A DNA stretch of 64,000 bases. Source: Tubulanus polymorphus (Eukaryota; Animalia; Nemertea). The notes beneath the pieces were generated by a model that ran no database searches, was not told where the DNA came from, and was given only the letters and a program-made list of their open reading frames with translations. Shown here one piece after another: positions 1 to 64,000 of the stretch. The stretch's first letter is position 1. Every line of letters begins with the position of its first letter. The stretch lies in assembly GCF_964204645.1 (NCBI RefSeq), contig NC_134030.1:2894778-2958777 (forward strand), in the 5' to 3' direction. Position numbers and translations under genes: made by a program.

Positions 1-779
1 ATCTCACTGGATATCGACCGCGTTATATCGATTTTATTCGTCTTTCCTAATAAAAACACTAATTTCACTTTAGATCTATACGGTCGCTGTTCGAGGTACG
101 TCGCCCACGTTTCTCTTACGAGTTTCCTTTTCGCGAAATTCCCCGGCGCCGAGAACACAACAATAATCAAATCCAAATCGTCTTCGTTCATGTCTTTAGT
201 AATCGACATATTGAATAGTTGAGGCGGCGGATTGGCCGTGTTGATTTCGTACGGGTTTGACTTTGATTCGTTTAATGATATGACGCTGATTTCGTTTGTG
301 CGATAAACCGTTATATTGCTTCTGGTAGATATGTTAAATGCAATCATTAAACAGGTTAAAAATGCAAAAACGACCAGCAAAGCTCTTCGACGAAACAGAA
401 ACTTCGAGGCCCGAACTGAAAATAGAAGATATAAAGTTAATTGCTGCCTAAGAATTATTCAGTTTTCTGTTTCTCTCAAGGGTCCCCATTTTACTGTAAC
501 CTCTCAATAGGGTTTACAATTATTCAACAAATAATCAGAATCAGAATCGATTTCGGATATTCATTGTCAATAAGTAACATATGCGGCATATTATTCAGTA
601 GGCTGTCTGGTTTTGTGGTTTCACGCGGGTCTGATATTTTCATGTTGGCGCCCATCCGACTAGAAAATCTAACCATTTCATATTCTGATAAATGTATGTT
701 TACCGGTGATTTCAGAGAAGAATAGACGGATCCTCATGAGTATTAACCTACCCCAAACTGCCGTGCTTAACCTCTCCAT
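1..779 (-). CDS. GT31-family beta-1,3-galactosyltransferase-like protein, 5' part (exons 779-752 and 415-<1; runs off the window)
   Basis: Manual splice (GT/AG, phase 1) gives MERLSTAVWVRASKFLFRRRALLVVFAFLTCLMIAF..., a type II TM anchor, then a stem, then DLIIVVFSAPGNFAKRKLVRETWA...KVKLVFLLGK...ISSE. This matches the S-x-P-x-N-x-x-x-R-x-x-x-R-x-TW and VFLLG motifs of Galactosyl_T enzymes. Absent from the ORF track because it is truncated by the window edge. Confidence 0.85.
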
Positions 780-1859
780 ATAACGACAAGCGATGCGACG
801 CATTTTAGTATACGTGGACTTACTGTCCCAGCGACAAGCATATGTTCACCGGGCGACGTAGGCTGTTTGCTTATCGCGTCGTACATTGTACCGGCTAAAC
901 ATACGCAACGTATATTTGACCACGGACGTATAAACTAGTTCACGATATGACGGGCGATGCCCTTTATTCATTAAGCCCAACGTCCACCTCGTAAACAGGA
1001 TACAGACATGTTTCCCTCACGTGCGTTTACGAGATTTCGGGGAAAACAACGTTTACGAGATCAAACACGTTTGATTCCGCGTGTTCATGTGCGTGTTGTG
1101 CGTTGGGCTTTTGGACGAGTGTAGTTTTCAGTTGCCGTTTGAGAATACATTAGTTATCCCGGATCGCAAACTCTATATCGACCGCACGCTATTATCAGGT
1201 TTACAGGATAAGATAGAGCGTATTTTCGTCGTAACGAACGCTTATTCCTGAATCGGCAGTACCAATCGAATCCGAAAGAGATTTGCCGAGTGCGATCAAA
1301 GAACTGAAATATTTCGACGAGTAAATTTTTGATTCCCACGGCTGCGAAATCAGAACTTTCACGAGAAAATCAGAAATTACTTTTCTTGCGTGTTGTAAAT
1401 GTTTTGTGCGCAGGTTTACATTACGTGTAGGTAATAATTACATACACGCGTCCAAGATACTTTTGAATCGTATAATCAAGAGATTTGTTATATCTTTAAT
1501 ACTTACGGGTCTCTCGTGTCCACACTGCCATCTTTATCTTGACACTATCCTGTAGACCTATCACTTATGTATATACCGTCATTCGGTCATTTATTATATG
1601 GAACGGCTATAGTAGTGACCAAAATGCTCATGTGTGTGCACACTTTTCACTTGTGCTGACGAGTGGTTCCCGTCTGGACAGGCCGAAAATCCACAAAGAA
1701 TCGTCCGGTAATAACAGGGCCATACGCTACCTTGATTTCGTGACGGTTTAAGAAACGTTAATTCGTCAAACAGTGACGTTGCTCACGACAAATAGAGGAA
1801 CAGTCCTTGTAGCGACACAAAAAGGCACTTTTTGAAATTCCATAAAAAATTCTTGTTTA

Positions 1860-2440
1860 AATTTCATTTCATTTCATTTTTGTTGTTCCACAAAAACATG
1901 TTTTGCACAGAACATTCATACATTTCATTTTAACAGTGGATAGTATTGTACAGCGAAGCAAATCGTTGACAAGTTTACGTAAAGAGACACATATACATGT
2001 ACGCTGGATAAATATTACGGGGCCTCGTTTACGCACCCCCAACTAATTTACAAAAGTTACTCAGTTTTACCGCCAGCTTGTGCGTATTGAAAAGTTCCCC
2101 CAGGTTTTCTATTGTTGGTACCCCCCCCCCCCCCAATAGTAACGCGAGAAAAGGCGCGCTCTTTCATTCGCATATACAGGGCATTCTAAAATGGCATGTC
2201 TTTCATCCCCCAGGGTTTGGGTGTTACACTTCATACATCATAGGGTTCCTTCATCCAGATATGCTCGGTAAATTGCGTTGTACATTCTACTAGACAAAGT
2301 GGATCCATTCTTCATCACCAGACCTGCCCAAAATTTAACCATACGTGCCTTAATTTCTTCTTCTAGAGGGGGGCTCCTATTATCTAAACTCTTTATTATT
2401 TACACGTAGGGCTAGGGGCTTGTTACATTACTCGACGGAA
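1860..2440 (-). mobile_element. Degenerate non-LTR retrotransposon (LINE) 3' fragment
   Basis: Minus-strand remnant PPLEEEIKARMVKFWAGLVMKNGSTLSSRMYN resembles the post-RT 'PL..IK.RM..W' segment of invertebrate LINE ORF2. It ends in a short (ATGAA)n tail near 1860-1880. Confidence 0.5.
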
Positions 2441-2651
2441 TTTCTTTCACAAATGATTCGCCTGCGATTGAATTCGAGAGACCAAGATTGATAAATTCGG
2501 TGCGAACACTGATCTAATGAGTCCAATTCTTTTCGCCGAATCTACTCGGTTGAGGTGAAACACAGCGGTTAAAATTTGACAATCGTCGATAAAAATCTGG
2601 CACATTAGGCTATAAGAATTGATTGCTTGTTTCTTATTTCCGTTGAGCTTA

Positions 2652-3045
2652 AACGTTGACCCGGCCGGCCGCCTATCTATACCCTGTACATTACTTGCTA
2701 ACAATGACAGACCTGGAAGCTTTAGAAATAAACTGATTACACAACTTAATTGCAACGAGAGAAATCCCACAATAACGAAACCAAGATTGAGAAATTCTAT
2801 ATCAGAATGATTATATTTGAGGAGCGACGTTTCGGCTGACAACTGTTAGCCATCATCGGGCGTACTGAGAACAAAATCATATAACAGGATTGAAGAACAA
2901 TTTTACGATCCGTGAGAAACATGATAGGCCGGGAAGACACACAATATCCGTGTATGATAACGAGAGATATCCCACAATAACGAAGCCAGGATTGAAAAAT
3001 TCTATAAACGTAACCCAGCCGATTAAGGTATCATTTTTAGCCATA
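2652..3045. repeat. Dispersed repeat shared with about 31727-31900, including a hammerhead-motif segment shared with 27090-27235
   Basis: gttgacccggccggccgc...tagaaataaactgattaca and ccagccgatta...aaggtatcatttt recur at 31727-31900. ttctatatcagaatgatt.tatttgaggagcgacgtttcggct recurs at 27096-27140. Confidence 0.75.
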
Positions 3046-3304
3046 TGCTTGGTGTATTGATTCGGCGAACATCGATTGGCCGCCCGAAATCCACTAAGAC
3101 TGTTACAAGCCTTCATCTTCAGACGTGATACTAAATCCAAGACAAGGAAGTAAAACAACAGGCGGCTCCAGAATAAATAGTTTATTAGTCAAAAATGATT
3201 CTATCAACAAGCATTGAACAATCGTAAAACAATCGCCCCATCAGCGGCTCTAATTCTCCATATCAATCAATTTAACACTTGAATTAATTAATTAAAACAA
3301 AATG

Positions 3305-3403
3305 AACTGGGCCTAGTTTCACAAAAACAGATTTAATGTCTTCGTTTATTCAGTTTAACTAAAATGGATTTGGGAGTTAAACCTGTTTTGTGGAACTGGG
3401 CCC
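3305..3403. mobile_element. About 100-bp MITE family with GGGCCCAGTT(T/C)CAC...GTG(G/A)AACTGGGCCC termini (Harbinger-like)
   Basis: Terminal inverted repeats are visible. Related copies or sub-families lie at about 6333-6442, 20474-20580, 28905-28991, 29912-29982, 43826-43928 and, partially, 62893. Superfamily assignment is an inference from the GGGCC termini. Confidence 0.7.
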
Positions 3404-4604
3404 GACGTCGTTGTCGCCGTTATAAGTCACATGACATTCTATGAAGTCTATCACATATTATTCAGTTGGATTATCATTTATTTACAAACTTCATATTTAC
3501 ACATACATTAAAATAGCACCTTTTTACGAGTCGAAATAAAACAACATTAGAGAGAAAGAGGGATAAAATTCTATGAGTTATTTGCCTCGGATTTTAATGA
3601 CAAAATCTACAGAAACCGTTATTACTTAAAAAATCATCAATCAAAGCTCAACATCCACTGATCTAGCGCGTGTTCGCTTGACGGCCAAAATGACGTCGTA
3701 TTTCCTTAACCAATGCATAGAATCAATTTGAAACTGGGGCCAGTTTTCGCTGAGCAAAAAATGCGTCAATCTTCTCTCTTACGATGAATTTTTAAAAACT
3801 GGCAGTACTATTAAGGCACAGTAAAGGCTGGTTCTCGTGTGCGGTTTCTAACCGGGAGATTTTGCAACATATTTGTCCAGCTCGGAGGTCAGTCGCTAAC
3901 TGGAAACAATCGCTTGTGAAATCCAGCCTGAAGGCAAAGTAATATGTAAGTGCATAGAGTCGTCGCTGAAAGGATCTGAACAAATGGAAATAATATATAA
4001 ACCGCGAACATATCACATACATGTAGATGAATAACCGAATGATTCAACTTTCATAAACGCACGTAAACAGATAACTCTTCGGTTTAATCAGTTGCATGTT
4101 TACTCTATGAATGAAGCGGATGAATAGATGACTATTATCTGAACGATCCAGTAATCTCAAACACGCGGTCATGTTTATTCAACTAACAATAGCGAATTCA
4201 ATTCAAATTTTCGTCTTCGAAATTAAATATTTACAGTTGCTTGTTAAAGCATAATGTCGTATATGTATAATGAATGGTACAGTAGACTCGTCCTCATTAC
4301 TAGGTGACGGACAAATCAGTGACTTTCAACAACATCTACCGATATTTGGCCGAGTCTACTGCACGTAAAAGCACCTTGGATACATCATATTGATTCTTCT
4401 GTACAACTTACGGACATCTTACGGTTAAGATTAATGCACCGTATAAATCTAATAAATACCATAGTAACACTGCAGTTTAATTCCTTAGGTTATCTTGTAG
4501 TTTCAATAGCCTTTGTGCTCCTGCTGCCTACGCCCACCCTTCGGACAAATACACAAAACAATTCGTTCGGTCCCCATATTCTTGATGATGATCATCAGGG
4601 GTGG

Positions 4605-4690
4605 GTACAGACAGCAGGTTGCCTGAGGGGTGCAGGATACAGACAGCAGATTGCCTGAGGGATGCAGGATACAGACAGCAGATTGACAGT
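4605..4690. repeat. 32-bp minisatellite (about 2.5 copies) in the FYCO1 3' region
   Basis: tacagacagca(g)(g/a)ttgcctgaggg(g/a)tgcagga is repeated. Confidence 0.85.
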
Positions 4691-4794
4691 TGCCAAATTA
4701 AAATCCTTCAGATGATTCGAATTTCGAGGTTAGCATCATCTATTGCTTTGATGAGAAAGAAATAATGTACAACAGTTACATAAGCAAACTTTCA

Positions 4795-7700
4795 TTAGCT
4801 GCTGTTCTGTTCTTTCACTTGTAACTTGTATGTCAGATTATTGGATGTAAACCTACAAAATAAAGGAAAATATTAAGACGACGGATGTAAGATTTCAGAC
4901 TTTAAATGTAATCGCGAAGTTTTATTTACCTGGAGCTGGTATTGTTGAATAGTAGCGTGTATATACCGTGTTGCCTCGCGACTAGTTCACCTTGGACAGC
5001 TTGTTTGTGTGAATTACATTTACAAGTCGGGACTAAAACCTGTGCGTTTTGCGCTGATGTTGATTCATCTGATCGGTACGTGACGCTAAACGGAACGCTC
5101 TACCGATAAAAACAAACACAATTAACTAAATAACAGGGTCAATTCATCAAAGACTGTCTAAATATCACGGACCCGAGCCAGTAGCTTTTAAGGAGTTATT
5201 CACTGATAAACACTGTTTAACAGTAAACAACCTTTCAGAGAGTTAACACGGTGTCAAAACGTTGAAGACTGACCTTAAGTTGGATCGGCTAAAGAACCAA
5301 AATTAGCTTACACCAATCTAGCTGTTAGATTGGTTATAGAACCAATAAGACTGGTCTTAAAATCGAAGTTTTGACTATGCAACTGACCCTAGGTAAATGG
5401 TTATAAACGTGGCAGGGAATCGTATTTTACCTTTGGTTCAGTTTTGAATTGCCAGCACAGTTTTGTTCCGATATCTTTAATCAAGACGGTAACTGCATAC
5501 ATTTTTCCAGGTGATATGGTCACCGTACATTCAGTCGGTTCTGTAATCTCTAATGCTGTTTGTATACCATTAGTCTCAATACTGAAAATCCAGATTCGAT
5601 TCATTCATGATTTTAAGTTAAGACTTTCAATGAAATAGTCGACTTTTGGCAGAGAGTTGAATAATCGATAAACCACAACAAAATCACAACAAAATTCATC
5701 CTTATATATTACAACACGATTGATCTCACCGAGTCACTTCGTATTCATCAGGTATAACAAAATATATATGAAATATATATATAATAGAAAATGTTCAGTA
5801 GGGCGTATAAGCCCACAGCAGAAATATACAACTATTTAGAATATGAAGATCTACACAGATTAATACTAGGTGTGACAGCATTTCAGAATATATAAGGCAC
5901 CACTAGCGCAATAAATGTTTAGTTAAGGTTGGCATGATTTTATGAGTATGCCCTCAAATGATTGAGCATTCCTAATCACTATTTCTGGTCCAATATAGAA
6001 CAGAACGACGGGTTGATTGTAATTAATATAACATTGTCTCCATAGAATGAGCGCTCACCAATACTGACCTATCACTACTTGAACTCGTCGCAGGATTATT
6101 ACCAGACATCGACAGCGAACGAGCGATCTCCTCTTCGCTGATCAGATGAAACGCGTCGTCGTCGTCGTCGATACCATTGTTGCCGTCGTCCGTCGTAACA
6201 CCGCTGATAATATCGTCGTCGGTGACAACTGCGTGAGACGTTAAATCATCGGTCGTCGAGTGGAAATCACTAGAATTAACAATGAGTTCGAAAAAAATAA
6301 ACAACTATATCGGATAGATAGTGGATATCACCAGGGCCCAGTTTCACAAACAGGTTTAACTCTTAAATCGATTTAATTTCTTCGTTAATTCAGTTTATCT
6401 TAAATCGATTTAGGCCTTAATCCTTTTCGTGAAACTGGGCCCAGGGTCCCTACAGATCAGTCATTCCTGGATATAAGGATTTTTTTAAATATAGGGTATA
6501 AAATATATTTCAAGGAAGCGTCTGAATCCCTTTTATATCCAAATTTCAGTAGACTCCTCATCGGTACTGTTTGTCATGGTAACTCAGTTATTCAGTGGTT
6601 TTATAAGTGAATTTTTATCCTTGTCGCTACTAAACTCTGTTTCTAATTCAGAAGATACCTAATAGGTAACAAATAGATCCTGGTTCCAACTGTTACGATA
6701 TACACATAGTCTAATGTACAACTACTTAAGTATCTAATTGCCTATTTCTGAGTTTGAAAAGAGTTTCTGACTTTTTGCTCAAATAAAAGGAGTTTCAAGC
6801 ACCTTCAAAAGCACTTTCTGTTCATAAAGTTTTTAAGGAAACAAGGAGTCATGTTGACCCTGTGCTCCTGATTTTACCTGTTATTTGTGGCGGTTAGTTT
6901 CCCAGTTTTATATTCGTCGGTTGCGTTAGTAGGCACTGGCGAGTATGGAATGTCGGAAGTATCGGTAAAAATATCTGGCGAATCGGGAATATTCAAACCT
7001 AATGACGGAGGTGACGGATTCAGAGAACTACGACTTGTGTCTATATCTGAAAAATGATGATAATGTATGCAAAAATATGTTAATATATGCACAAAAATAT
7101 GTTAATTTATTCATAAATGTAGTCAAATTCATCATTTACCGGTGTTATCGATGCTAGTATCATTAGAGATAACACTATTCCACGTTTCACGACGTAAGTT
7201 CGGTATTTGTACGCTCATTTCTTCATCCAGGTCGATATCGTTCGTTAGATTGCCTTCTTTTTCGACTTCGCGTTCGATGAAACATTTGTTACAAACTCGC
7301 GATTTTTTACTGACGAAACGAGAAAAAGAAGCTTTTAAAACTTCGAGCGATTCGATTGAAATCTTCGCGCATCTAATCATGATTGACCACACTCAAACGT
7401 GGTGAACGGGTAATAAGATAAAAACCCACTATCTACAGATTAAAAGAATTTAAAAAACAAGAATTTATTTATTCAATCTAAAATATATAGAATATACAAC
7501 GTTTCGATCTCACCCTAGAGTCCCACACGTGACGATGATCTCTATGGTGAGATCGAAACATCGTGTATTCTATATATTTTAGATTGAATAAATAAATTCT
7601 TGTTTTTAAATTCTTTTAATCCGTAGATAGTGGGTTTCTATCTTATGATTGAGATGTATTCATACCTGCTATGAGTCGTAAGTATCCAGTTATTGCTGCA

Positions 7701-10700
7701 GTTGTGACAGAATATTCGACCGCACAAACGACAGTGATGTTTTCGCACCATGAATGAAAACTCAGCGCGACAACCGAGACAACATTCAGCGTCTAAATCT
7801 GCCATCCACGTTTCCGCCGCTTTAATCCTCTGTTGATATTCCAATTTATCCGTCTTCTTCCACAGCGAGTCTTTTTCTCTATAAAAGTAAACAGGAATCG
7901 GAAGCTTTTAAAACTAAACATCGTACGGGATTTTCATCGGTTTCAACCGATTTATCAACTTGAACTTGAACTTATATTCATTGCGCCGTGTATAACATTT
8001 ATACATAGGATAAGACATGCAATAAATTTACAGGACAAAACATTAAAGAATGGCATTAAATAGAGAATACATAATACATAGTATCAACACTTACTTCATG
8101 AGTTTGATAAGTTTTTTCTTTAGTTCGACAGTATCGTTCACTAACATTGCCAATTCGTCTTCTTTCTTCTTCATCAAATCGTTAAAATGACTCGTTAAAC
8201 TGACTATTTCATTCTGAAAAACATCAATCGCAAACCTGTCCAAACTATTTTAACTCTCAGATCGGGCGACCTCACTACGTTACGTACCTGTTGTTTTTTA
8301 GCAGTAGTCTTTTCCTCCTCATATAATTTCGTTGTCTGAAAAAGATGTAGATTTTTGGATGCATAAATCAAACATAATAACGACGTATGGTGACAATTAT
8401 TGTGGCTGGAATGGTCAGTATTGTAACCAGTATTGTGGTCAGTTGAACCGACCTTTTTCAATGTTTCATTCAGCTGTTTGATGTTGTTTTCTCGTTCTAA
8501 CGACTCAAGTTTCAATTCGTTGATCTCCTGCCATTGTTTCTCTTGTTCGATGTCGCGTTCGTCTTTGATTTCCTGCATTTCCAACTCGAGCGTTTCGATC
8601 AAAGTTTCCTGGTCGTTCATTTGATCGACCATTTTTGCCAGGTCGAATCCTTGAACGGCGAAACCCTGAAAAATCCAGGAGATTAATAGCAGCAGTAGAC
8701 ACAAAAACCGACGATCATTAATAATAATAATAATAAAAAGTTCTTTGAAAGCGCTTTTCCGCAGTATCCCACGCTCAAAGCGCTATCTCCTGGAAATACT
8801 GCAAAAACAGATATGTCTTTAGAGCGTTGCGAAAAGATCCTTCGTCAATTAGATCAACACAGATGTTTCTAACGTGTTGGCAGAATACTTCTAGCCATAT
8901 TCAGAGTACTTATTTGAATGTTGCGTAATGTATATATCATATTCAGTTTAAACGCTCTGAAGATGATTACCTTCCCCATAGGATAGAACGACAACATACA
9001 GGTTTTGTTGTTCATCTTATGATTGAAGGTTTTACCCTCAGAACGAGAAGCTGGATCAAAGAATTGCTCGAGAAATATTGAAAACGAATAAAAAACTGGC
9101 TCAGATGAATAACTAACTAACCTTTAAAGCTGTTTCGTGATGTAATTTTTCAGCTTCTAATCGATACTGCATTTTAGCCCTGTCATCGTTAATCGTAGCC
9201 GTAAGTTGTTCTATTTCTTCTTCCGCCGAAGTCAGATTCTCGTCGGCGAGCGACAGCTCTTCTCGTAATTTCGCACATGTTTCGCAACGACTACACGGAT
9301 CAGTCTCATCCTGTAATAAACATCAACGTTGAAGAGATCATTATCTCAGAGATCGAACGCGGCTCATTAATAACTCAAACTTACATGGTTCGCTTGTTGA
9401 CCATTATCAGCAGCATCTGCCCAACTATCCTCATCACTTGATCTACGCTGTTCAACCTGCACAAAAATCAACACTAAATCATTCCTTCGGTACGTTCTGT
9501 GTGATGAGATGTTGTTAATGTATTCAGGGTTTTCAACCTTTATCGTTTAAGGAGAAACCTTCTTAACGAGTCATTTGGAGTGTTTTTGTTGTTGTAACAT
9601 AGAATACGTCTTCAGTTTATTATACGTTAAGAATTTCAATAATCAATATTTCAGGGTTATATTTAGATCAGAGAATCCAAAATACCCTGATTTTCCCCAA
9701 TCCTTGAATTTCCCTTGATTTTCAAGAACATCAGAATTCCCTAATTTTCCCTGATCTGTAAGAAAGAACCCTGTGAACTGAATTATTTCAATGATATTGA
9801 TTGACTAATTGATCGATAGATTACCGGTTTAGATTCTGATTCACTCTTTTCGACCGATCCCGACTGATAATTCTCCGATTCGTGAATCACCAGCGGTAAC
9901 GTCGATTCTTCGGCGACCTGGTTCTCCGACGATTCGCGTTCGATCTTCGCGATGTAGTCGGCGTTCATCTGCGCGAGACGTTCGACCTCGCGCTCGAGTT
10001 CTCGGTGATCCTCACGCAGTTCCTCGTATTCTCGTTGTACGTCCCTTAACGCGGCGCATTCAACCTTCAATGAATCAATGAATTTCTCAATCAGGGTTTC
10101 CAGTGGTAAGTCCAGGGTAAAAAGAAGTACTAAGAAGGACTTGTTCGGCAATTTTAACCCCAAAAGGAAGGACATTTTTGCTCGGAAAGAAGTAATTTCC
10201 AGTTTAATGAGGCCGATAAGGGAGCATTACGCAATGCCTTTGCCGGAATACTATAGTCATGTAGACCAGTCATACATTTCAGGGTAATTCCATAGCTCTT
10301 TCCTGTATATTCAATCTTACTGATAATTGAATTACCAGGTCAAAACGTAATTAGTAAAGTCAAAAAATACCTTCAATTCATCGATGTAACTGTAACAGTT
10401 TTTCAGTTTATTTTCGGCGACTGATTTCGATTTTTCGACGATTGTTAGCGTATCCTGGACGATGTCTAATTCTTCCTCTTTCTCGACCCAGCGTTGTTTA
10501 TATTCGTCTCCGCTCGCTTTCAACAATTCTGTTTCGTCGCGTGATTCACGCAGTTGAGTTTTCATCGTTTCGAGTTCGGCGCCGATCAACTCTTTATCGC
10601 GAATCAGGTTTTCTAATTGCCGATTCATATCGTGGATATTCGAGTCGTTTTGAGCGCTAGATTCTTGAGAACCTTGTTGTAAAGTTTCCGTAGTAATCAC

Positions 10701-13700
10701 AGCCTCGACTATCGTACTTTTCTCTGAATTGGTCGATTCAGTTTTTTCGACTGATTCTGCTTTATCTAGACGGACGGCGTCTTCACGAGATAACCGCGTA
10801 GAGCATCGATTACAAACCGAGTCGCCGATCAGCCGGTCGTAACTGGCTCTTTCACGCTCGAAATCCGACTTCAGAATTTCGATCTTCTCCTCGAACGCGA
10901 CGACCAACGATTTCTCGAGTAAATCCTGATCTTGTTCGAGACTCTTTTTCTCTTCGATGATTGCCTCGATGCGGTTCCTCATTCGCACGTTCTCGTCGTT
11001 GATGTGCTCTTTCTCGGCGAGCAGACGCTCGTTGTCTTGTTGCAAACTCTCGAAGCTCGTCGACATCACCGTCACGCGATCTTCGAACGATCGGATCTGC
11101 GTTTCAAATCGGCGACTGCTTTCGTTCGCCGTCTCGACCAGGTCCTGTAGCAGCTTCATTTCATTGTTCAATCGTTTATTGGTGACGTCCATCAACGCGA
11201 GGCGTTTCTCGCGACCTCCAAGTTCGGTCTCGAGTTCGACCATCAACACGCGCAGTTTTTCGATTTGTTCGAGTTTTTCGTTGATTTCCGCGCGTAATCG
11301 ATCCATATCTTTCTGTAAACACTGATTACTGTCCGTAAATCCATCAACCGTATCTTTTAACCCAGTCATAGTAGACTCCATATCATTCACCTGAATATAA
11401 TCAACATCAAGACAGATTAGTTGAAGATTCGCATTTCATAATTTCTGTTCGTAACTCAGTATTCCTGAAGATGACTATTAGAATATTGTCGAAACATTAA
11501 ATGAACTACTTGCTCAAGGAATCAGACTTAATATCATCTTTCCATTATTATTGTGGGATATAGCGTTTTATCAATGCTTATTTTACGTGACAGGGTTCAT
11601 AACAATCTACAATCTCATTCAATTGTGTTTAATATTTGAGGGTTTCAAGGATGAACTGTGCAAGTAAACGATGAATTGAATGCTGACCTTTTCTTCTAAT
11701 AGTTGAATTTCTAGATCTTTTTGTTTTATAGTATTCCGTAGCTCAACAGATTTATCCATTTCCTCGTCGACTAAAACCTGACGTAGTTCTAACTTACGAG
11801 ACAAATCAGCCTCGGCCTGCTCCAGTTTACTGACCATCGTTTTCAGGTCGGCATTCTCCAATTGGCTCATCTACAACGACATGATAAGAATTCAAACATC
11901 AACCGAGGCACTGAGGGTCCTGATATTCTCTCGACGAGGAGGAGAAGTTTGTACCTGTAGTTCTGATTGTATAGTCTCGTAATCCTGCTCTATAGAATTC
12001 AAGCGGGTTTTTAATTCGATATTTTGCGCGTCCGAGTGTCGTAGTTTACTCGACTGTAGCTGACGATCTTTGACGATATTCTCTATTTTATCAGCTACCG
12101 TTTCACTTATATTCGCAAATTCCTGAATAAATACAAGAACAGTAAATCAACCAGTGATCCCTATATGCTGGAATTCTAAAGGGGCTGCATTTATTGTTAA
12201 GTGTATGACATTGTGGCTGCTGAAGTATGCTTTCAAGGCTTGTTTAAAGCAAATTTTGGTGTAACCTTCTATTTTTCATGTTAGCTTTAATATATTTCAA
12301 AGCAACTATCAGCATTGATAGAATATCGACATTCACTCAGCTAGGGGCAACAGATATTCTATAAGGAATGGCTGAGTTTTAGCTGGGTGGATGTAAAAAT
12401 GAAATGGGTCTCTAAAATCTGTTGTGAAAACCACTGTATAGACGTGTATTACCACGAGATCAACAGCACATTTCTTTAATCATATTTACCGATATGGCTG
12501 CAGGTTTTATATCATTGCGATCTAGGGCTTCGAGAACAGTTTGTAACGCTTTCAATTTACTGCTGACGTCTTCATTTTCGTTCGTTAATGAATCTATTTT
12601 CACATTCAGCTGTTGAATTCGTACAGACTTCTCCTGAGATGAGGCTGAAATATTTAATGTGTAGTAAACTGTAGCCATTAATGAGCCAAATTCAAAGACT
12701 GAACAACTCCTTTCGAAGACCAGGGTCCCTACAACATGCCTGGATATACAGGGAAAAAATCTTTAATTAGGCATCCTAATAAGAAACCATTAATTCAGTG
12801 GTTTTAAAAGTAATTTTTATCCTTTACACTAACTGAACTCGGATTGATATTTGGTACCGCCTACACTTTACAAAAAAATCCTGTTTCCAACTGTACCAAA
12901 TTAGGCATAGTCTGATGTACAACTTCTGAAGTACCTAATCGTCTATTTCTCAAAATCGAAGGAGTTTTAAGGGAGTTTCTGATGTTTCTGACATCCTCAA
13001 ATTAAAGGAGTTTCAAGCACAGTTAAGAACATTTTCTGTTTAGGAACATCTTTAAGGAACTGAGGAGTTTAAGGAACCTGAATACCGTACCTTCTAATGT
13101 GGATAGTTTATGTTGTACTTGTACAACTTGTTTTTGTAAATGTTTCACGGATGAATTCGACTCTGTTTCATCATTGTCTCCGGTACAAACTAACTGCATC
13201 GTTTCAGCGAAACGTTTCTGATCTTCTTCCATCAATTTCACTCGACTTTGTAACATGTGACTCTCTCGTTCGATCTGCATTTAGAATCGTTTCAAATGTT
13301 TCAGTTAAAACACAACATATATCTGAATATCTGACTAAAAGACTAAGGAAACTGCTCATCACAGGGGCAGATTCAGGGTGACTTGCGAGACTTGTACCAG
13401 TCCACCAAATTACAAGTTATTTGTATAGCACAGTGAAACGAAGTTCAAAATGTGCTCCTCCAAATAAAAGGTTGAAATGAGCACAGAACAATTTGGTTTG
13501 GTTTTTATTAATGTTTAGAACTGAGTGAGTGACATATTTAACACATTACACGGAGAATCAACGTACTTATTGAATATTCCAAGGTCTAGAAGCAATCTGT
13601 GAAAATCTGGCTCTCTCGCCAAAATTGGGTAGGCGAAATTATAACATATTCACATTACCTGTATGTTCTTCTCTTCAAGATTTTTCATTTCACTGTGCTG

Positions 13701-16700
13701 TTTTTGATTGTCTATTTCCATGTTGCTGATGATGTCCTGTTGTTCTCTTCTTTCTAGTTCCATCTCTTGTAGTCGTTGATTGTAAAGATCTTTCTCTCTT
13801 TCGACCGAGTCTTCGCGATGTTGTAACTCGCGTCGTAACTGTTCGATTTCCGACTTGATTTCGACGTTCAACGCGACCGATTCTTTCAGCCGATGTTTCA
13901 GCTCCGATTCTTTCTCGGCCTTCAACGATTCGACGTTCTCGAGACTTTTGCACAATTCGAGAACTTCGTTTTTCAGTTTTTCGATAATGTCGTCTTTCTC
14001 GGCGAGGTTTTTCGCGCGATTCGTTAATTTCCGATTCAAATCGTGATTCTGCAGTTTTAGTTCGTCGACGGACACTAGAAACTCGCGTTGTTTTACATCG
14101 AATTCTCGATCGTTCTCCGCGAGCGAATTTTTCAAACGTAAAATCTCATTCTCAGCTACCTCCTGTGATTCTTTCAGTCGTTTACGATCGGATTCTAATT
14201 CAGCAGATTTTTTCCTATTTTCCGCGCTCTCATTCGCGATACTTCGCTTCTCTTCATCTGACCTCTCAACTCTCTCTCGCATGTCTTTAATCTCACTCTT
14301 AAGCCGCTCGTTCTCCTGATTGGAGGAGTTCAGTTGTTTTTCCGTATTCGTCAAATCGTCCGAGGTCTGTCTCAGTAAACTCACCGAATTCAGCTGCACG
14401 TTCGCGCCAGCTTCTTTATCGCTGACTAACTCCTCGATTCGTTTCATCAATTCGTTATTCTTACCGCTCGAAACCGACAACTTTTCTTCGACGTCCGCGA
14501 AAAGCCGAGATTTTTCCGCATTTTCGTTCTGCAGTTTACTGATTTCTTCATTCAGTAATTTGATTTCTAAACTTTGTTCGAGGTTTTCGCTCTTTAAAGC
14601 GTGAATATTCTGTTCCCACTGCTCCTCTTTTTGTTTCCATTTCATCTCCTGTAAATAAATAAGATGTTGCCCTTCGTTATTTGAATCAATAAGAAATAAA
14701 AAATCCTATTAAGAAAATCATATACATGCTTTTATACAATAAACAGCGTTTGTCAATCTGCTGCCCCTGAGTTGACGATGAATTCACTGAATTTAACTCA
14801 CATTTTGCTGTATGTTTATATTTTGTTGTTGAAATTGACAATCGGATTGAGACAGTTTCTCCTCTAATTCACTGATTTTCGTTTTCCAATCGCTCTGTCG
14901 TAATTCCAACGATTCGAGCTTCACTTTCAAACTCACTTTCTCGTTTTCATTCCTAAAACAAACAACAATGAGAACTCTGCAGTTAATCAAAAATTAACCA
15001 CTTGTGGCATGCGAGGATCCACCAGGTGCGAAAAGAGGTAGGACACAGTATTCAATCAAAATGTCCCCATTACTTTCTCAAATTCAATGAACAGGGAATG
15101 AAAATCATGCCATATACGAATCATGAAGATCAATCCGGGTATATCATCAGAGATATAATTTGTCTAATTTTTGATTAAGTTGTCCTGTTGTTACACAGAT
15201 TTGTATAGCTGGAGGCGCCTCTCCCCTCGTGGGTTTCTAACTCTTACCCGATTTGTTGCGCAGTGTTTTGTTCATTCAGCAGTTGATTTTTGAGTTGCGA
15301 TTCTTTCAGTTCGGTCGACAGTGCGTTCTTCTCATTCGTCAAATCTTGAACTTTTTCCTCCAATGCGGATATTTCTAATTCCCCGCGACTTATATCTAGC
15401 TGCAGCTGATTGTCGCATTCGTCTTCAAACGCCGGCAAAAGGCTCGTTGATTCTTTACGTGGAGTAAGATCCTTCGAATTGAGAAGATAATTGGTTTGAC
15501 AACGATATGATTAAAATTCACAACAGACGTGCACAGATTTAAAAAGTTTGAAAAACCAAGAATCATTGAGATCATTGTTTGATTTGACGGTACTGTAATT
15601 ATTTCTGACACCAGATATTTCTTACGAACCTGCAGACTAGCTAAACTGTTCATACTTGACGTTCGGCTGGGTGGGGACCACGCGTTTGAGGCACCAAATG
15701 TTTTTCTATGAAAAAATGAACATCAACAACACTTATTCGACTATAGGGAGTTATACGGATGAGGATTATCTGTAAAATCTAACTACATAATATTTCTTTT
15801 ATACACTGTTATATGTAATGTATCAGATAATGTGTAAAAAGGGCAAAGGACAAGCCTCAGGGCTGTACTCCAGTGGACACCCATTGACCTAAGAAAGATG
15901 ATTTACAAAAAGATGATGATGGCGATGACGATATAATCTAAACTATTTCTACCTTGCGAATGTTGGCCACGCGTTGTCAAGATCATATCCTCTTGGAGAT
16001 AAATCAAATTGTACATCATTCAGGTCGTATAAAGCGTTGACCAGCGTCGACCACTGCCTTTTCATCATCCACATTGATTTTGACGTGAACCAAATGCTAA
16101 ACAGGTAATAATGAAATACGAGACTTAATACGATTTCTGATTAACATGTACATATTTAGTCGGTCTTTCAGGATTTATGACATTTTAATAATAGTTCAGA
16201 CTCGATACTGAACAATAAGGACCAGTATCGGGTAGGTTCTGATTCCTTACCTGGTAGTTCTAGGATCCATTACGCAATGTTGCAGTGTATCGGCCAGTCT
16301 ATGATGCATAAGAGCGAACCTTATGAAAGCTCTACCTCTTCCTAGAGACGTTTTTAGCTGAAATCAAGAATAATAGTTAATATACAGGGATTGAAAGATT
16401 CTCCGTTATAATTGGATTCTAGAGGCTGATTGTTGACTTTGAAACCCGAACAACTGGCTCCATGTGTTTGTCTTGAGTTTGTTTAATCAGTCAAAAGTGA
16501 AAAGATCGTTGGTTTGAAGCTCCTGAAAGTTGCGTTAAAACCGTTTTTCTTACTTCGTTAATCGATTTCACAAATTTAATGCCATCATTGAGTCCTTTAG
16601 CGTTTTGCAAACAATCACAGAAATAATTCCAATAATCCTTGCGAGCTCCGAGGAAAGTTGTATGCACTGTGAATAAACATCACAATTATTTACATCGCAA

Positions 16701-17368
16701 TCATTCAGCTACAATTTTCATATAATTCCGAGAATTTTTGTACCTTTTTGTTCGGACTGAAGCAAGAATTCGAGTTTAGCGCAGAATCTTTGTAAAGTCT
16801 GACTGTCATCGTTTATAGGAATCTGATTTTCCTGAAAGTCCTCATGTATTTCTCGAATGCATTCTAAAATATAGACATAATGACCTTACGTTGTTAGTTG
16901 GGTAGGGTCAGTATTACTTAGGCCTACAACAAACAATCATTCAGAAAATGCCTTAACCAAAATATCCCATAGTACTTATAGAATCAAACCCCCTGCCCTG
17001 ATTAGTGATTTTCTGAGGCTGAGTTCTTTTTGGAAATTTTGAATTTTTGAAATTAATCATTAAATATTTAATATAGTAGGATTAAATGAATGCTTGTAGC
17101 CTAGAATGGTTCTGATAAGAGGGCTGACTAGGGTTTTTAACGTAGATAGTAAAGGTTAATGTCTATTTCAATTTGACTTGAGAGCACATCGGGTGGCCTC
17201 ACACAGTCTTCATTCAGATTCATTACATTCATTCCTCTTCGTTCGGACTATGATTTTTATCTACAAAAAGTTAGTGTATCTACCAATTGTATCTTGTAGA
17301 ATCTTCGATGGTTTAGCCTGAGTAGAGAGGAGTGGATTATCCATCGTAACCTGCGGCTGAGTAGCCAT
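4795..17368 (-). CDS. FYCO1: FYVE and coiled-coil domain-containing protein 1 (autophagosome-kinesin/Rab7 adaptor), about 27 exons
   Basis: Exons 17368-17284, 16863-16744, 16666-16554, 16357-16251, 16096-15953 and 15705-15630 splice to a RUN domain ([20 protein letters not shown]...[11 protein letters not shown]...[40 protein letters not shown]...[27 protein letters not shown]...[11 protein letters not shown]), closely resembling the human FYCO1 N-terminus as I recall it. Long coiled-coil exons follow (e.g. 13659-14648, 10371-11390). Then come a FYVE domain ([26 protein letters not shown]...RVCNKC, 7140-7876), a LIR ([13 protein letters not shown], near 6140) and a GOLD domain (5581-5431, 5099-4930, 4852-4795; TAA at 4797-4795). 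Internal exon limits are approximate. Confidence 0.95.
6442..6862. mobile_element. hAT-like MITE family with CAGGG...CCCTG termini in FYCO1 introns
   Basis: cagggtccctaca...ctggatata...aaggagtttcaagcac...aggaa is shared with 12721-13080. Other CAGGG-terminated elements lie at 9525-9773, about 10091-10290, 13361 and 19857-20170. Confidence 0.65.
7386..7646. mobile_element. Palindromic Penelope-like retro-element remnant with a hammerhead motif (copy 1, in a FYCO1 intron)
   Basis: Inverted arms of about 105 bp (7413-7520 and 7540-7646). The right arm carries TGACGA-T-GATCTC-loop-GAGATC-GAAAC followed by AATAAA. A near-identical copy lies in the opposite orientation at 17547-17805. Confidence 0.7.
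8715..8930 (-). mobile_element. LINE (L2/CR1-like) 3' end in a FYCO1 intron
   Basis: Minus strand reads ...gcgctttgagcgtgggatactgcggaaaagcgctttcaaagaac followed by a (TAT)n tail, typical of the L2-type 3' stem-loop plus microsatellite tail. Confidence 0.55.
11452..11580 (+). mobile_element. Penelope-like terminal-repeat fragment with a minimal hammerhead motif
   Basis: CTGAAGA-T-GAC-tattagaatatt-GTC-GAAAC at 11465-11495. A related copy lies on the - strand at about 53203-53270. Confidence 0.6.
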
Positions 17369-17546
17369 CACCAACGCCTGATTTAATGATTAGTATTCCT
17401 ATTTCTTCAAAACAAACATTTTGGATTTCTCATGACTTCCGCGTTTGTATACCGCAGAAACATGGGCGCAGTAGACTCAGTGAAGCGCGTTGTGCATGCC
17501 ATTCTAAAGCGCAAATTTTCGCTGGAACGAAAACAGAGACAGGAAC

Positions 17547-17805
17547 AATAAGATAAAATCCCACTATTTACAGATTAAAAGAATTTAAAAACCAGAATTT
17601 ATTTATTAAATCTAAAAAATCTAAAAGACACGACGTTTCGATCTCACCCTAGAGATCATCGTCTAGGGTGAGATCGAAACGTCGTGTCTTTTAAATATTT
17701 TAGATTTAATGAATAAATTCTGGTTTTTAAATTCTTTTAATCTGTATATAGTGGGATTTTATCTTATTATCCGTTCACCACGTTTGAGTGTGGTCATCGT
17801 TCTAT
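17547..17805. mobile_element. Palindromic Penelope-like element (copy 2) inserted just upstream of FYCO1
   Basis: Long inverted arms around GACGATGATCTCTAGGGTGAGATCGAAACGTCG. It is flanked by a perfect 12-bp direct repeat AGAGACAGGAAC (17535-17546 and 17806-17817), interpreted as a target-site duplication. Confidence 0.8.
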
Positions 17806-18636
17806 AGAGACAGGAACGATAAAGCGAATCGCTGAAATTGTAGTCGAACTTATCCACATTCGTGCTTGTTGCTTAAGTCAATGGGGCTGCGGTTTATTAC
17901 CATATAGGAATTTGTGCATCGTTTAAAGAGATTCGGGTGTTTTGTTATTCATTCATGTTTCTTCTCACAATACGCCACACATTTCCTCGGTTAATTGGTA
18001 AATTGATTCGGCGCTATTTTCATTTTTACTCCCAAATTCGCAAATAACTGCTAGATGATTACTCTTGCTTGATACATTTTTCTTGATTTGTATTTAAATA
18101 TTAAAGATCTTTTATGCTACGTTGCTGTTTTCTTTCTCAGGGTTGGCTTCTTTATTGTCTTAGACACTTAAGTGACACGCTCATCTTTGAATAATGATAT
18201 ATGTGACGGTTGTTTGATTTCATCTCAGTCTTTGATCATTCTCTTCAGAGTGTAAAGAACCAATTCATGTGATTATTCCTGGATATGCAGTAGTTCAAAT
18301 ACGAATACAACTTGTGGAAAAAAACCTGTGGAACATGTTGATTCATACAATTTAAGTAGAAAAATGATATTGACAATAAAATTCAGAATGAAACATTTTT
18401 TTGCTGTTCTTTTGAGTTTGTGATTCGTACGATGTATGCTAACTTTCACCAACGATTTTGAACCTTTCACAAAAAATCTACATTCACAAGGAAATTAACA
18501 ATGGAAAAATCAATTGTTTATTCAAACGAGGTTTACATGATGTACAGTCTTGTTACAAATTTGATGATTTAAAGATTTTCTAAGAGACTTTTGTCACTGT
18601 TTTTCCGACACTTGTTTCGATCTACAGTTCCATGCC

Positions 18637-20800
18637 TCACAGCAGTCCGTACATTCTCAATTTCGCGTTTAATTGCTGGAGAAAAATGAAATATTTACAT
18701 GCATTTTGACTTATTAACAAGAACTCTATGAAGTTTAGTACACGTACCGCCATCGTGATATTCACTGGGGCTTCATGGCAGAATGGTTCAACGTCTTTCT
18801 GGTCTACGTCAAGTTTTTCGACGTCGAGGTAGATACTTGCTTTCTTGAATTTACCGCGAACTGAAAAAAATTCGTTCAATCATTTTATTGAACAGCAGTT
18901 GACGAGCGCAATATTCGATGAGTTTTAAGCACGTTCGTTACTAGAACAAGGCTGAATGCAAACCGAAAACAATTGCAAACGTTTTCAAAACTAAATCTTT
19001 AAGATGAGAGATCATTGGGGCCCAGTTTACCGAAAAGAGTGTCATAATTTCACAATGCTACCGGAATTCAGGGAAGTTTTAAGTCGTCTGTAAAATCGAC
19101 CCCTGATTATATTGATATATGGTAGATGGTCGTTGTAAACAGCCAAAAAATAGATAAAGTAATCCCACGAATAGAATTTGATGCAATAGATTTCTATAAT
19201 CTACTGTGCGAGTCAAACAGCCAAAATGATGTTATTTTGTTCAATTTCTATCACATACCATATTGTGGGAAATCCTTTTATTCGTCTTGTGGTTTCGTCT
19301 TTAATAGGTAAAGGTATTAAGTTACGTTTCTATAATTTACACGCGCGTTAAGAGTGATTATTTGAAAAATATTGTATATTCAGGTGTAATTACGGCTTGG
19401 GGGAGCGGATATCTCAACAGCAACTCGTTTCAATTCACACGTATCAGAGTTATATCTGAAATTTACTCCCACTAGATGACGATTATAACCATCATAGGTT
19501 GTGCTGCCGCCGACATTCGTCTTTCGTAAATCTTTTTCTATAAAGCAAAAGCACAATACCTATTCGAGATTGATCTATTTGAAAGGTTTTTTCATTTTCT
19601 CGAAGTCAGACTTACTCATTTCGCATCTGTATTTCATTTCAAATTCAGTTTCCCTTTTAATAGCGAAAAGTACTTCCCATGGCAATACGGAATTGACACA
19701 TTTTCGCTCCGTCTTGGCGTTGATAGATCCCTTGAGAATAAAAGTTACGATATGAAATATCTGCTATTTCATAAAAATCCAAACAACAGAAGTCTTGGGC
19801 CGCAAATTCTATATAATTTATATAATTCTTATATAATCATATAAAGTATGTATTTGCAGGGCAGATCCTGAGAGGCATACTTTGACAGAAAAACAAAGAA
19901 ATCAAATTGAATTTAAAAGGGCAAGTTCCGCACAGCGCGAGCGCCAAGCCAAACAGGAGTCAGGAGAATCAATAAATTCCAGTGTATTTCCATACAACCA
20001 CTAGGTACTTGAGAGATTTTAAAGAATATACAATATGAATCTTGTGCTGCGGACTGCTGTTTCATTATTTGTGGGTGGAAAAATTGCCCTGAAAAAAGCC
20101 ATCGTATTTTAAAAAGGGCACAGGCGTGGGGAGCGTGTGCTCATTATGCCCCTGTCTGGATCCGCCCTTGGTTTGTATAGCCAAGCACCAGATACGAGCG
20201 CAGAAAAACTGTTTCGGCATGCGAATTTGAGATCATTTCAATCTTTGATACTAAAGGTAACAAAGTCACATTTGAATATAGTTCTTACATTTTTTAAATT
20301 CACCAGTAAATCAAGAAGTTCAAACGTTCCAGTATGCCCAGGAATGTAGCTTGAAGACACGCTTATTCGAATTCGCTTTACAGCAAAATCAACGAACAAT
20401 CTATTCATAAACAATGAATGGAAAATCAAAACGGGCAAAAAGACTATAAGTCCAACAATTTTAAACAATATGAGCCCGGTTCAACAGTTGTGAGTTAAGA
20501 GTTAATTCTCAGTTGAAGTTAGTTCATTTTCAATGTTTTAACTTTTGATTCGAATTGAACTCAGAACTGTGGAACTGGGTAATATACGTACTTTCCATGG
20601 AAATAGAAATTCTTCATTTGTGGGTGTGGTATACCGGTGATAGCAGCGAGGTATGAACCAGTGAATTTATGAGGGATACATCCGCATTCAGAGTTCTGTT
20701 TGGCAACTTCGACACTTCGTTTTATCAGCGTTTCGATGTCGAACGCCGCACACGACAGAGTCAAAAACAACACGGCAGCTAAATACTTCAACATCGTCAT
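18637..20800 (-). CDS. Ependymin-related (EPDR-like) secreted protein, copy 1 (6 coding exons, about 225 aa)
   Basis: Spliced ORF is intact: signal peptide MTMLKYLAAVLFLTLSCAA, then ECGCIPHKFTG (ependymin C-x-P-x-x-F/W-x-G), then LFVDFAVKRIRI (D-xxx-xR-xR), then Cys in RKC, YRC, DTCEL and EPFCHEAP. A non-coding first exon has its donor near 21632. Family call is by motif recognition only. Confidence 0.7.
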
Positions 20801-20987
20801 CAACTGATGATCTGAAAAATAATTCTGGAAAATATATGCGATAGGCCTATAATTGCAATTCAAAATGATAACTATAACTCTTTCTTTTCTATATGTCCAG
20901 CCTCATTATTCTGAACAACTTCTCCTTTTCTACTCCCTCTTTTTCTAAAACCTTCCTACATGTATTTGTTTTTGCTTTCCAAGTGTT

Positions 20988-21250
20988 GCGTGCAGGTCCT
21001 TCATTCCAACTGTTCACATATTGTGACGTTGTTTCACGTCACAATATTCCACCGACCCATGTATGGAGCATGCGTGCAGGTTCTTCATTCCACATGTCCT
21101 GGCGTTCACATATTGTGACGTTGTCTCACGTCACAACATTCCACCGACCCATGTATGGAGCATGCGTGCAGGTTCTTTATTCCACATGTCCTGGCGTTCA
21201 CATATTGTGACGTTGTCTCACGTCACAACATTCCACCGAACCATGGAGCG
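20988..21250. repeat. Tandem repeat of about 84-92 bp x3, each unit with a hairpin (ATATTGTGACGT-N6-ACGTCACAA(T/C)AT)
   Basis: Units start at 20988, 21072 and 21164, in intron 1 of ependymin-like copy 1. The repeat is absent from copy 2. Confidence 0.9.
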
Positions 21251-22455
21251 CGTTCGTACCTACATACGTCACAATTATCTAAATATGAGTTTTGTATCAG
21301 CTAGAGCTCAAGGCCGCACCACATATAGGTTCCTCTACGTAGATACGTACGTTACAATCAAGCAAGTTTGTTTGCTTTAAACTTCAATATGTGACGACGC
21401 AGATCCATGTAGGTAGTCCGACAGCACACGGCCATGAACTCGAGCTATTGTTCATATTTTCCTACTGCCGATGAACTAATGCCCATTAGTTACGTATGAA
21501 ATACATGTTCTGAAAACATCTTTTATAAAAGGTTTGCAAACATTACATTCTATACAGCCATTTATAACAACTAGATACATAAACTCAATATAAAGTCAAA
21601 AATATTGTATGAATTTAATACAGTTACTTACTTTCGCTCCTGGAAATAAAAGCCGAGACCCTCACGGTCTGTGTCTGTTCATATCTGTTTATACAGGCTA
21701 CGTCGACCTTTGATGGGGAAAAATTATCGCTTTGCTAAATTATTCCTTAAACACCGTGTAGCCAATTTTGCGCGGGGAAAATTACCAAAATTACGAATTG
21801 CGGGGGTGCGACGATTTGATTAGATTGGTCAATTAGTCTGTGACTGCGGACATTGTTATTTGTTCGATAAATATCCAACTTCATATCACTGCTTATATCA
21901 TTATCGCTTATTATATCAAAAAGTACATTTTTTTAATGATACGACACAGATACATAATACTGTGTGGTGGATACCTGAAGATAATTCAAGTAACGTCAAA
22001 CACATAGCATATTAAAGGTATCGGTAGTTAGGAGCATTTCCACATAGATATATGATATACATCTCATACATCTATGTGTATAAACTTCGGTTCAATTGCC
22101 CATTTTCCAATCGAAAAACTTATGTTAAACAAGTGTTTATGGTTCGTAAGGAAAGCTGAAAAAATGTATGAGCTACTAATACTGGAGGTTAAGTGAATTA
22201 ATTTTTCTTCATTCGGGCTTCCAGTAATTTCTCGCTATAGAAATTAGCATCAAGCCAGAAAATGCAGGGCAGATTGAGGTAATATGGTGATTGACATTCA
22301 CCAGTCTCGAGAGACTATGGATATTGCGTTTGGTTCTGCGCGCAGCTACGAGAGTGACTGTCCCTACCACACTTTGAGCAGTCGAAACGCGTGTCGCTGT
22401 TCATAGTTTAGTGCTAATCAGCTACTGCTAGATGTATAAACTCAGGGTGAATCAG

Positions 22456-22856
22456 AATATCCGCATTGGAGGTAAAAGTTCAAGATTTGACGGATGAAAA
22501 GAAAGCATTGGCAACTGAACTGAAAGAATCGCGACTCAAAAATCAACTGCTGTATGAACAAAACACTGCACAACAAATCGGGTAAGAGTTAAAAACCTAC
22601 CAGGGGAGAGGCGCCTCCAGCTAAACAAATCTGTGTAACAACAGGACAACTTCATCAAACATTTTAGAAATTATATCTCTGATGAAATCAGATTGATCGT
22701 CGTGATTCGTATGGCATGATCATTATTCCTGATTCACTCCTGAAATCATATATCGTGTCCTACGTACTTCCTATACGCAACTGGTGGATCTTCGCATGCC
22801 GCAGTCACAATCTGATTGTCAATTTCAACAATAAGATGAACATACAACAAAATGCG
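22456..22856 (+). pseudogene. Inverted, degenerate duplicate of a FYCO1 exon-intron-exon fragment
   Basis: Matches the reverse complement of about 15005-15375 ([12 protein letters not shown]...QQIG exon, GT donor and intron), joined to about 14801-14848. It has substitutions, an internal deletion and a CAA>TAA change. Confidence 0.9.
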
Positions 22857-23604
22857 ACCATCGTTTTAAGGGATTCTATTTTGTTCATGTACTGTGTTCT
22901 CACCCAGTTCAATCATAGATCGGTAGATTGGTATAAACGTAGTTCTGATATATTTTCGTTTTGAATTATATCTTCGCAAAGAGAGTGAGGGAGTGATGTC
23001 GAAAACAACCACGTTTGAAGTTCATCACTCGTAAAACATCTTTCTTCTAATGAATTAATTTCATCTGTAGTTTGTAGATCACCAGCAAATCGTGGAAAAC
23101 AAATCCAAAACATGTATGTTTATTGTATAACCGGTAAATCTCTCGAATCAACAAATCTTCTAATTTAGATATTCAAGATTTGTCTTTATGATTACATGCG
23201 ATTTTCTTCCTTGGAGGTTGGTATTTATTGACCTAGACACGTAGTGCTCATTCTCTGAGTGCTAGTTTGCAGGGTTGATATCTTTCTTTTTCATTCTCTT
23301 CCAGACGGATGTAGAGACTTTTAACGTTTGTGATGGGTCCTGGATATGCAGTGTCATTAATACGAATACAACTTATGATTCGTACAACGTTTTGAAAATT
23401 TTCACCAACGATTTGAAACCTTTTACAAAAAAACCATATTCACAAGGAACTTACTACCGCAAATTAACAATGAAAAAATCGATCATTTATTTATACTAGT
23501 TTTACACGTACACTCGTATTACAGATTTGATGGTTTACAGATTTTCTATGAGAATTTTTGTCACTGTTTTTCCGACATCTGTTTCGATCACACAGTTCCA
23601 TGCT

Positions 23605-25385
23605 TCACTGAAGTCCATACATTTTGCCCATTGCGTTCAGTTGCTGCAGACAAAACGATAGATAAAAACCAACAATTAAAACAATATTTTAAAATTTCAG
23701 CACATATTTAGAAATATTTACATGCATTTTTACTTATTAATCAGATATCTATGAAGTATATAAGTATACGTACCGCCATCGTGATATGCACTGGGGCTTC
23801 ATTGCAGAATGGTTCCACGTCTTTCTGGTCTACGTCAAGTTTTTCGACGTTGAGGATGAAACTTACTTTCTTGAATTTACGACGAGCTGAAAAAATGTGA
23901 TCACTCATCAAAAAATATTCTAACTAAACTAAATAATTAAGATGAAAGATAATTGGGGCTCATTTAACAAGAATGAGTGTCATAATCTCACAATACTGAT
24001 GGAATTTACGGTTTAATTTAATTTAGTTTTTAGCCGTCTGTAAAATCGAACCCTGATTATAGTCCGATAGCCGTTGTAAACGGCCAAAACATGTAGTTTT
24101 GTTTTAATAGACCATCAATTTCTATCACATTCAATTTTATTGTTGGAAATCCTTTTCAGTTTTTCGACTGAAACGAAAGTTTAACGCCAAATCGTTGTGG
24201 TTTCATCTTTTATAAACTTTTGAAATTATTTTTTATTCTATCATTGACACGCCGCTAAGAAATTTGTAAATAAATACAATCGTATAAGATGTATAAGTAA
24301 CGATGTTATATGATATATAGGTAATTACCGCTTGGAGGAGCGGTCATATCAACAGCAACTTGTTTCAATTCACAAGTAGCAGAGTTATATCTGAAATTTA
24401 CTCCCGTCGGATAGAAATAACCATAGTAGGTTGTGCTACCGCCGATTGTCTTTTCGCGCAAAGCATTTTCTAGAAAAGAAAAACAATATTAAAGCATTCG
24501 ATTATGATCGATTTAAAAGAGTTTTTCATCGATTCAAAGTCATAAACTTACTCAATGCGCATCTTTCTTTTTCAGTAAAAGCGGCTTCTCTGCTCATCTT
24601 ATGAAGTAATTCCGACGGCAATACGGCATTAATACATTTTCTCTTTAAAGCAGTCTTGGCGTTGATAGCTCCCTTGAGAATAAAAGAATTTCATATGAAA
24701 TATTTGTCATTTTATAACAATCCAAGCACTAGCTAAAAGCTCAGAGAACTGTTACTTGAAGCATGCGAATTTAATTTGATGCTAAGGTGAATTGATGCAT
24801 TTTTTCTTTAAAACTATCTTGCAGTTTATCGTTCCTTTATAATTGTAGAAAAGAATTGTATATAAATTATTTGTAGTTTCAACAGAATTAGAGCTCATAA
24901 AGATGTTTCGAGCATTCGAATTTGATATCATTTCTGTGATACTAAGGTATTATATCATATCTTATATCTTCATCAAAGGTCTTACGGTCTTTCCATTCCA
25001 CAGTACATCAAGAATTTCAAGGGTTCCAGAATGTCCAGGAATATTGCTGGAAGCCATGCTTATTCGACCTTGTTTAGCAGCAAAATCGATGATCAACCTA
25101 TTCATAAACAATAAATGGAAAATCAAAACGTGCAAAACGACTTTTAGTCCAATACTTTTTAACAATATGTACGTACTTTCCGTGGAAATTGAAATTCTTC
25201 AGTCGTGGATGCGGTATACCCGTAATAGCAGCGTGGTATGAGCCAGTGAATTTATGAGGTATACATCCGCATTCAGAGTTCCGTTTGGCGACTTCGACAC
25301 TTCGTTTTATCAGCGTTTCGATGTCGAACGCCGCACACGACAGAGTCAAAAACAACACGGCAGCTAAATACTTCAACATCGTCAT
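23605..25385 (-). CDS. Ependymin-related (EPDR-like) secreted protein, copy 2 (6 coding exons)
   Basis: Same exon structure and phases as copy 1, with an intact spliced ORF: ...ECGCIPHKFTG...LIIDFAAKQGRIS...RKCINAVLP...ATCELKQV...EPFCNEAPVHITMAQLNAMGKMYGLQ*. Non-coding first exon donor near 25597. Confidence 0.7.
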
Positions 25386-25647
25386 CAACTGATGATCTGA
25401 AAAATAATTCTGGAAAATATATGCGATAGGCTTATTACAATCCCCTTGAGGCAAAGTTGGTTACGTTTCAAATAAATCTTATAGAAATAGGTTTTATATA
25501 CAGGTTAACAGAAACAACATTTCATGCAGCTATTTCATAAAAATGAGATAACTTCATTAAGTTAGAAAAAAGGTACGAATCTAATATAGTAACTTACTTT
25601 CGCTCCTGGAAGTAATAACTGAGTCTCACGGTCTGTGTCTGTTCACA

Positions 25648-25800
25648 TCTGTTTATATACGTAGGCTCCGTCGACTGTTGATGGGGGCAAATTATCGTTT
25701 TGTTAAATTAGACCTTAAACACCGTGCAGCCAATTTCGCGTTGGGGGATAATAACTGGAGTCGCGGGCACGGCGATTTGATTAGATTGGTCAATTATTCT
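25648..25800 (-). promoter_or_regulatory. Putative TATA-containing core promoter of ependymin-like copy 2 (homologous block at about 21685-21840 for copy 1)
   Basis: GTATATAAA on the - strand near 25651-25660, just upstream of the non-coding first exon. CCAAT-containing blocks are conserved between both copies. Confidence 0.55.
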
Positions 25801-27089
25801 GTGGACCATGTTGTTTTGTGCGAAAAATATCCATGTTACTTTGTAACCGCATGGGCGATTGAGAGCTGAATATTATTTGTATTACGCAGATTATTGTAAT
25901 TACTGCCAAACACACAAAACTAAATGCGTGTTTTCAGAAGCTGTAATTATAGATGATTGCTGAAGTTCATAGTTCAGCTTCGTATTTACTGATGTCCAAT
26001 ATTTCATACTGATTGCAAACAAAATACTTCAATCTATACAATTAGAATAACCACAATCTGACGTGTAGAATAGAGTACAAATTGTATAAACAGTAAATAA
26101 AAAAACACGTCGGCGTTTTCAATTTTTATCAGAGACAAATTGCGACTAGTACTGATATCAAATCCTGCTTTGGGATTTCACTTACCAAAAAGCAGGAACG
26201 GATCTCGGGAAATGAAAGGCGGGGCTAAAAGAAAAGGTAGGATGTTCCTTGGATAGAACAGCTATAACGAAGGCTGTCGTGAGTGGGGTTACATCATCAG
26301 GATTAGATTTTCTTTTCAAGAAGAAATACGTCTGAAAAGATGCGATTCTGAAGGACATAATCATCTGAAGATTACTACCCAAGAAATACATACAACCTTC
26401 AATGACAACACTCCATATAACATAAAATCTCACAATACATATTTTTATAGCCATCTCCGGGAAGATGACTATAACTATGTGACTCTAATGTGTTCGATCT
26501 ATTATATTGCATAAATGACGTAATATTTAAACCTGATACTCGTACCAACAATTAAAACCATTTTCCGTAGAGACAAGTGTAGTAAAAATGAAAAAATAAC
26601 ACCCATATACTGAAATACACGCAAAGAAAACAGCGCCGAATCTCGGAATGACAATACACGCACTGCAGTTAAAGTGCCATAGGAAAAAAACTAGGCAAGA
26701 TATCTTAAAATTTCAAAGTTCACCTGAAAGGGGGCATTTATGCGCACAGTTCTTGAAATGCTTGGATTTTGTAGAAAATCATTTCTGAAAATAACGAACT
26801 TCAAAGTTCAGTACCCTTGATTTTTATGCGCACGGCAAAAACTGACCGCCAATTTTTATATCGCTCTCATGTCGCATTGTTGCAAATTTGAGAAATGATT
26901 TTTACATAACTGAAAACTAGAGATTCACGCGGTTTGAATGTTGCTGAAACTGTCAAAATCCATCCATGGACAGATGAAATATGATACAACACACATCACG
27001 GATAGTTTTTAAAAAATAGAAAAAACCCAACAATACGGGACAAAAGTACCCTAACAAAATGGCGGCTAGCAACTGTAAAATGGTTTATT

Positions 27090-27235
27090 GAAAAATTCTA
27101 TATCAGAATGATTGTATTTGAGGAGCGACGTTTCGGCTAATAACTGCCATCATCAGGCGTACTGCCCGATGATGGCTAACAGTTGTTAGCCGAAGCGTCG
27201 CTCCTCAAATACAATCATTCTGATATAGAATTTTT
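27090..27235. mobile_element. Inverted pair of hammerhead-motif (Penelope-like) repeats
   Basis: The - strand reads CTGATGA-T-GGC-agttatta-GCC-GAAAC-GTC followed by AATAAA. The + strand arm reads CCGATGA-T-GGCTAAC-agtt-GTTAGCC-GAAGC-GTC. The arms are inverted copies of about 60 bp. Confidence 0.7.
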
Positions 27236-28092
27236 TTTTTTGGCTTTGTGATTGTGGGATTTCTCTCGTCATCTTCATACGCGGATATTGTGTATCTTCT
27301 CGTCTAATATGTGGCTGGCTATATTGAACGATTTTCAAAACTGTCTGGTGCAAATATCTGCATTTATTTGCAGAACGAAGCAGTGAATGTTGTCGGCTCA
27401 TCGGAGTTCAATGTTTTAATCATATTTCACTTAAACTCTACTGAATGATTTAGCAAATAAACGCAATAATCAATTAATAATCTACACAGTGAAGGGGTAG
27501 AAACGTCTCGCAGTACCTCTTTATCCTGTAGTCGGACAGTAATTCTTCAACGATGCAGTCTAGCTTTAAACGATATATCTCGTTGTTTTTAAAGTCGCTG
27601 TTATTTGGCGGTAAGTACTTAAATATTCCGCGAATTGATAATACATTAATTGTTAAAAAAAATATTTTCAAGGGAGGAAAGGAATGAATTTGAATTTTCT
27701 AACTTATTCAAAAATTTCCATCGGCGGATCTTTTGGAAATATCTGCTAAATCCAATGAAATTCACTGAAAAATCCTTCTATTTTCCTGATTCACAAATCG
27801 ATAGATGCGACAGCCTGGTCAGACTGGTTATACTGGTTAGACTGGCCGACGATCAATCTAATTCAATAAAGAGGTTCCCAGTTTCTAGGCGCCATTTTGT
27901 GGCGGTCCCTCGAGGTCCCTATTGTTGCGATAATTTGCGCTCATTTTTGAATCATAAGTTTTGATTGAATATCATATAGCTCTGCAGTCCCTTGCTTGAT
28001 CAACTTAATTTATAGACCGTTTTAAAGGAAATGAAATGCAGATATTTGCCGGTGATGCTTGGATTTTTTGAACGCAACAATTAAGAGCAGTG

Positions 28093-29094
28093 ATGTCAAT
28101 GATTACGTTATCCAGAATAAATTTATTGATCCTGATCTTGGTATCATATTATCTTATTATGTTATTAAGTTTCGATAATATTAGGCGATATAGAAGTTTA
28201 CTTTTCATCGAGGCATCAAAAAACTTTCAAGCTAAAGTTATTCTTGTTTAGGGATTCTCGGTAGAAACGCTGTTTGTCCGTCGAATATAAACACGAGTGG
28301 TTCCGACAACACCGCAGCAATTCACGATACGAGACCTTACAAATGTCGGCGTTTGATTTTCCCGAATAACCAGTTCGCTTGCGACGGTGAAATCACTATG
28401 TGGCAATATGCGATCTATGAAGCAAATAATCCGGTGAATCTGTACGGGAGCGTGTGGAGAAAATTAACAGATAATTTATACAAACACATAGGAAGCAATC
28501 ATTTACCGGGTAGAACAGTAACGGGTCAGGTGAACTTTACTGTGCCTAAAACTGATCGTATTCAATTTCTGACCGGAGATGTTTTAGGATTTCATTGCGA
28601 ATCACATCCCGTTAATTCATTCTTGAGGTTAACATCACGTTCCTCGCCATTACCCGGTGATCGCGATGCACTGGGCTATTCGCTGATATTCCATAGATCA
28701 TACGTATTCAACGGTGATGAAAATCGTTTCAGCATCACCGTCACTGAACCTGCCCCGAGCAGACGATATCGATATTTCAATATACGAGCATATGTCAAAG
28801 GTAAGTAGATTCAGGCTCGGGTACCCGAAGGTGGTTAAACACGTAACCGTTTGGTAAATCAATAACCAACGGTTAACCACTTAAAGAAATAATCCTATCA
28901 AGCAGGACCCAGTCCCACAGTTCTGAGCTAGATTTCATTTTACTACGTTAAAAATGAGCTGATTTTAACTCAATCTAATTGTGGAACTGGATATAAAACT
29001 CCCGAATTAAGTTAAAGAAATAGAAATTGCAGAATAGTTTGTTTTCTTTGAAGAGTATTAACATTTTGCAGATTCGGTTATAGAGCGCTGCTGA
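28093..29094 (+). CDS. Uncharacterised secreted protein family, paralog A
   Basis: Domain exon 28252-28800 (phase 1-1): VCPSN...YKCRRLIFPNNQFACDGEITMWQY...VWRK...IGSNHLP...GDVLGFHC...RYRYFNIRAYV. Probable last exon 29072-29094 (DSVIERC*). The first, hydrophobic exon near 28093 is uncertain. Confidence 0.75.
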
Positions 29095-30371
29095 AATCAA
29101 TCATTATAGAAAAGTTTCATATCAAAATTTGCCGGAAACATTTACATTTCAGCTAAAAATGAAGCATTTTTGTAGTATTTAGTTGTTGTTGCTGTTGCTT
29201 TGTAACGTAATAATCAGTAAGAATCCGTAATTGCTATCGATTATAAAAATGGTAAGTATTAACTTTTCAATTTCAATTAGATATTTAAAAGCAGTGATTG
29301 GTCAGACTTCGCACTACAACTATAAACAGTGACTTCTAGATGAAGATTGATACCTGTAGGTAGTCATCCCTCGGTTCAGAGGCGATGGTGCTGTACGTTC
29401 AATTTTATATCTTAAGATTCGTGCGTTTACATAGCGAAAAAAGATGTGAGAACTGGTGGTACATTGAACGTTAACTTTATTTCAATTATACTAGCTTTAT
29501 CTGGTGAATTCGCATCGGTTGAAGCCAATATATGCGCACTCGGCCGCCGATCGGATAACTACATCTGTACTTTCGATTTCCGGTTTCAAAATCAAACCAA
29601 CTGTTTCGCTCCCAACAGGGTCAATCCCTACTTAAGATCAATTGCGAAAGCTAGTATTTCGGATAGAAATAAAGTTGATGTTCAAAGTATTATCTTTCAT
29701 CGCGTTTAAAAAAAACTTAAGGTGTAGCCCCGCAACAAACTGTTGCATTCACTTTTCGTCCATTGGCTGTCCTTAACATCCAGTTATTTTTGGAAGTTTT
29801 GAAGACGCTTTAATAGAGCGTGGCATAGTGTCCCTGGACCACTAGTTGTTCTAATAGTTACTAAACATGTTTATCATTGGGATTATTTGATGATTAATGA
29901 TTTAATTAACCACCGGAAACTACAGTTGAGAATTAGAGTTAACTTCGAGTTAAATCATAACTTGCAGAGCAGTGTGGAACTGATTAACGACTCCTTCCTC
30001 TCATACAGCTAAAACAACGAGTGAAACGAGCTGAAACTTATACATTGCTAAACTTGTCTGTCAAGCGACGAATGTATCAATTTATATTTATCCTTATTGA
30101 AAATGATGATTATCTAATTTGCGCCTGGTTTGAATTGGAATCCATTGCCGCAAATCGCTACTAAATGATTCAACAGATGAAAATACACCACGAACAATTC
30201 ATTCGTTCGAAATCAATCGTTTCAAATGAGTTGAATGACGACGATAAGGATGTAATACCTTTGCCGCTATCGAAATATCAAAAACCTGCTGAACGAATTA
30301 ATGAGATAAAACAGAATAGTCACAGAAGTTTGAACCACTCGTCCTGAGATCGGGCTATCATTTCGTCAACG

Positions 30372-31414
30372 ATGCGTCTTGGTTTTATACGAAATATCCC
30401 GTGGCTGTTTTTTGTGTCTCTGGTGATATTCGAAGGTACGTGAAATAAATCAAAACTAGTCAATGCGGTTACTTTGAAATGATTGGAAATTTTCCCCCTT
30501 CCCGCCATTTGTAATTTTGTAAATTTGAATGTGTGAATGTGTGCATGCTCGATGAGTATACGTGTTGTGACCGCGTGTGAGGGATGGATGTCTCATACCC
30601 GACAAGCAACCTTGCTTTAAATGAGCACCTACCACTGATATTGGAACATCCTTTATAAATATAAAATTTGTTACAATTACTTGTGGAAATAAAATATTAT
30701 TATTATATAAGTTATGTATTACTTTCATATACGAATTTCAAATGAGATACAACGTTATATGACCGATATCTTCATTTCTCAGAGGTTTTTGGCAGTGGAA
30801 ATGATGTTTGTCCCTTGAATATTGACCTGAGTGGTACCGACAACATCGGACTAGAGCAGAGATACTACTCGTGCCGTATTCTGATTTTTCCGAATAACCA
30901 GTTCACTTGCGACGGTGAAATAACTATGTGGCAATATGCGATCTATGAAGCAGAGAATCCGGTGAATCTGTACGGGAGCGTGTGGAGAAAATTAACAGAT
31001 AATTCATTCAAACACATCGGAAGCAATCATTTACCGGGTAGAAATGTAACGGCGGGTCAGGTGAACTTTACTGTGCCTAAAACTGATCGTATTCAATTTC
31101 TGACCGGAGATGTTTTAGGATTTCATTGTGATTCTTATGACGGAAAATCATTCATTAAATTCAAACGTTCTTCAACACCACTACCCGATGATGGGGCTAT
31201 GGGTTACACGTTGTACTTCAAGGACTCATACCAATTTAGCGTTGATAGCGGAACATTCAAGAGTGGAACTTTATACAACTTTTCTGTATCGTCTTCAAAA
31301 GGCCGGTACCGATATTTCGACTTTCGGGCATCTATAGTAGGTAAGTCGATATTCTGATAATAGTTTTTCAAGATAACTTATAATCTACAAGCGACAGGAT
31401 TCCATGCACGGTAA
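30372..31414 (+). CDS. Uncharacterised secreted protein family, paralog B
   Basis: Signal exon 30372-30435 (MRLGFIRNIPWLFFVSLVIFE), domain exon 30783-31340, probable terminal exon 31392-31414 (ATGFHAR*). Confidence 0.8.
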
Positions 31415-31499
31415 GAACATCATTACTTTTCTATCGTTATTCCTAAATATACAAATCAAAACCAAGGCTAAAAATGATAAAATGATACCTTGATCTTAA

Positions 31500-31725
31500 A
31501 GTTTTTTGATTTGATTTGAACACTTTATTTTTCAAATATAATTTACAGCATAGTGTACAAAGCATAATACAAAATACAGTAAATTAGACGTGGAGGGGCC
31601 TGTAGAAACTAAGGAATAGTTTGTATAAAACAGGTCCCTCAAAAGAGAAAAGCAAAAAGAAGAAAAAAAAAAAAAAAAAAGAAAAAAGAAAAAAAAAAAG
31701 AAAAAAGAAAAAAAAAGAAAAAAAA
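31500..31725 (-). mobile_element. LINE (CR1-like) 3' end plus adjacent A-rich tract
   Basis: Minus strand has a gagggacctg...caggcccctc stem-loop, AATAAA and a (TCAAA)n tail. The A/G-rich run spans 31641-31725. Confidence 0.5.
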
Positions 31726-32560
31726 GTTGACCCGGCCGGCCGCATATCTACCGTCTACATTACTTTTCTAAAAAAGTCACGATCAAGCTAACAATAACAG
31801 ATCCGGCAGCTATAGAAATAAACTGATTACATATTCCATCAGAGTTTACAGAAATGGCCCAGCCGATTAGGAGAAACAAGGTATCATTTTATTTTAGCCC
31901 AAACTGCAGAAAAATTTGAGATTAAAAGATGGAAATCTCGCGTGAGGATATTCGTTCAAGACGAAAGATGCAGCAGGATCGGATTTGCAGGTATGGAAAG
32001 ATGATAATGTAATATCGATGGTGGGATGAGATACATTTCACAGCTGTAACACGGGGACAACCAAAACCTTAATCCAGTTCCGCAAGTGTCTGGTTCACGG
32101 AACCCCGCACTGTGCGCACTGCGCGATACCGGTACCGTTGATGCCCAGGGGCCAGGTTTATAGACTGGTATCAACTTTAACCTGGGGGTTAATTCAATTC
32201 ATTTTTAATTGAGTTAACCCCTGGCTCAAAGTTACCTCGCGTTCGGGTGAAAATCGTGGTGGAATTCGAGATGTTTATATACAAATTGAAATTGAAATTC
32301 AATAAAGTGCGGTCTGATAGCGAACGCAATTTGCTATGAATGATTCAACGAATAAATACAAGGAAGATCAATTTGTTCAATATCTATCGTTTCAAATAAA
32401 TACGAAATGATACATAAACGGACGGGAAGAATGTTACGCTTGCGCTTAGCTGCAGTCGGTCATCTTCGGAAATCTGAAATATTCATATCTCGTCGAACAT
32501 AGCGGAATAGTCACAGAAGTCTGAACCAGTCGTCTTGGTCGGACAGCTATTTCAGCAACG

Positions 32561-33425
32561 ATGCGTCGTGGTTTTATTGGAAATATCTCGTGGCCGTTTT
32601 TTGTGTTGCTGATGATATTCAAAGGTACGAAATGCGTTAATATGAAGTAGTTGAAAAATATGTATTCGTTTGATATGAATCTGATTTATATCTACCATAT
32701 GGAAGTTGATGAAATGAATGATGATGAATGATATTCATATTTCGCAGGGGTTTTTAGCAGTGGAGATGATGATTGCCCGTTGAATATGGACCTGAGTGGT
32801 ACCAAAAACACCACCGGACTAGATGAGAAATCGTATGGATGTCAACTATCGATTTTCCCGAATAACCAGTTCACTTGCGACGGTGAAATCACTATGTGGC
32901 AATATACGATCTATGAAGCAGAGAATCCGGTGAAACTGTACGGGAGCGTGTGGAGAAAATTAACAGATAATTCATACAAACACATCGGAAGCAATCATTT
33001 ACCGGGTAGAAATGTAACGGCGGGTCAGGTGAACTTTACTGTGCCTAAAACTGATCGTATTCAATTTCTGACCGGAGACGTTTTAGGAATTCATTGTGAG
33101 GCTCATGGTGGAAGTACATTCATGAAGTATAAATGTTCTTCAACACCCGATGATGGGGCTATGGGTTTTACGTTACTCTTCAAGGACTCATACCAATTTA
33201 ACGGCAGCAGCTTCGACCGAAATTCATACGTGTTTAAGACACCGGCCTTAGTAAGCCGATACAGATATCACAAAATACAGGCATCTTTCATAGGTAAGTC
33301 GAAATTCTGAAATATTATCAATTAATATGAATGAATGAATTCATTTTGCATTTCAACATAAATAGTTTTCAAGATGATATATGATATATCTAAAAGCGAC
33401 TGGATTCGATGAACGGGATGAATAA
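32561..33425 (+). CDS. Uncharacterised secreted protein family, paralog C
   Basis: Signal exon 32561-32624 (MRRGFIGNISWPFFVLLMIFK), domain exon 32748-33293, probable terminal exon 33397-33425 (ATGFDERDE*). Confidence 0.8.
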
Positions 33426-33901
33426 GTAAGTAGGCAGAAAATGTTTCTATCGTAACTCGTAAACATGAAAAGCGTAATTAAACTCCACGGAATGTAAGTT
33501 ATAAGGTTCACAGGTTGCGCGCGAGTTTTTGGAAATCTCACTCGCGTCAGGAATCCGTTGAAGACGGACGATGCAGTAAACAAATCACGTTTTGCAGGTA
33601 AGAGACATAATACATAGAATAGCCAATTTTGAAATAAAATAACTAGTGCAGTTTCACTGACATTTTGAATTATTTCCTTCAATCTTATAATCTTCATATA
33701 GTATCCCTTTTATACATATTTCAGACTGTTGTTGCTCTCCATCGATTTTGAAGAAATATTATCATGAAATGTCTCGATGAGATGCCATATGCGTTTAGCC
33801 GTGACACGAGGAAAACTAAAACCTGTTTGGTTGGGTAAAAATCTTGGTGAAATTCGAGGCGTGTCGGTCTACCTCACTCGGTATCGCTCGGACTGTAAAA
33901 A

Positions 33902-34075
33902 CAGCGAAACCTCGTTACAATGAACTCGGACACAACGATTCATCGGATATAACAAATATGGAATTTCGAAAATGAGAAAATTAATTGATTGATTTCACAC
34001 TGGATATAACGAACTATCGGTAATAACGAACAGATTTTCTGGTCCCATGAAGTTCGTTGTAACGAGGTCCCACTG
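33902..34075. mobile_element. Tc1/mariner (pogo/Tigger-like) MITE
   Basis: Imperfect TIRs cagcgaaacctcgttacaatgaact / agttcgttgtaacgaggtcccactg, followed by TA. Confidence 0.7.
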
Positions 34076-35029
34076 TATTTCACATGTTTTTTCCCAAATG
34101 TGATCCATCTCGTTTTTGAAACGACTAATGGATATTTCCCAAGGGACGCATTCGTTACAGGTCGATTAATATTTTGACGCCTATCGACACGATTTCCATG
34201 ATGAATATCATATTACGTTACAGTCTAAATCATTTTCATTGCGCAACTATATGAATGATTGATATCAGTAATTGCTTCATGACAGAGCTTAATTGTTTTA
34301 ACAATAAATTCGCTATTTTAATCATGGAAATATTTTTTGTCGATTTTTCGCGTATCGGATTAGAATGGGGTACGCGCAGTGCTACTGTGGCAATCGAGGA
34401 TTCCACTCACGGCAGGCGAGGATCCGCCAGGTTCGCTAGTAGATAGTTGGTCGTCCGCATTCGATTTCCTTTTACGTTTCAGTTGAATCTGAATGAACTT
34501 TTCTCTTAAATGAATCAATTATTTATGAAAACTAAACCGATATCTGAGTAGGAGGATGAAAGTATTGTATATCTAGTGAGTCCTGTGATAATATATGGAT
34601 TCAGGAGTCTAAAAATCAAGTTCAAAGTTCATTGAAAATGAACTTATTTTGACAACGAGCAACCTACTGCTTGTCGCGCCATCTAACGGGGTAGCTTGTT
34701 TAGCGGGTACCCCATTGTTACTTATTTTGATAACATCTGCAACAATCAACTTTGTAACGATGCAGGTTTTCCACGGACGGGCCAACATTTCATCATACTG
34801 AATACGGTTTTGATGGAAATGTATTTTGCTGGGTAGAAAGATTTGAGTGTTGAGATATGTATACCTACCAGACGTGTCACATAAGACAAAACTAAAGGAA
34901 ATTGGAGCAAGCATTAAACTGAAACAATCTTTTTGAATCTACCCTAGTAATGATAATACCCTACCTTTAACCTCATCTTACCTTCATTTTCGTGGTACAC
35001 ATGCACATCAGGTATAAGGTTTCTTTTTG

Positions 35030-35896
35030 TTCTAAATACTCACTAACCGTAATATACGATTACTCACGACTTGTAACATCAATAAATGTGAATTGGACAT
35101 ATTTTAAGATAGAATATTGAATCGATAAAAATTGAACTTTGAGATTTATTTGTCCTCGGATGATGAGTTGGGCAATTAAAGATGTCACCAACCTACCTTT
35201 TAAACTAATTGTCCGCAATCGAAAATATCGATACCGGTTTATTGAATTAGATTCTTTAAAAATGTATGATTTTCGGTCGAATGCGCTGTCGAATTGGTAC
35301 AGTTCCTTGAATCTCTCCGTGTAGCCCGATTCTTTGCGATCACCGGATAATGGCGAGGAACCAGATGTAAACTTCATGAATGTATTGCCACCATGAGCCT
35401 CACAATGAATTCCTAAAACATCTCCACTCAAATACCGAATACGATCAGTTTTAGGCACAGTAAAGTTCACCTGACCCGTTACATTTCTACCCGGTAAATG
35501 ATTGCTTCCGATGTGTTTGTATAAATTATCTGTTAATTTTCTCCACACGCTCCCGTACAGTTTCACCGGATTCTCTGCTTCATAGATCGTATATTGCCAC
35601 ATAGTTATTTCACCGTCGCAAGTGAAATGGTTATTCGGAAATATCAGTATATGACATCCGTAATATTTCTTCTCTTGTGCCGCGGAGTAGCCACCAAGGT
35701 CAACATTCGACGGGCAAACATCATCTCCAGCGACAACTCCTGAAAACATCAATATTTCCTCAAAATCATTAGATCCCAACATAATTGAAAATCGAAGTTC
35801 ATATCATACTTATTTCCCAATCACTGTTTGTAACTATTTTTACATACCTTCAAATATCAGAAATGCGAGAAGCCACGATATTAAAACAAGACGCAT
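35030..35896 (-). CDS. Uncharacterised secreted protein family, paralog D (inverted)
   Basis: Signal exon 35896-35848 (MRLVLISWLLAFLIFE), domain exon 35739-35197. The terminal exon is uncertain (about 35069-35030). Confidence 0.8.
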
Positions 35897-36061
35897 CTTT
35901 GATGTTAACTGCAGTCCTCTCTGAACAAATGAAGTGACTTCATTTTGACCGTTCTCTAATATCACTGAGCTTTTATATTTGCGAATAAATTGACAGTGTG
36001 TTGAATCTGCTGAATCATTTAGTAGCGAAGTTCAGTCAATAAAACCTTTTACCTAATTCTA

Positions 36062-36282
36062 CGGAAGCAATAAAGGGCCTTATTTATGTCGATATATCGC
36101 GATATATCGATATATCGACTTTTCGCGAGAAAAATGGTCGAGAAAACGAAATATGTCGTCAAAACGTCACGATATATCGACATATTCATGTCGACTTAAC
36201 GCGATATATCGCGGTATGTCGACATAAATATGGCGACTTGTCGAGTTGGAACGCGACAACTCGAGGCCCTTTATCGCTTCCG
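36062..36282. mobile_element. TA-flanked MITE with internal GTCGAC/ATATCG palindromic sub-repeats
   Basis: TIRs cggaagcaataaagggcct / aggccctttatcgcttccg, flanked by TA on both sides. Confidence 0.8.
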
Positions 36283-36385
36283 TATAATTCAGATATTACA
36301 TCATATTTTTTGTTTTGATAAACCTGAATCTTTTGAAGGCAGACGATTTGAGAATAGATTAAGCTTTTCCCAAACTAGATATTAA

Positions 36386-36672
36386 CCCTTTCAGTGCGGA
36401 CTAATTACTACCCTATAGTGCTGGAGATAATTTGAACATTTTGAAAAATTCCACCCTAGTGTGTTGAATAACGGGAATACCACTATAGTGCGTCTACACT
36501 GTGGTGCGATGTATCGTTAGTTACTAATATCTCACTATGTTTGACAGGTGCTGCCATTTTTCAAGAGGGATAATTACTAATTACTAATGACATCAATACA
36601 CCATAGTGCGGTGTACAAGCAAATCTATCACTGATTTATACACTGCACTGCAGTGTAGACGCACTGAAAGGG
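36386..36672. mobile_element. piggyBac-like MITE
   Basis: TTAA-CCCTTTCAGTGCG...CGCACTGAAAGGG-TTAA: TTAA target duplication and CCC/GGG termini. Confidence 0.9.
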
Positions 36673-36987
36673 TTAAGCAAACAGTGTTGGCGCAACCATA
36701 GGTAAATCTAAACAAATATCTTCACTACTAAATGTAAAGAGCCCTATGTCCTTTGTGGATGAGACAATGCAGTTTCATCTAATCAGTTTAGACACCACTG
36801 CAGATATATCGACGAGCTGTAAATCACAGCCATGGTTAAAATTGAGTAGTTACATTTACGATAAAACGATATTGAAGTCTAAACTTTTGAAATAAAAACA
36901 TTCGAGTAAAAATCAATAAAGTACGGACAGGTGAGAATCATACAATGTGCTTATGATTGAGATAGGAAATTTGCCTGTGGCATCAAC

Positions 36988-37106
36988 GCTCTCTCCCCCA
37001 ACCCCCCTCTCTCTCTCCCCCTCTCTCTCTCTCTCTCCCTTTCTCTCTCTCTCCCCCTTCCCTCCCCCCTCTCTCTCTCTCTCTATCCCCCCAACCCCCC
37101 CTCTCT
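36988..37106. repeat. CT-rich low-complexity tract upstream of GPCR
   Basis: Mixed (CT)n and poly-C runs. Confidence 0.9.
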
Positions 37107-37469
37107 ACAAGTCCGATCGAAAAGCGATTAGGATTCTTTCATTCTTCGTCCTATGATTGGGGACAGGTTTTCACATAATGATACCATAATAATGATGATA
37201 ATACAGTGCAGTCAATATTCTAATGGTATTATCAATTTACAAAATCAATTATTTACAATAGTCGCATTTTCAGAGAAGTTCCATTTAGTGAACTCGGGCG
37301 TGAATCACCGAGTTTAGTCCCCGAGGAAATCATTCACAAACGAATAAACGTCGGGTGTGTGTTCTTGGTATCAAAGGTAAGACCACCGAGCATTTAAAAT
37401 CGGTGGAATATTTCGAGTTTCAAAACTGTAGGAGCGTCGATAGGTTTCATCAGAGATAGAGAAAACAAA

Positions 37470-38546
37470 ATGATGAACGCTTCTTCAAATATCGCCCGAT
37501 ACGTGAATAACTCGTACGTAAAGACTACTACTACGACAGGAGGTGCTGCTGGATTTAGACCGCATCCTCGGTGTAAATACATTCACTATTCCGATTATAA
37601 ACCGTTTCACGTGAATCTCTTTCTGCAAATCACGAATTTCGTCATTTTTAGTATTGCCGTATTCGGCGTTTGCGATAATTTGATATCGTTTGTCATACTC
37701 AGCAAGGAACGCTCAAGGAACACGAGTATACTATATTTGAGATGTTTGGCCGTTGCTGACATGTTTCAGTGTTTATCATATGTTGTTTTTAATTTTCACT
37801 ACGAGCTCTACAGCCATACTCTGTTACTGGACATGACCGCTGAAATAAACCACGTTATGAAGCGCATGTATTCCTACACTCAAGTAATCAGACCCGTATT
37901 TTCAATGATCGGTGATCTGATAACTTTAGTAATCTGCGTAGACAGATACATAGTTGTTTGTTGGCCCTTTAAAGCTGCTAGAATAATCAGCCTGAAGAAA
38001 GGTTACATCTACATGTTTTCTATCATATTAATTTCTGTCGCTGATCAGAGCAAAAACTTCTTTAAATATACTACAAGGCGTTCACGCAATCCGTGCACTG
38101 GATACGAACGGTGGTCTCAAAGACGAACTCCATTTTCTAGAGATACTCATTTGCGATACTACGACGCTTTCGTTCGAGCTCCAATAATCAACTTCATCCC
38201 GACAGTGATAGTGATTATTATAACTATTCGATTAGTTCTCGTTCTGACATCAGCAGAAGCGGCGAGAAAATCAATTTCCACGAATCAAACTCGTAACGAT
38301 CGTAGTTTAACTCTGACTTTAGTTGTAATTTCCTGTTTCTTTTTAGTTCGAAAATGTTTTTTTCTATCCGCGGCCGTCAGGAACTTAATTCTAAACTTAA
38401 GTGGTAAATTCGGTAATGACTCGGCCGCGCTCTATTTAAATCCGACTCAACGTATTCTCAATATGGTTATAGCGTCCGCTAATTTTTTCATATACTGCGC
38501 TTCGAGGCGTCAATTTCGTAAACAGTTCAAGACAATTTTCTGCTAA
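37470..38546 (+). CDS. Intronless rhodopsin-class (class A) GPCR, peptide-receptor/FMRFamide-receptor-like, 358 aa
   Basis: Seven hydrophobic segments. Motifs: TM1 G-x-x-D-N, TM2 LAVAD, TM3 VDRY..VCWP, TM5 P, TM7 NFFIY, helix 8 FR..F...FC. N-terminal N-glycosylation sequons are present. Confidence 0.92.
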   Translation: MMNASSNIARYVNNSYVKTTTTTGGAAGFRPHPRCKYIHYSDYKPFHVNLFLQITNFVIFSIAVFGVCDNLISFVILSKERSRNTSILYLRCLAVADMFQCLSYVVFNFHYELYSHTLLLDMTAEINHVMKRMYSYTQVIRPVFSMIGDLITLVICVDRYIVVCWPFKAARIISLKKGYIYMFSIILISVADQSKNFFKYTTRRSRNPCTGYERWSQRRTPFSRDTHLRYYDAFVRAPIINFIPTVIVIIITIRLVLVLTSAEAARKSISTNQTRNDRSLTLTLVVISCFFLVRKCFFLSAAVRNLILNLSGKFGNDSAALYLNPTQRILNMVIASANFFIYCASRRQFRKQFKTIFC

Positions 38547-39612
38547 CGACATATCGATTCCAACACGAAATTATGTACATAACATATGAAATAAGCCTTG
38601 AATCGAAGATAAACCGCACAACGAAAGCGTCACATAATATATCATTTGTAGTTCACACCATGCAGGTGAAATTTCTACGGTGACTAAGTACGTTTCATCT
38701 TTGAAATCAACATGTTACCGCTTTTTTATTCATCTTAACCTGTATTATCACAGTCTAGGGAAGAAAAATGAGTATTGACGTAATTACAAAACAGAAAATA
38801 AAAGCATCTGGAAACATTTCAAACTTTATTTACCCATTCTAATTGCATTGGAGCGATCTATTGATAAATTAAGCTATTTCTCAAGTTGGATTTTTTAATA
38901 CATAAAAGTTCCTATGAGGTATTTGTTTTCCCTTTGATCGTTATTGTTAGATATATTTATGAATGAATGAATCTTTTTTCTTTTTCTAATGTAACACTTT
39001 TTTGGGGGTGGTATATCCTACAAGCTATGCTTTTTTATATCTTTCCCTCTGATAAATTATGTCAATTTATACTGAATTTGTGCAAAAACATGATAATTTA
39101 TAAATTGTATATTATTTGTTATAAATTGCTATAATTTTCAGAAAATAAATAAATAATAATAATAATAATAATAATATTTGATCCGAAAAATGTCACGCTT
39201 TATTTTTTCTGCTTCTAGTGTTTGCTCTTGAAACGTTTTTCAATAATTATCTTCACCCGGTAACTTACTACTGATATTTTAAGCCGAGTGTAGGTCGTAG
39301 CATAGTGAATACTTCCTGCATTTTCGATCAAATAATATTTTCATATAGATTGGTGCAATGATTGTTCTACTAAAGTAACCGTCAAACCAAAATTGGAAAC
39401 CTATTGCTTGGGTTTTTGTTTCGTTGGTTTTGCAATTGGATTTCGATAGCTCATTTGCTATGTCTCATTTTGTTGCTACTAAATCATTCACTAGCTTCTC
39501 CTCTCTGCGAACGCTTTCACCAATTTTTTTCACGCATTTGAAATAATAACATATAGCATACAACACAGTCACGTAAACCTCTCGAATTGTATAGAAAGTT
39601 ATTTCCTCAACG

Positions 39613-41677
39613 ATGCATCTTGGTTTTCGACGAAGAATTAGTTGGTGGCTTCTTGTGTCGCATATATATGAAGGTATGTAGTACAAATTACGTATTAAAT
39701 CTTAAAAGTGCCACCTGTATAATGATGTATACGTAATAGTGCCAGAAATCTCCGGTGCAGAAGGATCAATTTTAATCTTTATTCATTTCATTGAGATGCA
39801 AATGGTCCAATACATTAATATGTAGTGTAAGACCGGTGACATAAAGCCGTTTCACCAGTTCAGGCAGATAAGAGTGCAAAACCTCAGGAAGATACAGGCA
39901 CACATTAACAACTAAGTGAATTAAATCGTCCCCGTTAACGCTTATGATGTATCATTATGATTAGAAATCATCTTCCAAACCAAACGACTCAATTGTCGGG
40001 TGTTGCTAGTTGAAATTATATCCAAAAAGCTGATCCGAAAAACTTTTGACTAGGTTGTTTCTGAGGGGTTTATACCGACAGGAACTCGACCCGACCTGAC
40101 GATTTTTAATGATTTCATTGGTCAGAAATGTAAAAATAATGCCAGAGTTTTGCAAGGTCCCTGACAAAACCTTGAATTCTAGGTCCGGCCTTAAGTGTAT
40201 AGTAAACAAAGGGGAACCTCATAATATGTGTAACCGGCTGGTTGTTGTATCGGCAGGTTGGCTGGGGAACTAGCATTTACACCAAAGGTACAGGATTCCA
40301 GCCATCAGGAACAACAAGGCAGTTAGCACGGGACAAAATCGCGTTTGAATCGGAACTGGTTCCGGAAATGACTCACTGCGCTTTGTTTAAACATTGTTTT
40401 GTATCGATTGAGAGGTTTACGTGTGAGCGCACTTTCTAATCCGGCACTGGCCAAATTCAGCTCGGGCCTGATCCGTGCAAATTTGACCCGGGTCGTTTTC
40501 AGTTCGGTCGTTTCTTCATCGACACTATTTTTGCTGGAACATGAAATAACATATACGTAACTAGGGATCTGTAACAAGCATTGACATCATTATTGGACTG
40601 TTGCATGAGTACTTTTTTAGTTTTGAATTCATCAACATCAGCACAAAAAATATGGGGTTTAATATCCTTTAGAACAAATGTTCTCAATTTGTATAGATAG
40701 CATACGATTTAAGGTCAGGGAAACTCCTCATTCTGTCGTTGTTACGACTGCTAAACTATAATAACTTGCAGTGAAGATTTTAATACTTATTATTATAGCC
40801 TTTCTATATATATGTTAAATATTTTCTCGTGGAAAATTCTATGAAGTTATTAGATTTTGATCATGACAAATAGACTGGTAAATGAGTTGAAAATCTGAAT
40901 ATTCTTTTCAGGGAATTTCTCTAGAAATGACGTTTGTCCGTCGAATATAAACCTGGGCTGCACCAACAACTCCGCGGCGCTAGAGGAGAGAATTTACTAC
41001 TGTTATCCATTTATTCTGCCGAATAACCAGTTCACTTGCGACGGTGAAATCACTATGTGGCAATATACGATCTATGAAGCAGAGAATCCGGTGAAACTGT
41101 ACGGGAGCGTTTGGAGAAAATTAACAGATAATTCATTCAAACACATCGGAAGCAATCATTTACCGGGTAGAAATGTAACGGGTCAGGTGAACTTAACTGT
41201 GCCTAAAACTGATCGTATTCAATTTCTGACCGGAGACGTTTTAGGGATTCATTGTGAATTTCAATCTTCAAAATCATTCATGAAATTTAGATTTGATGAT
41301 CACGCTGCATTAGGCTATCTGTTAGAGCATAAGGAACCTTTATACCAATTTAACGGTATGCGAAAAAGTTTCAGCCAGAATCCCCGCAACTTTACGCCAA
41401 CTCAAGGGAAATTCAGATATCGTTCATTTCAAATAAAGGCATTTTTTAAAGGTAGGTTTGTGAATGAAATTATCAACAAAATGAATTTCAGTATTTTCAA
41501 AACATAGAATAAATGAATGAAGAAATATTTGTGACACACATCACGTCTGCTAATGCATTATAGATTTTTGTATTGTTTCTTCCTGTTTTCTGGTTATTCT
41601 GCTTAATGTTCAATGCTGGACTAATTGTCTTTTAAAATCAATTTTCATTGTCATTTACGTAAGGTTTCCACGAATGA
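39613..41677 (+). CDS. Uncharacterised secreted protein family, paralog E
   Basis: First exon 39613-39673 (MHLGFRRRISWWLLVSHIYE; weaker signal peptide), a 1.2-kb intron, domain exon 40912-41451, probable terminal exon 41664-41677 (GFHE*). Confidence 0.75.
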
Positions 41678-42240
41678 TCTAGAATGGTAAGTAACTTTCT
41701 ATCATACACAAATTCACCAATATTAAGTACGGTTACAAATTAGAACCAGTTCCTCTTTAACAAACCCGTTATTTCGAAAGGTAGGTAGGATACACAATTT
41801 CAAATACCGCGTCAAACTGCTATTGATGGAGAATCAAAAGAATGAACGATTAAAACAACGATTTCAATACAAAGGAATTTATTTACAATATTTAGCTCGA
41901 GTTTCCCGTAACGTGTAATATCTATACGTCATCTCTTCTTGATCAACGCTTAGTAAAGAAATAAACATCCTATTTTGAATATGTTTTGTTTTTGTTTATT
42001 TTCTTGCAGGAAATCACAACGTCGTAACACGTGTTTATTGACTGTTCTGACGTTCGATGGCTCTGATATTATCGAAACATATGTTTTATTTCATGTAAAA
42101 TCAAGTAGTAAATTGATGAAGAAAGAATGTTTCGAAACCTCTACTTGTGAGTTTTCTCAAAAATCGTTTTCAGCGTTCTACATCAGCTGACTTTCTGTTA
42201 ATGATTTCGAACGATTAGAATTAGATTTTCGCCATTCATT

Positions 42241-44960
42241 TTAAGAAACGGCTTGTATGAATTTATCCATTAAATCTGCTCCGCTATCCGGATCACCTTT
42301 CAGATATTTATCCAATTCTTTACTAAATTCCCCGTTTAACAGATTATCCAACTGTTCGGGATTGATTCCTGCGGCGCTCTGAGCTCCGGCGCCGTCCAGA
42401 ACATTTTTCAACTGTTCGTCGATCGCTTTTTCGAGATTATCCAGTTTCTCTTTAACGAGTTCGTGTTTTTCTCGAGGTGTTCTCGGCGTAGTTGCAGCTG
42501 CAGTTTTATTACTCGCAGTAGGTGGTTTACTATCGGTCGAAACTGAAGGAGTAGATTCCTCCACGACCGGTGCAACGATTTTAGGCGATGATTTATGATC
42601 AGGTTCCTTTACCTCGTTTTTCTTCACTTCCTCCTCACTCGGTTGCGGTGAACTGTCTTTCTGTTGTTGTTCATCTTCTATCCTAATGACAGGTACAGCA
42701 GCCGGTTTGATTTCCTCAGTTTTCTCTTCGGTCGTTTCTTTGTGTTTATTATCCGCATCGTCTGCTATAACAGCCGTCGTTATTTTCTGTTCGTCTGTTT
42801 TGATAACCGTTTCTTCGCGAACTAAATCTTCCATTTTTACGCTTTCGTCCGTTTCCTTGATCACGTCGTCATTATTCGAGTTTTTCTCCGATTGTTCAGA
42901 CGCCTCTTCAGCAGTTTTAATCACTGATATTGTCTCTGTTGTGGTTGTAATATTTTCGGACGTTGTTACAGTATCTGAACTTCTGTTCTCGTTATTTTCA
43001 CCAGTTTCGCCGTTTTCTACATTATTATCACTTTGTTCTAGTTCAGCCTGTTCACTGTCTTCTATTTCAGCAGTTTTAGTCACCTCATCAGCAGTTTGTT
43101 CAGTTGTATCTTTCACCTCAACTCGTTCGCTTTCTTTATCATCACTAACCTCCTCGGCTACAATTTTCTGATTTTCTTCGTTGTTCTTTGTTTCAACTGT
43201 TGTTTCATGTTCTGTAGTTTCGACGGTTGTTGTCGTTATTATGACGTTTTCTTGCTTTTCACTATCAACAGACACCGTATTTTGATCTACTGCAGCAGTT
43301 CCGTCACTTTTCTCTTCGTCAACTACAACGGATTTACTTTCTGTATTTGTGTCGTCTTGCTTTTCCTCCGTTGCGGTACTCGTCGTTGCTGCACTTTCTT
43401 CGTTACTTTCCGCCATTTTCCGATGTTCTACGACGACATTTTTATTCCGTTGCTGTTGCGCAAGCACGTCCTGTACTGTCTGGTGTACACTAAGTTTCGT
43501 AGAAGGACTGTTATCTGTTTTTGAGGCCGGATCGTCCGCCGAGTTATGATCGATGATCTCTAAACGATTTGAAACTACGCGTTTCGTTGAGCCGTCAGCG
43601 GCGGTAGTTTTTCGTTCCTGATAAGTCTCAACGGCCGTATCGTCCCGGTTTATCACAATAGTTCGATTTGGAGTAGCCGCATGGGGCGTCTCGGGTCCGT
43701 GGTTGACTATCACAGCTGTGCCGTTTTGATTATATTTCTTATTCTGAAAATGAAAACCAAATCAGTGAATTATCGGGTTGTATTTAAAGATGAATATCTG
43801 TAACTGATAATTCATAAAAAAACGTGGCCGGTTCTACAGTTGTGAGTTAGAGTTATCTCCGAGGTAAGATTAGGTTATTTAAAATTTTCCTACATTCAAA
43901 TCTTAACTCTAAACCGTGGAACTGGGGACCAGGAATACAAAAACTCTTTAGCATACGATTTTTCGACGAAGCGCGTATAATGTCAAAGAACAGAAAAAAC
44001 CATCGTAGAATAATGAAATTATTTCTAATGTGAAATAACACGATACAAAAACTTCCTTAGATTTGGAGCAACTAACAATATTTGTTATACATGATATAAT
44101 TAAAGAAAGACAGTCGTATAATACTTCACCACGCTAACCGACGTTAGGTTTAAATCCTAAAATGTTTGTCCACACAAAACGTAAAGACATAGCGTTATAA
44201 GTGAATCAAAAGCAGAATGATTTAATGTATATTATACACGTAGAAATATCTTAAGTTCGTGGGAAAAATTTCCCGCATGAATCTGAACGCTTTTGTGCAC
44301 GTTTCCAATATTAATTCACGGAGATTTTTTGCCGATATGAATAACACACAGATTTTATAGCCTACGATTAGAAAAAATAGCGTCGTTCTAATAATTGAGC
44401 ACATAAGGAGACATATATTACGCCTACCTGCTGGTAAGATATATACGCGCACTCTATCAGACCTGCTACTGAATGCGAGCATACGGTACACGACCGGATA
44501 ATTTGTGCGCAATAAAATTCAGAAAGCACATATCGACTCTCTCCGCGAACATGTTTTACGTTTTAAAATCTATTTTCGCACGAAAACATGCTTATTATTT
44601 CCGATTACGTGAAGAGAATAGCCGATTGTTTTCACGGGGGATGTGTCATCGGGGAAAGTGTTCCGCTATAGAACACAGTTATACGGTGTTGATCGATACG
44701 GCTCCGTCGTCACCGTGTCGTTCATTCAATTGCTAATTATCAATTCATAACCGTAATTTTTTTTACAGCCGTCTTTAGAAATAGAAATAATGATATTTTA
44801 TACGGGAGGTGGTGGGGAGTATCTGTAAAACCAGAGGTGAATTTTGGGATGAAGCGATGAATTATTTATAAGTAATCAAAATAGCTAAATCTTTATATGT
44901 TGGTCTCGAGCATTTTTCTTTTAATGCGATTGTAATAATCCCTGGTTTATATATTATATA

Positions 44961-44996
<36 letters not shown>

Positions 44997-45886
44997 TGTA
45001 TGTATGTATGTATGTATGTATGTATGTATGTATGTATGTATGTATGTATGTATGTATTGCATTGCATTGCATTGCATTGCATTGCATTGCATTGCATTGC
45101 ATTGCATTGCATTGCATTGCATTGCATTGCATTGCATTGCATTGCATTGCATTGCATTGCATTGCATTGCATTGCATTGCATTGCATTGCATTGCATTGC
45201 ATTGCATTGCATTGCATTGCATTGCATTGCATTGCATTGCATTGCATTGCATTGCATTGCATTGCATTGCATTGCATTGCATTGTATTGTATGTATATGT
45301 TTATGTTTTAATGATATCAAGTAATAATCTAGATCATTTTTTTTTCAATGAAATATTATTCTGGAATTTCCGATTATATTATTTTTACCTCATCGTTAAA
45401 TCGTTTTTGTCGTATAATATCAGCTAAGGTACGTTTTTCAGCGGTCGGTTCAGGTTTCTGTACGGTCACCGGTCGACCTCGAGACTGATGCTTCTTTCTG
45501 TGCAGACGAGTTTTAATTTCTTGCCAGTTTCGATTTTTACTGTTTATTTCTTCGGCTTCTCGTTTTCGTTGCTCCTCGGCGAGTCGAATTTGTTGTTTTT
45601 TCGTCAATCGATGTCGTCTGGCGTCGTCGTTGTTGTTCTCGTTCGGCGATCGGTCGCCGTCGATCGAAGGAAGCGCGTCTTGTTTCGCCGAACGACGCCG
45701 ACTGCTGCCGCGAGAGGTCGTACTCGGCTGCCGGCCGTTGTTGATTGGCGGAAGACGTTCGGTAGTGTCGTGCGATTGGATGGCGTTGGTGACGCGATGG
45801 AGGTTAACGACTGTATCCCAGCCGGACCTCGACCCGGACGGCGGTAGGCGCATTGTATATCGAGTTCGTGGCTTATCGTCAGTCAT
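42241..45886 (-). CDS. Intrinsically disordered protein of about 666 aa, with an Arg-rich N-terminus and Glu/Thr/Asp-rich C-terminal two-thirds
   Basis: Exon 45886-45389 (166 codons, donor GAG|gtaaa) splices in phase 0 to 43743-42241 (acceptor tttcag, 500 codons open). The C-terminus is predicted helical (REKHELVKEKLDNLEKAIDEQLKNVL). No family recognised. Confidence 0.75.
44950..45295. repeat. Compound microsatellite (TA)n-(TATG)n-(ATTGC)n
   Basis: Perfect (TATG) array at about 44968-45055 abuts a perfect (ATTGC) array at about 45056-45282, within the intron of the disordered-protein gene. Confidence 0.98.
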
Positions 45887-47511
45887 TTTCTGAAAGCAAA
45901 TGTTTCACAGTGTAAGATGGCGCAGAAAAGTTATTTCCAAATTTCATCTATACCGCACTATTTCATCATCTTCTTTAAGACCCGTACATTTTGTCGCACA
46001 AAAGAGAAAATCCATCTAATTAGGAAACAACAGATTCATTTGCAAAATAAATCTTTTAAAGAAATTATATGCATCTAACGAAATACTAGTCATTCTACTG
46101 AGGTAACTACATACTTATTTTTCATAATAGAATTATCACACAAATTTGAAGGCGTTTTTACAAAACAAAACCTATTTAGCATGAGAGGTCGGGACGTTTG
46201 CGTTCCTGAGTGGATATTGTACCGAACAAACAAAAAACATTTATTGAGAATCTCCTCTCTGTCGATATTAAATGAGCTAACCGTAATCACGAATATTGCG
46301 GAGACACTTGGCAAGGAAAATATGCCGATAGTTTTTACGGTGGTTTTCATCAATAATTCAAGTGAAACAGAATCGCGTCATGGACGCACGTCAATCATAT
46401 ACACGACAGAGAAAGAAACAGAAATGACAATACGGTACTGTTGACAATGTTGGCAAATTTAATTAGAATGAAATTGACATGCGTGAGGAATTGCGTCTAG
46501 AAAAATAGGAAGGCGCGCTCCGAAATAAAAGGAAAGATTTCGGCCCGTATCGAGGAAAGAACCCTCCCGTTTTGCTCATTTTTCATTTAAAAGGAAATAT
46601 TTATTAGAAACATTACACTCACAACTATCAAAACAATAAACAGTGCACTGAATGTATTCATTTATTCAGACTTTCTTTTTTACCAACGGAAATCGTTCAG
46701 AGGCAGTTTACTAACCGAGCAATAAAACTTCCAGACCCCTCATTTTTCAACCAAGTTTCAAACGTAGATTGAACCTAGTCTAAATTAGACTGGTAATATT
46801 CCGCACGCTACCTGAGTATTTCTCTGATGAAGCAACAAAACAAACAAAAGATTTAGAGTCAAAATTACCGGCTTTTATGTTTTGACATGAAATGCAAGCT
46901 AAATGCAACGGCAGGGGTTCAGAACAACTCTAGATTAGCCCTAGATCTCCCCTAGGGGCTGTTTCCATTGTAGATATTTAGACAAATTGGAAAACGAAAA
47001 AGAAAAATTATCCGATAAAGGACACAATTCTCATGGATGAATAACGCAATTACGGGTAAGGATGTGAAATAGTTTATTTCCCGAGCGCTACGGGTTTGAT
47101 TGTCACTCGGGGCAACGATCACTTTTTTCTCCATGATAATGACGGCGCGGAGACTGAGCGCGGTGTCGTCTGTCTCCACGCGTGTCTTGTGTTTATCTGA
47201 TCCGGAACTATCAACATTCCGACTAATCAATACCTACAGCATTACGTGAACCCTGGCGATATCCTATCACGAACTTCAGCCCGAAGGGAGAATTAATTAG
47301 CGAGTCATTTGATTGATTTAATGAAAATAGATGTATTGAGATTATTTTCGAAAACGTGGAATCGGAAGTTGATTCATCCTTGGATTCAGAGATTGTCTGT
47401 AGGTTAGTGAACAGTGCATTGAACAACAAGTCACCGCCCCTGAATTATAAAGCTTACGCATACTTGACTAGGATAGAACTGTTACTACAAAACGTTCCTG
47501 GTATCGCAAAG

Positions 47512-47590
47512 CGCTGGTCAAAGTGTCTAGTACGTTGGTACATAGAGCCTTATAGGTCCCAGGTTCGAACCACCGGCTGGTCTCCGTATT
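47512..47590 (+). mobile_element. tRNA-derived SINE head or tRNA pseudogene
   Basis: A-box-like TGGTCAAGTG and B-box GGTTCGAACC with tRNA-like spacing. No clean cloverleaf or acceptor stem. Confidence 0.5.
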
Positions 47591-47901
47591 TTACTGACCG
47601 CGGTTGCGGAAACAGTTAATTTCTAAAAATCATCGATCTCCAATCCTTCCAATTAATATCTAAGCTATAATCAGACATCTTTTTGCCGTTACAGTTAAAT
47701 AGGAATTCAAGTTTGATGTTTTTATCATAGATGTGTACAAAAACGAATAGATAAAATACACACACTATCTTAAATCATATAGTAATAATATATGGCTCAT
47801 GGGACCTGCCATAATCCCACAATGTTCAATGTATATAATTATATAAACGATTTCGATCTTTCTGTAGTTCGGTAATGCTTCGTTGTGTTGGTTGGTTTAA
47901 T

Positions 47902-47945
47902 CATGGACGTATAAACTAAGATCTAATCTAGTTTATACGTCCATG
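47902..47945. mobile_element. Minimal MITE (TIRs only)
   Basis: catggacgtataaacta...tagtttatacgtccatg, flanked by direct repeat GTTTAAT. A related end lies at about 921-940. Confidence 0.7.
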
Positions 47946-48223
47946 GTTTAATCATGAGTTTCACCCGGTCCTCTGTCGGCTAAAGGGCAATAACATACCA
48001 TGAATGGTAAATGAAGTTACATTTTAATTCGGATACGCACATTAATATAACAATTGCAAGATGACGTTACTGGCTGCATTTCCGTTTTAATAATAGGTGA
48101 AATGAGGCGGCATTTGGTGCATATTACATTATGTTCGATCTGGTTTCATTATTAGCTGTCGTCAACTGTATTTGAGAGAGATATTTGCTTTCATTTTCAT
48201 TCGCTATTCATAATATTTACACG

Positions 48224-48613
48224 CTCCCTCTCCCTCTCCCTCTCCCTCTCCCTCTCCCTCTCCCTCTCCCTCTCCCTCTCCCTCTCCCTCTCCCTCTCCC
48301 TCTCCCTCTCCCTCTCCCTCTCCCTCTCCCTCTCCCTCTCCCTCTCCCTCTCCCTCTCCCTCTCCCTCTCCCTCTCCCTCTCCCTCTCCCTCTCCCTCTC
48401 CCTCTCCCTCTCCCTCTCCCTCTCCCTCTCCCTCTCCCTCTCCCTCTCCCTCTCCCTCTCCCTCTCCCTCTCCCTCTCCCTCTCCCTCTCCCTCTCCCTC
48501 TCCCTCTCCCTCTCCCTCTCCCTCTCCCTCTCCCTCTCCCTCTCCCTCTCCCTCTCCCTCTCCCTCTCCCTCTCCCTCTCCCTCTCCCTCTCCCTCTCCC
48601 TCTCCCTCTCCCT
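48224..48613. repeat. Perfect (CTCTCC)n hexamer array, about 390 bp
   Basis: Seen directly in the sequence. Confidence 0.99.
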
Positions 48614-50834
48614 GACGATAAATACGAGTACCAAAAGAAAAACAACTTGAAATCTGCTTCAATTTTCCGATAGCGACCAGAGAGAGGAAACAATCTCGAC
48701 CCTGTTATGAAAACTATAATGAAATAATCTCGATTTTTGACGTAGTCTGTAGTCCACCTATACCACATGACGCCATGCCATGAGGTTTGAACGTCGAAGG
48801 AAAGTCAAATAATGCTCGAGTGATTGGGAGTTTATTCAATATTCCGAGTATTTGCGACGCCTTCCTTAAATGAAGGAAGTTCTCCATAACATCAATAACC
48901 AGCGATTTGTTATTGACGCACTTTACTTAGACGGAATTCGCGCATTATCCAAATTGAAATGCCATTGAAATATTCAAGTCAATGCAATATTGACTATACG
49001 CGCCATCACCGTTAGTTTTCAGTTAAAAGTCTTAATTATTTAATTCGTACGTATTACAGCGAGGACCAATTCTCTGCGTAATGTATGTAAGAGCTTCAAG
49101 CGATACGGGGTGGCATTTAGGAATATTCAAAATTGAATTGCAGCAGTGAAAACTTGACGGTGTCTCGCATAAATCGATATAGAAGTAATTCGTTTCTAAA
49201 GTCAGCAAAATATTCCAAGATATCAAACGTAAAAAATTCAACGATTGAAACGCTTATTGGGACCAGAACATTTCATATATTTCCTGACGGCTATCATCGG
49301 ATCAAATGTTGATCAAGTTCGCGAGGAAATGTGTTCTCAATAAGTTTTTCAATTGTTGAACTTGCGCCCTCAATTATTTGTGAAAGATTTCACTTCACTT
49401 TAATAAATTTTTCTCCATTTTCTCCAATCAAAAAACTAATAACCTTTAAAAAGTAATTGCCTTTTTGAAAATCGTTTTAAATCGCCAACACGGAAAATAC
49501 ACAAAACTTTGAGCGACTTGAATCTTTCAATAAATTTTCTGAATCTAACAGTACCTCGAAGATCGGATTATTTACTCACCTTGAATGCAGACTGTTCCTT
49601 GAATGAGATATTTCAACATGACAATACACCCAAACAGACAGTTACCGTCGCTTAGTAAGCCAATAATAGTTTAGCCATCCGCACATCCATCTAATCACCG
49701 CAGTTACTGCACAACCTACATTCATATCGGCACTTTAAGTATTTATTGTGTAAAAACGCATCGATTGCACTTCTTGCATCAATATATAAATTAAAACATG
49801 GCATCGAAAATTCAACGCGAAGCATTGGATTTTTTTGTTCACGGAATGTTCGAAATATCGGTTTTCGGTTTTACCTATCCGTCCCGGTATTTGCTGCTAC
49901 GCGCGAGAAATAAAGGGCCACAAACACCCGTCGTTCTGTTGAACACGCGAATGTCGTGATGTGACAGTTTCGACGCGATGCCGAGTAAGAATCGCGGCTT
50001 TGTTTTATTCTACGGAGTGAAGAAGATGAATGAAGAAAATCCATAAATCAAACATTACAATAATCACCACGACGCGTAACGGTAATTATGCGGTGTATGT
50101 CTATATTTCCCAGTTTCTCTCTCTCTCCATCTCTCCCCGTCTCTCTCTCTCTCTCTGTGACTGACTCTCTTGACGACGGTAGACTGTCACGGTCTGCGGT
50201 GACGATACGGTTATTTAGCGCAGCGACGGGTATAATCCCCTCAGTAACTACTGGTAACGCTGAGAATTCCTAACCACGTTCAGACGACTGGAAGCCGGTT
50301 GGTCACACGGCAGTGAAAATTTATCGCAGGTTTCCGTCGATGAAAGCAATTAGGCATCATTTGCACGAATCTTACGTCGAAACTCGGTAGTTTAAAGCGT
50401 TAATGGATCGAGGAGCGATTTGATGTCGATGAAATAACGGAACAAAAATACTATAGATGCGATAGTGTATTAAAATGCGCATTGAATCATCATTATCAAT
50501 ATGAGATATCGTCATTTCGAAGTAAATCTCAACCACTCGTCCACAAAATCAAACTTGTCTAATTGTCCAAGAATGAAATTGCAGATCATGTTACTATATC
50601 CTTCGTTTGTTTAAGCGTTTAAGGTTATATTCAATCCCTATAGGTTAAATATATAGTAATCGTAATAGTAATTTATTTCATCATAGAATGCATAACAAAT
50701 AGGTAATTATGATGATAGGGAACTGAACCTTAAAGGCTGTACAATCACTAGGACGTTCAGGCCCCTTGAGAAAAAAATGGTTAACGATAATGATAATGAT
50801 AATGATCTCAAAAATATCAGAATCTGATTTTATA

Positions 50835-51385
<551 letters not shown>

Positions 51386-52098
51386 TAATAATGATGAACT
51401 CAATTGTCAAAGACATATCCATGTTTGGAAAAAATAATCATGATAAATACATCTATCTAAAGGTCTAGACGGAAGCAATTGATTTATTCATTAATTGATA
51501 CATTGACAAAAGGAATAAGTGTGCGGAGTCGGGTCATTCTTAATACTACGAGGTTTCAAAAAATGGTTTTTCGAATATGCGAGTAAATAAAACCTTACAT
51601 TCTGTTGGATGTGTTTCACACGTCGTATTCTATACAAAATAACCAGGGTCGGCTTTCACAAAAAGCCTTTAGAAATAGGAACACGAGGCGTTTGGAATGG
51701 AATACAGACGCATGTTGCGGTATGATGTGATGTTCGTGTCGCGGGAAGTGTTCGCCAGCCGACACGATCACGTGATTCGATAGAATATTACATGCGTTGA
51801 TGATTGATCAGATAATAATCACACGCAGACGAACATTGTCGACGACATTGACGCCGCGCGACGACGCAGACCGTTTTCGGTTTTTAATTTTCTAATTACC
51901 AGCATAAGGTGAAGTGATAAACCAGACGCGTGGAGACGTCTCTGGAGATCTTACAGGAATGAGATCAATAACCGATGAATTCTTAAGGAATGCAGTGAAA
52001 CCCGTTAAAAAAAATAATAGCGCTGAATCAAGCGAAACTGAACGTTTTATAGCTGACGAAATTCTTCCTCAAATAGGAAACATTATATTAGAAAATGT

Positions 52099-52437
52099 CA
52101 TCCTCCATCGGCTGGGATTCGAACCTGATGGCATCGAGATTGCCACGGCACGAAACCCTGCCATAATCGACCGTGTGCGCAGATACATGCGCAGTTCAGA
52201 TGATGTGATTTTTAGCCAATCAGAAATCCCGTTTTATTTTAGCCTGGGTTTTCCCATTTATAATTCTTCCTTGAAATTTGCCTCAACGATTATACAACGA
52301 GTAATCTGATTGGTGCCGCCAGTTTTCGTTCGGAAAGCTGCGCATGTAGCTGCGCACCCGGTCTACTGATGCAGGGGTTCGTGCCGTGGCTGAGTGTAGC
52401 GATGCCATCAGGTTCGAGTCCCTGCAGAGGGAGGATG
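52099..52437. mobile_element. 339-bp MITE with CATCC...GGATG termini and B-box-like sub-terminal motifs (copy 1)
   Basis: Near-identical inverted copy at 54587-54925. An older fragment of the same family follows at about 52438-52515. Confidence 0.85.
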
Positions 52438-53422
52438 GCACGAACCCTGCAACACTAGACCGAATGCGTAGTTAACGCAGTCTCAAAATTACGTACGAAA
52501 ACCCGCGGCACCAATATAAAACCAAGCTAAAATTCTTACAGATTTTCCACGTGGAGTCATGTCCTATTGTACTAGTGGTACTTTCTTCCCTAAACGTATT
52601 TTAGATCAAATAGTAAACCCTTTTTTCAGAACACATTTTCATGTGTAAAAATCTATTTGATAAATTTGCAAATTTCTCACGAATTTCTTCCCTAGGCTTT
52701 CAAGGAGCCTGAGTCGTGAGTGACGAGCTTTGCTCCCAGATAATCGTTAAAATTGATAAGCTTTTACAGATACAAGAACAAATACTTCATTGTAAGTGTT
52801 TGTATGTGCGTAAACATAGTTAATTACATACACAATCATCTGCTATTGTAATTGCAGGTTTATTATGTCCAGTGATTGGCAACGTGAGCATTAGTTCAGG
52901 CGAGTGTATATCACAACTCGTACGGGACAATATTCACGTGTAGGCGCATGCGACAGACTCAAAATTCTCACACTAACCGCGGGTGACAATCAGAACAACA
53001 ACAACCACTCAACAGACGCGGTCAACATATAGGAACATCGTTAAAAGGTAATATTTTAATACATCTTTTCGATTGCTTTCATTGCGACTTTGAGCATTAG
53101 CATAAGATTTAGTATTCTTAGAGATAGCCTGATGTCGATATAGAAAATCTCGCACTACAAATGAAAAGAAAGGTCCTAATTTTTTTCTTAATCTATTGGA
53201 TTCAACGTTTCGACTCTATCCTAATAGTCATTTTCAGGCCTCATGAAGTTACAATACAGGAATACTGAGGTTTAGCTCTCATTTAAACAATCGATTTAGC
53301 TTCATAACTGCTTCATCATTGGGTGTTGAGTCTAGCTCATTCTACTTATTTGTCGATTCGGTTTAACAAGTTTATCACGAAATGCAGGAAAAAAATTTGT
53401 TTTTCTTTAAAATCAGATAAAA

Positions 53423-54512
53423 ATGGAAACTGAGAAGAAACTATATCGACACAGCGGAGGCCGTGTAACAGTTATAGTGTTAACTGTTTTAATGTATGGC
53501 GTAGCTCTGTTCTTCAACTATTTGGCATCTTCTCCGATGGGTCAAAAACTCGGTAAGCGTTTTTTAATCGATTTGATTGTTCTTTTTTCCTCGTATGGAA
53601 CTTTTTAACTATCTTTCCTTTAAATCAATTTCTTTTCTAATTTCAGGCCTATACGTCAGCAATACAGGAAATGTATCGGATCGGTTTTACCTAGAGGTCA
53701 CACCAGCCGGTTGGACATTCACTATCTGGGCGTTTATTTACGTATGGCAAGGGACCTGGCTGTTGTACGGATTCGCTTCGATTTTCAGGAAACTACCAGA
53801 CGGTTACATGTACCAAACTCCACCTGTCATCCAACTACCGACCTACATCGTTTACATGTTCAACCTTGGATTCAACATAGGCTGGGTGTTTATATTTGAT
53901 CGTGGATTGATCGTACCCTCGCTCGTTTTTATCGTACTGATTCCGCTGACGCTGATCGCCTGTCTGATCCTCGAGTATCGTCGTATCGGACACACTTATC
54001 AGACTCTGACAAGTCACGGTAAGAAAGCCGACGTATGGCTGGTTCGACTTTTTGTACATAACGGTCTGGCTTTCTACTGCGGTTGGGTGAGCGTCGCTTC
54101 TCTACTGAATACAGGCTTCGTACTCGTCTACATCCTAGAAGTTGCCAATGACGTAGCTTCCACTGTCGTACTTGCTCTTTTAGCCTTCATCTTGGTTTTG
54201 TATTTTTGTTTGGACATGTTTTTACTGGACAGATTTACTCGATACCAATTCAGCAACTACATTCCCGTTATAATGGCGCTAGGGGGCAGCATCGCTAAGA
54301 ATTACGAACGAGTCGGGCCGTCATCTAGGAATCCGATTTTCACGGTCGTGTTGCTGGCTGTTGCGTTGACGTGTTTTGTCGTGAAGATGATAGTTTTGAT
54401 TGTGCGACACGTCAGAGATCCACTCGCTAATGGAGGCAGTGTATCTGATATAAATCCTATTGCTTTAGATGAAAAATCACACGCTGAAACAAAACAAGGA
54501 ATTGCGGCGTGA
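53423..54512 (+). CDS. Multi-pass membrane protein, TspO/MBR-like uncharacterised family, copy 1 (331 aa)
   Basis: Exons 53423-53552 and 53647-54512 (phase 1). About 8 TM helices. Motifs VSDRF-x-L-x-V-TPAGWTF-x-IW-x-x-IY-x-WQ, N-x-x-W and NG-x-A-x-Y-x-x-W are characteristic of this conserved uncharacterised family. Confidence 0.85.
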
Positions 54513-54586
54513 ACATGTGGAGCGATCGTAAACAGTTTAATGGTAGCTGAAAAATCGTTTTCCTGACAATTGTTGCAAACAAAACA

Positions 54587-54925
54587 CATCCTCCCTCTGC
54601 AGGGACTCGAACCTGATGGCATCGCTACACTCAGCCACGGCACGAACCCCTGCATCAGTAGACCGGTTGCGCAGGTATATGCGCAGCTTTCCGAACGAAA
54701 ACTGGCGGCACCAATCAGATTGCTCGTTGTATAAACGTTGAGGCAAATTTCAAGGAAGAACTATAAATGGGAAAACCCGGGCTAAAATAAAAGGGGATAT
54801 CTGATTGGCTAAAAATCACATCATCTGAACTGCGCATGTATCTGCGCACACGGTCGATTATGGCAGGGTTTCGTGCCGTGGCAATCTCGATGCCATCAGC
54901 TTCGAATCCCTGCCGGGGTAGGATG
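54587..54925. mobile_element. 339-bp hAT-type MITE (copy 2) in the 3' flank of membrane-protein copy 1
   Basis: Perfect 8-bp target-site duplication ACAAAACA (54579-54586 and 54926-54933) with CA...TG termini. Absent from the paralogous site after copy 2. Confidence 0.9.
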
Positions 54926-55821
54926 ACAAAACACAACTTTAAATACAACTTATGGTGGAAAACCAGACACCAGTTACCAGACACGACGAAACAGGCCGCC
55001 CCGAAGACATTTATTTCAAATTGACATTCTTATTTTTTACGCTGTTCATTCTTTGTTTCTAGATGAAAAACCATTTTAAAGAGAAATTCATCTACAAGAT
55101 TACTATAATTTTTCTAATGAATACAAACTATGGAAATGTATTCATGGTATATCGAACGAAAAAAACTATCATGTAACTTGTAAGTTAATGGAAATACAAT
55201 TTTCGAACTTGTAAACGATTCATTACTCTGTAAATAGTAAATAAATGAATATTTTATCCATAGCTTCATAAGTACATATACTTATCTACGCTATCTACGA
55301 GGAACCTATTGATATGGTACTTCTAATCAAACCTATCCAATGAATGCCCGTATTTGGGATATAGCTTTCAGTGTTATATACCGCCCGTAGCCGACATTAC
55401 TAGAGGAATGTTCTCATATTGACTCTCACGCACAAGGGTGCTTGTATTGATGGTTTGAATCTGTAAATGAATAAGTATGGGGGCCATCAATAAAACTATA
55501 TCGAATTGTAATGATAAAAACATTTTTACCTGAATCGAGGCATATATAATGCATGTATCAGCGTATTGACATTATTTTATTGTTTTCCCGCTTGCACGGC
55601 AAGGCCAAATTGGACATATAAAGCCATCGCTAGAACGCAAAAAGCCCGGGACTGTTGCAAAAAAAGACCAGCCACCATAACAGACAGACCAAGGAAGGAA
55701 AAGACGTGGAAACTGATTGATCAAAAAAGTACAAAAATACCAAAATGAGTCTAGAGCACCAATTGTTTTTAATTACTTATACAAGGGCAGAGGGAAGGGT
55801 TAAAATACACTGAATATAAAT

Positions 55822-56870
55822 TTGAGAAAAAATTCATTTACGAAAATTTATAATTTGTTTTTGGTATCTCACTGTAGATCATCGCCAGATGTTTTAACTT
55901 TGCATGTAACGCGTTTTTTGAATAACATATCTGTTAACCACACGCGGGCACTCGTCTACAACCATTCTTGTGATGTGTCACTTCTTCTTCATCCTCGCTT
56001 GCCAGGGGTCCAGTGTCACTCCTGAACTTGCTTCCACCAGCCCCCTGGCCTCACGAAGCGTGATTTCATTACTGGCGCTGTTGCGCATGACGTCATATAT
56101 CGATTTGCGAAATACTTCCTTGTTCGGTAAAACGTTCGCTGATTGGTCCATTTAACGGGAAAACCAACAGAAGTCTACTGTCGGTTTGTTACAAGCGCTG
56201 TGATTGGTACGACCGGATTCTGGTCGGCTAGTAACGACTCCAACGACTCGTGAGGTCAAGGGGTTCGGGGAACAGCTTTAGCGTAGTGGGTTCGAATCCC
56301 TTGACGGGTGAAGATGCTTCATCTTCAACATCTGCATTTCAGAATCAAATGTTTCGCCGTGCGCGTTATAGATGCATGATAAACATTTGGTGGAAATGAG
56401 AGAGCTTCACTAAAAAATAATTTGCCAAAATAAAACTCGGATTTCACTAAATCACGGTATAATATATCTGATAATCTAGATATCGAATACATTCGTAACG
56501 AAATCCTGTATAAGCGAGGCAAGTGTTAAAATCACCAAAGAGAAATATGAGAAAAAACCGATTTACGAAAATTTAGAATTAGTGTTCGGTATCTCTCTCC
56601 CATCGTCAGGTGTTTTAACGCGTTTTTTGAATAGAATATCTGTCAAACACACGCGGGTGTGACTCGTCTGCAACCATTCTCGTGATGTGTCCCCTTTAAT
56701 CTTCAACGTCTTCATTTCAGAATCAAATGTTTCACCGTGCGCGCGCTACAGATGCACGGTAAACGATTTGAGCTTCCCTGAAATCAGAATTAAATTTGGA
56801 TTTTAATGAATCACGGTGTAATATATCTAATTATCTAGATATCGAATACATTCGTAACGAATCCTGTAAA
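55822..56870. repeat. Local tandem duplication (about 330-bp unit x2); the first unit is interrupted by a MITE (55990-56316)
   Basis: gagaaaaa..atttacgaaaattta...gatgtgtc...catttcagaatcaaatgtttc...tatcgaatacattcgtaacga occurs at 55822-56510 and 56547-56870. The MITE has CATCCTC...GAAGATG ends and GGTTCGAATCCC. Confidence 0.85.
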
Positions 56871-56961
56871 ATTAAAAATGAAATTCGATACAGAATATTC
56901 GACGAATGTTCGCCGTAGTAACCATTGTTAAAACGAGCTCGTGCGGTATGCTAGTAGCGCG

Positions 56962-57951
56962 ATGGTGTTAGTATTCAATAATGATTCTGATGCGTTACAG
57001 CAATGGCTCGAATCGGCGTCGGCTCCGGTCGCCGCCGCGTTCGTCGAAAAATACATCCGAAATCCGTCGAATATGGCAAATTTCTGGCTGTATTTCGGTA
57101 TATTTACGGTGATATTTCCGTTCGGTTTGGTCGGTAATATTCTCACTCTAATAGTGATGTGTACGCCGACGATGCGACGTCGTTCGTACTCTGTTTATTT
57201 ACTGGTTTTGTCGTTATTCGACCTGACGATGGTCGCGTTTAATTCGATCGGTTGGATCAACATCGTATCGATTCTAGTCACCGGGCCGATTGCCATCACT
57301 TTCCGTACTACGTCCAGTTGTATGGCTATCGAGTTCTTCCACGATTTAGGCATCATGGGCGGCTCGTGGTTTATAGTGATGATATCGTTTGAGCGGTTAC
57401 TGATAGTTCATTGGCCGATCAAATCTCGTCTTATTTGCTCAGTGAATTCTGCTAGAATCATAGCCGTTTTTGTGACCGGTTTCAGCGTGGCTTTTTCCAT
57501 ATGGACAGCGACTCGTGTAGACTACTGGTCGGGGTATAGTTGTTATTTTCCGGAGAAAGACCGCGCTTTGGATCACTATTTGTCGGTCATCTTCTATTTC
57601 TTTGTACCGGTGCCGTTACTGACGATTTTCAATATTTGTATCGTCACGAAAATATTCAGAAGCAAAAATATGGGAAACAGCGAGCGAAAGGATGAAAATA
57701 TAACCAAAGTGACGATCACGATGATGATAGTTTCAACCGTTTTTCTGATTTGTCTTTTGCCGGTGGCTTTCGTCGTGTCGTTACTGGTCGCGATACCGCA
57801 CGATCAGCAAGAACAACTCGGGCTGTCTAACGCGATGCAAGTTTGCGAGATAATTCTAGCCGTTAATTATTGCTGTAACTTTTATATCTACACAATTACC
57901 GGAGGTGAAATCAGACAGGCTGTCGTAAAATTGATTTGCCCTCGACGATAG
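56962..57951 (+). CDS. Intronless class A GPCR, peptide-receptor-like, about 329 aa
   Basis: Motifs: TM1 FGLVGN, TM2 LSLFD, TM3 SFERL..VHWP, TM5 P..L..FN, TM6 CLLP, TM7 NYCCNFYIY. The first in-frame ATG is at 56962; the ORF track start at 56941 is a GTG. Confidence 0.92.
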   Translation: MVLVFNNDSDALQQWLESASAPVAAAFVEKYIRNPSNMANFWLYFGIFTVIFPFGLVGNILTLIVMCTPTMRRRSYSVYLLVLSLFDLTMVAFNSIGWINIVSILVTGPIAITFRTTSSCMAIEFFHDLGIMGGSWFIVMISFERLLIVHWPIKSRLICSVNSARIIAVFVTGFSVAFSIWTATRVDYWSGYSCYFPEKDRALDHYLSVIFYFFVPVPLLTIFNICIVTKIFRSKNMGNSERKDENITKVTITMMIVSTVFLICLLPVAFVVSLLVAIPHDQQEQLGLSNAMQVCEIILAVNYCCNFYIYTITGGEIRQAVVKLICPRR

Positions 57952-60045
57952 TTTGCGTCAGGAGTGAGGGTAATTTTATCAAATTTGCCTTGAACCCCCA
58001 TTAAAATGTTGAGTATCAATATAGAATTATGGCTTGTGTTATATAATCGAGATTTTTTGATGCAGTAGTTCAATGACTTCAAATATGGTAAGGACTAAAC
58101 GTCCGTGAACAAGTACAAAAACGAGTTTTTACAACTTGAAGAATTTTCCAATACAATTCACTTCACACACGTATTATACAAATACAATCCTGTGAAGTGT
58201 TATAACAATATAGATTTCGTGAATAATATCACTGACGGTTTCACACTTGAACGCATGCATATACGTGTCGCGAGGATTGCAATATCAGTGTCAAGGTCAA
58301 AGAGACGCGCGTGTTAAACGACCTCGGATCTTGACATTCGAGCGCCGTCTGGTGGATGATGTGCGTAGAAAGGTCGTATTACATCAGGCCATTGTTAAAA
58401 AAAAACAAATAAACGTCTTATCAAATTTATTTAAATTCTTAATCCTTTAGCGATTAGAGATTCAATATTTGTTGTGAATCCGAGCAGGAGCCTTTGGGGA
58501 ACTGTTGTTATTAAAAAAAGAAAAACGGACTATTTTTGCTATACATAGGCCTAATACTAATTTCACTGGCTGTTGTAGAACTGATCCTTCAGAAGATGCT
58601 ACGATGGTCATAGAGCAATTGCCCAGTTCAGCAATTGTCGGTTAAGTTTGAAATTTACTAGGCTTTTAGGAAATTTTACAAATAATAGAGTCAAATGTTA
58701 AGTGAGATCTGGCGTCCAGTAACGGAATATTCGTATCGTCAGAGATTGTTGAGTTTGAGGGGTTAATTCGTTCAGCAAGTTCCTAGGTTCATGCGGCCAA
58801 TAAAATGACCTGATTCCGATTTACGAGCGATTTATGATTATCTCCGAAGTTCAGTTTATATAAAACCATTTGTTTTTTATGTGATATTTTCCTTTTATGA
58901 AAGTATTCTAGATTTTAATTTTGTCCTTGGAAATTCTGGCATAAAACGCTCGTACGTGATCGCGCGCTACTACGCAGTAGAATAGCGAAAAATCACGTTG
59001 TGAAAAATCTTTTTAATAACGTGAAAGATGGTAATTAGAAACACGAACATGAACTATGCGAGCATGAAATATCTATTCAAAGTTCTTCGCACTGATTCTT
59101 CACACGGGGTCGTGTCTCCACACGGGGTCGTGTCCTATCGAACTCAGGTGGTATTTCCTTGCGTTTGCGAATATATCTTGTATTAAATAATGAACGCTAT
59201 TTTTTAAAACATCCATGTTTAAATCTCTTTGATAAATTTGAGCAAATTGCAGGACGTGCATGTTCTCGTGAATTCCTTTCTTATTCCGGGCGAAACTCGG
59301 GCAGAAATCAAACGCATCTCAACAGTGAATGTTGTAGAACTGTGAACAACTAACTGATTGATAGTTTGTCAAAAGACAAATTACCGATCTATTTATTAAA
59401 CCGTATTTCAACGCCTTCAATTATCGACGAAAGACCATCGCTGGTCATACGTCTAAGTTACTGATTACTGAAAACGTTCCGAGAGATCTCACGAGTTTCC
59501 GGCTTCTACACATCTATGTCCGATTTCTAGCCAAGAACAAATATCTTATTGTATATGTCTGTATGTACGTAAATTAATAATACATAATCATCTACTATTG
59601 TACTGGTTTATCATGTCCACTGATTGGCAACGTGAGTTCAGTCAAGTGTATATAACAACTCGTACGGGACAATATTCCCGAGTATATTCCTGTGTATTCA
59701 CGTGTAGGCGCATGAGACCGACTCGAAATTCTCGATACAACCAACGTATGACATCGTAAGATCACATTAACATCACAACAACAGCCACACAGCAAACGTT
59801 GTTTAGGATACAGGATATCATTAAAAAAAAACAAGGTAACATTCTTATATGAACATCGTTTGAGCTGCTTCCCTTGCGGCTGTGACCATATGGATTCGAT
59901 GTCCAGTGTTCGGAGATTATGATATAATCATTGTTTGTGGAGTTTTGTTCATTTACTTATCGGTAAATCATGTTCAAACGACTTTTATGGCAAAATGTAC
60001 GTGATAATAAATTTTCTGTTTTTTTTAAATCTAACATAGATAAAA

Positions 60046-61313
60046 ATGGAAACTGAAAAGAAACTATATCGACACAGCGGAGGCCATGTAGCAGTTATAG
60101 TGTTAACTGATATATCGTTTGGCGTATCTCTGTTCTTCAACTATTTGGCATCTTCTCCGATCGGTCAAAAACTCGGTAAGCATCAAGAATCGTAATGTAA
60201 TGTATATTGTTTATTCACCATGAATATGTACAATATACTTCATGATTCACAAAGTTATTTGATTACAAATATGAAAAGTACATACAGTGGAATCTCAGGT
60301 AGTATACGAATCTTGTCGGCAAGCGTGAAATTGTCGTATTAAGCTGGTTTCAGATCATCTTAAATCAACTTGATTGCAACATTGTGAATATCTTAGCTGA
60401 AAATAATCATAATCAACGGGTTTGAAATAAATCGTTTCTAATTTCAGGTTTTTACGTCAGCTCTATAAGTGAAGTATCGGATCGGTTTTACCTGGAAATT
60501 TCACCAGCCGGTTGGACTTTTACTATCTGGGCGTTTATTTACGTATGGCAAGGGGCCTGGCTGTTGTACGGATTCGCTTCGATTTTCAGGAAACTACCAG
60601 ACGGTTACATGTACCAAACTCCACCTGTCATCCAACTACCGACCTACATCGTTTACATGTTCAACCTTGGATTCAACATAGGCTGGGTGTTTCTATTTGA
60701 TCGTGCACTGATCGTACCCTCGCTCGTGTTTATCGTACTGATTCCGCTGACGCTGATCGCCTGTCTGATCCTCGAGTACCGTCGTATCGGACACACTTAT
60801 CAGACTCTGACAAGTCACGGTAAGCAAGCCGACGTATGGCTGGTTCGACTTTTTGTACATAACGGTTTGGCTTTCTACTGCGGTTGGGTGAGCGTCGCTT
60901 CTCTACTGAATACAGGCTTCGTACTTGTCTACATCCTAGAGGTTGCCAATGACGTAGCTTCCACTATCGTACTTGCTCTTTTAGCCTTCATCTTGGTTTT
61001 GTATTTTTGTTTGGACATGTTTTTACTGGACAGATTTACTCGATACCAATTCAGCAACTACATTCCCGTTATAATGGCGCTAGGGGGCAGCATCGCTAAG
61101 AATTACGAACGAGTCGGGCCGTCATCTAGGAATCCGATTTTCACGGTCGTGTTGCTGGCTGTTGCGTTGACGTGTTTTGTCGTGAAGATGATAGTTTTGA
61201 TTGTGCGACACGTCAGAGATCCACTCGCTAATGGAGGCAGTGTATCTGATATAAATCCTATTGCTTTAGATGAAAAATCACCCGCTGAAACAAAACAAGG
61301 AATTGCGGCATGA
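60046..61313 (+). CDS. Multi-pass membrane protein, TspO/MBR-like family, copy 2
   Basis: Exons 60046-60175 and 60448-61313 splice to an intact ORF nearly identical to copy 1. Confidence 0.85.
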
Positions 61314-63590
61314 ACACGCGGAGCGATCGTCCACAATTCAATCATGGCTGAAAGAAACACTTTTCCTAAAGATTATACCAAAATTAATGTTCTGAAAAAA
61401 CTTTTATTACGCTAATACAGCTTTAAGGTAGATCTGTGTATTGGAAGCCATGAAAGTTTTTTTGTCGTTGTAATTTTTTGGCTGCCCAAATCATTTTCAG
61501 GAAACATTGCGGCCCTTCTTTGGCACCATTTAAATTTGGTTTGTATAGAATTAAATAACAATGTAAAGATATTCTTATCTTGTAACAAATAAATACTTTT
61601 TGTATTTTTTATATTTTGTGTATTGAATGAACTTCTAAATAATGTATAATTGCTCTGTAAATAGTGAATAAAAGTTTGTCATATTATTATGAGTATCTTG
61701 TTTCGTAATTATTGTAGTGTCAAAATACTGGTTGATTATTGAAATTCATACACGCAGAGACCTACACTTTGTGCTCCTGTCCAAGGAACCCTTTGATGAA
61801 CTTCTAATCAAGCTCATCCAATGATCCATATTTGAGATAAGACTTATACGACTTAGAATTCTTTGAGACTGAGTGCGACTTCTGCGGCAAAAAATCCAAT
61901 GGCCAATATCCAGCAAGTTCGCCTAGAAATTTTGTGTAAGACTGGTCGCCTCTCCAATTCTGCACCACCCGCATTCGTCGTCAGAATAGATGGGATCAAC
62001 TGATCTTTAACTGAAGGTAGAGACCGGCAACCAGTCTAATTTTGCGCCTGATGATAACGCGGTGGTTTATAGGCGCGCAAGTCTCGAGACCTCGGTGAAA
62101 CAGTTGCGCCAAAACTTTTACTCCACACTGTTTTATCAATGTCCGCTTCTATAATATAAACAATAGTAAATACATTTCTTCTTCAAACAGTGTTTTTGTT
62201 GAACCTCTCTGTAATGCAAATATTATCTACGAAACTGTACTTTGTACCATTTTTGCGCACATGTCATTTTTGTGATGCAATTTTATTTTCACAATTCTAA
62301 GGTGTGAAAAAGCAGGCTGTCGCGAAATCGATTTTCTCATGTCTGTTTCAGAAGGGAAGGCCGATTTGCCTACTTCTTTTTTTTTTACTAGAGCGATTTA
62401 TGTTACATGATGTCAATCTCTGCGACACGGCAGTTCAATGTCATGAGATAATTATTAATATTCAACGTCGACGAACAAGTTCAAAAACGGGTTTTTAACA
62501 ACTAGAAGAAATTCCAATAGAATACACCTCACCACACGTGAGACAAATAAAAATAACATATGTAACGTTTGAAGAAAAAATTAATGTTGTTTACGTGAAA
62601 AATCACAGATTACTTAAACACACGTGTCGTGAGGAATGAGATATCGGTGTCAAGGTCGAGGAGACGCGTGTGTCAAATCACGTTAAAACCTGGAATTTAA
62701 CATTCAAACACCAACTGCTGAATAAACCTGTAGAAAGGTCACATTTAGAGCACTCTTTTAAATCCGACCTTTTATTTTTCCTTACATGAATTTTGCTGCC
62801 AGTTTTGGATAACAAATATACGACGAACGTTATCGACTTATTTTTAGGTTTATATTTGACAGTAATAAAACATAGCCTACTGTATAGACCAAAGGCCCAG
62901 TTCCACAGGGTCGGTTTTGGCACTTAAACTAAGTTTCAAATGTCTTACTGTAGAGTCGAATCATCTTAACAAGAACTGTTTCCAGGAACGGAACATTGGA
63001 TGCACTTGTCTGCACGTCAGAGATTGTTGAGTGTAAGGGGTTAATTCGTTCAACAAGTTCGGGTTAATGCGGCAAATTGAGTGACCTGATTCCAACGCCA
63101 AATTAAGAATGACGTTTACGAAGTTTGGTTTACATAACGCTTATATAAATGCATTGGTTTTTTAATGTGATACATGTATTTTTCATTCGTGATAGTATAT
63201 ATAAGGCCTTGGAATTCTGCGCTGTTATATAAAATTCGTCCTCGACACTGGAAGTGAATAAAGACACCGCATTTTTGTTGTTGATAACTCAGGGGAAGGT
63301 ATTCCAGTATTCCTGTGCCAGCAACAGTCACGAAACAGACGCCGTTAAGGAATAGGGACGTTATCGATAAGGTACGTATTATGCTAATACATCTTTCTGA
63401 CTGCTTTCCTTTTATGGGCATGACCCAGATTTAGTTTCCTGAGAGTTACCATAGCAAATCTATAGCTGCATAAGTTCGTTAACGTATAAATTCATTCATC
63501 GTTGTTGGGTCTAGCTCAATTTGCTTATTTGTAAAATCTGATTAAGCAATTTAATGATTTAATGACGAAATTTCTTCCAAATTAGAGAAA

Positions 63591-64000
63591 ATGGAAACTG
63601 AAAAGAAAATGTATCGACACAAAGGAGGCCATGTAACAGCGATAGTGTTAACTGTTTTAATGTTTGCGGCAGTGTTGTTCTTCAACTATTTGTCATCTTC
63701 CACAATGGGACAAAAACTCGGTAAGCGTCAAGAATCGTAGATATCTCAAAATGATTATCTTTTTGCATAACTTTCTTTCTAACTGATTTTCTTTTAAATT
63801 CATTTCTAATTTCAGGCCTATACGTGAGCAGTACCGGGGATGTATCGGATCGGTTTTACCTAGAGATCACACCAGCCGGTTGGACTTTTACTATCTGGGC
63901 GTTTATCTACCTATGGCAAGGGACCTGGCTGTTGTACGGATTCGCTTCGATTTTCAGGAAACTACCAGACGGTTACATGTACCAAACTCCACCTGTCATC
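63591..64000 (+). CDS. Multi-pass membrane protein, TspO/MBR-like family, copy 3 (5' part; runs off the window)
   Basis: Exon 63591-63720 (METEKKMYRHKGGHV...) and 63816->64000 (LYVSSTGDVSDRFYLEITPAGWTF...). Confidence 0.85.

Follow-up and report, generated by a model that had tools for sequence, protein, structure and literature searches.

Five paralogous genes (A–E) of the ribbon worm Tubulanus polymorphus, located in the 64,000-nt stretch of contig NC_134030.1 analysed here (the window), share a core of 237–240 bp that is near-identical between copies at the DNA level, while the remainder of the same exon has diverged strongly. We consider it likely that the genes are old tandem duplicates encoding a predicted lectin/CBM-like domain of an unnamed family, in which the core would have been homogenised by repeated gene conversion and the flanks would have aged under weak constraint. 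What is anomalous about the locus is how uniform the core is, a feature that gene conversion would explain, and not how variable the flanks are; as far as shown, this is an instance of an already known process and does not constitute a new system or mechanism.

Gene Models and Locus Organisation

Exon mapping placed copies A, B, C, and E on the forward strand and an inverted copy D on the reverse strand, confirming the arrangement of four genes and one inversion described in the initial annotation, with core coordinates agreeing to within 1–2 bases (Table 1). Each paralog comprises a signal-like first exon and one domain exon of 540–558 bp, with a length divisible by three and phase 1-1 in 5/5 copies. 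In B, C, D, and E, the first exon encodes a few basic N-terminal residues and then a hydrophobic stretch, a pattern that is weak in A (judged by eye); at the DNA level, the first-exon region of A (27524–27616) does resemble its counterparts in B and C. Signal-like first exons are hence present in all five copies, as had been proposed with a reservation for A, and the products look secreted, also as proposed. Together with the single domain exon, this points to five small, single-domain proteins (~200 aa) that are probably secreted, and N-glycosylation sequons are conserved within the core. Of note when reading the results below, the searches and folding used single exons as queries, rather than joined spliced models.

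Table 1. Features of the five paralogs, with positions numbered from the first base of the window.
Gene	Feature	Position	Strand	Basis or remark
A	Candidate first exon, ATG to phase-1 GT donor	27553..27610	+	ORF plus donor scan; weak signal peptide
A	Domain exon, 549 bp, phase 1-1	28252..28800	+	
A	Homogenised core	28362..28598	+	
B	Signal-peptide exon	30372..30435	+	ORF plus donor scan; 82.7% DNA identity to counterpart exon of C
B	Domain exon, 558 bp, phase 1-1	30783..31340	+	
B	Homogenised core	30890..31129	+	
C	Signal-peptide exon	32561..32624	+	ORF plus donor scan; similarity to B
C	Domain exon, 546 bp, phase 1-1	32748..33293	+	
C	Homogenised core	32858..33097	+	
D	Signal-peptide exon	35848..35896	-	ORF plus donor scan
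D	Domain exon, 543 bp, phase 1-1	35197..35739	-	Inverted copy
D	Homogenised core	35402..35638	-	
E	Signal-peptide exon	39613..39673	+	DNA similarity
E	Domain exon, 540 bp, phase 1-1	40912..41451	+	
E	Homogenised core	41019..41255	+	

No consistent candidate for the tiny terminal exon of the initial annotation emerged from conserved downstream segments or from acceptor and ORF scans, the one indication of a further 3′ exon being a conserved G/GTARGT donor. A RefSeq-annotated paralog carries a stop codon at the homologous position, so A, B, and C may alternatively consist of two exons with a short read-through. The protein collections contained no protein from these five genes, yet another protein of the same genome was present.

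Given that phase 1-1 exons could in principle splice in series, and that many relatives contain 2–12 copies of the domain, the forward-strand domain exons might instead form one multi-domain gene. This is hardly credible here, as each domain exon has its own homologous, ATG-initiated hydrophobic exon upstream, these first exons (49–64 nt) would break the frame if internal, D runs in the opposite direction, and a distinct receptor gene sits between D and E.

Divergence of the Core and Its Flanks

Between copies, the cores differ pairwise at 4–18 bases (six positions for B and C, as counted earlier). The dS is 0.04–0.16 in the core compared to 0.5–2.0 in both flanks, bearing out the suggestion that the N- and C-terminal parts evolve far faster than the core; dS is itself not uniform, and the pattern of a uniform dS with only dN lowered in the core is therefore absent. 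At fourfold sites, 0–2 of 25–30 differ in the core and 3–8 of 8–21 in the flanks, and the codon-model tree length (substitutions per codon) is 0.36 for the core, as opposed to 3.5 and 5.0 for the flanks. In 30-nt windows, mean pairwise identity rises from 0.58–0.69 to 0.92–0.99 within ~15 nt at the 5′ edge of the core, and drops to 0.64–0.70 over ~45 nt at the 3′ edge. Omega is below 1 in every partition (0.38 in the core, 0.6–0.7 in the flanks); in the core, this reflects a dN and dS that are both low, which fits recent homogenisation better than protein-level constraint alone. The flanks are rich in indels and retain the anchor residues claimed for them.

Except for the B/C first exon, no similarity was detectable in the introns and intergenic DNA among the five copies, indicating that the duplicated units as a whole are old. 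The flanks can be aligned and the introns cannot; the flanks are thus more alike than the introns. The initial annotation had described the flanks as hypervariable, a description that we do not retain: with unalignable introns and a flank omega of 0.6–0.7, their divergence is no more than the age of the duplicates gives.

Focal hypermutation or diversifying selection has been proposed for some toxin and immune families, and the five genes could accordingly be read as young duplicates, whose core shows the true age and whose flanks were split by focal hypermutation or strong diversifying selection. The sharp contrast between the core and the indel-rich flanks agrees with such a history, as does the fairly high flank omega, and a younger cluster of seven copies on contig C9 displays a C-terminal dN/dS of about 0.7–1.0. 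We nevertheless regard it as quite improbable, given that unalignable introns and intergenic DNA make the whole units old, flank synonymous sites are saturated like neutral DNA (yet the flanks are more alike than the introns), omega stays below 1 in each partition, and the core and flank trees disagree.

Evidence for Exchange between Copies

The core is a mosaic, with its eight informative sites yielding six different splits and 18 of the 28 core site pairs failing the four-gamete test (Rm = 4). The topology is ((C,E),D),A,B for the core but ((B,C),D),A,E for the flanks, with each partition rejecting the tree of the other (AU p 0.014 and 0.022), and pair-specific shared tracts reach past the core for B–C and C–D. 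Some of the mosaic signal in the core could also come from homoplasy at a small number of permissive sites. A Sawyer-type permutation on polymorphic sites detected a B–C fragment in the C-terminal flank (global p 0.004); it was not significant for the core, where power is absent as few polymorphic sites are left, a scarcity attributable to all five copies having been homogenised together. The C9 cluster follows the same trend more weakly, with a dS of 0.11–0.15 in the core and 0.21 in the C-terminal part, whose dN/dS is about 0.7 in this comparison. Searching genome-wide, we found exactly five occurrences of the core DNA, all in these five genes, and there is accordingly no outside donor or mobile element; GC3 is not raised in the core, and there is thus no sign of GC-biased conversion. 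No close ortholog was present in the collections searched, the best outside relatives being ~33% identical.

The core corresponds to the N-terminal half of the domain, conserved family-wide. Under gene conversion, the five genes would be old tandem duplicates whose flanks carry the true duplicate age. Repeated short-tract conversion among the five copies, the inverted D included, would keep the core DNA near-identical, with the flanks drifting under weak constraint. Conversion may end at the core edges where the flanks are too diverged for heteroduplex formation; alternatively or jointly, tracts overwriting copy-specific flanks may be selected against. Whichever of these causes, a homology threshold or selection, would set the tract boundaries, an added assumption is needed, the edges being the same in five copies.

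Those coincident edges also bear on a further possibility, in which nucleotide-level selection (on RNA structure, a small-RNA or antisense target, or splicing signals) holds the core constant and no exchange is needed. Synonymous and fourfold core sites are almost invariant, as would be expected, and neither the GC3 nor the core permutation result speaks for conversion. However, folding of the core RNA on both strands was no better than that of shuffled sequence (z 0.0 and +1.3), an Rfam scan of the core returned no match, and the few core changes are mostly amino-acid changes (omega 0.38), which is odd if every base is constrained. Added to the mosaic sites and incongruent trees, and to the coincidence of the core with the conserved block of the protein family and with no other detectable feature, this leaves nucleotide-level selection unlikely.

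The core identity might also have arisen during assembly or polishing, with reads of one copy correcting another. We find this extremely unlikely, since the cores retain private substitutions (roughly seven each in A and D, and three in E), including a patch of 6 changes within 11 nt in D (~35426–35436), the cores of B and C carry a 3-nt indel, and polishing could not turn 40%-diverged copies into 95–99% identical ones with exact conservation of the reading frame; the assembly is, moreover, contiguous (268 Mb in 77 contigs).

Finally, the core could serve as a homology platform, where germ-line or even somatic recombination re-pairs the diverged N- and C-terminal modules of different copies and thereby generates combinatorial variety in lectin-like recognition, an idea to which we attach very little probability. 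In copy A, the distances of the N-flank and of the C-flank follow slightly different patterns, an observation that, like the mosaic core and the inverted copy, would fit such a platform.

An Unnamed Extracellular Domain Family

By sequence similarity, the five genes are one local subfamily of a large, widespread, and unnamed extracellular domain family. The domain matches 1176 representative clusters (E ≤ 1e-3) and at least 63 exons in the T. polymorphus genome, with named members from Nemertea, Mollusca, Annelida, Echinodermata, and Hemichordata. Multi-domain relatives carry Sushi, HRM, PAN, or EB domains, with Sushi repeats often alongside. Four cysteines are conserved, with 4–5 in each copy.

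None of the five proteins matched Pfam at E ≤ 1, and a Pfam scan of 93 family members revealed no recurring family. DUF7323 appeared in 4 of the 93, at E ≥ 0.002 and below its own cut-off; with no match in this genome and no literature support, we did not adopt it. Searches of PDB sequences with two profiles gave chance matches only, and a word-based search of 5.8 billion proteins gave no match. The statement that the domain matches no named family consequently stands in terms of Pfam and PDB sequences. The proposal of an undescribed system is not borne out, as the genes belong to a widespread, if unnamed, family rather than forming a system of their own.

We also considered ApeC (apextrin C-terminal), an extracellular domain of ~200 aa from aquatic invertebrates with eight conserved cysteines and three DXED motifs, which occurs alone in short secreted proteins or with other modules and is lineage-expanded (PMC9585378). 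The present family resembles ApeC in being an extracellular domain of aquatic invertebrates, alone or combined, with expansion in some lineages; membership was rejected, as four rather than eight cysteines are conserved and DXED/DEXD occurs in 0/5 copies.

Predicted Fold and Function

The AlphaFold2 model of the domain is all-beta (pLDDT 78.5, with weak loops at 137–143). Its best structural neighbours by VIA-align are jelly-roll and lectin-like domains, at Z 5–8.5 over 100–158 residues, where values up to 8.5 fall in the range that the tool regards as usual for models that have no clear relative. Foldseek found no match in the PDB at E ≤ 0.001. An independent language-model (Atlas) search placed Lectin_like, DUF4082, and PHR as the nearest named clusters. 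The domain is thereby predicted to be a lectin/CBM-like jelly-roll beta-sandwich, in line with the lectin-like character suggested at the outset. A recognition role is plausible; the proteins are probably secreted and may bind an extracellular ligand, perhaps a glycan.

The predicted sandwich aligns with the Cwp84 lectin-like domain (PF18560), DUF4082, PHR, CBM6/32/35/36, and F-type lectins at Z 5–8.5, a range common for unrelated models, whereas sequence similarity to them is undetectable. F-type lectins are recognised by the motif H-x(24)-R-x-D-x(4)-R/K. As a regular expression, this was present in 0/5 copies, and the fold similarity is only Z 4.7–5.2.

Comparison with Known Systems and Significance

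Partial gene conversion in tandem families is well known, with the human fetal gamma-globin pair and MHC genes as textbook examples. As in those families, the T. polymorphus genes display a sharply bounded block of low dS in old, diverged paralogs, mosaic shared polymorphisms, and a block tree in conflict with the rest. They differ in involving five copies, one inverted and one beyond an unrelated gene, in having the block within a single exon, where it makes up the conserved half of one domain, and in showing no boundary element such as a simple repeat.

Secreted invertebrate families that combine constant and highly variable parts include conotoxin precursors, sea urchin Sp185/333, and snail FREPs. 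The genes described here share with these a tandem, lineage-expanded, secreted-looking family with conserved and fast-evolving parts; however, their flank omega is 0.6–0.7 and not above 1, and with the introns saturated, nothing calls for hypermutation.

The cluster offers a clean, quantifiable case of conversion confined to a conserved half-domain within one exon, across five copies of which one is inverted, and is useful for studying what determines the boundaries of conversion tracts. The extracellular domain family itself is large, comprising >1000 sequence clusters from marine invertebrates as well as dozens of loci within the T. polymorphus genome, and has neither a Pfam model nor a characterised member. 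If binding of glycans or microbes proves true, these proteins would extend what little has been learned about recognition molecules in ribbon worms and, should the improbable homology-platform reading hold, would represent combinatorial recognition in a phylum about whose immune recognition very little is known.

Gene Structure of the A–E Cluster

Five paralogous genes (A–E) lie in the region, four on the forward strand and one (D) on the reverse strand, and each has a single domain exon preceded by a short signal-like first exon. The domain exons (540–558 bp) each follow a polypyrimidine-AG acceptor and end at a conserved G|GTARGT donor; all have lengths divisible by three and begin and end in phase 1. 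The first exons are homologous across the five genes, running from an ATG start through a basic N-terminus and a hydrophobic stretch to a phase-1 donor, and from their sequence the proteins look secreted. The reading frame closes 2–5 codons beyond the donor in genes A, B, and C, and an annotated distant paralog has its stop codon at the homologous position. Scans for acceptors, open frames, and conserved segments downstream yielded no consistent candidate for the tiny terminal exon of the initial annotation. Searching with single exons as queries, we found none of the A–E proteins in the protein collections searched, and the genes seem to be unannotated.

Coordinates of the first exons, domain exons, and homogenized cores of genes A–E
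Feature	Position	Strand	Remark
Gene A first exon	27553-27610	+	weak candidate
Gene A domain exon	28252-28800	+	open frame read outward from common motif
Gene A homogenized core	28362-28598	+	
Gene B first exon	30372-30435	+	homologous to other first exons
Gene B domain exon	30783-31340	+	open frame read outward from common motif
Gene B homogenized core	30890-31129	+	
Gene C first exon	32561-32624	+	homologous to other first exons
Gene C domain exon	32748-33293	+	open frame read outward from common motif
Gene C homogenized core	32858-33097	+	
Gene D first exon	35896-35848	-	homologous to other first exons
Gene D domain exon	35197-35739	-	open frame read outward from common motif
Gene D homogenized core	35402-35638	-	
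Gene E first exon	39613-39673	+	homologous to other first exons
Gene E domain exon	40912-41451	+	open frame read outward from common motif
Gene E homogenized core	41019-41255	+	

We rejected a single multi-domain gene and assigned five separate genes: at 49–64 nt, the first exons would not keep the frame if spliced internally, the D copy is inverted, and D and E are separated by a receptor gene. This receptor gene (37470-38546, forward strand) is a single-exon, 358-aa, rhodopsin/Srw-type gene (Pfam Srw, 7tm_1, Srx).

We also noted a 150-bp near-perfect palindrome (27091-27235, 89% self-complementary) ~320 bp upstream of the candidate first exon of gene A, whose only Rfam matches, weak and sub-threshold, were to plant miRNA families and are probably due to chance. 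A long A/T-rich low-complexity tract with spurious poly-Lys/poly-Phe open frames lies between B and C (31584-31791), short inverted repeats (30–60 bp, 87–93%) lie upstream of the gene D first exon (36077-36236), and a 490-aa open frame with Glu/Thr/Asp/Lys-rich, low-complexity acidic repeats is found just downstream of gene E (42241-43713, reverse strand).

A Uniform Core between Diverged Flanks

Within each domain exon, a near-identical block of 237–240 bp (the core) separates diverged N and C flanks. The initial annotation had placed this core within 1–2 bases of the positions measured here, and its estimate of about six differences between B and C agrees with the 6 differing core positions. 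In 30-nt windows, mean pairwise identity climbs from 0.58–0.69 to 0.92–0.99 within ~15 nt at the 5′ core edge and falls back to 0.64–0.70 over ~45 nt at the 3′ edge. By the Nei-Gojobori method, dS is 0.04–0.16 in the core versus 0.5–2.0 in the flanks, clearly unlike the uniform dS with lowered dN alone that would have pointed to ordinary purifying selection, and dN is 0.01–0.06 versus 0.24–0.66. Fourfold sites follow suit (0–2 of 25–30 differing in the core, 3–8 of 8–21 in the flanks), as do the maximum-likelihood codon tree lengths (0.36, 3.5, and 5.0 substitutions per codon in the core, N flank, and C flank, respectively).

Outside the domain exons, a self-comparison of 26–43 kb revealed similarity in the B/C first exon only, indicating that the duplicates are old and the flanks better conserved than the introns. 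The flanks had been described as hypervariable; instead, the anomaly is the uniform core. Omega is below 1 in all partitions (core 0.38, N flank 0.69, C flank 0.62), and the flank sequences show no sign of diversifying selection beyond neutrality. A scenario of young duplicates whose flanks hypermutated is thus very unlikely, as the introns are saturated and no partition reaches an omega of 1. That the core identity is a polishing artefact is also very unlikely, since every copy retains private substitutions and an indel in the core. In gene D, six private changes are clustered within 11 nt (~35426-35436).

Gene Conversion as the Probable Explanation

Short-tract gene conversion between old tandem duplicates probably explains the core. 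Its eight parsimony-informative characters support six different splits of the five sequences, and the four-gamete test is violated in 18 of the 28 character pairs (Hudson-Kaplan minimum of 4). In the flank tree, ((B,C),D) forms a group from which A and E are excluded; in the core tree, C groups with E, and B lies close to A. Core and flank data each reject the tree of the other partition (AU p 0.014 and 0.022). These mosaic sites and incongruent trees also argue against a core held by constraint at the nucleotide level, an unlikely alternative given that neither strand of the core outperforms shuffled sequence in RNA folding (z 0.0 and +1.3) and that no Rfam match was obtained.

Tracts shared by particular pairs extend past the core in B–C (global p 0.004 in a Sawyer-type permutation) and C–D. 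Core DNA occurs in exactly five copies in the 268-Mb genome, all within the A–E cluster, which leaves no role for an external donor, a cassette, or a mobile element. Two results weaken the case for conversion: GC3 is not raised in the core, and the Sawyer-type permutation lacks power there, as the copies have all been homogenized together. The core omega implies that the few changes are mostly amino-acid changes, which fits a short time since the last homogenization, not extreme long-term protein-level constraint. The striking core would then be a product of ordinary concerted evolution.

The identical tract edges in all copies require one extra assumption, namely that the flanks are too diverged for heteroduplexes to form or that selection acts against tracts overwriting them. 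The conserved half-domain would remain similar enough to keep exchanging, and the fast-evolving half-domain and the N-terminal segment would not.

Domain Family and Predicted Fold

The five proteins displayed no Pfam match at E ≤ 1, no match in a word-based protein search, and no PDB sequence relative by profile search, consistent with the initial annotation, which could not assign the domain to a named family. A family profile built from the five copies and ten distant paralogs of this genome matched 1176 representative clusters at E ≤ 0.001 (177 at E ≤ 1e-10) among 1.8 billion proteins. Many members are short single-domain proteins; others are large mosaics in which 2–12 domain copies are combined with Sushi, HRM, PAN, EB, or Kringle modules. 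Pfam recognizes the domain itself in none of these proteins. Named members come from Nemertea (Lineus, Tubulanus), Mollusca (Haliotis, Babylonia), Annelida (Owenia), Echinodermata (Patiria), and Hemichordata (Ptychodera, Glandiceps), all labeled "uncharacterized" or "polycystin-1-like", with further Atlas clusters from sponge and annelid. The block conserved throughout the family coincides with the homogenized core (gene C residues 37–116; near-invariant C43, G45, W50, R69, G80, I104, G109-D110, and G113), and the C-terminal half of the domain is variable family-wide.

In this genome, the profile gave at least 63 exon matches, many in small tandem clusters; the closest relatives of A–E outside their cluster are only ~33–39% identical. 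A second, younger cluster of seven tandem paralogs, with the domain split by an intron, lies on contig C9 at 11.68–11.74 Mb (G000:C9:11680000-11742600; L017, L019-L025) and includes the annotated protein XP_074657933.1 (Tubulanus polymorphus; 96–99% identity to the genome). It shows the same tendency as A–E (dS 0.11–0.15 in the core versus 0.21 in the C-terminal part), with a C-terminal dN/dS of ~0.7 (~1 in some pairs). Two distant paralogs 4 kb apart, L012 (C3:7377794-7378150) and L013 (C3:7381986-7382342), have identical matched protein segments, indicating that they either duplicated very recently or have also undergone conversion.

The AlphaFold2 model (93-sequence alignment; mean pLDDT 78.5, pTM 0.78) is all-beta, confident in the core and weak in loops around residues 137–143. 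Foldseek returned no match to the model at E ≤ 0.001. An exhaustive aligner placed it near jelly-rolls, namely a mycobacteriophage tail-tip protein (Z 8.5), a cyanophage capsid protein (Z 8.2), the Cwp84 lectin-like domain (Z 7.6), PHR domains (Z 5.1–5.5), and CBM6/32/35/36 and F-type lectins (Z ~5), values that, as the aligner itself warns, often arise for models lacking true relatives. The nearest named clusters in an independent language-model search (Lectin_like PF18560, DUF4082, and PHR) are the same three families as the aligner's. The predicted fold is a lectin/CBM-like beta-sandwich, for which we claim no homology. The family resembles ApeC in where it occurs and in being paired with Sushi repeats; however, against the eight conserved cysteines and three DXED motifs of ApeC (PMC9585378), the A–E proteins have four conserved cysteines and lack any DXED motif, and they are excluded from it.

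The initial interpretation is retained in part, as regards an unnamed, secreted-looking, lectin-like family, but not as regards a new system. What remains of interest is the sharpness of the intra-exon tract boundaries, together with a large domain family still without a name or function.
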